Part shown: piece after piece, positions 1 through 64,000 of the stretch
How the letters are laid out: every line of letters begins with the position of its first letter
Position numbering within the stretch: the first letter of the stretch is position 1
NCBI RefSeq assembly: GCF_009931435.1
Contig: NZ_CP043414.1
Strand: one strand, 5' to 3'
DNA from: Escherichia coli
GTDB taxonomy: Bacteria; Pseudomonadota; Gammaproteobacteria; Enterobacterales; Enterobacteriaceae
DNA: 64,000 nucleotides
Notes under the pieces: generated by a model
What the model was told of the DNA's origin: nothing
Seen by the model: the letters and a program-made list of their open reading frames with translations, nothing else
The model's database searches: none
Position numbers and translations under genes: made by a program

Positions 1-228
1 AACATTGCTCGCAGGTACACTGACTTGCGCGTTAATCCCCTCATGCGCCAGATACACTCGCCCAAAAATATTCAGCGCGGTAAACAGCTGATATAAAGCG
101 TCACGGGTCGCTTTCGGATCGGCGATGTGGAAATACTTATAAAACGAAATGGTGGTGCGCGGTTCACGCTCAGCCAACATTTTGGCTTTCAGCGCGTCGT
201 TGGAAATGCGGTTGTGTAACACTGGCAT
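1..228 (-). CDS. trhO: tRNA uridine(34) hydroxylase TrhO/YceA (rhodanese family), N-terminal 76 codons; gene runs off the window start
   Basis: Reverse-strand reading from ATG at 226-228 gives [49 protein letters not shown]..., recognised as YceA N-terminus; divergent from lpxL. Not in ORF track because it is truncated. Confidence 0.85.
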
Positions 229-452
229 GGTGTACGGTTCCTGCGAGATGGGAAAGTAAAAATCCGCGGCATGATATAGCAATTATCGATAATTAACATC
301 CACACATTTTACGCTACATTTGCGCATTAAAAATTATTTATTATTTACAAGCGCGGTAATTTCGCCCAGTCTTCAGCCACAAATTTTGGTTGCGGGCGAA
401 AAAATGCGACAATACATACAATTGCCCGAATAGGTTGAAAAACAGGATTGAT

Positions 453-1373
453 ATGACGAATCTACCCAAGTTCTCCACCGCACTGCTTCATCCGCGTTAT
501 TGGTTAACCTGGTTGGGTATTGGCGTACTTTGGTTAGTCGTGCAATTGCCCTACCCGGTTATCTACCGCCTCGGTTGTGGATTAGGAAAACTGGCGTTAC
601 GTTTTATGAAACGACGCGCAAAAATTGTGCATCGCAACCTGGAACTGTGCTTCCCGGAAATGAGCGAACAAGAACGCCGTGAAATGGTGGTGAAGAATTT
701 CGAATCTGTTGGTATGGGGCTGATGGAAACCGGCATGGCGTGGTTCTGGCCAGACCGCCGGATCGCCCGCTGGACGGAAGTGATCGGCATGGAACACATT
801 CGTGACGTGCAGGCGCAACAACGCGGCATCCTGTTAGTTGGCATCCATTTTCTGACTCTGGAGCTGGGTGCGCGGCAATTTGGTATGCAGGAACCCGGGA
901 TTGGCGTTTACCGCCCGAACGATAACCCACTGATTGACTGGCTACAAACCTGGGGCCGTTTGCGCTCAAATAAATCGATGCTCGACCGCAAAGATTTAAA
1001 AGGCATGATTAAAGCCCTGAAAAAAGGCGAAGTGGTTTGGTACGCACCGGATCATGATTACGGCCCGCGCTCAAGCGTTTTCGTCCCGTTGTTTGCCGTT
1101 GAGCAGGCGGCGACCACCACCGGAACCTGGATGCTGGCGCGGATGTCCGGCGCATGTCTGGTGCCCTTCGTTCCACGCCGTAAGCCAGATGGCAAAGGGT
1201 ATCAGTTGATTATGCTACCGCCAGAGTGTTCTCCGCCGCTGGATGATGCCGAAACCACCGCCGCGTGGATGAACAAAGTGGTCGAAAAATGCATCATGAT
1301 GGCACCAGAGCAGTATATGTGGTTACACCGTCGCTTTAAAACACGTCCGGAAGGCGTTCCTTCACGCTATTAG
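453..1373 (+). CDS. lpxL: Lipid A biosynthesis lauroyl acyltransferase LpxL (HtrB)
   Basis: ORF 390..1373; start moved to internal ATG at 453 ([17 protein letters not shown]...) giving 306 aa; sequence recognised as LpxL. Confidence 0.95.
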
Positions 1374-1380
1374 ATCTCCC

Positions 1381-1411
1381 ATGCCGGATGCTTCAAAATG
1401 GCATCCGGCAT
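1381..1411 (+). terminator. 11-bp perfect inverted repeat just after the lpxL stop (atgccggatgc...gcatccggcat); possible terminator or REP-like hairpin
   Basis: Inverted repeat read directly; no strong T-run follows, so terminator function is uncertain. Confidence 0.35.
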
Positions 1412-1544
1412 TCCCACAGCAAATCCTCCTGATTTAGCGATAAAAGCTCTCTGGATTGCGCCCCCTGGAAGTCGGGCGCATAATTAGTGTGCTTATCTTT
1501 TCTTCTTATGTTCACCGCGCCTGGCGCACCAACAGCGGATTGCT

Positions 1545-2771
1545 ATGTCACCCTGTGAAAATGACACCCCTATAAACTGGAAACGAAACCTGATCGTCGC
1601 CTGGCTAGGCTGTTTTCTTACCGGTGCCGCCTTCAGCCTGGTAATGCCCTTCTTACCCCTCTACGTTGAGCAGCTTGGCGTTACCGGCCACTCCGCCCTG
1701 AATATGTGGTCCGGTATTGTCTTCAGCATTACATTTTTATTTTCGGCCATCGCCTCACCGTTTTGGGGTGGACTCGCCGACCGTAAAGGCCGAAAACTCA
1801 TGCTATTACGCTCTGCCCTCGGCATGGGCATCGTGATGGTGTTGATGGGGCTGGCACAAAATATCTGGCAGTTTTTGATCCTGCGGGCGCTTCTTGGTTT
1901 ACTTGGCGGATTTGTCCCCAACGCTAATGCTCTTATCGCCACACAAGTACCGCGTAATAAAAGCGGCTGGGCGCTGGGTACGCTCTCCACAGGCGGCGTT
2001 AGCGGTGCGTTGCTCGGCCCAATGGCTGGCGGTTTGCTTGCCGATAGCTACGGCTTACGTCCGGTATTCTTTATTACCGCCAGTGTGCTGATACTTTGCT
2101 TTTTCGTCACCCTGTTTTGCATCCGAGAAAAATTCCAGCCAGTCAGCAAAAAAGAGATGCTGCATATGCGGGAAGTGGTGACATCACTTAAAAACCCGAA
2201 ACTGGTACTCAGCCTGTTTGTCACCACGTTAATCATCCAGGTGGCGACGGGTTCAATTGCCCCTATTCTGACGCTGTATGTCCGCGAACTGGCGGGTAAC
2301 GTCAGTAATGTCGCCTTTATCAGCGGCATGATCGCCTCGGTGCCTGGCGTGGCTGCTCTGCTGAGTGCACCACGACTCGGCAAACTTGGCGATCGAATCG
2401 GACCCGAAAAGATCCTGATTACAGCGTTGATCTTTTCTGTACTGCTGTTGATCCCAATGTCTTACGTTCAGACACCGTTACAACTTGGGATCTTACGCTT
2501 TTTGCTCGGTGCTGCCGATGGTGCACTACTCCCCGCCGTACAGACACTGTTGGTTTACAACTCGAGCAACCAAATCGCCGGGCGTATCTTCAGCTATAAC
2601 CAATCGTTTCGTGATATTGGCAACGTTACCGGGCCATTGATGGGAGCGGCGATTTCGGCGAACTACGGTTTCAGAGCGGTATTCCTCGTCACCGCTGGCG
2701 TAGTGTTATTCAACGCCGTCTATTCATGGAACAGTCTGCGCCGTCGTCGGATACCCCAGGTATCAAACTGA
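1545..2771 (+). CDS. mdtG: MFS multidrug efflux transporter MdtG (YceE)
   Basis: 408-aa ORF with ATG at 1545; multi-pass membrane protein with MFS motif [10 protein letters not shown]; recognised as MdtG. Confidence 0.93.
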
Positions 2772-2853
2772 TTTTTCGCCTTTCATACTTGCAATAGCGG
2801 AGAATCAGCTATCCTTTTCCCTGAAACCTCATCAACTCAAAGGGAGAATCGTG

Positions 2854-3228
2854 ATGACCATGTACGCAACGCTTGAAGAAGCCATTGACGCTGCACGCGA
2901 AGAATTTCTTGCAGACAACCCCGGCATCGACGCCGAAGACGCGAATGTGCAACAGTTCAATGCCCAAAAATACGTTTTGCAGGACGGCGACATCATGTGG
3001 CAAGTTGAGTTTTTTGCCGACGAAGGGGAAGAAGGTGAATGTTTACCCATGCTTAGCGGTGAAGCCGCGCAAAGTGTCTTTGACGGCGACTATGATGAGA
3101 TAGAGATCCGCCAGGAGTGGCAGGAAGAGAATACATTACATGAATGGGACGAGGGGGAATTTCAGCTTGAGCCACCGCTGGATACGGAAGAAGGACGGGC
3201 AGCGGCTGATGAGTGGGATGAACGCTAA
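2854..3228 (+). CDS. msyB: Acidic protein MsyB
   Basis: ORF 2851..3228 begins with GTG; ATG at 2854 gives MTMYATLEEAIDAAREEF..., 124 aa, highly acidic (D/E rich); AGGGAGAA RBS upstream. Confidence 0.9.
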   Translation: MTMYATLEEAIDAAREEFLADNPGIDAEDANVQQFNAQKYVLQDGDIMWQVEFFADEGEEGECLPMLSGEAAQSVFDGDYDEIEIRQEWQEENTLHEWDEGEFQLEPPLDTEEGRAAADEWDER

Positions 3229-3456
3229 TTACTCATACGGGCCATGATGAATGTCGATCGGCAGCAGTAAAGTATCAAAAACCAGGGAGAATGGCAGATC
3301 AAGGATCGTGACATAACGCCAGGCGGAGTCACGCACATCCCATTGCACACCAGGATAATATTGGTTGCCATGCCCCTGCCCCGGTATAGTGCGACTAATA
3401 ATACTGCCGCAGCCACTCAACAAGGTCACCATAATACTGACCATGATGAAACGCAT
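3229..3456 (-). CDS. yceK: Lipoprotein YceK
   Basis: 75-aa ORF with lipobox (LLSGC) after signal peptide; convergent with msyB. Confidence 0.85.
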   Translation of the reverse strand: MRFIMVSIMVTLLSGCGSIISRTIPGQGHGNQYYPGVQWDVRDSAWRYVTILDLPFSLVFDTLLLPIDIHHGPYE

Positions 3457-3472
3457 TTGATACCTCTCCCGT

Positions 3473-3506
3473 AAAAAAATACCGGCATAACGCCGGTATT
3501 TTTATT
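3473..3506. terminator. Bidirectional rho-independent terminator hairpin (taccggc-ataac-gccggta) flanked by A-run and T-run
   Basis: 7-bp perfect stem, 5-nt loop, aaaaaaa upstream and tttttatt downstream; lies between opgH 3' end and yceK. Confidence 0.6.
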
Positions 3507-3520
3507 GGCTCGTTGATTTT

Positions 3521-3618
3521 GCCGGATGCAGCGTGACCGCCTTGTCCGACCTACAAAATATTGCAAAATCAATACATCGTAGAACGTTGTAGGCCTGATA
3601 AGCGTAGCGCATCAGGCC
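3521..3618. repeat. REP/BIME element pair (inverted REP copies)
   Basis: gccggatgcagcgtgaccgccttgtccgacctaca and inverted partner tgtaggcctgataagcgtagcgcatcaggcc; matches the canonical E. coli REP palindromic unit. Confidence 0.75.
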
Positions 3619-3626
3619 ACTACGTT

Positions 3627-7809
<4,183 letters not shown>

Positions 7810-8091
7810 TCAGCACGCTGGCTCATGGATTAAGCACCTGATTGCAACCGTTTTCACTTTCCGTGCTTCTCCTAAAGACAGAAGCATCGACTTCGTGTAG
7901 GGTTTGCCAGCAAATTTATTTATCAACCGTCTTACAGACGCTTCCATTCTGGTTAGTGGTAGCGATGATGCTATGCATAAAAACCTTGAAGCCTGCGTCT
8001 GGCGCGGTCAGGTCGGTGTCGCTATGGCAACAAGCCTAAAGGCATAACCCGACAGGGATAAGACGAAAAATCCGAGATTAGTTAACCATAT

Positions 8092-9249
8092 ATGAATCCA
8101 GTACCCGCGCAACGTGAATATTTCCTCGACTCCATCCGCGCCTGGCTGATGTTGTTAGGGATCCCTTTTCATATTTCTTTAATCTATTCGAGCCATACAT
8201 GGCATGTGAATAGCGCCGAACCGTCATTGTGGCTGACCCTTTTTAATGACTTCATCCACTCGTTCCGCATGCAGGTATTTTTCGTTATATCCGGGTACTT
8301 TTCTTACATGCTTTTTTTACGCTATCCCCTGAAAAAATGGTGGAAAGTACGTGTCGAACGTGTAGGGATCCCGATGTTAACAGCCATCCCCCTACTGACA
8401 TTGCCGCAATTTATTATGCTGCAATACGTCAAAGGGAAAGCGGAAAGTTGGCCTGGGCTGTCATTGTATGACAAATATAATACGTTGGCCTGGGAATTAA
8501 TATCACACCTGTGGTTTTTACTGGTGTTAGTGGTCATGACGACGCTGTGCGTATGGATATTTAAACGCATCAGAAATAATTTAGAAAATTCTGATAAAAC
8601 GAATAAAAAATTCTCGATGGTAAAATTATCGGTGATTTTTTTGTGCCTCGGCATCGGTTATGCGGTAATAAGAAGAACGATTTTTATTGTGTATCCACCC
8701 ATTCTGAGTAACGGCATGTTCAATTTTATTGTCATGCAAACGTTATTTTATTTGCCGTTCTTTATCCTCGGCGCACTGGCTTTCATTTTCCCTCATCTTA
8801 AAGCCTTGTTTACCACGCCGTCTCGTGGCTGTACCCTTGCAGCAGCATTGGCGTTTGTCGCTTATTTACTCAACCAGCGCTATGGCAGTGGCGATGCCTG
8901 GATGTACGAAACCGAGTCGGTGATCACCATGGTCCTCGGTCTGTGGATGGTGAATGTGGTCTTCTCCTTCGGCCACCGTTTGCTTAACTTCCAGTCAACG
9001 CGGGTAACTTACTTTGTTAACGCATCGCTATTTATCTATCTGGTTCACCACCCGTTAACGCTGTTTTTCGGCGCGTACATTACACCGCACATCACCTCCA
9101 ACTGGCTTGGTTTTCTCTGTGGCCTGATATTCGTAGTAGGGATTGCGATAATTCTGTATGAAATTCATTTACGCATCCCGTTACTGAAGTTTTTGTTCTC
9201 TGGTAAACCGGTTGTTAAGCGTGAGAACGATAAAGCACCAGCCCGTTAA
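8092..9249 (+). CDS. opgC: OPG succinyltransferase OpgC (MdoC), membrane acyltransferase family
   Basis: 385-aa ORF, ATG at 8092, multi-pass membrane protein; divergent from opgGH; recognised as OpgC. Confidence 0.9.
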
Positions 9250-9256
9250 GCCGCGT

Positions 9257-10687
9257 TTACAATAACCATTCCACAGGCAATATCGACGCCAGTCTGACCA
9301 TAACCCGCTTCCAGAAACTGGTAGCGGGTTCTTTTTTGAGAACAATTTCTTTCTTTGCATGACGATCAACCCAGTTGATCCGCCCCCACCTGTCCAGACG
9401 GAGCTGCCAGGCCGCATCATACTGGCTCTGAATAAAGCGTTTATCAATTAACTGTGCCAGCGTTTCGCTCTCTATCACGAACCCCATTTCAGTATTGAGC
9501 AATGTCGAACGTGGATCGAAATTGAAAGAGCCAATAAACACCGTTTTACCATCGATGCTAAAGGTTTTAGCATGCAGGCTGGCACCGGAATTACCGGTTA
9601 TGCCGCGATCGTGTAACGTACTACTTTGTTCACGCGTCGGCTTGAGTTCATATAACTCCACGCCGTAGCGGAGCAATTTTTTGCGCCAGCGCGCGTATCC
9701 GGCATGGACGACAGCAACATCGTTAGCGGCAAGAGAATTGGTTAGGATCGCAATCTTTACCCCTTTTCTCACCATCCGTAAGAGTTGCGCCACACCTGCG
9801 CGTGTCGGTACAAAATAGGAAGAGATAATATCGATGCGTTCACTGGGTGAGCCCATGATATCGAACAGGCGCTGCGGTAACAGTGAATGCCGTTTTGCCT
9901 TGCCTTCCCCTTTCGCCGGATCATCACTTAATAAACGTGTTTTCGCCCAGATAAGCGGCAACGTTCCATCAACCAGATGATTTATAAACGGGCTGGATTC
10001 CATTTTGCGTAAATAACGATGCGTCATGGCATCGTCATGCCAGGAGGCGGGTAACTCGATGCGATCCGCCATTTCACCTTCCGGGACATCCAGCACCTGC
10101 TGTAAGGGTGAAACCGATTTACAATACCAGTAGCGGGCGAAATCATCGGCAACGTCCTCTACAACTGGTCCTATTGCCATGACATCTAAATCCGAAAAAA
10201 GTGGCTCTTCCCCTGCACCAAAATAGGCATCACCAATATTTCGTCCCCCCACCAGAGTCACCACACCATCGACGGTGAAACTTTTATTGTGCATACGGCG
10301 ATTGAGACGGGAAAAGTCGGTGATATAACCAAGCGGACGTAGCAGTCGAAACGAAAAAGGATTAAAAAGCCGGACTTCAATGCGGGGATGACTGTCAAGC
10401 AAGCGTAAAATGTCGTCAAGTCCGGGTGTATTGTTGTCGTCCAGCAACAAACGGACGCGAACGCCACGCTTTGCTGCGGCTAACAGGGCGGAAAACAGTA
10501 ACCGACCCGACATATCGTCCTGCCAGATGTAATACTGAACATCCAGCGTATGCTCTGCCATTTCGGCCAGACGATACCGGGCGGCAAACGCATCCAGACT
10601 TTTCTCCAGAGGGAAAAGGCCACACTGACCGGGATGTTGCGAACACAGTGGCAGCACCGCGCTCGCCAGCCGGGGCAAATCATTCAT
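9257..10687 (-). CDS. clsC: Cardiolipin synthase C (phospholipase D family) ClsC/YmdC
   Basis: ORF 9257..10747; start placed at ATG giving [17 protein letters not shown]... (putative lipoprotein signal); two PLD-type HxK motifs (HNKSF, HAKTF). Exact start uncertain. Confidence 0.85.
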
Positions 10688-11213
10688 CTCCTTGTTGGGT
10701 AAGGAGTCTTTCGTAGAGGTGGGCGTTTTCTTCATCATAACAGACAAAGTATACCTGTTCGGGTAAAGCGTGACGGGTAATAAATTCTGAAACGGTTTTT
10801 ACTGCGATTTCAGCCGCTGCCGCACGAGGGTAACCATAAACCCCAGTACTAATTGCAGGAAAAGCCACTGACGTATAGCTGTTTGCCGCCACCAGTCGTA
10901 GGCTATTGAGATAGGCATCCTGCAAAAGCTGGTCTTCGTTTTGTTCACCACCACGCCAGACTGGCCCGACGGTGTGCACTACGGCTTTAGCGGGAAGATC
11001 GCCTGCAAGCGTAATAACGGCATGCCCCGTAGGGCAATCGCCCTGCTGTTGCCTGACTTTTAAACAGGCATCCAGAAGGGCCGGACCCGCTGCGCGATGA
11101 ATGGCTCCATCGACGCCGCCGCCTCCCATTAATGACGGATTAGCCGCATTCACAATCACATCAACGGCCAGTTTGGTAATATCACCCTGCACAACATGAA
11201 TACGCGTTTTCAT
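10680..11213 (-). CDS. ymdB: Macrodomain protein YmdB (O-acetyl-ADP-ribose deacetylase)
   Basis: 177-aa [28 protein letters not shown]...; macro-domain signature; stop overlaps clsC start (ATGAATGA), implying an operon. Confidence 0.92.
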
Positions 11214-11307
11214 AACGCCTCCTTACACCTTCTTGTTTCTTAAGTGTACAGCAGGCTTTTTGGTTAAATCGCATTTTTCTGCTCAGCAAGGTGAGTTGTT
11301 CAGAAAC

Positions 11308-11687
<380 letters not shown>

Positions 11688-11688
11688 C

Positions 11689-12072
<384 letters not shown>

Positions 12073-12130
12073 ATTCTTCTCCCGAAAAAAAACAGGGCTT
12101 GCGCCCTGTTTCTTTAATACAGAGGATGTA

Positions 12131-12586
12131 TTAGTACTGATGAGCGGTCGCGTTGTTACCAAAGCCAACCTGAGTGACGTTAACGCTGGAGTTAGATGCA
12201 GTCTGGTCAACAGCAGCACCGTTACCGCCACCGAACTGTTTAACAGTCATAGTAGAATCTTTACCATTCCACTGATCAAGAGTGGCGCTGTTACCGAAGC
12301 CACGCTGAGTCAGATCGATTGAGCTGTCATCTGAGCCCTGACCAACATCTGCACCGTTACCACCGCCATGCTGGGTAATAGTCAAGTCAGAGTTACGGGC
12401 ATCAGTTTGCAGAGCAAGTGCAGAGTTACCGCCACCGTACTGGTAAATGTTCAGCTCTGAATTTGGGCCGCTATTATTACCGCCACCACCGTGGTTACCG
12501 CCGCCGCCGTACTGAGGAACAACACCTGCCAGAGCGCTACCAGAGAATACGATTGCTGCAATTGCTGCTACTTTTAAAAGTTTCAT
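12131..12586 (-). CDS. csgA: Major curlin subunit CsgA
   Basis: 151-aa ORF with signal peptide and five imperfect S-x5-Q-x-G-x-G-N-x-A-x3-Q amyloid repeats. Confidence 0.97.
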   Translation of the reverse strand: MKLLKVAAIAAIVFSGSALAGVVPQYGGGGNHGGGGNNSGPNSELNIYQYGGGNSALALQTDARNSDLTITQHGGGNGADVGQGSDDSSIDLTQRGFGNSATLDQWNGKDSTMTVKQFGGGNGAAVDQTASNSSVNVTQVGFGNNATAHQY

Positions 12587-12626
12587 GTAAAACCCCCATC
12601 GGATTGATTTAAAAGTCGAATGGAAA

Positions 12627-13082
12627 TTAACGTTGTGTCACGCGAATAGCCATTTGCGACTGTCTCTGCACTACAATTGCCGTTTTTTGAGTACCATACT
12701 GTGTAATATTTGCTTTATTACCAGAACCTTTCTGGATAATCATCGCAGTATTACCATAAGCACCTTGCGAAATACTGGCATCGTTGGCATTGCCCGCCTG
12801 ATCAATATATGCAAGGTTATAATCTCCTGTCTGGTCAATCTTTGCCCGGTTGCTACTACCTTCTTGCGCAACAACCGCCAAAAGTTTTGAGCCTCCCTGC
12901 CGTAACTGAGCACTATTATTAGTCCCAGCTTGACCAATTATGGCTGCCTGATTAAATGAAGACTTACTCAATTCATTTACCGCGAAGTTATATTCTGAAT
13001 TAGCTAAATCATAACCTGCTGCGGCTGCAATCCCAGGCGCACCCAGTATTGTTAACATCATAAATAACAATTTGTTTTTCAT
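12627..13082 (-). CDS. csgB: Minor curlin/nucleator subunit CsgB
   Basis: ORF 12627..13109; start at MKNKLLFMMLTILGAPGIAAA gives 151 aa; curlin repeat architecture. Confidence 0.95.
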   Translation of the reverse strand: MKNKLLFMMLTILGAPGIAAAAGYDLANSEYNFAVNELSKSSFNQAAIIGQAGTNNSAQLRQGGSKLLAVVAQEGSSNRAKIDQTGDYNLAYIDQAGNANDASISQGAYGNTAMIIQKGSGNKANITQYGTQKTAIVVQRQSQMAIRVTQR

Positions 13083-13837
13083 GTTGTCACCCTGGACCTG
13101 GTCGTACATTTAAGAAATTAAATCATTTCAACTTAGTTGTTAACGCAACCTGTATTTTGTTAACGCCGCGTTACGATGGAAAGTATGTCTGCGGAAATAT
13201 TTTTAATAACTCACCCGCGCGTTGTATTTTTCTTTTTTTGTTCATACCAAAGTATTAAAACCCACGTAAATACGCTGTTATCTACGCAAAAAAAATATTT
13301 TGTTTTCTTTTAAATTTCGGTTTTCCGCAATCAAAAATCACCAGACAGTCATTCTTCTTGCCCGTCGCTGATTGCTGCGATATGTCTTGCGCACAAGCCG
13401 TGACAAACCTCGTCTTTTTGCAGTAAAAAATTGTCCACGGAGGTGTGGAGAAAAAACAAGAACGTTTTACATGACGAAAGGACTACACCGAAATATTTTT
13501 TATATGCATTATTAGCAAGTTAGCACCATTTGTATGATTTTTTAAAATTGTGCAAGAAAAACCAAATGTACAACTTTTCTATCATTTCTAAACTTAATAA
13601 AACCTTAAGATTAACATTTTAATATAACAAGTTACATTTAGTTACATGTTTAACACTTGATTTAAGATTTGTAATGGCTAGATTGAAATCAGATGTAATC
13701 CATTAGTTTTATATTTTACCCATTTAGGGCTGATTTATTACTACACACAGCAGTGCAACATCTGTCAGTACTTCTGGTGCTTCTATTTTAGAGGCAGCTG
13801 TCAGGTGTGCGATCAATAAAAAAAGCGGGGTTTCATC
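13083..13837. promoter_or_regulatory. csgBAC / csgDEFG divergent intergenic control region (about 755 bp, AT-rich)
   Basis: Unusually long AT-rich non-coding region between divergent csgB and csgD starts; known from the literature to carry the csgD and csgB promoters and a long csgD 5' UTR. Individual sites not mapped here. Confidence 0.7.
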
Positions 13838-14488
<651 letters not shown>

Positions 14489-14492
14489 AGCC

Positions 14493-14882
14493 ATGAAACG
14501 TTATTTACGCTGGATTGTGGCGGCAGAATTCCTGTTCGCCGCAGGGAATCTTCACGCCGTTGAGGTAGAAGTCCCGGGCTTGTTAACTGACCATACTGTT
14601 TCATCAATTGGCCATGATTTTTACCGAGCCTTTAGTGATAAATGGGAAAGTGACTATACGGGTAACTTAACGATTAATGAAAGGCCCAGTGCACGATGGG
14701 GAAGTTGGATCACAATAACGGTCAATCAGGACGTTATTTTCCAGACTTTTTTATTCCCGTTGAAAAGAGACTTCGAAAAAACTGTCGTCTTTGCACTGAT
14801 TCAAACTGAAGAAGCACTAAATCGTCGCCAGATAAATCAGGCGTTATTGAGTACGGGCGATTTGGCGCATGATGAATTCTAA
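14493..14882 (+). CDS. csgE: Curli secretion specificity factor CsgE
   Basis: 129-aa ORF with signal peptide; position and sequence match CsgE. Confidence 0.93.
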
Positions 14883-14906
14883 ATAAAAAATTGTTCGGAG
14901 GCTGCA

Positions 14907-15323
14907 ATGCGTGTCAAACATGCAGTAGTTCTACTCATGCTTATTTCGCCTTTAAGTTGGGCTGGAACCATGACTTTCCAGTTCCGTAATCCAAACTTTG
15001 GTGGTAACCCAAATAATGGCGCTTTTTTATTAAATAGCGCCCAGGCACAGAACTCGTATAAAGATCCGAGCTATAACGATGACTTTGGTATTGAAACGCC
15101 ATCAGCGTTAGATAACTTTACCCAGGCCATCCAGTCACAAATTTTAGGTGGGCTACTGTCGAATATTAATACCGGTAAACCGGGCCGCATGGTGACCAAC
15201 GATTATATTGTCGATATCGCTAACCGCGATGGTCAATTGCAGTTGAATGTGACGGATCGCAAAACCGGACAAACCTCGACCATCCAGGTTTCGGGTTTAC
15301 AAAATAACTCAACCGATTTTTAA
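14907..15323 (+). CDS. csgF: Curli assembly component CsgF
   Basis: 138-aa ORF with signal peptide ([19 protein letters not shown]); recognised as CsgF. Confidence 0.93.
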
Positions 15324-15349
15324 GCCCCAGCTTCATAAGGAAAATAATC

Positions 15350-16183
15350 ATGCAGCGCTTATTTCTTTTGGTTGCCGTCATGTTACTGAGCGGATGCTTA
15401 ACCGCCCCGCCTAAAGAAGCCGCCAGACCGACATTAATGCCTCGTGCTCAGAGCTACAAAGATTTGACCCATCTGCCAGCGCCGACGGGTAAGATCTTTG
15501 TTTCGGTATACAACATTCAGGACGAAACCGGGCAATTTAAACCCTACCCGGCAAGTAACTTCTCCACTGCTGTTCCGCAAAGCGCCACGGCAATGCTGGT
15601 CACGGCATTGAAAGATTCTCGCTGGTTTATACCGCTGGAGCGCCAGGGCTTACAAAACCTGCTTAACGAGCGCAAGATTATTCGTGCAGCACAAGAAAAC
15701 GGCACGGTTGCCATTAATAACCGAATCCCGCTGCAATCTTTAACGGCGGCAAATATCATGGTTGAAGGTTCGATTATCGGTTATGAAAGCAACGTTAAAT
15801 CGGGCGGTGTTGGGGCAAGATATTTTGGGATCGGTGCCGACACGCAATACCAGCTCGATCAGATTGCCGTGAACCTGCGTGTCGTCAATGTGAGTACCGG
15901 TGAGATCCTCTCCTCGGTGAACACCAGTAAGACGATACTTTCCTATGAAGTTCAGGCGGGGGTCTTCCGCTTTATTGACTACCAGCGCTTGCTGGAAGGG
16001 GAAGTAGGTTACACCTCGAACGAACCCGTTATGCTGTGCCTGATGTCGGCTATCGAAACAGGCGTCATTTTCCTGATTAATGATGGTATCGACCGCGGTC
16101 TTTGGGATTTGCAGAACAAAGCAGAACGGCAGAATGACATTCTGGTGAAATACCGCCATATGTCGGTTCCACCGGAATCCTGA
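15350..16183 (+). CDS. csgG: Curli secretion channel lipoprotein CsgG
   Basis: 277-aa ORF with lipobox (LLSGC); recognised as CsgG. Confidence 0.95.
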   Translation: MQRLFLLVAVMLLSGCLTAPPKEAARPTLMPRAQSYKDLTHLPAPTGKIFVSVYNIQDETGQFKPYPASNFSTAVPQSATAMLVTALKDSRWFIPLERQGLQNLLNERKIIRAAQENGTVAINNRIPLQSLTAANIMVEGSIIGYESNVKSGGVGARYFGIGADTQYQLDQIAVNLRVVNVSTGEILSSVNTSKTILSYEVQAGVFRFIDYQRLLEGEVGYTSNEPVMLCLMSAIETGVIFLINDGIDRGLWDLQNKAERQNDILVKYRHMSVPPES

Positions 16184-16189
16184 TAGATA

Positions 16190-16219
16190 AAAATGCCGGA
16201 ATTATCATCCGGCATTTTA
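16190..16219 (+). terminator. Intrinsic terminator hairpin after csgG (atgccgga...tccggcat + TTTT)
   Basis: 8-bp stem with following T-run directly after the csgG stop; a second hairpin (gcgtgag...ctcacgc + T-run) sits at about 16244-16270. Confidence 0.5.
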
Positions 16220-16246
16220 CTGTTCAAGCGAAAGCGTGAGTGCCCC

Positions 16247-16738
16247 TCACGCTTTATTTTTGATTTGCTGCTCACGGTGAGCCGTCTTTGCACTACGCGC
16301 CGCCAGCCACAAGCCGCTGTTTTTCATTGCGTAACCAAATACCAGTCCAAGCGCCAGCGAAGGTAACACCAGTTTCCAGTCACCCTGCCCGGCAAACGTC
16401 GCGCATGCGCCTATAAACGTCCCCGGAACAAATGAAAGCAGCAGCTGTTTCGCCTGAATACACATCAGAAACGCGACAATACCGGTTATGACATAACCGA
16501 GAATTTCCAGATGTGGTGCCAGTGCACTACCGTAAATAATGACCATCGCCCACACCACGCCACTAAGCAGGGTTGCAGCGGAGATCGCCAGCCCTTTCAG
16601 CCCACCTTGCGGGCAGGCAAAGTAGGCCGTACAGCCCAGGAAGCCCGCCCAGCTTAGTAAGCCCAGGGAAACAGCCACCCATCCCCAGATACCGGAGAGA
16701 ATGCCTGTTGTGATTGCAATAGAGAGAAGTATGTTCAT
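16247..16738 (-). CDS. ycdZ: Inner membrane protein YcdZ (DUF1097)
   Basis: ORF 16247..16786; start at MNILLSIAITTGILSGIWG gives 163 aa, multi-pass membrane protein. Confidence 0.85.
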   Translation of the reverse strand: MNILLSIAITTGILSGIWGWVAVSLGLLSWAGFLGCTAYFACPQGGLKGLAISAATLLSGVVWAMVIIYGSALAPHLEILGYVITGIVAFLMCIQAKQLLLSFVPGTFIGACATFAGQGDWKLVLPSLALGLVFGYAMKNSGLWLAARSAKTAHREQQIKNKA

Positions 16739-16839
16739 GCCGCGCATGATAGCAGAAAACGCGGCCATGAATGAGATCGAGCACACATTTTATGCAACAA
16801 CAAATTATCTGTTGCAGTTATGAGTGATGGAGATCACAT

Positions 16840-17394
16840 TTACTCTTCAGAATCTTCTTCCAGCTCGTCCCACATTGCACTAATAGCATCGCGGGTTAGC
16901 GGTGCCATGGTGCGCCAGAAAGGCGTAGTTGCATGGGCCTCCACTTTGCCAAGGAACGCACCACACCAGGGTAACAGATACTCACTGAACAGTGTTTCCA
17001 GTGCTTCGCTCTCATCTTCCGTTGACTGATCTTCCAGCCAGGAAGCCGCGAGCAGCAATGTACCGATGTGATCGGCTGGCGTATCCGCTAATGGCATCCC
17101 TCGTTCGGAAAGAAAAGCGCGCACTTCCGCTTCCGTCGCGCCCTCAACCCATGCGCTACGATATGGCGGCACAGCACATTCATCGCCGATAAACAACGCA
17201 TTGTATTCGGCAGAGACTTGCGCCATATCACAGCTTTTCTGTAAACGTGTCAGTAACTCATCCTGCTCCAGTGGCCAGTTCGCAGCCAGTTTCCCCTCAC
17301 GAATCAGGGTAAACAGCGGCACCAGTAAAGGATCTTGCGGTTGGCGGTAATAGAGCGAACCCAGCACACGACAGAGGATAGAAAACTCGTTCAT
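16840..17394 (-). CDS. ycdY: TorD-family redox enzyme maturation chaperone YcdY
   Basis: 184-aa ORF; sequence recognised as YcdY; upstream partner of ycdX. Confidence 0.9.
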   Translation of the reverse strand: MNEFSILCRVLGSLYYRQPQDPLLVPLFTLIREGKLAANWPLEQDELLTRLQKSCDMAQVSAEYNALFIGDECAVPPYRSAWVEGATEAEVRAFLSERGMPLADTPADHIGTLLLAASWLEDQSTEDESEALETLFSEYLLPWCGAFLGKVEAHATTPFWRTMAPLTRDAISAMWDELEEDSEE

Positions 17395-17417
17395 TAATAT
17401 ATTTCCATTACTAGTAA

Positions 17418-18155
17418 TTAAAGGTCTGCAAATTCCGCAATCGGTGCCATACCACGAGATTCAAGGAAGTTCAGTAAGCGGCGCGGAGAAACATTCAAAA
17501 TGCGCTCTGGCGGAAAATCTACCGCGTCGAGGATTTTAAGACACTCTTCAAATTCACCCATGGTAAACGCGGTGTGAGAATCCGAGCCTAATGCCACCCA
17601 ACCTCCAGCGTCACGTACCGCTGCGGCTACCGCACGACAGTTGTCTTCACTGCCCTTACGTGAGTGTAAAAATGAGGAATTATTGATTTCCAGCGCCACC
17701 TGATGTTTCGCAGCTGCTTCAGCAACGGCTTTAACATCTATTTCATATTTCGGATTTCCGGGATGGCTTATTATATGCACATTGCCGCTGGCGATAGTGG
17801 CGATCATCGCTTGCGTATTGGTCGCTTTGTCATGCGGCGCAAACACCGGCTCATGAAAACCGGCAATAATCAGATCCAGCGAATCAAACATTTTGCCACT
17901 GCAGTCAATTTCACCGTCAACATTTTTAATGTTAGCTTCGATCCCGCGCAGGATCCCAACCCCATCAACCACTCGCGGCCAGATACGCATGTTAATGAAG
18001 TGCCAGTGATGCGGCGCATCTTCCATATCCGGGCCATGATCGGTGATCGCAAAAAGTTTAATGCCCTTTTGTTTGGCCTGGGCAATGTAATCACTCAATG
18101 TGCTATATGCATGCGTGCTAGCAACGGTATGCATATGAAGGTCGACGGGATACAT
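17418..18155 (-). CDS. ycdX: PHP-domain metal-dependent phosphoesterase YcdX
   Basis: 245-aa ORF starting [14 protein letters not shown] (PHP-domain His motif). Confidence 0.9.
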
Positions 18156-18209
18156 AACTCTCTCCTGTATTCAATTCCCGCCAAGGATAGCAGGAAACCT
18201 GATGCTTTA

Positions 18210-19187
<978 letters not shown>

Positions 19188-19381
19188 TTATCGTTATGAT
19201 CTACAAAGGCCACCAGCATAACAAATCCGTGGTCGGTGGCAAAAAAAGCAGATTTCGCTTATTAAAACTGCATATTGATTGAAGTTTGAATAAACGCGCG
19301 ATTTTTTTAAAAAGTTTGTTGACCTCAGGTCATGATTTCCCTAAATTAGCGCCCGTTCCAGCAAGACAGGAACGACAATTT

Positions 19382-19469
19382 GGTGAGGTGTCCGAGTGGC
19401 TGAAGGAGCACGCCTGGAAAGTGTGTATACGGCAACGTATCGGGGGTTCGAATCCCCCCCTCACCGCCA
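19382..19469 (+). tRNA. serX: tRNA-Ser (anticodon GGA), serX-type
   Basis: 88-nt sequence GGTGAGGTGTCCGAGTGGCTGAAGG...CCTGGAAA...GGTTCGAATCCCCCCCTCACCGCCA with long variable arm and encoded CCA. Confidence 0.95.
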
Positions 19470-19935
19470 TCTTTAAAGAAGAGCTCGTACGAAAGTACGG
19501 GCTTTTTTTTCGTATATTGCACACACCGGGGGGATGAGAAGCCCCGACAGGGGTTCGACAACTGGCGACAGCCAGTTGGACAGACCGTGAACGCAGTGAG
19601 CGGGCTGCCCGCAGGGCGAGCGAAGCGAGTCAATCCCCCCCTCACCGCCATCTTTAAAGAAGAGCTCGTACGAAAGTACGGGCTTTTTTTTTGTATATTG
19701 CACACACCGGGGGGATGAGAAGCCCCGACAGGGGTTCGACAACTGGCGACAGCCAGTTGGACAGACCGTGAACGCAGTGAGCGGGCTGCCCGCAGGGCGA
19801 GCGAAGCGAGTCAATCCCCCCCTCACCGCCATCTTTAAAGAAGAGCTCGTACGAAGGTACGGGCTTTTTTTTCGTATATTGCACACACCGGGGGATGAAA
19901 AGCCCCGACCGGGGTTCGACAACTGGCGACAAACT
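19461..19935. repeat. About 2.6 tandem copies of a ~181-bp unit, each carrying the serX 3'-terminal ~20 nt plus the terminator hairpin
   Basis: The string tcaccgccatctttaaagaagagctcgtacgaaagtacgggc recurs at about 19461, 19642 and 19823; copies 1 and 2 are near-identical, copy 3 is truncated and diverged; each unit also has an 8-bp palindrome caactggc-gaca-gccagttg. Confidence 0.85.
19482..19510 (+). terminator. Rho-independent terminator of serX (gctcgtac-gaaa-gtacgggc + T8)
   Basis: Hairpin followed by 8 T residues immediately 3' of the tRNA; repeated in each downstream repeat unit. Confidence 0.75.
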
Positions 19936-21392
19936 CAATCATCATCCTTGCAGTTGATAAGAATTTCTGCCTCTTTTACAACTATCTTATTACGTCCGGT
20001 TTCTTTCGCTTCATATAGTGCATTATCAGCCATTCGATAGATTTCATTCGGATTTAACGCACTTCCCTGAGTCACCACAGCGCCAATGCTAATCGTCACT
20101 TTTTGCGGTATGGCGTATTCAGGATTATCGCCTGTCAAACGCTCTACATTTGCCCTTATCCTTTCGGCTAAAACTTTCGCGCTTTCAGTATCGGTCTCCG
20201 TCAGCAAGACGCCAAACTCTTCGCCGCCAACGCGTGCTAAAAGGTCATTTGGTCGTATGCTTTTCCCAATGATGCTCACCACTGTTTTTATCACCTGATC
20301 GCCAACCGGATGCCCCCACGTATCGTTAACTTTTTTAAAGTGATCGATATCCATAATCATGACACAATAAGACGTTTTTTGGGCTGATGCTGATTGAGCC
20401 TTCAGTTCATTGAAAAAATAATTCCTGTTAAATATATTAGTTAATGGATCGCGATGGGCAATGTTCTTTGTTACTCGTAGCGCACTGAAAATATGGCACA
20501 TAAATATTACCATAACGGTTAATTTACTGACTACTTCAATAGTGCGGCTAATATACCAAGTGGACACACTATACCTGCTCATAAATAACAGAGAGATATT
20601 ATACAGCACGGCACAGAAAGCAATCACTGATACTCCATTCCAGATATCACAGCGTAAACCATTAAAGTATAGATTAACCAAAAGCAAGATTAACCACATG
20701 AAAATTATTATGGTAACATATGAGGTTTTCCAGACTACCTGACCATTTTCATTTGTTAACTCGGCAATATGTAAACTGTAGTCATCATAATGACTACTTA
20801 GCATGTGAGCAACTGCCGCCCCCCCATAAATAAAAAATAGGCTTATACACAATGTCATTTTTTTGGAAAAAAAACAGCGTTTCTTATTGTTTTCACTAAC
20901 TTTATTCACCAGCGCTAGCAATATTAACATGCACAAACTCATCTGACGAAACAAATAATAAATTGCAATATCATTTTGTACAACGCTGCTTATCAAATGC
21001 CCCTCAATAAATTGCTGAATGATAATGACAGTTTTAACAAAGTAAATCAAACAACTCAGAAACGCTAAACTAAGTATACAGTTTGAAAATTGCACACGAT
21101 CATAAATGAAATACAATTGCATGAAAATAAATGCAACGGTATCGATAAAAAATAAAGCAATCATAACCATTAGATAGGTTGATCGTGGAACAACCTCCTC
21201 AACGGTTGGCTGATTAAACCAACTATTTACCAAAACGAATGCAAGCCCAAACAATAAGCTCACCAATACAGTACTACTAATTCCCAAATAGTCTTTTTCC
21301 ATAAAGCTACACCAATCTGTAGGTTGTAGATCCCTTTCTGTCACTAATAGATATAAGAACTGTACTGTTGTCAATATAAAAATCCACCACAA
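19935..21392 (-). CDS. dgcT: Membrane-anchored diguanylate cyclase DgcT (YcdT), GGDEF domain
   Basis: 485-aa ORF beginning at a TTG codon; first in-frame ATG (MEKDYLG...) would give 455 aa. N-terminal multi-TM region plus C-terminal GGDEF with intact GGEEF motif. AT-rich gene. Confidence 0.88.
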   Translation of the reverse strand: MWWIFILTTVQFLYLLVTERDLQPTDWCSFMEKDYLGISSTVLVSLLFGLAFVLVNSWFNQPTVEEVVPRSTYLMVMIALFFIDTVAFIFMQLYFIYDRVQFSNCILSLAFLSCLIYFVKTVIIIQQFIEGHLISSVVQNDIAIYYLFRQMSLCMLILLALVNKVSENNKKRCFFSKKMTLCISLFFIYGGAAVAHMLSSHYDDYSLHIAELTNENGQVVWKTSYVTIIIFMWLILLLVNLYFNGLRCDIWNGVSVIAFCAVLYNISLLFMSRYSVSTWYISRTIEVVSKLTVMVIFMCHIFSALRVTKNIAHRDPLTNIFNRNYFFNELKAQSASAQKTSYCVMIMDIDHFKKVNDTWGHPVGDQVIKTVVSIIGKSIRPNDLLARVGGEEFGVLLTETDTESAKVLAERIRANVERLTGDNPEYAIPQKVTISIGAVVTQGSALNPNEIYRMADNALYEAKETGRNKIVVKEAEILINCKDDD

Positions 21393-21657
21393 ACAATACC
21401 AATGATGATAGTTGCAGACCGCAATTATTATTACCTTAGTGCTTTATACATTCTTCGCGACAAGACAGGCTTGCAAATACATATAAATGGTTATAAGGAA
21501 ATCCTTATAAAACATTAATTCATAGATATATTAGGAATAACAATTGAATCCGTGAGTACAGTAACGCTGCATTTCATCAGGACTTTCGAAAAATCCGATA
21601 TCATGCATCGGAATTTACTGATTTAATTATTTTAATCCTAATTTATTTTGAAAAAGG

Positions 21658-21894
21658 CATTGGAATTTATGCCGTATTCCTGAAGTTCCTCATCATTGGA
21701 ATGGATTTTCGGGCGAGAAAAGGATTTTATATGGATACTCTACTCATCATTTCTTCTTCTCATCATCAACAATTCACGTCTCTCTTCCGCGTTTAATAAC
21801 GGATTATGATGTGCATAAAAAATATCTTTCGTTTCAGTTACCTGTAATTAGATACAGAGAGAGATTTTGGCAATACATGGAGTAATACAGGATG
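21658..21894 (+). promoter_or_regulatory. pgaA 5' leader with GGA motifs (candidate CsrA binding sites) including one over the start codon
   Basis: GGA-containing motifs at about 21801, 21877 and acaGGAtg overlapping the ATG at 21892; leader extent taken from published knowledge of pgaABCD regulation, not mapped here. Confidence 0.45.
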
Positions 21895-24315
21895 TATTCA
21901 AGTAGCAGAAAAAGGTGCCCGAAAACCAAATGGGCTTTGAAAATTCTTACTGCCGCATTTTTAGCAGCGAGTCCCGCGGCGAAGAGTGCTGTTAATAATG
22001 CCTATGATGCATTGATTATCGAAGCTCGCAAGGGAAATACTCAGCCAGCTTTGTTATGGTTTGCACAAAAATCAGCACTCAGTAATAACCAAATTGCTGA
22101 CTGGTTACAGATTGCCTTATGGGCCGGGCAAGATAAACAGGTTATTACCGTTTACAACCGCTACCGTCATCAGCAATTACCAGCGCGTGGTTATGCAGCT
22201 GTCGCCGTCGCTTATCGTAACCTGCAACAATGGCAAAACTCGCTTACACTGTGGCAAAAGGCACTCTCTCTGGAGTCGCAAAATAAGGATTATCAACGGG
22301 GACAAATTTTAACCCTGGCAGATGCGGGTCACTATGATTCTGCGCTGGTTAAACTTAAGCAGCTTAACTCTGGAGCACCGGACAAAGCTAATTTACTCGC
22401 AGAAGCCTATATCTATAAACTGGCGGGGCGGCATGAGGATGAATTACGGGCGATGACAGGGTCATTACCTGAAAATGCCTTAACGCAACAATATCCCACA
22501 GAATACGTGCAGGCATTACGGAATAATCAACTTGCTGCCGCGATTGACGATGCCAATTTAACGCCAGATATTCGCGCTGATATTCATGCCGAACTGGTCA
22601 GACTGTCGTTTATGCCTACGCGCAGTGAAAGTGAACGTTATGCCATTGCCGATCGCGCCCTCGCCCAATACGCTGCATTAGAAATTCTGTGGCATGATAA
22701 CCCTGACCGCACTGCCCAGTACCAGCGTATTCAGGTTGATCATCTTGGCGCGTTATTAACTCGCGATCGTTATAAAGACGTTATTTCTCACTATCAGCGT
22801 TTAAAAAAGACGGGGCAAATTATTCCGCCCTGGGCGCAATATTGGGTTGCGTCGGCTTATCTCAAAGAACATCAGCCAAAAAAAGCACAGTCAATAATGA
22901 CAGAGATCTTTTATCACAAGGAGACCATTGCCCCGGATTTATCCGATGAAGAACTTGCGGATCTCTTTTACAGCCACCTGGAGAGTGAAAATTATCCCGG
23001 CGCGCTAACTGTCACCCAACATACCATTAATACTTCGCCGCCTTTCCTTCGGTTAATGGGCACGCCTACGAGCATCCCGAATGATACCTGGTTACAGGGG
23101 CATTCGTTTCTCTCAACCGTAGCAAAATATAGTAATGATCTTCCTCAGGCTGAAATGACAGCCAGAGAGCTTGCTTATAACGCACCAGGAAATCAGGGAC
23201 TGCGCATTGATTACGCGAGTGTGTTACAAGCCCGCGGTTGGCCTCGTGCGGCAGAAAATGAATTAAAAAAAGCAGAAGTGATCGAGCCACGTAATATTAA
23301 TCTGGAGGTTGAACAAGCCTGGACAGCATTAACGTTACAAGAATGGCAGCAGGCAGCGGTCTTAACGCACGATGTTGTCGAACGTGAACCGCAAGATCCC
23401 GGCGTTGTACGTTTAAAACGTGCGGTTGATGTACATAATCTTGCAGAGCTTCGTATCGCTGGTTCAACAGGAATTGATGCCGAAGGTCCGGATAGTGGCA
23501 AACATGATGTCGACTTAACCACCATCGTTTATTCACCACCGCTGAATGATAACTGGCGCGGTTTTGCTGGATTCGGTTATGCCGATGGACAATTTAGCGA
23601 AGGAAAAGGGATTATTCGCGACTGGCTTGCGGGTGTTGAGTGGCGGTCACGTAATATCTGGCTTGAGGCGGAGTACACCGAACGCTTTTTCAATCATGAG
23701 CATAAACCCGGCGCGCGCCTGTCTGGCTGGTATGATTTTAATGATAACTGGCGTATTGGTTCGCAACTGGAACGCCTCTCTCACCGCGTTCCATTACGGG
23801 CAATGAAAAATGGTGTTACAGGCAACAGTGCACAGGCTTATGTTCGCTGGTATCAAAATGAGCGGCGTAAGTACGGTGTCTCTTGGGCTTTCACTGATTT
23901 TTCTGACAGTAATCAGCGTCATGAAGTCTCACTTGAGGGTCAGGAACGCATCTGGTCTTCACCATATTTGATTGTCGATTTCCTCCCCAATCTGTATTAC
24001 GAACAAAATACAGAACACGACACCCCATACTACAACCCTATAAAAATGTTCGATATTGTTCCGGCATTTGAGGCAAGTCATTTGTTATGGCGAAGCTATG
24101 AAAATAGCTGGGAGCAAATCTTCAGCGCAGGTGTTGGTGCCTCCTGGCAAAAACATTATGGCACGGATGTCGTCACCCAACTCGGCTACGGGCAACGCAT
24201 TAGCTGGAATGACGTGATTGATGCTGGCGCAACGCTACGCTGGGAAAAACGACCTTATGACGGTGACAGAGAACACAACTTATACGTTGAATTCGATATG
24301 ACATTCAGATTTTAA
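21892..24315 (+). CDS. pgaA: PGA (poly-beta-1,6-N-acetylglucosamine) outer-membrane export porin PgaA
   Basis: 807-aa ORF with signal peptide, TPR-like N-terminal half and beta-barrel C-terminus ending in F; recognised as PgaA. Confidence 0.95.
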   Translation: MYSSSRKRCPKTKWALKILTAAFLAASPAAKSAVNNAYDALIIEARKGNTQPALLWFAQKSALSNNQIADWLQIALWAGQDKQVITVYNRYRHQQLPARGYAAVAVAYRNLQQWQNSLTLWQKALSLESQNKDYQRGQILTLADAGHYDSALVKLKQLNSGAPDKANLLAEAYIYKLAGRHEDELRAMTGSLPENALTQQYPTEYVQALRNNQLAAAIDDANLTPDIRADIHAELVRLSFMPTRSESERYAIADRALAQYAALEILWHDNPDRTAQYQRIQVDHLGALLTRDRYKDVISHYQRLKKTGQIIPPWAQYWVASAYLKEHQPKKAQSIMTEIFYHKETIAPDLSDEELADLFYSHLESENYPGALTVTQHTINTSPPFLRLMGTPTSIPNDTWLQGHSFLSTVAKYSNDLPQAEMTARELAYNAPGNQGLRIDYASVLQARGWPRAAENELKKAEVIEPRNINLEVEQAWTALTLQEWQQAAVLTHDVVEREPQDPGVVRLKRAVDVHNLAELRIAGSTGIDAEGPDSGKHDVDLTTIVYSPPLNDNWRGFAGFGYADGQFSEGKGIIRDWLAGVEWRSRNIWLEAEYTERFFNHEHKPGARLSGWYDFNDNWRIGSQLERLSHRVPLRAMKNGVTGNSAQAYVRWYQNERRKYGVSWAFTDFSDSNQRHEVSLEGQERIWSSPYLIVDFLPNLYYEQNTEHDTPYYNPIKMFDIVPAFEASHLLWRSYENSWEQIFSAGVGASWQKHYGTDVVTQLGYGQRISWNDVIDAGATLRWEKRPYDGDREHNLYVEFDMTFRF

Positions 24316-24323
24316 GGATAAAT

Positions 24324-26342
24324 ATGTTACGTAATGGAAATAAATATCTCCTGATGCTGGTGAGTATAATTATGCTCACTGCGTGCATTAGCCAGTCAAG
24401 AACATCATTTATACCGCCACAGGATCGCGAATCTTTACTCGCCGAGCAACCGTGGCCGCATAATGGTTTTGTGGCGATTTCATGGCATAACGTTGAAGAC
24501 GAAGCTGCCGACCAGCGTTTTATGTCAGTGCGGACATCAGCACTGCGTGAACAATTTGCCTGGCTGCGCGAGAACGGTTATCAACCGGTCAGTATTGCTC
24601 AAATTCGTGAAGCACATCGAGGAGGAAAACCGCTACCGGAAAAAGCAGTAGTGCTGACTTTTGATGACGGCTACCAGAGTTTTTATACCCGCGTCTTCCC
24701 AATTCTTCAGGCCTTCCAGTGGCCTGCTGTATGGGCCCCCGTCGGCAGTTGGGTCGATACGCCAGCGGATGAACAAGTAAAATTTGGCGATGAGATGGTC
24801 GATCGAGAATATTTTGCCACGTGGCAACAAGTGCGAGAAGTTGCGCGTTCCCGGCTCGTTGAGGTCGCTTCTCATACATGGAATTCTCACTACGGTATTC
24901 AGGCTAATGCCACCGGCAGCTTATTGCCTGTATATGTAAATCGTGCATATTTTACTGACCACGCACGGTATGAAACCGCAGCAGAATACCGGGAAAGAAT
25001 GCGTCTGGATGCTGTAAAAATGACGGAATACCTGCGTACAAAGGCTAAGGTAAATCCACACGTTTTTGTTTGGCCTTATGGTGAAGCGAATGGCATAGCG
25101 ATAGAGGAATTAAAAAAACTCGGTTATGACATGTTCTTCACCCTTGAATCAGGTTTGGCAAATGCGTCACAATTGGATTCCATTCCGCGAGTATTAATCG
25201 CCAATAATCCCTCATTAAAAGAGTTTGCCCAGCAAATTATTACCGTACAGGAAAAATCATCACAACGGGTAATGCATATCGATCTTGATTACGTTTATGA
25301 CGAAAACCGCCAGCAAATGGATCGCAATATTGATGTGCTAATTCAGCGGGTGAAAGATATGCAAATATCAACCGTGTATTTGCAGGCATTTGCTGATCCC
25401 GATGGTGATGGGCTGGTCAAAGAGGTCTGGTTTCCAAATCGTTTGCTACCAATGAAAGCAGATATTTTTAGTCGGGTTGCCTGGCAATTACGTACCCGCT
25501 CAGGTGTAAACATCTATGCGTGGATGCCGGTATTAAGCTGGGATTTAGATCCCACATTAACGCGAGTAAAATATTTACCAACAGGGGAGAAAAAAGCACA
25601 AATTCATCCTGAACAATATCGCCGTCTATCTCCTTTTGATGACAGGGTCAGAGCACAAGTTGGCATGTTATATGAAGATCTTGCCGGACATGCTGCTTTT
25701 GATGGCATATTGTTCCACGATGATGCTTTGCTTTCAGATTATGAAGATGCCAGTGCACCGGCTATCACGGCTTATCAGCAAGCAGGCTTTAGCGGGAGTC
25801 TGAGCGAAATTCGACAAAACCCGGAGCAATTTAAACAGTGGACCCGCTTTAAAAGTCGTGCGTTAACTGACTTCACTTTAGAACTTAGTGCGCGCGTAAA
25901 AGCCATTCGCGGTCCACATGTTAAAACTGCACGAAATATTTTTGCACTTCCGGTAATACAACCTGAAAGTGAAGCCTGGTTTGCACAGAATTATGCTGAT
26001 TTCCTAAAAAGCTATGACTGGACCGCTATTATGGCTATGCCTTATATGGAAGGTGTCGCAGAAAAATCGGCTGACCAATGGTTAATACAATTGACCAATC
26101 AAATTAAAAACATCCCTCAGGCTAAAGACAAATCTATTTTAGAATTACAGGCACAAAACTGGCAGAAAAATGGTCAGCATCAGGCTATTTCTTCGCAACA
26201 ACTCGCTCACTGGATGAGCCTATTACAACTGAATGGAATGAAAAACTATGGTTATTATCCCGACAATTTTCTGCATAACCAACCTGAAATAGACGTTATT
26301 CGTCCTGAGTTTTCAACAGCCTGGTATCCGAAAAATGATTAA
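24324..26342 (+). CDS. pgaB: PGA N-deacetylase lipoprotein PgaB
   Basis: 672-aa ORF with lipobox (MLTAC) and polysaccharide deacetylase motif (TFDDGY). Confidence 0.95.
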
Positions 26343-27660
26343 TCGCATCGTATCGTTTTTTATATTATGTCTGGTGTTATGCATACCCCTATGCGTAGCG
26401 TACTTTCACTCTGGTGAACTGATGATGAGGTTCGTTTTCTTCTGGCCGTTTTTTATGTCCATTATGTGGATTGTTGGCGGCGTCTATTTCTGGGTATATC
26501 GTGAACGCCACTGGCCGTGGGGAGAAAACGCACCAGCTCCCCAGTTGAAAGATAATCCGTCTATCTCCATTATCATTCCCTGTTTTAATGAGGAGAAAAA
26601 CGTTGAGGAAACCATACACGCCGCTTTAGCACAGCGTTATGAGAACATTGAAGTTATTGCCGTAAATGACGGTTCAACAGACAAAACCCGTGCCATCCTG
26701 GATCGCATGGCTGCACAAATTCCCCACCTGCGGGTCATTCATCTGGCGCAAAACCAGGGGAAAGCCATTGCGCTTAAAACCGGAGCTGCCGCGGCGAAAA
26801 GTGAATATCTGGTGTGCATTGATGGCGATGCGTTATTAGACCGCGATGCGGCGGCATATATTGTGGAACCGATGTTGTACAACCCGCGTGTGGGTGCCGT
26901 AACCGGTAATCCTCGTATTCGAACACGTTCTACCCTGGTGGGTAAAATTCAGGTTGGCGAGTATTCCTCAATTATTGGTTTGATCAAGCGAACCCAGCGT
27001 ATCTATGGAAACGTATTTACCGTTTCTGGTGTTATTGCCGCATTTCGTCGCAGCGCCCTGGCAGAAGTGGGTTACTGGAGTGACGATATGATCACCGAAG
27101 ATATTGATATTAGCTGGAAGCTGCAGTTGAATCAGTGGACGATTTTTTACGAGCCACGGGCGCTGTGCTGGATATTAATGCCTGAAACGTTAAAAGGGCT
27201 GTGGAAACAGCGCCTGCGCTGGGCTCAGGGCGGTGCAGAAGTATTCCTCAAAAATATGACAAGGCTATGGCGCAAAGAAAACTTTCGAATGTGGCCACTG
27301 TTTTTTGAATACTGTCTGACGACAATATGGGCCTTTACCTGCCTGGTCGGTTTCATTATTTACGCAGTCCAACTTGCAGGTGTACCGTTAAATATTGAAT
27401 TGACACATATCGCTGCGACACATACTGCCGGAATATTATTGTGTACGTTATGTTTACTGCAATTTATTGTCAGCCTGATGATCGAGAATCGCTATGAGCA
27501 TAATCTGACTTCATCGCTTTTCTGGATTATTTGGTTCCCGGTTATTTTCTGGATGCTGAGCCTGGCAACGACATTGGTATCATTTACACGAGTCATGTTG
27601 ATGCCTAAAAAGCAACGCGCCCGTTGGGTAAGTCCCGATCGAGGGATTCTGAGAGGTTAA
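26335..27660 (+). CDS. pgaC: PGA synthase glycosyltransferase (GT2) PgaC
   Basis: 441-aa ORF with GT2 motifs (DGD, QRLRW); 8-nt overlap with pgaB. Confidence 0.95.
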
Positions 27661-27661
27661 T

Positions 27662-28075
27662 ATGAACAATTTAATTATTACGACCCGACAATCGCCAGTA
27701 CGTTTAATGGTTGATTATGTTGCCACAACCATCTTATGGACATTATTTGCTTTGTTCATATTCTTATTCACCATGGATCTGCTGACGGGTTATTACTGGC
27801 AAAGTGAGGCCAGAAGCCGACTTCAGTTCTATTTTTTGCTGGCAGTGGCGAATGCCGTCGTGTTAATTGTCTGGGCGCTGTACAATAAGCTGCGTTTTCA
27901 AAAACAGCAGCATCATGCAGCCTACCAATATACGCCGCAAGAATATGCAGAGAGCTTAGCAATACCTGATGAGCTCTATCAGCAACTACAAAAAAGCCAC
28001 AGGATGAGCGTACACTTCACCAGCCAGGGGCAAATAAAAATGGTTGTTTCAGAAAAAGCGCTAGTCCGGGCATAA
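27662..28075 (+). CDS. pgaD: PGA synthesis accessory membrane protein PgaD
   Basis: 137-aa ORF with two TM segments, immediately after pgaC. Confidence 0.92.
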
Positions 28076-28088
28076 ACACCCAAAACAA

Positions 28089-28107
28089 AGCCCGGTTCGC
28101 CCGGGCT
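28089..28107. terminator. Hairpin (gcccgg-ttcgc-ccgggc) between convergent pgaD and phoH
   Basis: 6-bp GC stem; on the minus strand it is followed by a T-rich run, so likely the phoH terminator and possibly bidirectional. Confidence 0.5.
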
Positions 28108-28124
28108 CTGCGCCGATAATACAC

Positions 28125-29189
28125 TTAACTGTATGCATGTAGCGTACGTTGGCAAAGTGCCGAACGTACGCAATCCTCTTTACCGAATCGGACGATCCCG
28201 ACCATTTCATCTTCTTCGAAACGTTCCAGCGCGTCACTTAATCCGGAGCGCACGCCGCGAGGCAAATCGCATTGCGTGATATCACCGTTGACGATAACCG
28301 TCACGTTCTCCCCGAGGCGGGTTAAAAACATTTTCATTTGCGCGGCAGTCACATTCTGCGCCTCGTCAAGAATGACGACTGCATTTTCAAAGGTACGTCC
28401 ACGCATATAGGCGAACGGCGCGATTTCCACCTTCCCTATTTCCGGTCGCAGGCAGTACTGCATAAAGGAAGCCCCTAAGCGCCGGACCAGCACGTCGTAG
28501 ACCGGACGAAAATAGGGAGCAAACTTTTCTGCGATATCTCCAGGTAAGAAGCCAAGATCTTCATCGGCTTGCAGAACTGGACGGGTGACGATAATCCTGT
28601 CGACATCCTTATGTATCAGGGCCTCTGCCGCTTTTGCTGCGCTGATCCAGGTTTTTCCGCACCCGGCTTCGCCGGTGGCGAATATCAGCTGCTTACTCTC
28701 AATAGCCTTCAGATAGTGCAATTGCGCTTCATTTCGCGCGAGGATGGGCGAGGTATCGCGACTGTCGCGGGCCATACCAATGGCTTCTACGCCGCTCATC
28801 TGCACAAGCGAGGTGACCGATTCTTCTTCACGCTGCTTATGGCTGCGCGAATCCCGTCTCAGCACACGTTTTGCCTCGCGACGAGCTTTGATCACTGCTT
28901 TTTGTCTTCCCATGGAGAGCACCTTGAGTTGTTTGTATTCATCACACGCGCCGTTGGCAGCGCGATTATGCGCACGAACATCAGAGGGTTGGCTTCCTTG
29001 TAAGCCATAGTTTGCTTTTGGATAAAATGCCGAAAAACGGCTACGCGCACCGTTTACGGCGTCGGTAACACATGAAAAGAAAGGTTGAGGTTGAAAATGC
29101 AAAGTGACGAGATGACTACCGGAGGAGAAATCTCCGCGAGTGGTGGAGCGTTGCTTAACAAAACATTGTCCAGTACAGGACGTTACCAT
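28125..29189 (-). CDS. phoH: Phosphate-starvation-inducible ATPase PhoH (PsiH)
   Basis: 354-aa ORF with Walker A (GEAGCGKT); recognised as PhoH. Confidence 0.95.
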   Translation of the reverse strand: MVTSCTGQCFVKQRSTTRGDFSSGSHLVTLHFQPQPFFSCVTDAVNGARSRFSAFYPKANYGLQGSQPSDVRAHNRAANGACDEYKQLKVLSMGRQKAVIKARREAKRVLRRDSRSHKQREEESVTSLVQMSGVEAIGMARDSRDTSPILARNEAQLHYLKAIESKQLIFATGEAGCGKTWISAAKAAEALIHKDVDRIIVTRPVLQADEDLGFLPGDIAEKFAPYFRPVYDVLVRRLGASFMQYCLRPEIGKVEIAPFAYMRGRTFENAVVILDEAQNVTAAQMKMFLTRLGENVTVIVNGDITQCDLPRGVRSGLSDALERFEEDEMVGIVRFGKEDCVRSALCQRTLHAYS

Positions 29190-29338
29190 CCGCGATCTCC
29201 ATAGTGACTGACTATCACTGCCGGGAACTTCCGCTGCTACTTAATAATTACAACAGATCTCGCATTCATTGCAACAATATATTCACTTATATTTAACTAT
29301 AAAACACCATTTCAGTGACATTAGTTTCTACTGGAAAG

Positions 29339-29356
29339 ATGACAGAGTGATGACAG
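29339..29356 (-). promoter_or_regulatory. Pho box (PhoB binding site) upstream of phoH
   Basis: Minus-strand sequence CTGTCATCACTCTGTCAT: two CTGTCAT direct repeats separated by 4 nt (11-nt periodicity), matching the Pho box consensus, about 150 bp upstream of phoH. Confidence 0.6.
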
Positions 29357-29387
29357 TGATGAAAAAAGCTGTGTGCTTTCAGCAGGA

Positions 29388-29552
29388 TTCGCATCAGGCA
29401 TCAACGCACGAACGCCGGATGCGGCGTGACCGCCTTATCCTGCCTACCAAACCCGCACCGATTGTAGGCATGATAAGACGCGCAAGCGTCGCATCAGGCA
29501 TCAGCGCACGAGCGCACGAACGCCTGGTACGGCGTAAACGCCTTATACGCCT
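29388..29552. repeat. REP/BIME cluster between phoH upstream region and efeB 3' end
   Basis: Several REP-like palindromic units (gccggatgcggcgtgaccgccttatcc, tgtaggcatgataagacgcg..., gcatcaggca). Confidence 0.6.
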
Positions 29553-29559
29553 AAAAACA

Positions 29560-30831
29560 TTAAACCCGCAATAATGCGCTTCCGAGATAATCGCTCGCGT
29601 CCTTCACCCCCGGCAGCGCAAAAAAATAACCGCCGCCGATGGGTTTAACGTATTCCTCCAGCGCTTCACCATTGAGCCTTTTTTGTACTGTCAGGAAGCC
29701 CTTTTCCAGATCGTGTTGGTAGCAGACAAACAGCAACCCCATATCCAGTTGCCCGGAATTGGTGACGCCCAACGAATAACTGTAGCCACGACGCAGCATC
29801 AGGCTGGACTCGCTCTCCGCCGTGCGGGGATTCGCCAGCCGGATATGGCTGTCCAGCGCGATCACCTTCCCTTCCGGATCACTGGCATAATCGGGAACAT
29901 CATGCTCATGCTGCATTCCCAGCGGCGCACCGGTTTGCTTATCGCGACCAAAAATTGTCTGCTGTTCTTTCAGCGGCGTTCTGTCCCAAAATTCCACTCG
30001 AAACTGAATCAAACGCACCGCCTGGTAGCTGCCACCGATTGTCCACGCAGGCTCCTGCTGATCTGCCGTTACCCACACCACTTTTTGCATCAACTTATCA
30101 TTCTGGCTATCGGGATTGGCAGTGCCGTCTTTGAAACCCAGCAAATTAATCGGCGTCTCTTTGCCTTTACTACGCGCTGCGTGATCGGAAATAAACCCTT
30201 CCCGCTTCCAGCGCACACTGAGCAAATCCGGCGTATGTTTGATGATATCGCGCAGCGCATGGATCACCGTGTCCTGGGTGTTGGCGCAAATTTGTAGCAA
30301 CACATCACCATGACATAACGCCGCATCCAGCGAGTCGTTGGGGAAACGCGTCATCTTCTGCAACTTTTTCGGCATCTGTGGCGCAAGACCAAACCGTTCA
30401 TCAAACAACGAGTGACCAACTGACAACGTGATGGTGAGATTGTCGGGCGCAATGTAGCCGCCAAGAATGCCGGAATCGAGTGGTGGCAGGCGCGGATTTG
30501 GCGTTTCTGGTGCTGCTCCGCCCTGAGTCAGAAAAGCAAAACGCTGAGTCAACAAGCGAAACAATCGCTCAAGATCAGCTTTATCGCTGGCAAGCACATC
30601 AAACGCCACCAGCATCATTGCCGCCTGCTGCGGCGTCAGAATACCCGCCTGATGTTCGCCATAAAACGGCTGCGCTTCACTGCGCGCATCCGGTGAAAGC
30701 GTCCCCGGCGCACTTTGCGTTTTTTGAGCATGCGCTACCGGACAACTTCCTGCCAGTGCCAGCGCGCCAATCCCTTTCAGTAAACGTCGGCGTGACGGTT
30801 CATTCACGCCGTTTTCATCTTCATACTGCAT
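29560..30831 (-). CDS. efeB: Dye-decolorizing (DyP) peroxidase / deferrochelatase EfeB, Tat-secreted
   Basis: 423-aa ORF with twin-arginine signal ([17 protein letters not shown]); recognised as EfeB/YcdB. Confidence 0.95.
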
Positions 30832-30836
30832 AACGC

Positions 30837-31964
30837 TTAATCCAGTCCCAGCACACCACGAAGTTGCGCCAGATCTTCCGCCAGCGCAGTAATCGGCCCT
30901 TTCAGCGCATTACGGTCGGCATCGGTCAGCTTGTCGTAAGTTTCATAACCGTCTTTGGTTCGGTATTTCGCCAGAATGGTATCTACCTTTTTGAAGTTGG
31001 CATCGACTTTTGCCAGCAGTTCCGGGTTGGCTTTTTGCAGTTGCGGACGCAGCAGATCGACAATTTTCTGCGAGCCTTCAACGTTAGCCTGGAAGTCCCA
31101 CAGATCGGTGTGGCTGTAGCGATCTTCTTCACCGCTGATTTTGCTGGCTGCCACTTCCTCAATCAGTCCGGCTGCGCCGCCGACCACTTTTGAAGGTGGG
31201 AAAGCCAGTTCACTGATCCGTTTTTGTAAATCGACCACATCGGTATAAAGCTGGTCAGCATACTGATCCATTCCTTTGGTGGTGTTGTCGCCAAACAATG
31301 CTTTTTCCAGACGGTGGAAACCGGTGAATTTCGGATCGCCGGCTTTTTGCTCGTAATCATCTTCACGGGCGTCAATGCTACCATCCAGATCAGAGAACAG
31401 CTCAGCAATCGGTTCAATGCGCTCATAGTGCTGGCGCGTCGGCGCATACAGTGCTTTCGCTTTTTCGATATCGCCTGCTTTAATAGCGTCGGTAAATGCT
31501 TTGGTGTCGGTCACCAGCTGCGTGGTTTCCGCCATGACATACGCTTTATATGCAGTAATTGCACCACCAAGACTTAACAGCGCATCACTTTGCGTCGCAT
31601 CCGCCGTTGCTTCACCTTTAACGATCAACTTCCCTTTCGGGTTAGTCAGCAGACCGCAGGTCATATCGTATTCGCCAGGCTGTAAATTCGCCGTCATTTT
31701 CTGGCTAAAACCAGGGGCGATATTTTCCCGCTCTTCCACCACCATCACGCCTTTGAGGATCTCCCACTCCAGCGCCTTCTGGCTGTGGTTCTGAATAATG
31801 AACTGTGTTTTCCCGGCGTTAACCGTAATGGTCATCGGTTCGCACTGTTTATCCGTCACGGTCACTTTGACCTGCGGAACATCAGCAGCGTTAGCCATAA
31901 AAGCAGAGGAGAACAGCGCAGCCACGCTTAATTGCAGTGCACTATGGCGGAAGTTAATGGTCAT
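30837..31964 (-). CDS. efeO: Periplasmic iron uptake protein EfeO (cupredoxin + M75 peptidase-like)
   Basis: 375-aa ORF with signal peptide; recognised as EfeO/YcdO. Confidence 0.95.
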
Positions 31965-32021
31965 GACGAGACTATCCCTTTAAAGTATGTTGTAACTAAG
32001 CAAGAGTTTGCGTCATTTTCG

Positions 32022-32852
32022 TTACGCGGAGCGAGACGCTGTCGCCCCTGCGCGCGGCGGCAGAGTAAATGCCACCAGCGCCGGGATGAGATAAATAAAC
32101 CAGACGGCGACTTCGCTGACGCTCGGCGCTTCCTGATAACCAAAGATACCTTCCATCAGCGTACCGAACAGCGAGTGAGTTGAGAGCACCGCGCTCATAT
32201 CGAAGGCGATTTCCTGAAAGTGGTTCCACAGCCCGGCTTCATGAAACGCGCGAATAGCACCAGCAGCCAGCCCTGCGGCGACGAAGAGAATAAACAGGCT
32301 GGTCCATTTAAAAAACGCGCCAAGATTGAGGCGAATACCGCCCCAGTAGAGCAGGAAGCCGAGCACCACGGCTGTAGCAAGACCGAGCATTGCACCCAGC
32401 GGAGGCCAGATCCCGACATCTTGTTGAAACGCCGCCAGCAGGAAAAAGACCGACTCCAGTCCTTCCCTTGCAACGGCAAAAAAGACCATCATCACCAGCG
32501 CCCAGCCATGATGATTCCCACGCTGCAATGCGCTATCGACTGCCTGTTCCAGTTGCACTTTGACGTTGCGCGACACTTTACGCATCCAGAAAACCATCCA
32601 GGTGAGGATCACCACGGCAATCACCGCCACGATACCTTCGAACAATTCCTGCTCTTTTTGCGGAAATTCGCCGGTGGTTTCATTAATGAAGATACCCAGC
32701 CCCAGGCACAACGCAGCGGCTAGCAACACGCCAATCCACATGACACCAATCCATCGACCTCGCTGGGTACGCTTAAGATAGCTGGCAATCAGGCTGACAA
32801 TCAGCGCGGCTTCAAGTCCTTCGCGCAACATAATGAGAAACGGAACAAACAT
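32022..32852 (-). CDS. efeU: Ferrous iron permease EfeU (FTR1 family), apparently intact
   Basis: ORF 32022..32861; start at MFVPFLIMLREGLEA gives 276 aa with both REGLE motifs (REGLEA, REGLES) and no frameshift. Confidence 0.93.
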   Translation of the reverse strand: MFVPFLIMLREGLEAALIVSLIASYLKRTQRGRWIGVMWIGVLLAAALCLGLGIFINETTGEFPQKEQELFEGIVAVIAVVILTWMVFWMRKVSRNVKVQLEQAVDSALQRGNHHGWALVMMVFFAVAREGLESVFFLLAAFQQDVGIWPPLGAMLGLATAVVLGFLLYWGGIRLNLGAFFKWTSLFILFVAAGLAAGAIRAFHEAGLWNHFQEIAFDMSAVLSTHSLFGTLMEGIFGYQEAPSVSEVAVWFIYLIPALVAFTLPPRAGATASRSA

Positions 32853-32908
32853 GCCACCCACCCTTAAACGTTTTTCTGAGTCAATCTATGCAAAGAAAAG
32901 TAAATCGC

Positions 32909-32970
32909 AGTGATAGCGATTATCATTACGGTGAAGAAAAACACAAGCGGAATGTAGTGATAATGATGAG
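32909..32970 (-). promoter_or_regulatory. Fur box-like sequences in the efeUOB promoter region
   Basis: Minus-strand TAATGATAATCGCTATCA (32911-32928) resembles Fur consensus GATAATGATAATCATTATC; second GTGATAATGATGAG at 32957-32970. Confidence 0.55.
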
Positions 32971-32998
32971 GAAATGTAAATTTTTTTTGAGAGAAAAT

Positions 32999-33027
32999 GC
33001 AGAGGGCAATCACTGATTGCCCTCTGC
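32999..33027 (-). terminator. Strong hairpin 3' of putP (13-bp stem gcagagggcaatc / gattgccctctgc)
   Basis: Near-perfect 13-bp inverted repeat about 45 nt downstream of the putP stop; T-run is weak. Confidence 0.5.
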
Positions 33028-33071
33028 CTGCTTCTGATTATGACGTGGGATTTTCGGTAAAACGCCTTCCC

Positions 33072-34580
<1,509 letters not shown>

Positions 34581-34768
34581 CTAAAGTCTCCAAAAAATTA
34601 TTATCGGCAATGTCGAAACTTGCCGTTATATCTGCCACCGGAACGGGGTAACAGAGTTTATGTTTTCCCAGGGCGACCGTATCCTGCCGGAAGCGCTGGT
34701 TATTCACAATCGATTTAACACACCATTTACATTAAATTTTAGTGCTCAGCGATACTATTTTTCATCAG

Positions 34769-34976
34769 GTTGCACTCCCTCACATTTTTTGCGGTTGCAC
34801 CTTTCAAAAATGTTAACTGCCGCAGAGAAAAAGTCTGAGTTATTTTTTTAATCCCTGTCATATCGATTTCTTTTATTAACATTTCATTCATTTTTAAGCT
34901 TGCTACGCAGGTCACATTTAACATGGTTGCACAAAGTTGCAACATCATGGATATTTCACGATAACGTTAAGTTGCA
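34769..34976. promoter_or_regulatory. put control region with five GTTGCA motifs (PutA operator half-sites) between divergent putP and putA
   Basis: GTTGCA at about 34769, 34794, 34926, 34936 (as palindromic GTTGCAAC) and 34971; PutA is known to bind GTTGCA in the put intergenic DNA. Confidence 0.7.
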
Positions 34977-35002
34977 CCTTTCAGAACAACAGGAGTAATG
35001 GC

Positions 35003-38000
35003 ATGGGAACCACCACCATGGGGGTTAAGCTGGACGACGCGACGCGTGAACGCATTAAGTCTGCCGCGACACGTATCGATCGCACACCGCACTGGTTAAT
35101 TAAGCAGGCGATTTTTTCTTATCTTGAACAACTGGAAAACAGCGATACTCTGCCGGAGCTACCTGCGCTGCTTTCTGGCGCGGCCAATGAGAGCGATGAA
35201 GTACCGAATCCGGCAGAGGAACCACACCAGCCATTCCTCGACTTTGCCGAGCAAATTTTGCCACAGTCGGTTTCCCGTGCGGCTATCACCGCCGCCTATC
35301 GCCGCCCGGAAACCGAAGCGGTTTCTATGCTGCTGGAACAAGCTCGCCTGCCGCAGCCGGTTGCTGAACAGGCGCATAAACTGGCGTATCAACTGGCCGA
35401 TAAACTGCGTAATCAAAAAAATGCCAGTGGTCGCGCAGGCATGGTTCAGGGATTATTGCAGGAGTTTTCGCTGTCATCGCAGGAAGGCGTGGCGCTGATG
35501 TGTCTGGCGGAAGCGCTATTGCGTATTCCCGACAAAGCCACCCGTGATGCGTTAATACGCGACAAAATCAGCAACGGTAACTGGCAGTCACATATTGGTC
35601 GTAGCCCGTCGCTGTTTGTTAATGCCGCCACCTGGGGGCTTCTCTTTACCGGCAAACTGGTTTCTACCCATAACGAAGCCAGCCTCTCGCGTTCGCTGAA
35701 TCGCATTATCGGTAAGAGTGGCGAACCGCTGATCCGCAAAGGTGTGGATATGGCGATGCGTCTGATGGGCGAGCAGTTCGTCACTGGTGAAACCATCGCG
35801 GAAGCGTTAGCCAATGCCCGCAAGCTGGAAGAGAAAGGTTTCCGTTACTCCTACGATATGCTGGGCGAAGCCGCACTGACCGCAGCGGACGCGCAGGCAT
35901 ATATGGTTTCCTACCAGCAGGCGATTCACGCTATTGGTAAAGCCTCCAATGGTCGTGGCATCTATGAAGGTCCAGGCATTTCAATCAAGCTGTCGGCGCT
36001 GCATCCGCGCTACAGCCGCGCCCAGTACGATCGGGTAATGGAAGAGCTTTACCCGCGTCTGAAATCACTCACCTTGCTGGCGCGTCAGTACGATATTGGT
36101 ATTAACATTGATGCCGAAGAGGCCGATCGTCTGGAGATCTCCCTCGATCTGTTGGAAAAGCTTTGTTTCGAGCCTGAACTGGCAGGCTGGAACGGCATCG
36201 GTTTTGTTATTCAGGCTTATCAAAAACGCTGCCCGCTGGTGATCGATTACCTGATTGATCTCGCCACCCGCAGCCGTCGTCGTCTGATGATTCGCCTGGT
36301 GAAAGGCGCGTACTGGGATAGTGAAATCAAACGTGCGCAAATGGACGGCCTTGAAGGTTATCCGGTTTATACCCGCAAGGTGTATACCGACGTTTCTTAT
36401 CTCGCCTGTGCGAAAAAGCTGCTGGCGGTGCCGAATCTAATCTACCCGCAGTTCGCAACGCACAACGCCCATACGCTGGCGGCAATTTATCAACTGGCGG
36501 GTCAAAACTACTATCCGGGTCAGTACGAGTTCCAGTGCCTGCATGGTATGGGCGAGCCACTGTATGAGCAGGTCACCGGGAAAGTTGCCGACGGTAAACT
36601 TAACCGACCGTGTCGTATTTATGCTCCGGTCGGTACCCATGAAACACTGCTGGCATATCTGGTGCGTCGCCTGCTGGAAAACGGTGCTAACACCTCGTTT
36701 GTTAACCGTATTGCCGACACCTCTTTGCCACTGGATGAACTGGTCGCCGATCCGGTCACTGCTGTAGAACAACTGGCACAACAGGAAGGGCAAACTGGAT
36801 TACCCCATCCGAAAATTCCCCTGCCGCGCGATCTTTACGGTCACGGGCGCGACAACTCGGCAGGGCTGGATCTCGCTAACGAACACCGGCTGGCATCCCT
36901 CTCTTCTGCCCTGCTCAATAGTGCACTGCAAAAATGGCAGGCCTTGCCAATGCTGGAACAACCGGTAGCGGCAGGTGAGATGTCGCCCGTTATTAACCCT
37001 GCGGAACCGAAAGATATTGTGGGCTTTGTGCGTGAAGCCACGCCGCGTGAAGTAGAACAGGCGCTGGAAAGTGCAGTTAATAACGCGCCAATCTGGTTTG
37101 CCACGCCTCCGGCCGAACGCGCGGCGATTTTGCATCGCGCTGCCGTACTGATGGAAAGCCAGATGCAGCAACTGATTGGTATTCTGGTGCGTGAAGCCGG
37201 AAAAACCTTCAGTAACGCCATTGCCGAAGTGCGCGAAGCGGTCGATTTTCTCCACTACTACGCCGGACAGGTGCGGGATGATTTCGCTAACGAAACCCAC
37301 CGTCCATTAGGGCCTGTGGTGTGTATCAGCCCGTGGAATTTCCCGCTGGCGATTTTCACCGGGCAAATCGCTGCCGCACTGGCGGCAGGTAACAGCGTAC
37401 TGGCAAAACCGGCAGAACAAACGCCGCTGATTGCCGCACAAGGGATTGCCATTTTGCTGGAAGCGGGCGTACCGCCAGGCGTGGTGCAGTTGTTGCCCGG
37501 TCAGGGTGAAACCGTAGGTGCACAACTGACGGGTGATGATCGCGTACGCGGGGTGATGTTTACCGGCTCAACCGAAGTCGCTACGTTACTGCAACGCAAT
37601 ATCGCCAGCCGCCTGGACGCTCAGGGCCGCCCAATTCCACTCATCGCAGAAACCGGCGGCATGAACGCGATGATTGTCGATTCCTCCGCCCTGACCGAAC
37701 AGGTCGTCGTGGATGTACTGGCCTCGGCCTTCGACAGTGCAGGTCAGCGTTGTTCGGCACTGCGCGTGCTGTGTCTGCAAGATGAAATTGCCGACCACAC
37801 GCTGAAAATGCTGCGCGGCGCAATGGCCGAATGCCGGATGGGTAATCCGGGTCGCCTGACCACCGATATCGGTCCGGTGATTGATGGCGAAGCGAAGACC
37901 AATATTGAGCGCCATATTCAGACCATGCGTAGCAAAGGCCGTCCGGTGTTCCAGGCGGTGCGGGAAAACAGCGAAGATGCCCGTGAATGGCAAAGCGGCA

Positions 38001-38965
38001 CCTTTGTCGCCCCGACGCTGATCGAACTGGATGACTTTGCCGAATTGCAAAAAGAGGTCTTTGGTCCGGTGCTGCATGTGGTGCGTTACAACCGTAACCA
38101 GCTCCCAGAGCTGATCGAGCAGATTAACGCTTCCGGTTATGGTCTGACGCTTGGCGTTCATACACGTATTGATGAAACCATTGCCCAGGTCACTGGCTCG
38201 GCCCATGTTGGTAACCTGTATGTTAACCGTAATATGGTGGGCGCAGTGGTGGGTGTGCAGCCGTTCGGCGGCGAAGGGTTGTCCGGTACCGGGCCGAAAG
38301 CAGGCGGTCCGCTCTATCTCTATCGTCTGCTGGCGAATCGCCCGGAAAGTGCGCTGGCGGTGACGCTCGCGCGTCAGGATGCAGAGTATCCGGTCGATGC
38401 GCAGTTGAAAGCCGCATTGACTCAGCCACTGAATGCACTGCGGGAATGGGCAGCAAATCGTCCAGAATTGCAGGCGTTATGTACGCAATATGGCGAGCTG
38501 GCGCAGGCAGGAACACAACGATTGCTGCCAGGGCCGACGGGTGAACGCAACACCTGGACGCTGCTGCCGCGTGAGCGCGTATTGTGTATCGCGGATGATG
38601 AACAGGATGCGCTGACACAGCTCGCCGCCGTGCTGGCGGTGGGCAGCCAGGTACTGTGGCCGGATGACACGCTGCATCGTCAGTTAGTGAAGGCATTGCC
38701 ATCGGCAGTCAGCGAACGTATTCAACTGGCGAAAGCGGAAAATATAACCGCTCAACCATTTGATGCGGTGATCTTCCACGGTGATTCGGATCAGCTTCGC
38801 GCATTGTGTGAAGCCGTTGCCGCGCGGGATGGTGCAATTGTTTCAGTGCAGGGTTTTGCCCGTGGCGAAAGCAATATCCTTCTGGAACGGCTGTATATCG
38901 AACGCTCGCTGAGCGTGAATACCGCTGCCGCTGGCGGTAACGCCAGTTTAATGACGATCGGTTAA
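35003..38965 (+). CDS. putA: Bifunctional proline dehydrogenase / P5C dehydrogenase and autorepressor PutA
   Basis: ORF 34937..38965; start at ATG 35003 (MGTTTMGVKLDDATRERIKSAA..., RHH DNA-binding N-terminus) with AGGAG RBS; 1320 aa. Confidence 0.96.
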   Translation: MGTTTMGVKLDDATRERIKSAATRIDRTPHWLIKQAIFSYLEQLENSDTLPELPALLSGAANESDEVPNPAEEPHQPFLDFAEQILPQSVSRAAITAAYRRPETEAVSMLLEQARLPQPVAEQAHKLAYQLADKLRNQKNASGRAGMVQGLLQEFSLSSQEGVALMCLAEALLRIPDKATRDALIRDKISNGNWQSHIGRSPSLFVNAATWGLLFTGKLVSTHNEASLSRSLNRIIGKSGEPLIRKGVDMAMRLMGEQFVTGETIAEALANARKLEEKGFRYSYDMLGEAALTAADAQAYMVSYQQAIHAIGKASNGRGIYEGPGISIKLSALHPRYSRAQYDRVMEELYPRLKSLTLLARQYDIGINIDAEEADRLEISLDLLEKLCFEPELAGWNGIGFVIQAYQKRCPLVIDYLIDLATRSRRRLMIRLVKGAYWDSEIKRAQMDGLEGYPVYTRKVYTDVSYLACAKKLLAVPNLIYPQFATHNAHTLAAIYQLAGQNYYPGQYEFQCLHGMGEPLYEQVTGKVADGKLNRPCRIYAPVGTHETLLAYLVRRLLENGANTSFVNRIADTSLPLDELVADPVTAVEQLAQQEGQTGLPHPKIPLPRDLYGHGRDNSAGLDLANEHRLASLSSALLNSALQKWQALPMLEQPVAAGEMSPVINPAEPKDIVGFVREATPREVEQALESAVNNAPIWFATPPAERAAILHRAAVLMESQMQQLIGILVREAGKTFSNAIAEVREAVDFLHYYAGQVRDDFANETHRPLGPVVCISPWNFPLAIFTGQIAAALAAGNSVLAKPAEQTPLIAAQGIAILLEAGVPPGVVQLLPGQGETVGAQLTGDDRVRGVMFTGSTEVATLLQRNIASRLDAQGRPIPLIAETGGMNAMIVDSSALTEQVVVDVLASAFDSAGQRCSALRVLCLQDEIADHTLKMLRGAMAECRMGNPGRLTTDIGPVIDGEAKTNIERHIQTMRSKGRPVFQAVRENSEDAREWQSGTFVAPTLIELDDFAELQKEVFGPVLHVVRYNRNQLPELIEQINASGYGLTLGVHTRIDETIAQVTGSAHVGNLYVNRNMVGAVVGVQPFGGEGLSGTGPKAGGPLYLYRLLANRPESALAVTLARQDAEYPVDAQLKAALTQPLNALREWAANRPELQALCTQYGELAQAGTQRLLPGPTGERNTWTLLPRERVLCIADDEQDALTQLAAVLAVGSQVLWPDDTLHRQLVKALPSAVSERIQLAKAENITAQPFDAVIFHGDSDQLRALCEAVAARDGAIVSVQGFARGESNILLERLYIERSLSVNTAAAGGNASLMTIG

Positions 38966-39004
38966 GCAGGTTGCCGGAGGATGCTATAACCTCCTCCGGC
39001 ATCA

Positions 39005-39643
39005 TTAACGTGGTCGAATCCCCTCAATAATAATCCGCTGCACGTTTTCAACCGTTTGATTGAAAAATACCTCATCGCGCAACGTCGCGCCTGTCACCGC
39101 CTCCACCTGAGGGGCGAAATCGGCGTAATGTTGAGTGGAAGCCCAAATCATAAAAATCAAATGCTGCGGGTCAATCGGCGCGAGTTTGCCGCTTTTTACC
39201 CAACCGGCAATCAGCGCCGATTTCTCATCAATTAATGCCTTCAAATCGCCCGTCAGTTCATCCATTAACAACGGCGCGCCTGCCAGCATCTCCATACAGA
39301 ACAGGCGCGAAGCCTGCGGATAATCGCGTGAGACTTCCAGCTTCAGACGGATGTACTCTTTGATCGCCGCCAGCGGGGCGAAATCTTCACGAAACGCTTT
39401 TAACGGTGCCAGCCAGATATCGAGAATCTGCCGCAGTACGGCAATATACAGCGCCTCTTTTGACGGAAAGTAATACAGCAGATTGGTTTTTGAAACGCCT
39501 GCCAACTCTGCGATCTGCTCCAGCCTTGTGCCGTGAAAACCGAATTGCGAAAAAGTGTCCAGTGCTGCGCTAAGAATCGCTTTTTTCTTCGCGCTCACTG
39601 CGCGCGAACGTTTACCCGTTGTTTTCACTGCGCCTTGCGTCAT
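39005..39643 (-). CDS. rutR: TetR-family repressor RutR (YcdC)
   Basis: ORF 39005..39670; start at MTQGAVKTTGKRSRAV gives 212 aa; TetR-type HTH. Confidence 0.93.
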   Translation of the reverse strand: MTQGAVKTTGKRSRAVSAKKKAILSAALDTFSQFGFHGTRLEQIAELAGVSKTNLLYYFPSKEALYIAVLRQILDIWLAPLKAFREDFAPLAAIKEYIRLKLEVSRDYPQASRLFCMEMLAGAPLLMDELTGDLKALIDEKSALIAGWVKSGKLAPIDPQHLIFMIWASTQHYADFAPQVEAVTGATLRDEVFFNQTVENVQRIIIEGIRPR

Positions 39644-39749
39644 GCGCTCTCCCCTCTTGTAGATTGGCAACAGGATAGCAAAACCCCTGCCCGGCCTCGA
39701 CCTTCTGCACTCTCATCGCGCACGGATGCATGTTTTATGTGCAACTGTT

Positions 39750-39765
39750 TTGACCGTTTAGTCCA
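39750..39765. promoter_or_regulatory. Candidate RutR operator (TTGACCGTTTAGTCCA)
   Basis: Partial match to the published RutR consensus TTGACCAnnTGGTCAA in the rutR-rutA intergenic region. Confidence 0.4.
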
Positions 39766-39829
39766 CTTTTTTCCAGATATTTTAGACAACTTAACATTAA
39801 CACATTAATAACATTCACTTTTTATAAAC

Positions 39830-39845
39830 TGGCATCCGCTTTGCA
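39830..39845 (+). promoter_or_regulatory. Sigma-54 (-24/-12) promoter of the rut operon
   Basis: TGGCAT-ccgct-TTGCA matches TGGCAC-N5-TTGCA about 30 nt upstream of the rutA ATG; rutA is known to be NtrC/sigma-54 dependent. Confidence 0.65.
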
Positions 39846-39873
39846 AACAAACCATTACGCGGCTGAAAAGGAT

Positions 39874-41714
<1,841 letters not shown>

Positions 41715-41725
41715 GGAGTTTAACG

Positions 41726-52083: not shown

Positions 52084-54626
52084 GATTTCACCTGCGACGC
52101 GGGAACATATTCGCACTGCGCCACCATCTCAACGGGGCCGTTAAACGCCGTCACTTGTTCCACTGTTCCGTTGTACTTCTCAATTTCCACCAGCGTGGTA
52201 TGTGCACTGGTCGCCTGCGCCAGCTGCGAAGTACCGATGTCGATGGTCAACACGTTGGGGTTACCGTATTTACACAGTGCACCAGGCTCGCCGCCTTTAT
52301 CTGGATCGTACCATGCCCCTTCGTGAATTCGTGCCACGCCGGGTGCATAGCGGTCAGAAACCACTGCTCCAGCCAAGACCTGACCACGAGCGTTAAAGAC
52401 GCGTACCACATCACCGTTACGAATACCGCGCGCACTGGCATCCTGCGGGCTAATAAATACTGGCTCTTTACCCGCGACCGTATATTGCTGACGCAGCGTT
52501 TCTGACTCACATAACTGCGAGTGAAGTCGGAAATCCGGATGCACAGATTGCAGATGCAACGGATACTTCTGCGAGCCGGGCCCGCCGTGGGAGCGTTCGA
52601 TTTTCTCAAACCACATCGGATGCCCCTGACAATCGTCGTAGTTCATATCAGCGATGGTTTTCGAGTAGATCTCAATCAGGCCACTCGGCGTGCCCAGCGG
52701 TTCGAGATCCGGATCTTCGCGGAATGCCTGGTGGCGAACAAACATCTGCGGATGGTCAAACTCGACGTACTCTTTCTTATTCCAGAAGTCATCAAACGCT
52801 GGCAGATGAACGCCGCGTCCTTTGCCCTGTTGTACACCTTCCTGCCAGATGCGTTTCAGCCAGCCCATTTCGTCCAGCCCTTCGGTAAAGGCTTCTTCAC
52901 GATTAAAGCGACGGCACAGCTCGCGGAAAATATCAAAGTCGTTGCGCGCCTCAAACTGCGGCGGCACCACCTGTTTCATGGCGATGATCCCACGGTTAGA
53001 GTGGTTACCGTACTGGTCGAGATCGTTACGCTCAAACTGCGTGGTCGCAGGCAGTACGATATCGGCAAAGCGGCAGGTTGAGGTCCACTGATTATCTATA
53101 GCGATAACCGTTTCCAGCTTGCGCCAGCCTTCGATAATGCGGTTAATCTGCTGATGACGATGTAACGGGTTAGTTCCGGCAAAAATACACATTTTCAGCG
53201 GTGGCAGTTTTACCGATTTACCATTCCAGTTGATCACTTTTCCCGGTTCGAGGATCGCATCGACAAAACGGGCAATCGGAATAGTGCTGCTATAGCCTTG
53301 GTAGTCGCTGTTGTCGTGAACAGGTGGAATCGACGTAGAGCCGGAGAAACCACTCAGAATAACGCCTTTACGCCCCGGCGTGCCTGCGCCGTTATAGTGC
53401 CAGCCAAAACCGAAGCCACCACCCGGCAGGCCAATTTGCCCCAGCATCGCCGCCAGAACCACAATCATCCACGCCCACTGTTCACCGTGCTGCATACGCT
53501 GTACGCACCAACCAGCAATAATCTGCGTTCTGTTCGCCGCTATCTGCCGCGCCAGTCCACGAATGGTTTCGGCATCAATGCCAGTCAGTTTTTCAGCCCA
53601 TGCGGCATCTTTCGGCTGACCGTCTTTCTCGCCCAGCAGATAGGGCAGAAACTGCTCAAAGCCCACGCAGTAGTTAGCGAGGAAGTTTTTGTCGTACAGG
53701 TTTTCGCTGTACAACGTATGCGCCAGCGCCAGTTGCAGCGGCACGTCAGTTTGCGGGTTAACCGCAATGTGCTTCACATGCTCGCGTCCCAGATACTCAT
53801 GAGTGGATGTAACAACCGGATCGATGCTGATGACCTGAATTTCACCGGCGGCGACTTTCGCTTTCAACTGCGCGTAATATTCATAAACATCGTGATCCGG
53901 GCACCACCAGTTCGCTTGCTGGTTTTTCAGCAAATCGGAGCCCCACAGCACAATGGTTTTGCTGTTCTGCAATACCAGCGGCCAGGAGGTTTGCTGTTCA
54001 TACACTTCCATAGAGCCAACTACACGCGGCAGGATCACCTGCGCAGCACCGGTCGAGTAATCCCCACCCGTACCAACGCTATTACCATGTAAGGCAATCG
54101 CTTTCGCCAACATCCCCGACGCGTTATGGAACATCCCCGTCGACTGCCAACCACTGGCGGTCAGTAAGGCACTCGGCCCGTGCGTTTTCTGCACACGTTC
54201 CAGCTCTTCATAGAACATGTCGAGGGCTTCATCCCAGCTCACGCGCACAAAACGGTTATCACCGCGCTGGGAGGTGTCGCTGAGATGGCGCTTACGTAGC
54301 CAGTCCACGCGTACCATCGGATAACGAATACGCGCCGCGTTGTGTACGTGGTCCGGCAATCCGGCGATCATTTTCGACGGATATTTATCCAGTTCGAACG
54401 GTTTTGCCGCCACAAAGCGACCATTCTTCACCGTCGCGCGGATAGCCCCCCAGTGCGACCCGGTCAGAATGCCCTCTTTCGAGGTGACAGCCTCAGTCGC
54501 CGCTTGCGCCGCAGTCGCACGGCGCGGCGTTAACAGTGACGGCCCCAGCATCCCGGCGACAGTTAAGCCGCCGAGTTGTGCCAGAAAACGTCGACGTGAT
54601 GCCTGAAAGAGATCGTTATTGTTCAT
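52080..54626 (-). CDS. torA: Trimethylamine-N-oxide reductase TorA (molybdoenzyme, Tat-exported)
   Basis: 848-aa ORF with twin-arginine signal ([18 protein letters not shown]); 4-nt overlap with torD. Confidence 0.97.
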
Positions 54627-55798
54627 TATTTTTCTTCCTTCTTATCGCCGTGAGCCTTACCTGCGGTATCAGACGCATTCATTTGCAGATATTTCAGCAA
54701 GGTGCGTTCTTCACGTTTATCGAGGCTGGTAAAGCCAATCATGCCGTTGAGCGTGCCAATCCAACCATTAGCGTCGAAGTGGGCGATTTCCGGTGCGCCG
54801 TGGCATTGATTACAGGTGCCGTTGTACAGCGAATCCGCATAAGCCCAGATCGGTTTGATATCGTTCACCATGTCGCCTTTCTTCATCCACGCGGTGGCCT
54901 GCAATTTGCTCCACTCGGTATTGGTGTCGGCAACGGTGGTTTTCTCCAGCGTTTTCACCTGCTGCTGAACATCGCCACGAATCGAAGCAACAAAGATGCG
55001 TTTGCCAGGGAACTGGGTGAGTACACGCTGACGTCCTGCGCTTTCCGTCCAGCCAGTGATTTCAATTTGCAGCCAGTCGCCGTCACGTTTAAGGACTTTC
55101 ACTTCCGAAGCAGGCAGCAGAGAACCAGACGCTTCTTTATCGCCTTTCGCCGCATAAATTGGCTTAATATCAATGGAGTACAGCGTGTCACCACTATCAT
55201 TAGCACTGGCACGCAGCTCATCGAACTGCTTACGGAAGCCACTACTCATATCAGGTAACTGGTGGGCAATACCTTTATGACAGTCGATGCAGGATTGATT
55301 ATCTTTCGCTGCCACCTTCATCTGACGCGCCGCTTCAGGATGCTGCTTCGCATGATCCATCGCGTCGTAGTTATGGCAGGAGCGGCAGGTTGCCGAGTTG
55401 TTTTCTTTCATTCGCGCCCATTCACGCTCGGCAAGTTCCGCGCGTTTGGCTTCGAATTTCTCAGGTGTATCAATGGAGTGGGCAATAAAGGTCTGGTAGA
55501 TGTCGTTGCTCGCTTCCAGTTTACGCTTCACCATGCCTGGAATATCCGGCGGGATATGGCAGTCATGGCATTCAGCTCGCACGCCGGAGGCGTTCTGGAA
55601 ATGCACCGACTGTTTATATTCTTCATACACCGGTTGCATACTGTGGCAACTGACACAAAATTCGGTTGTGCTGGTGACTTTGATCCCCACGTGAGGTAAC
55701 ACAATCAGCGCAATGCCAATCACAATCCCAATAGCGACCAGCGCCAGTACCGACCAACGAGCACTGGGTCGGCGTAACGCGTTCCAGAGTTTCCGCAT
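54626..55798 (-). CDS. torC: Pentahaem c-type cytochrome TorC (NapC/NirT family)
   Basis: ORF 54626..55846; start at MRKLWNALRRPSARW gives 390 aa; five CxxCH haem motifs (CVSCH, CHDCH, CRSCH, CIDCH, CNQCH). Confidence 0.95.
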   Translation of the reverse strand: MRKLWNALRRPSARWSVLALVAIGIVIGIALIVLPHVGIKVTSTTEFCVSCHSMQPVYEEYKQSVHFQNASGVRAECHDCHIPPDIPGMVKRKLEASNDIYQTFIAHSIDTPEKFEAKRAELAEREWARMKENNSATCRSCHNYDAMDHAKQHPEAARQMKVAAKDNQSCIDCHKGIAHQLPDMSSGFRKQFDELRASANDSGDTLYSIDIKPIYAAKGDKEASGSLLPASEVKVLKRDGDWLQIEITGWTESAGRQRVLTQFPGKRIFVASIRGDVQQQVKTLEKTTVADTNTEWSKLQATAWMKKGDMVNDIKPIWAYADSLYNGTCNQCHGAPEIAHFDANGWIGTLNGMIGFTSLDKREERTLLKYLQMNASDTAGKAHGDKKEEK

Positions 55799-55846
55799 AA
55801 TAGCCCCTGTAAAATTATGGTTTAGTGAAGCGATCTTAATGAGCAA

Positions 55847-55909
55847 ATATGAACAGCGGCACTGGTCAGGATGAACGGCTTACGGCAGAATATGAACAGA
55901 TATGAACAG
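55847..55909 (-). promoter_or_regulatory. tor boxes (TorR binding decamers CTGTTCATAT) upstream of torCAD
   Basis: Plus-strand atatgaacag at about 55847, 55890 and 55900 plus degenerate ggatgaacgg at about 55869, giving four direct repeats between torC and divergent torR. Confidence 0.8.
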
Positions 55910-55927
55910 AATGAGTAAAACTCTCTG

Positions 55928-56620
55928 ATGCCACATCACATTGTTATTGTTGAAGATGAGCCGGTTACCCAGGCGCGATTACAAACCTACTTCACTCAGG
56001 AGGGGTATACGGTTTCCGTTACGGCGAGCGGTGCCGGGCTGCGTGAAATTATGCAAAACCAGCCAGTGGATTTAATTCTGCTGGATATCAATTTGCCCGA
56101 TGAAAATGGCCTGATGTTAACCCGCGCCCTGCGGGAACGTTCGACGGTGGGTATTATTCTGGTTACCGGACGCAGCGATCGGATTGACCGTATTGTTGGG
56201 CTGGAAATGGGCGCAGACGATTACGTCACCAAACCGCTGGAACTGCGCGAACTGGTGGTACGGGTGAAAAATCTGCTCTGGCGAATCGACCTCGCGCGAC
56301 AAGCTCAACCGCTCACTCAGGACAACTGCTATCGCTTTGCCGGTTATTGCCTGAATGTGTCGCGCCATACGCTGGAGCTTGATGGCGAACCGATTAAACT
56401 AACCCGCGCAGAGTATGAAATGTTGGTGGCATTTGTGACCAATCCGGGCGAAATTCTCAGCCGTGAACGTCTGCTGCGTATGCTTTCTGCGCGCCGGGTG
56501 GAAAACCCCGACCTGCGCACCGTCGATGTGTTAATTCGTCGTTTACGTCATAAACTCAGCGCGGATTTACTGGTAACACAACATGGCGAAGGTTATTTCT
56601 TAGCCGCTGATGTGTGCTGA
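55928..56620 (+). CDS. torR: Response regulator TorR (OmpR family)
   Basis: 230-aa ORF, ATG at 55928; receiver domain plus winged-helix output. Confidence 0.95.
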   Translation: MPHHIVIVEDEPVTQARLQTYFTQEGYTVSVTASGAGLREIMQNQPVDLILLDINLPDENGLMLTRALRERSTVGIILVTGRSDRIDRIVGLEMGADDYVTKPLELRELVVRVKNLLWRIDLARQAQPLTQDNCYRFAGYCLNVSRHTLELDGEPIKLTRAEYEMLVAFVTNPGEILSRERLLRMLSARRVENPDLRTVDVLIRRLRHKLSADLLVTQHGEGYFLAADVC

Positions 56621-57621
56621 TAAAAATAGACCGGACGAAATCCCCCTGGTGACAGCGAGCGGCGGATATGTTCGCGGTCGGCATTTTTCGGCGTCAGGAC
56701 TAAAATCGGTGGGCTGACATTATCAGACACCGATAGTCCCTGTAATTGCCTGATCGCTTGCTCAACCGCCAGTTCCCCCTGCCAGACCATTTGATCGCTG
56801 GCAGCCATGATCACTCTTCCCCGCTTTAGTCCGCGATACACCTGATGTGAAAGATAAAATGACACCACGGTCAGCGGCGTTTTCAGGTTACGCCCTTCAC
56901 CCATTGCCGCCTCTGCCGCAATCGCCGTTCCGGCCACAACGTCGATTTCTGGATGGCGCTCCAACATCTCCTGCAACAGGTTACGCTGGATTTCAATATC
57001 GTTGTCGCCGAGCGCAATATCGACAATACGCACCGGGCTTCCGGCAATGGCGGCGCGGAAACCCTCTACCATCTCCTTACTGCCCCCGGCGTTATCGGGG
57101 CCGGGCATCAACAGCACGTTCAGTGGTTTTCCGTGACTCCATTGCACCAGATATCGCCCTGGTTGATAGCCCATCTGAAACCACGGCACACCAACGCGGC
57201 TTTTCACCTGGGGAGCATCAATAGCATTTACCAGTTCGATCACCGGAAGACTTGCTACCTGCTTTTGCAGGTCGGGAAATGACGTCGTGCTACTTCCGAG
57301 CAAGATGGCCTCTGCACCCCACTGTTTGCACTGGTCGATTTGTGCTTGCTGGGTAGCCAACTGGCTGTAGCCGCCTGCCTCCAGCACTTTTAAATCCACA
57401 CCGTAGCGGCGAGCAGCCTCCTGCATACCATAGTTCAACGATAACCAGTATGAATCTTTCAGGCTGGGATAAAGCGCGCACAGTTTCCATGCGCGTTTGG
57501 CTTTAAGCGGCATAGAGGCTTGCACCGTGAAATGCTGCGCATCATGCCAGCGCAACAAGTTATCAGCCGAAAAACCAGGCCACATGAAAAGGGAAAGAAG
57601 TAACAATAGCAGTACGCGCAT
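56593..57621 (-). CDS. torT: Periplasmic TMAO-binding protein TorT
   Basis: 342-aa ORF with signal peptide ([19 protein letters not shown]); 3' end overlaps torR 3' end by 28 nt (convergent). Confidence 0.94.
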
Positions 57622-57703
57622 GATAGCCTCATCAATAATAAGGCTTTATGCTAGATGCATTCCGCTTTGCGACTCAACCTTTTTCACCTTAAGTACACTG
57701 ACC

Positions 57704-60448
57704 GTGAATTTAACCCTGACCCGAAGACTCTGGATGGGCTTTGCCCTGATGGCGCTGTTAACCCTGACCAGTACCCTGGTGGGATGGTACAACCTGCGCT
57801 TTATCAGCCAGGTGGAAAAAGACAATACTCAGGCATTGATTCCTACCATGAATATGGCGCGCCAGTTGAGCGAAGCCAGCGCCTGGGAACTTTTCGCCGC
57901 CCAGAACCTGACCAGTGCCGATAACGAAAAGATGTGGCAGGCGCAGGGGCGAATGCTCACCGCACAAAGCCTGAAGATTAACGCATTGCTGCAAGCGTTA
58001 CGGGAACAAGGGTTTGACACTACCGCTATTGAACAACAGGAGCAGGAGATCTCCCGTTCGTTACGTCAACAAGGGGAACTGGTGGGGCAGCGTTTGCAAC
58101 TGCGCCAGCAACAACAGCAACTCAGCCAGCAGATAGTCGCTGCTGCCGATGAGATCGCACGCCTGGCACAAGGTCAGGCGAATAATGCGGCAACCTCTGC
58201 CGGAGCGACCCAGGCCGGGATTTACGATTTGATCGAACAACATCAGCGTCAGGCCGCAGAAAACGCACTTGATCGGCTGATTGATATCGATCTTGAGTAC
58301 GTTAACCAGATGAATGAACTGCGCCTTAGCGCCCTGCGGGTGCAGCAAATGGTGATGAATCTGGGGCTGGAACAGATCCAGAAAAATGCGCCAACGCTGG
58401 AAAAGCAACTCAATAATGCGGTTAAAATTCTGCAACGTCGGCAAATACGCATTGAAGATCCCGGTGTTCGTGCACAGGTCGCGACAACGTTAACTACCGT
58501 TAGCCAATATAGCGATTTGCTGGCGCTGTATCAGCAGGACAGTGAAATCAGCAATCACCTGCAAACTCTCGCCCAAAATAACATCGCCCAGTTCGCGCAG
58601 TTTAGTAGCGAAGTCAGTCAACTGGTCGACACCATTGAGCTGCGTAATCAGCATGGCCTGGCGCATCTGGAAAAAGCCAGTGCACGCGGGCAATACAGCC
58701 TGTTATTGCTGGGGATAGTTTCTCTTTGCGCACTGATTCTGATCCTCTGGCGCGTGGTTTATCGCTCAGTCACGCGTCCCCTTGCCGAACAAACGCAGGC
58801 GCTGCAACGACTGCTGGACGGTGATATCAACTCCCCTTTCCCGGAAACCGCTGGCGTGCGGGAGCTGGACACCATCGGGCGGCTGATGGATGCGTTTCGC
58901 AGCAGTGTTCATGCACTGAATCGCCACCGCGAACAGCTGGCGGCGCAGGTCAAAGCGCGTACAGCTGAATTGCAGGAGCTGGTGATAGAACACCGACAGG
59001 CACGGGCGGAAGCAGAAAAAGCCAGCCAGGCAAAATCGGCGTTTCTGGCGGCGATGAGCCATGAGATCCGCACACCGCTGTACGGTATTCTCGGCACCGC
59101 GCAACTGCTGGCAGATAACCCCGCACTTAATGCCCAGCGTGATGATTTGCGGGCAATTACTGACTCTGGTGAATCGTTGCTGACCATCCTCAACGATATT
59201 CTCGATTATTCGGCTATCGAAGCAGGCGGCAAGAATGTTTCGGTCAGCGATGAGCCCTTTGAACCGCGCCCGCTGCTGGAAAGTACCCTGCAATTAATGA
59301 GCGGACGGGTGAAAGGTCGTCCGCTTCGCCTGGTAACTGAAATTGCCGACGATGTACCGACTGCGTTAATGGGCGATCCGCGGCGTATTCGTCAGGTTAT
59401 AACCAACCTGTTGAGCAACGCCCTGCGTTTCACCGACGAAGGGCACATTATCCTGCGTAGTCGCACTGATGGCGAACAATGGCTGGTCGAAGTGGAAGAC
59501 AGCGGCTGCGGTATTGATCCCTCGAAACTGGCTGAAATCTTCCAGCCATTTGTTCAGGTTAGCGGCAAACGCGGCGGCACCGGGCTGGGGCTGACTATCA
59601 GTAGCCGTCTGGCCCAGGCGATGGGCGGCGAACTCAGCGCCACCAGCACGCCGGAGGTTGGAAGCTGTTTTTGTTTACGCTTGCCGTTACGTATTGCCAC
59701 GGCACCCGTGCCAAAAACAGTCAATCAGGCGGTGCATCTGGACGGTTTACGTTTGCTGTTAATTGAAGATAACCCGCTAACCCAGCGAATTACCGTTGAG
59801 ATGCTGAACAACAGTGGTGCGCAGGTCGTTGCTGTTGGCAATGCCGCGCACGCGATAGAGACGTTGCAAAATAGCGAACCGTTTGCTGGGGCACTGGTGG
59901 ATTTTGATCTGCCGGATATCGACGGTATTACCCTTGCCCGACAACTGGTACAGCAATATCCGTCGCTGGTTTTGATTGGCTTTAGCGCCCATGTCATCGA
60001 CGAAACGTTGCGCCAGCGTACCAGTTCGCTATTTCACGGGATTATCCCTAAACCGGTGCCGCGTGAAGTACTCGGTCAGTTACTGGCGCACTATCTTCAA
60101 CTGCAAGTCAATAACGATCAACCGCTGGATGTATCGCAACTCAATGAAGATGCTCAGTTGATGGGGACGGAGAAGATCCACGAATGGCTGACATTATTTA
60201 AACAACATGCCCTGCCGCTTCTCGATGACATCGACATTGCCCGCGCCAGTCAGGATAGCGAGAAAATAAAGCGTGCTGCGCATCAGCTAAAAAGCAGTTG
60301 TTCGAGTCTGGGAATGCGTAGCGCCAGCCAGCTATGCGCACAACTGGAGCAGCAGCCATTATCTGCCCCCCTTCCACACGAAGAAATTACACGCAGTGTT
60401 GCCGCTCTGGAAGCATGGTTGAATAAGAAAGACCTGAACGCGATTTGA
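57704..60448 (+). CDS. torS: Hybrid sensor kinase TorS (HAMP, HisKA/HATPase, receiver, HPt)
   Basis: ORF 57497..60448; start placed at in-frame GTG 57704 ([20 protein letters not shown]...) giving 914 aa; phospho-acceptor motif [13 protein letters not shown] start is inferred. Confidence 0.9.
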
Positions 60449-60519
60449 ATCAATATCAGCCAGTTAAGAACAACTAGAATAGTGGCATTTGGTATGCAAC
60501 TTAACGGACTGGCAAAATC

Positions 60520-61593
60520 ATGGCAGAGAAAAGAAGAACCCGCTGGCAGCGGCGGCCAGGTACGACGGGCGGCAAATTACCGTGGAATGACTGGCGCAAT
60601 GCCACGACCTGGCGTAAAGCGACGCAATTATTACTGTTGGCAATTAATATTTATATTGCCATCACGTTCTGGTATTGGGTGCGCTATTACGAAACGGCAG
60701 GTAGTACGACATTTGTCGCCAGGCCAGGAGGCATCGAAGGCTGGCTACCGATTGCCGGTCTGATGAATCTGAAATATAGCCTTGCAACAGGCCAGTTACC
60801 GTCCGTCCACGCCGCCGCGATGCTGTTATTGGTCGCTTTTATCGTCATCAGTCTATTACTAAAAAAGGCCTTTTGTTCATGGTTATGCCCGATTGGTACG
60901 CTTTCTGAATTCATCGGCGATCTCGGTAACAAACTGTTTGGTCGGCAATTTGTCCTTCCCCGCTGTCTGGATATTCCTCTGCGCGGCGTGAAGTATTTGC
61001 TGTTGAGTTTTTTTCTCTATATCGCGTTATTGATGCCCGCTCAGGCTATTCACTATTTTATGTTGTCGCCCTACAGCGTGGTGATGGACGTTAAAATGCT
61101 CGATTTCTTTCGTCATATGGGGACCGCGACATTAATCAGCGTGACCGTTTTGCTGATTGTCAGTCTGTTTATTCGCCATGCCTGGTGTCGTTATCTTTGC
61201 CCATATGGCGCGCTGATGGGCGTGGTTTCGCTATTGTCGCCGTTTAAGATTCGTCGCAATGCCGAAAGTTGTATCGACTGTGGCAAATGCGCAAAAAATT
61301 GCCCATCGCGGATCCCGGTCGATAAATTAATTCAGGTACGAACCGTGGAATGTACCGGTTGTATGACTTGCGTAGAGTCATGTCCGGTAGCCTCAACATT
61401 GACCTTTTCACTGCAAAAACCTGCGGCAAATAAAAAAGCCTTTGCGTTGTCTGGCTGGTTAATGACGCTACTGGTTCTGGGGATTATGTTTGCGGTGATT
61501 GGTTACGCAATGTATGCGGGAGTATGGCAAAGCCCGGTGCCGGAGGAATTGTACCGACGCTTAATTCCGCAAGCGCCAATGATTGGTCACTAA
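60520..61593 (+). CDS. yccM: Membrane 4Fe-4S ferredoxin-type protein YccM (NapH/MauN-like)
   Basis: 357-aa ORF with TM segments and Cys clusters CxxCxxCxxxCP (CIDCGKCAKNCP, CTGCMTCVESCP). Confidence 0.9.
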   Translation: MAEKRRTRWQRRPGTTGGKLPWNDWRNATTWRKATQLLLLAINIYIAITFWYWVRYYETAGSTTFVARPGGIEGWLPIAGLMNLKYSLATGQLPSVHAAAMLLLVAFIVISLLLKKAFCSWLCPIGTLSEFIGDLGNKLFGRQFVLPRCLDIPLRGVKYLLLSFFLYIALLMPAQAIHYFMLSPYSVVMDVKMLDFFRHMGTATLISVTVLLIVSLFIRHAWCRYLCPYGALMGVVSLLSPFKIRRNAESCIDCGKCAKNCPSRIPVDKLIQVRTVECTGCMTCVESCPVASTLTFSLQKPAANKKAFALSGWLMTLLVLGIMFAVIGYAMYAGVWQSPVPEELYRRLIPQAPMIGH

Positions 61594-61641
61594 ATTAGCA
61601 ACAAGCGGAACATCACCTCGCACGGGGTGATGTTCACAAAA

Positions 61642-61815
61642 TCACATTATTTTGATTTTGACATCATAGCTTTCAAGCCCGGTCATTTTTTCTCGTGCGG
61701 TGAAGCGAATTTCAGAGACTTCTTTCCCTGTATTCTTGTTCAGCTCGGCGATTTTTTGCGCGATAAAGTCAGCGATTTCCGTTTCGGCTTGTTTTTTTAA
61801 CTCTTCAATATTCAC
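61642..61815 (-). CDS. gnsA: GnsA (suppressor of secG null), 57 aa, GTG start
   Basis: Hand-translated minus-strand ORF from GTG at 61813-61815: VNIEELKKQAETEIADFIAQKIAELNKNTGKEVSEIRFTAREKMTGLESYDVKIKIM; absent from ORF track (under 60 aa). Confidence 0.8.
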   Translation of the reverse strand: MNIEELKKQAETEIADFIAQKIAELNKNTGKEVSEIRFTAREKMTGLESYDVKIKIM

Positions 61816-62035
61816 TGTTAACCTCTTCTGGTCTTAAAAGACAGCAACACGCCAGTAAGGTGTTGGTTCCCGGTACCCTGGTCAGGTAAGAAATGTTATA
61901 AGCTATCTCCCCTAAAGATTCAATAATCAACAGGTTATCGCTTACTATACATACAGCGTTGAAGAAAAATAAGGCAGATATAAAAAAGGCTCCACGAGGG
62001 AGCCTGATCTTATTTTGTGAAATCCAGCGGCGCAT
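61805..62035 (-). CDS. ymcE: Small protein YmcE (Sfa), 76 aa
   Basis: ORF 61805..62068; start at internal ATG (MRRWISQNKIRLPRGAFFISALFFFNAVCIV...) gives 76 aa; 3' end overlaps the gnsA start by 11 nt. Confidence 0.55.
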   Translation of the reverse strand: MRRWISQNKIRLPRGAFFISALFFFNAVCIVSDNLLIIESLGEIAYNISYLTRVPGTNTLLACCCLLRPEEVNSEY

Positions 62036-62208
62036 GGTCAGTGCGTATTTGCAGCGCGACGTTATCAAAGGTGATCATCGTCGATTTACAAAAAATACAC
62101 TTTGCCCCTAAAGGATTTCGCTCCGTCACATCGAATGCCGATGTGCGGTACTGTGAACCATGACAACATGGACAGCGGAAATGGAGATGTTGAGTAATAA
62201 CGGCAACC

Positions 62209-62421
62209 TTAGAGCGTAACAACGTTCGCTGCCGCGGGACCACGTTGCCCCTGCTCAATAGAAAATTCAACTTTCTGATTTTCGTTCAGCGTGCGGAATT
62301 CATTGCTCTGGATGGCGGTGAAATGGACGAAAACGTCTTTGCTGCCATCATCAGGAGTGATAAAGCCAAAACCTTTATCTGCGTTAAACCATTTTACTAA
62401 ACCAGTCATTTTATTAGACAT
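62209..62421 (-). CDS. cspG: Cold-shock protein CspG (CspA family)
   Basis: 70-aa [24 protein letters not shown] with RNP1/RNP2 motifs. Confidence 0.95.
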
Positions 62422-62706
62422 ATTTTACTTCCTTCATTTTGGGCCTTTCGGCAAACAGGGCTTTAATACAGAAACTACTTAGTGTTCAGGAGAGAGACTC
62501 AAAAGAAGGGGATAATGCCTGATAATGAGAACTACTTTAGTAAACTACTTTGTATGCTGTCTGTCTTTCAAACCGACGCAGCTATTAACGCATGATAATT
62601 GAGATTAAGCAATTTTTATTTTAGCCGTCCGGCGGTCTTAAATATCGCTGGCTTTATTTTATTAACCCCGTATAGTGCAGCGCAGTATTTTCAGTAAGGA
62701 ATTTGT

Positions 62707-62919
62707 TTGTCCCGTAAAATGACAGGAATTGTCAAAACCTTTGATCGCAAAAGCGGCAAAGGATTCATTATCCCCTCCGACGGTCGTAAAGAAGTCCAGG
62801 TCCATATTTCCGCATTCACTCCCCGCGACGCAGAAGTGCTTATACCAGGATTACGCGTGGAATTTTGCCGCGTAAATGGCCTACGCGGACCAACAGCGGC
62901 AAATGTTTATCTCTCTTAA
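62707..62919 (+). CDS. cspH: Cold-shock-like protein CspH (divergent CspA-family paralogue)
   Basis: 70-aa ORF (M)[21 protein letters not shown]; first codon is TTG, with an in-frame ATG 4 codons downstream; divergent from cspG. Confidence 0.88.
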
Positions 62920-63360
62920 GATGACGCAGCTTGTTTAAAGCTGGCTGTTTTTATTAAAAAAGCTCAATAGTCAACATCGCACATTATAACAAAAGTTACT
63001 TTCACCCCGGAAAACAAATCCATTTAGCCGAATATCTCTGCACCTAATAGTTATAAATGCTACTTAACAGTCAATCATAGTACCGCTTGAAACTATATCA
63101 CCAACAATAGTTAATAGCTTTCTTAACAATTTTCTTATCTTTAATTTGTATTTTTCTAAGATTTATCTTATGCTCACAAGTCGTATTTCCAGAGGGAAAT
63201 CGTTAACAATCTTATATTTCTCTCTGCGCGCCTTTCCCACTCGCGGTATATAGTACCGACGGTATGCGGAAAGGGAGATTTCACAAGGATGTTATACTCA
63301 AAGTAGACAATCCTGATCTCAAGCGTACGTATTGTCCATGCGATGAATAAAGGAAAAGTT

Positions 63361-64000: not shown

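Follow-up and report, generated by a model that had tools for sequence, protein, structure and literature searches.

The ymcE frame upstream of Escherichia coli gnsA is probably a chance open reading frame covering a terminator, a promoter and the leader of gnsA

Short same-strand overlaps in which the stop codon of one gene lies out of frame across the start of the next are known from translationally coupled gene pairs of the ATGA and TGATG types, and two small co-oriented overlapping open reading frames (ORFs) are the layout of type II toxin–antitoxin modules such as relBE and mazEF. The ymcE–gnsA pair of Escherichia coli is like the coupled pairs in its overlap, and like the toxin–antitoxin modules in its layout and its database names. 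In gene order, the cspG locus in which the pair lies has a paralogue in the cassette cspI–ynfQ–ynfR–ynfN–gnsB of the Qin prophage and lambdoid phages. Common to both are a csp gene, a gene for a CPxC small protein, a terminator hairpin, the TTGATTATTG…promoter block, an AAGAGG Shine-Dalgarno (SD) sequence and a gns gene. The pair is annotated in the K-12 reference, where ymcE (b0991, formerly sfa) and gnsA (b4517) are both accepted as coding. Suppression of fabA6 was reportedly credited first to sfa and later reassigned to gnsA, in work said to be that of Sugai and colleagues from 2001.

The locus was analyzed in a window of 64,000 nt, the whole stretch of E. coli DNA under study, and the features discussed here are listed in Table 1. 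Positions 61642–62035 are exactly the union of the gnsA and ymcE ORFs. A sequence-only reading of this DNA had noticed that gnsA starts at a GTG within the last codons of the 76-aa ymcE frame (61815 versus a ymcE end at 61805), giving an 11-nt, same-strand, out-of-frame overlap, and both observations are confirmed by the ORFs and by the RefSeq annotation. It had also remarked that gnsA is absent from the ORF track, as expected for a 57-aa product below the default 60-aa cut-off. RefSeq gives the same gene boundaries and overlap in a 100 %-identical E. coli record and in K-12 MG1655. A 1-kb query at the locus matches NZ_ABACVG020000001 at 100 % identity and the K-12-lineage E. coli O16:H48 (NZ_CP043193) at 98.7 %, and the window differs from K-12 at 3 positions of a 261-nt query across ymcE (98.9 % identity). 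The structure of the locus, including the GTG start of gnsA, is therefore no different from that of the K-12 reference, and the overlap is known, being already part of the standard reference annotation. What the present analysis doubts is the coding status that the reference grants to ymcE. The overlap arises because the ymcE frame stays open through the ribosome-binding site (RBS) and start of gnsA up to a TGA at gnsA codons 3–4, so that its stop is positioned 8 nt past the GTG. At its other end, as annotated, the first 26 nt of ymcE overlap the last 26 nt of ymcF, a second overlap absent from the sequence-only reading. Further upstream, the cspG region matches the Rfam cspA thermoregulator at 62155–62577 with 156.9 bits.

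Table 1. Features of the cspG–ymcF–ymcE–gnsA locus, in window coordinates
Feature	Position	Strand	Details
cspG, first gene of the upstream transcription unit	62209–62421	minus	Pfam CSD match; annotated
ymcF, CPxC small-protein gene	62010–62198	minus	Pfam PF23641, E=3.5e-50; annotated
ymcE ORF	62035→61805	minus	ATG, 76 codons, stop TGA 61807–61805; RefSeq-annotated
Intrinsic terminator of the cspG–ymcF transcript	61981–62005	minus	terminator scan, fold, Term-seq
Predicted gnsA promoter	61895–61930	minus	TTGATTATTGAAT block; −35 TTGAAT 61923–61918, 17-nt spacer, −10 TATAAC 61900–61895
gnsA mRNA transcription start site (TSS)	61887	minus	A residue 8 nt past the −10 hexamer; Cappable-seq
gnsA 5′UTR	61816–61887	minus	72 nt, includes SD AAGAGG; equals ymcE codons 50–73
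ymcE/gnsA overlap	61805–61815	minus	11 nt, different frames
gnsA CDS	61815→61642	minus	GTG 61815–61813, 57 aa, stop TGA 61644–61642; formerly yccL
gnsA 3′ hairpin (GAACATCACC…GGTGATGTTC) and mRNA 3′ end	61603–61635	minus	common to the convergent gene yccM

The gnsA gene is identified by its product, whose residues 1–54 match all 54 profile positions of the GnsA/GnsB family (PF08178, E=7.6e-36). The PDB entries 4XO1 and 4XO2, named 'Protein GnsA', contain the identical 57 residues starting MNIEEL. Upstream of the GTG the frame is closed by a TAA at a distance of seven codons with no start codon between, and the next ATG in frame is codon 44. The SD sequence AAGAGG (61827–61822) lies 6 nt ahead of the GTG and has a duplex energy of −6.5 kcal/mol, which equals the value for cspG and falls in the top 7 % when compared with random 20-mers drawn from the window. 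Both SD and GTG are unchanged across eight Escherichia loci, and the AAGAGG is also invariant in Qin gnsB and in the Citrobacter gns homologues, four of six of which have an ATG at the position of the GTG. Variable sites in gnsA number 7, 1 and 18 at the three codon positions and pN/pS is 0.02, evidence of purifying selection on the frame from the proposed start. The GTG start is correct, and gnsA is most likely an ordinary small gene that stands alone. The sequence-only reading had allowed that one of the two start or stop assignments might be wrong; for gnsA that suspicion falls away, while for ymcE the evidence favors doubt that it is a gene at all.

A separate gnsA-carrying transcript begins at about 61887, a position converted with a 777-nt offset (cspG TSS 1050528 versus the Rfam thermoregulator start at 62577) that may be in error by 1 nt. 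The underlying Cappable-seq record (Ettwiller et al. 2016, PMC4782308, supplementary file 1) is a TSS at U00096.2 1051218(+) with a score of 74.8. It is the strongest + strand TSS of the locus; the ymcE frame has run for 148 nt at this point, and the GTG of gnsA follows after another 72 nt. The same dataset, collected at 37 °C, contains no TSS from the cspG leader to the ymcE ATG (PMC4782308). Judged by their position and conservation, the conserved hexamers ahead of the mapped TSS are likely its promoter, and the site has the hexamers, the 17-nt spacing and the TSS 8 nt past the −10 that are expected for sigma-70. This putative promoter sits within ymcE codons 36–47. The arrangement TTGATTATTGAAT–N17–TATAAC is invariant in Escherichia, and the block is kept ahead of gnsA, of gnsB in Qin and of four gns genes from Citrobacter despite diverged flanks. 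A consensus promoter scan did not list the site because its rule demands a T at −10 position 6 (here TATAAC); it reported only a weak site inside gnsA, and its output was given less weight than the conservation and the mapped TSS.

Downstream of the TSS, positions 61870→61813 are near-invariant in all Escherichia loci, with a single change in one of them (L007), and from the TSS onward the ymcE frame lacks ATG, GTG and TTG codons. Across the family, only the promoter and the RBS are conserved. A conserved RNA fold in the gnsA leader was considered and rejected: folded alone, the sequence has lower stability than its shuffled versions (z=+1.07), and an alignment fold of nine homologues gave 3 pairs only, with no covariation. 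At the other end of the mRNA, Term-seq places the 'primary' gnsA 3′ end at MG1655 1052279, which is window position 61603 (PMC7815308).

The cspG–ymcF transcripts finish at 61981/2. Term-seq (Adams et al. 2021, PMC7815308, supplementary files 1 and 3) records an RNA 3′ end at MG1655 1051900/1051901, corresponding to window 61982/61981, that is, 54 nt inside ymcE and 166 nt upstream of gnsA. In these 37 °C cultures the end has an intrinsic score of 8.09 and no Rho dependence (PMC7815308); both the Term-seq and the Cappable-seq maps come from 37 °C cultures only. The sequence at this point has the features of an intrinsic terminator, namely a GC-rich hairpin, a U-tract and a 3′ end at the last U/A of the tract. 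Its 7-bp stem AGGCTCC/GGAGCCT (62005–61999 / 61993–61987) contains 5 G-C pairs, encloses the loop CTCGT and is followed by a T6 run to 61982, with a fold of −17.2 kcal/mol. The terminator begins 5 nt past the ymcF stop and spans ymcE codons 11–18. Across Escherichia the stem is invariant and the loop variable, and a hairpin is kept in the Qin paralogue. The Salmonella sRNA family STnc220 of Rfam gave a match of 31 bits versus a gathering score of 60, which is below threshold and leads to no family assignment; the partial match is a hint that the ymcF 3′ end and the terminator may give rise to a stable RNA.

The explanation that accounts best for the locus, and in which confidence is high, is that gnsA is independently transcribed and translated from a correct GTG, and that ymcE is most likely no functional gene but a frame left open across regulatory DNA. 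Under this explanation, the cspG–ymcF mRNA ends at the intrinsic terminator that begins 5 nt beyond the ymcF stop, as mapped by Term-seq. About 60 nt further on, the predicted sigma-70-type promoter TTGAAT–17–TATAAC would fire at the mapped start A61887. The product is an mRNA of ~285 nt, made up of the 72-nt leader with its SD AAGAGG and the 57-codon gnsA, and ending at the hairpin shared with yccM. The ymcE ATG is carried by the cspG–ymcF transcript, within ymcF and with no SD, and that transcript ends 54 nt later; the remainder of the frame is carried by the gnsA transcript, with no start codon in frame. Split over two transcripts in this way, ymcE could therefore yield full-length YmcE only from RNA that reads through the terminator. 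If ymcE is a chance frame over terminator, promoter and leader, then gnsA stands alone. The evidence indicates that a description of the locus as two transcription units is the better one.

The relatives used for comparison come from a GnsA scan of one genome per bacterial species, which added six Escherichia lineages to E. coli, along with six loci from Citrobacter. Disruption of the ymcE frame in most relatives had been named by the sequence-only reading as an outcome that would refute it, and this is the outcome observed: all six non-E. coli Escherichia lineages sampled (L003–L008) have lost either the ATG or the open frame. In E. coli, the ATG of ymcE arises across two adjoining ymcF codons, CAT and GCG (His-Ala). 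It is replaced by AGG or ATA in L003, L004 (E. albertii), L005 and L006, owing to CAG (Gln) or ATA variants in ymcF. Deletions of 1 nt break the frame in L006, L007 and L008 (E. whittamii), as does a 6-nt deletion plus a TGA in L003, and in these same four lineages it stops short of a gnsA that is unchanged. Among the Escherichia sampled, the ATG and the complete frame occur together only in E. coli sensu stricto. The homologous spacer of Citrobacter sp. NCU1 carries 4-, 19- and 6-nt insertions and contains no ymcE-like ORF. The ymcE ATG of the window has no Shine-Dalgarno sequence, the 20 nt upstream giving +0.7 kcal/mol against the anti-SD, worse than a random median of −2.4.

These comparisons bear directly on translational coupling, one of two alternatives that the sequence-only reading had offered. 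Coupling would make ymcE and gnsA two real genes of one operon, in which ribosomes ending ymcE reinitiate at the gnsA start or unfold it. The two frames do overlap on the same strand, the position of the ymcE stop relative to the GTG is a compatible geometry, and some literature gives ymcE–gnsA as an operon. However, the gnsA SD and GTG are identical where the ymcE frame is shifted or ends early, and gnsA, unlike the second gene of a coupled pair, has its own promoter, leader and strong SD, with a TSS mapped within ymcE. The ymcE frame for its part lacks an SD, is cut by a terminator that divides its ATG from the remaining ORF, and is under no selection at the protein level, as described below. 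Coupling is thus largely refuted and must be considered very improbable.

Codon-position and substitution counts were made on 12 Escherichia sequences, with the ymcE-only segment scored for ymcE. By codon position, variable sites in this segment number 12/7/13, with 9 gap columns (chi-square p=0.38), versus 5/4/24 in cspG, 4/1/23 in ymcF and the similarly skewed counts given above for gnsA. Between E. coli and E. albertii, pN/pS is 1.01 / 0.82 in the ymcE-only segment, compared with 0.10 in cspG, 0.05–0.07 in ymcF and 0.02 in gnsA. The ratio of nonsynonymous to synonymous changes is 29:12 in ymcE versus 20:81 in cspG, ymcF and gnsA (Fisher p=1.6e-8), and within E. coli alone it is 6:1 versus 3:19 in the neighbors (p=0.001). 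At 0.078, 'synonymous' divergence in ymcE is a quarter to a fifth of the 0.31–0.43 measured in the neighboring genes, which points to constraint on this DNA as nucleotides and not as codons.

The distribution of the predicted protein was also surveyed. YmcE, for which curated family models exist (Pfam PF15939 and NCBIfam NF007379), forms 28 clusters among 5.8 billion proteins, all from Escherichia/Shigella but for one partial 'Salmonella enterica' sequence on a 532-nt contig. Many of the cluster members are truncated, double-frameshifted, or fused with CspG, YmcF or GnsA. Cluster size was tried as a proxy for constraint and set aside, since all four genes have 205–578 members and it does not discriminate. 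In a search of 50,697 phage records YmcE was absent, and GnsB was present there, adjoining ynfN. The hydrophobic YmcE 'protein' (FFISALFFF…) would be the translation of the T-rich terminator tail and the promoter region, and YmcE is presumably produced in no meaningful amount. On five independent lines of evidence, namely loss of start and frame, substitution pattern, missing translation signal, narrow distribution and the regulatory elements in the DNA itself, ymcE is therefore probably not a functional protein-coding gene but a chance frame over the terminator, the promoter and the gnsA leader. The reassignment of fabA6 suppression from sfa to gnsA would fit this non-coding reading.

The pattern within E. 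coli raises the possibility of a very young, E. coli-specific gene that arose de novo and encodes a small hydrophobic protein made from cspG–ymcF read-through RNA, for example in the cold. The ATG and full frame are near-universal in E. coli sensu stricto and confined to it, the ORF with its ATG being intact in 59/60 E. coli genomes sampled from 5,414 with a match. The length of the frame is also unusual: a sense-strand ORF of at least 76 codons over the spacer appears in 1–2 % of dinucleotide-preserving shuffles, so that the ymcE ORF exceeds 98–99 % of them. An ORF of this length is locally uncommon, yet dozens are expected across the intergenic regions of one genome. The region is reported to be stress- or cold-responsive at the RNA level, but the gnsA promoter, or read-through without translation, explains such induction equally well. 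In the literature, forced expression of the ymcE ASKA clone has a small effect on n-butanol tolerance. Against a protein-coding role stand the excess of nonsynonymous changes within E. coli, the lack of an SD at the ATG and the frameshifted and fused ymcE variants that circulate among E. coli isolates, and the terminator, promoter and RBS account for the conservation seen at the nucleotide level. A functional de novo gene is accordingly judged unlikely.

CspA-family proteins can antiterminate at intrinsic terminators, an activity reportedly described by Bae and colleagues in 2000. A more specific form of the proposal can be framed, in which ymcE is a de novo gene at birth, read-through by Csp proteins during cold shock would give a cspG–ymcF–ymcE–gnsA RNA, and translation of ymcE would tune GnsA or yield a small hydrophobic peptide. 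In it, ribosomes that now and then translate ymcE through the SD and start codon of gnsA would adjust GnsA synthesis and, with it, membrane unsaturation. This scenario is rated as distinctly unlikely.

The reading of ymcE as a chance frame also bears on the label under which the pair circulates, that of a type II toxin–antitoxin module with YmcE as antitoxin and GnsA as toxin. This label derives from Pfam and PGAP names and appears in several reviews. The Pfam families are called 'YmcE_antitoxin' and 'GnsAB_toxin', the PGAP product name of gnsA is 'addiction module toxin', and PMC8484670 lists ymcE/gnsA among the E. coli type II systems. The layout, in which a small upstream gene overlaps a small downstream gene by 11 nt, is that of a toxin–antitoxin pair. 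Beyond this layout, co-transcription, co-occurrence and selection all speak against such a module. The two frames are not co-transcribed at 37 °C according to the published maps. The families do not co-occur: GnsA/GnsB homologues are found in Qin, in 7 phages and at 6 Citrobacter loci without ymcE, the upstream gene there being ynfN or nothing, and YmcE is limited to Escherichia/Shigella. The supposed antitoxin evolves neutrally and shows no purifying selection. As to toxicity, plasmid-borne gnsA alone rescues the growth of relA fadR and lapC mutants in the literature, which argues against a strong toxin. The solved structures contain GnsA alone, and no GnsA–YmcE complex or YmcE structure was found. 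In the modelling of PMC8484670 the pair is an outlier whose 'toxin' is constantly above its 'antitoxin'. The pair thus differs from relBE and mazEF: its two frames are neither co-transcribed at 37 °C nor conserved together, its 'antitoxin' is not under selection, and evidence of toxicity is lacking. A toxin–antitoxin function is extremely improbable. The 'antitoxin/toxin' naming of YmcE and GnsA is, together with ymcE itself, probably an annotation artefact.

The paralogous cassettes show a different gene in the place of ymcE. In the phage and Qin versions, and in most of those in Citrobacter, ynfN (and ynfR) follows the terminator and precedes the promoter of the gns gene. The phage records have GnsB in cspI–ymcF-like–ynfN–gnsB cassettes, and a Citrobacter ORF of 76 aa has 74 % identity to the YnfN frame of Qin. 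In contrast, the cspG locus of E. coli is without ynfN and its spacer is ~280 nt shorter; it has lost ynfN, and the ymcE ORF is found only there. An origin of ymcE as a decayed ynfN was considered and rejected, as a BLASTN search of the spacer against Qin ynfQ–gnsB matched only the terminator, 12 nt of the promoter block and the start of the gns gene.

All parts of the locus belong to established types, namely a small protein of the GnsA/GnsB family, an intrinsic terminator, a sigma-70 promoter and a leader, set in a paralogue of the phage csp–gns cassette. The understanding of gene overlap or of translational coupling is unchanged by ymcE/gnsA. What the analysis adds is the probable status of ymcE and of the toxin/antitoxin naming as artefacts of annotation, and its value lies mainly in curation. 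ymcE is part of the K-12 reference, has its own Pfam and NCBIfam models and has been propagated to thousands of genomes, in which it is labeled 'protein YmcE', 'cold-shock protein' or 'antitoxin', with gnsA labeled 'addiction module toxin'. These labels enter censuses of toxin–antitoxin systems, modelling papers and structure-prediction studies. The locus also provides a clear worked case of a chance ORF that runs across terminator, promoter and 5′UTR. Together, the sequence comparisons and the transcript maps indicate that the 'antitoxin' ymcE is the regulatory DNA of gnsA together with the end of the cspG–ymcF unit.

The annotated ymcF start is a non-canonical ATT at 62198 on the minus strand of the window. 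Eight codons 5′ of it, within the final codons of cspG, lies an in-frame TTG (62222–62220). In Citrobacter homologues, an ATG is found one codon directly before the position of this E. coli TTG, and the upstream residues there read MSWRSKV…, whereas those encoded in E. coli read T-L-L-RSKV. On this basis, translation of ymcF may begin 5′ of the annotated ATT. The SD-like energies at the two candidate starts are −4.0 for the ATT and −2.2 for the TTG. In E. coli TW10690, cspG and most of ymcF have been removed by an IS4 insertion, and PGAP names a 58-aa 'cold-shock protein' on the leftover ymcE frame.

Coordinates of the features discussed (window positions unless a locus is named)
Feature	Coordinates	Strand	Basis
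ymcF start region	62198–62222	minus	annotation, sequence, Citrobacter homologues
ymcF terminator hairpin	61987–62005	both	terminator scan
STnc220 match	61972–62052	minus	Rfam, sub-threshold
gnsA leader, SD and start	61870–61813	minus	Escherichia comparison
cspA thermoregulator	62155–62577	minus	Rfam, full-length match, 156.9 bits
cspH	62707–62919	plus	ORF list; divergent from cspG
ynfN	L016 (MG1655 Qin prophage locus) 3955–4188

The cspA thermoregulator match takes in the cspG 5′UTR and the beginning of its coding sequence, a feature to be expected in a cold-shock csp gene. The neighboring cspH is listed as an ORF of 70 aa with TTG as its first codon, and this length agrees with the annotated 213-nt gene.

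Citrobacter has an intact protein of 76 aa, and the 51-aa YnfN annotated in the Qin prophage amounts to its C-terminal two-thirds; the Qin frame and the Citrobacter protein share 74 % identity across 69 aa. The homologous N-terminal part remains in frame in K-12 (…FFNSEPAVVVPAMTGVNTI-MREYP…) and its ATG is gone, so that Qin ynfN looks 5′-truncated.

The 58 nt comprising the gnsA leader, SD and start are near-invariant across the Escherichia lineages, with a sole change in one non-E. coli lineage (L007), and in the flanking coding sequences of the same lineages as many as 30–40 % of the synonymous sites differ. The conservation of the leader goes beyond the SD; a search of the leader for conserved RNA structure found none. 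In one assembly, that of E. coli O157:H7 FRIK2069, gnsA is annotated as a frameshifted pseudogene (L019 836–1008).

The ymcF terminator hairpin also receives a terminator-like score on the plus strand, where it is followed by GATCTTATTT. This score probably reflects mere hairpin symmetry, since no convergent gene ends there. The final ymcF codons and the terminator are together spanned by the match to STnc220, a Salmonella sRNA (Rfam), which scores 31.4 bits (E≈7e-4 to 5e-3) against a Rfam gathering score of 60. Judging by this match, a stable RNA derived from the csp–ymcF mRNA 3′ end may build up in relatives.

Follow-up and report, generated by a model that had tools for sequence, protein, structure and literature searches.

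In Escherichia coli, infC and pcnB are genes whose translation initiates at AUU, a codon which is expected to be weak and to be discriminated against by IF3. A second relevant system is found in the Qin prophage of E. coli K-12, where the genes run cspI-ynfQ-ynfR-ynfN-gnsB; ynfQ (b4724) lies 10 nt after cspI, and the coding sequence of ynfR starts 2 nt after ynfQ. The order of a csp gene, a YmcF-like gene, a small hydrophobic ORF and GnsA/B recurs in E. coli and Citrobacter prophages and in phage Tritos as well as in Qin, and the phage cassette is flanked by the lysis genes (holin, lysozyme, DUF2514/Rz) on one side and by the terminase genes on the other. YnfQ has been modelled as a rubredoxin-like protein with a metal site in a 2026 paper, and ynfQ is listed among the uncharacterized genes of E. 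coli K-12. One RNA-seq paper, in which ynfQ is called “cold shock induced,” reports that it changes with cspI and ynfN, and SPA-tagged YnfR increased strongly after cold shock (VanOrsdel 2018).

The names of these small genes have shifted. The “ynfQ” of VanOrsdel 2018 is a 37-aa product encoded between ydfJ and ydfK, apparently now called ynfT, so that study holds no direct evidence for the current YnfQ. YnfU, a Qin zinc-knuckle small protein detected by initiation-complex ribosome profiling and tagging (Weaver et al. 2019, preprint), was considered as a YmcF paralogue and rejected: the gene downstream of cspI is ynfQ (b4724). YnfU and YmcF are both small Cys-knuckle proteins, but they are products of different genes, likened by description and not by sequence. 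PGAP labels the cspI-adjacent gene ymcF or ynfQ, depending on the genome.

The window analyzed here is a 64,000-nucleotide stretch of E. coli DNA (contig NZ_CP043414.1). In it the genes run cspG-ymcF-ymcE-gnsA, within the yccM / gnsA / ymcE / cspG / cspH region, and this cluster parallels the lambdoid-phage late-region cassette cspI-ynfQ-ynfR/ynfN-gnsB. ymcF itself is already catalogued; the link between its start codon and csp adjacency is possibly the sole new point of this work, and we found no publication linking the ymcF start codon to gene context.

Results

Identity and extent of ymcF

A preliminary description of the window had drawn attention to an 86-aa minus-strand ORF with a Cys cluster at 62010-62270, and the ORF listing of the window contains exactly this frame, with a TTG start and the motif CPCCHG...CIFCK. 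The suggestion that it might be an unannotated small protein did not hold: the 3′ 189 nt of the ORF (62010-62198) are ymcF, which is K-12 gene b4723, is present in RefSeq, and founds Pfam PF23641. We are therefore confident that the feature is this known gene for a conserved 62-residue protein, with an ATT start after the cspG stop. In a 100%-identical RefSeq record, the ymcF CDS maps to window positions 62010..62198 on the minus strand, with 62 codons followed by a TAA stop at 62010-62012, and the product translates as M/I-TQHLHFRCPCCHGSQYRTSAFDVTERNPLGAKCIFCKSTMITFDNVALQIRTDHAPLDFTK. Its counterpart in K-12 MG1655 (1051684..1051872) also encodes 62 aa and lies 10 nt past cspG; the window gene, between cspG and ymcE, occupies the same genomic position. 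Against PF23641 (“YmcF-like”), the 62-aa product scored 168.5 bits (cut-off 27; E=3.5e-50), with residues 1-62 aligned to profile positions 1-62, and all four Cys and the invariant residues of the core IHFRCPxCxGSQYR...NPxGAKCIFCKxxM are present in the window protein. Region 61600-62700 was found by megablast in 5388 of 5426 complete E. coli genomes; gnsA, ymcE, ymcF and cspG are the four genes annotated under the match in the records listed, and RefSeq names the ymcF product “cold shock small protein YmcF” or “cold-shock protein.”

All four genes lie on the minus strand. cspG, the upstream cistron, occupies 62209..62421 (ORF and annotation), and ymcF does not overlap it. By RefSeq coordinates ymcE (76 aa) spans 61805..62035, so that ymcF overlaps its first 26 nt (62010-62035). 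The last gene of the cluster, gnsA (61642..61815; ORF and annotation), matched phrog_2301 with E=1.1e-33.

The annotated initiation codon of ymcF is a non-canonical ATT at 62196..62198. It had been pointed out, correctly, that the frame has no ATG, GTG or TTG from the cspG stop (62209-62211) to the first Cys codon (62172-62174), and an overlapping protein or a chance ORF had been offered as the only options. A third option, a non-canonical start codon, was missed; the gene appeared to lack a start because only ATG, GTG and TTG were considered, while the annotated start is ATT.

Window positions 63174-63614 contain a separate minus-strand ORF of 146 aa with a high content of Ala, Thr, Pro and Val. 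Opposite it, a “hypothetical protein” is annotated on the plus strand of the identical RefSeq record at window ~63361-63666, and the K-12 neighbor is the threonine-rich gfcA. This minus-strand ORF is probably the antisense shadow of a low-complexity gene.

The ymcF start codon and csp adjacency

Upstream of the ATT, at a distance of 8 nt, lies the Shine-Dalgarno-like motif TAAGG (62207..62211, minus strand), in which the cspG stop is fused to GG. The same arrangement, a csp stop (TAA or TGA) plus GG, a 10-nt gap and ATT, was found in E. coli, Salmonella, Citrobacter, Kosakonia and an E. coli prophage copy. Other loci have ATG at the aligned position, together with a Shine-Dalgarno sequence of their own: AGAGG in Klebsiella, behind a decayed csp remnant, and AGGAG in Leclercia and Enterobacter (no csp).

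We surveyed one genome per species (GTDB representatives) for a DNA pattern encoding CPCCHGSQYR. Of the 93 stretches found, 91 could be used, and in these the start codon was tightly associated with csp adjacency. An intact csp ended 9–18 nt upstream at 38 loci, and every one of these 38 copies uses ATT or ATC; nine further ATT/ATC copies have no intact csp there. All 44 copies that start with ATG lack an adjacent intact csp (0 with, 44 without). Fisher’s test on the 91 loci gives p=2e-17, a value which treats them as independent although they share ancestry and are not phylogenetically independent. Where csp is not intact, the ATG mostly occupies the aligned ATT position, with a few at +1 or -3 codons. 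The stop-to-start gap is 9–10 nt, with stop plus GG, in nearly all 38 csp-adjacent loci; in three Serratia/Symbiopectobacterium loci, TAA is followed by AGG/GG and the start lies 17–18 nt downstream. Of the nine ATT/ATC copies that lack an intact csp, which come from Kluyvera, Atlantibacter, Pluralibacter and others, most follow decayed csp-like sequence that keeps the stop plus GG. Both start states occur within Citrobacter, Pluralibacter, Atlantibacter and Kluyvera, and even within the single genome of Enterobacter sp. Bisph1, which argues for repeated switches.

Loci with a csp remnant or an in-frame fusion were also seen. In Klebsiella (locus L004, 1340-1490), a disrupted but recognizable csp remnant (…gaatgttgtagcaaatagaggctaacatcATG) lies upstream of an ATG-initiated ymcF, and remnants likewise precede ATG-initiated ymcF in the Klebsiella/Raoultella loci L033, L067 and L069; these remnants show csp decay together with ATG acquisition. 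In Citrobacter sedlakii NBRC 105722 (locus L086, 2790-3221), a csp-like gene and ymcF are joined in frame as one ORF of 131 codons (…DQGPRGPHFKVTV-MTPHIHFRCPCC…). The fusion arises by a deletion joining a degenerating csp to an ATG-bearing ymcF, and its csp part has lost C-terminal codons and carries altered RNP motifs (VKEFN, VFVPSS). A natural fusion of Csp to YmcF, csp decay, or a misassembly could each account for this ORF.

Probable transcript and proposed coupling to cspG

The cspG mRNA matches the Rfam cspA thermoregulator RF01766 at 62155..62577 on the minus strand (156.9 bits, gathering 78; E=1.7e-42). The match covers the 5′ UTR and the cspG CDS and reaches the first codons of ymcF. 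At the other end, a terminator scan identified, within the annotated ymcE CDS, an intrinsic-terminator-like hairpin, AGGCUCC-CUCGU-GGAGCCU followed by a U-run (61979..62005, minus strand), which begins 5 nt past the ymcF stop and is also present in the MFE fold. Since the thermoregulator match and the terminator 5 nt past ymcF bracket the pair, the main unit is likely a bicistronic cspG-ymcF transcript. The cold-inducible cspG promoter and 5′ UTR would give rise to this joint transcript, which would mostly stop at the hairpin just past ymcF, with read-through into ymcE-gnsA. A terminator inside ymcE raises the question of how much ymcE expression is read-through.

The hairpin is terminator-like on both strands, and it encodes “...RLPRGAFF...” in ymcE; at the equivalent position, Qin encodes the 21-aa YnfR (“...APSGAFLL...”). 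It also falls within a match to the Salmonella sRNA family STnc220 (RF02077), and this match comprises the last ~43 nt of ymcF plus the terminator. In the window this match (61972-62052, minus strand) is sub-threshold, at 31.4 bits and E=0.005, and the scores elsewhere (loci L003 1647-1725 and L006 1647-1725) are 105.8 bits in Salmonella (gathering 60) and 47.7 bits in Citrobacter. Because these matches fall at the ends of csp-ymcF, STnc220 looks like the 3′ end of the csp-ymcF transcript; we found no mention of STnc220 in the literature searched.

Translation of ymcF is likely to occur by coupled re-initiation after cspG translation, yielding a cold-induced zinc-ribbon-like protein. Ribosomes ending at the cspG UAA, which lies inside UAAGG, would re-initiate at the weak AUU codon of ymcF, so that YmcF output would be tied to cspG translation and kept below it. 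Termination-reinitiation coupling is suggested because UAAGG uses the cspG stop 8 nt before the AUU, because the spacing is fixed, and because ATT/ATC pairs with csp adjacency; a short fixed stop-to-start distance (10 nt in the window) with a Shine-Dalgarno motif at the stop is the arrangement that coupling calls for. Where csp has decayed or is absent, coupling would be lost, and ymcF there carries an ATG and its own Shine-Dalgarno sequence, AGGAG in the Enterobacter group. The nine ATT/ATC loci without an intact upstream csp indicate that coupling is not the sole way in which the codon is used.

Those nine loci would also be expected if 30S subunits bound independently at TAAGG and started ymcF at ATT with no re-initiation from cspG, the ATT merely keeping expression low. 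The 5-nt Shine-Dalgarno-like motif does stand at a suitable spacing for this, and we found no significant occluding structure: a hairpin pairing the spacer with cspG 3′ codons at the start region was not better than shuffled sequence (z=-1.19), so an occluding hairpin is not relied on for coupling. Independent initiation nevertheless appears unlikely to us, given that 38 of 38 csp-adjacent copies use ATT or ATC while none of the 44 ATG copies is csp-adjacent, and that the gap is held at 9–10 nt in nearly all csp-adjacent copies (Serratia and Symbiopectobacterium have 17–18 nt), the stop forming part of the Shine-Dalgarno-like motif or lying directly next to it.

Starting from coupled re-initiation, one may speculate further that the AUU/AUC start is a device specific to csp-coupled ymcF, which fixes YmcF at a small fraction of Csp translation and could add IF3 sensitivity in cold acclimation, with YmcF acting beside Csp proteins on RNA or the ribosome; we offer this proposal tentatively and hold it to be possible rather than probable. 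RNA-seq papers report that ymcF changes together with cspG and ymcE; with the description of ynfQ, the cold induction of YnfR and the thermoregulator match upstream, this points indirectly to ymcF as a probably cold-shock-induced gene.

The longer reading frame

The preliminary description had the ORF overlapping cspG out of frame, with its only start codon inside that gene. The 86-codon ORF does cover 62 nt of the cspG 3′ end (62209-62270) in a different frame, and the canonical starts upstream are all inside cspG, but there are four of them and not one: in-frame TTG/GTG codons lie 8, 15, 20 and 24 codons upstream of the ATT. An 86- or 70-residue protein beginning at one of these codons would thus overlap the cspG 3′ end out of frame, and such a product might be proposed on the grounds that the E. 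coli ORF stays open for 29 codons upstream of the ATT and that some Citrobacter, Salmonella and Trabulsiella database entries are 70–71 aa long, with the start placed upstream. However, the 24-codon 5′ extension (62199..62270, minus strand), which lies mostly inside cspG and is absent from the RefSeq CDS, is no part of ymcF. Its residues show no conservation, and in Kosakonia, Pluralibacter and others, as well as in the E. coli prophage copy, it is broken by in-frame stops that precede the ATT by 3–8 codons with no canonical start intervening. In Kosakonia and the E. coli prophage copy the stop is a TAG 8 codons upstream, with no canonical start between, so that only the ATT can start there. 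Where csp is absent, an ATG coincides with the ATT position or lies no more than a few codons from it, and both K-12 and RefSeq curators use ATT. We rejected the 86-aa and 70-aa long forms on the in-frame stops in orthologues, and consider them very improbable.

Annotation and comparative inference, taken together, show ymcF as beginning at the ATT, 10 nt after the cspG stop (the ATT being at 62198-62196 in the direction of transcription), and not inside cspG. In the searchable literature we found no direct evidence on YmcF translation or its N-terminus from ribosome profiling, tagging or mass spectrometry, and the ymcF locus is not mentioned in Nakahigashi 2016.

Coding evidence and cysteine conservation

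A search of 5.8 billion proteins returned 137 YmcF homologues, all with PF23641. They span the Enterobacteriaceae and lambdoid phages, and come from Escherichia, Salmonella, Citrobacter, Klebsiella, Enterobacter, Kosakonia, Kluyvera and other genera and from phage metagenome bins. The family is narrow; a profile search of 1.84 billion proteins gave 41 representatives at 50% identity, nearly all of them short. In 47 sequences reaching down to 37% identity, C9, C12, Q16, N28, G31, A32, I35, F36, C37, K38 and M41 are invariant, and P10, G14, Y17, R18, S20, D23, P29 and C34 are at least 90% conserved. The putative first metal knuckle, C9-P-C11-C12, is encoded by TGT CCA TGT TGT at 62163..62174 on the minus strand and includes the invariant C9 and C12. 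The putative second knuckle, C34-I-F-C37, is encoded at 62088..62099 on the same strand; here C37, I35, F36 and the adjacent K38 are invariant, while C34 is at least 90% conserved. Divergent family members carry other residues in place of C11 or H13 (CPKCHG, CPHCLG, CPSCGG, CPNCSS), which leaves the classical four-Cys CPxC...CxxC as the putative ligand set. The 21-residue spacing given in the preliminary description is right as the distance from C12 to C34, that is, from the second Cys of knuckle 1 to the first Cys of knuckle 2, and wrong as the spacer between CPCCHG and CIFCK, which is 19 residues. The check it had proposed came out in favor of a real small protein with zinc-ribbon-like Cys spacing: the Cys positions are conserved across Enterobacteriaceae.

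At the DNA level, pairwise Nei-Gojobori comparison of eight loci gave, for the ymcF core (codons 2-45), dN of 0.04–0.17 with dS >1 or saturated and omega of ~0.03–0.11. The C-terminal 17 codons are fast-evolving in the same eight-locus comparison. Purifying selection on the ymcF reading frame is strong.

ORFs of at least 86 aa number 140 in the window and ~49 in mononucleotide shuffles, and the paired CxxC motif occurs 5 times in the window and 0.45 times per shuffle. ORF length alone is not beyond chance; conservation is the decisive evidence. It is hardly credible that ymcF is a chance ORF without a product, its conservation owed to an RNA function of the cspG 3′ UTR such as an STnc220-like 3′ end or terminator. 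An 86-aa ORF is indeed unremarkable in length, and the 3′ end and terminator do match STnc220 (sub-threshold in the window). That match, however, spans just the last ~43 nt of the CDS, the substitutions are codon-patterned (core dN ~0.1 with dS saturated), invariance falls on Cys, Gly and Pro residues such as make up a metal knuckle, and ymcF persists with its own ATG and Shine-Dalgarno sequence where csp is absent upstream.

Predicted fold and function

AlphaFold2 on a diverse alignment modelled YmcF with a mean pLDDT of 74.5 and ~90 for residues 11-40; a first run with 35 close homologues was discarded (pLDDT 57). A Foldseek search with the model returned TFIIE, TFIIB and other zinc ribbons, the best at a non-significant E=2.3; such matches are in keeping with a zinc ribbon. 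A PDB HMM search found no solved homologue of YmcF (best E=0.015, on the motif only), and in NCBIfam there was only a sub-threshold ECs_2282_CxxC match. Across the PDB profile search, the 1.84 billion representatives, NCBIfam and PHROGs, no remote homologues were found beyond the YmcF family. The probable fold of YmcF is that of a small metal-binding module, zinc-ribbon or rubredoxin-like. A Rieske [2Fe-2S] or five-Cys/two-His site, which CPCCHGSQY might suggest, was rejected, as C11 and H13 are not conserved in divergent members and there is no box I; PetC matches were motif-level only (E 0.07–1.3). During cold acclimation YmcF probably works together with Csp proteins, its most likely targets being RNA, the ribosome or the transcription machinery.

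Discussion

Genes which start at ATT are invisible to standard ORF callers, and ymcF is a caution in this respect. By tblastn, six of nine phage records contain a YmcF homologue without annotation (records H12-H15, H17 and H19, with mEp460_ev081, 2H10, PhiR63_1, PhiR42_1 and IME1369_01 among them), and PHROGs has no family for YmcF. This annotation gap and the missing PHROGs family are probably due to the ATT start, and phage gene callers probably miss ATT-start genes systematically. The pairing of ATT/ATC with an upstream csp is also a cheap, testable handle on cold co-expression of the pair.

Set beside described systems, the window gene is closest to ymcF of K-12 (b4723): it is the same gene, in the same position 10 nt after cspG, with a full-length HMM match. 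The window strain lacks the IS1D found between gfcA and cspH, the only difference from K-12 in neighboring content, and nothing structural differs. The lambdoid cassette of Qin, Tritos and mEp460-like phages shares the gene order, the 10-nt csp-to-ymcF gap and the ATT start. The window copy differs in lying on the chromosome, between yccM and cspH, and in having neither lysis nor terminase genes as neighbors; its ymcE also overlaps the 3′ end of ymcF, whereas the two are separated in the phage copies. The likeness to the TFIIE-alpha and TFIIB zinc ribbons and to rubredoxin knuckles comes with no significant sequence or fold score, and YmcF, unlike those proteins, stands alone as a bacterial or phage protein and has a C-terminal tail that varies. 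With infC and pcnB, ymcF shares the rare AUU initiation codon; it is not known to belong to an autoregulatory circuit. Unlike in those genes, AUU or AUC in ymcF goes with a location 10 nt downstream of a highly translated cistron, and AUG is found in its place when that cistron is lost.
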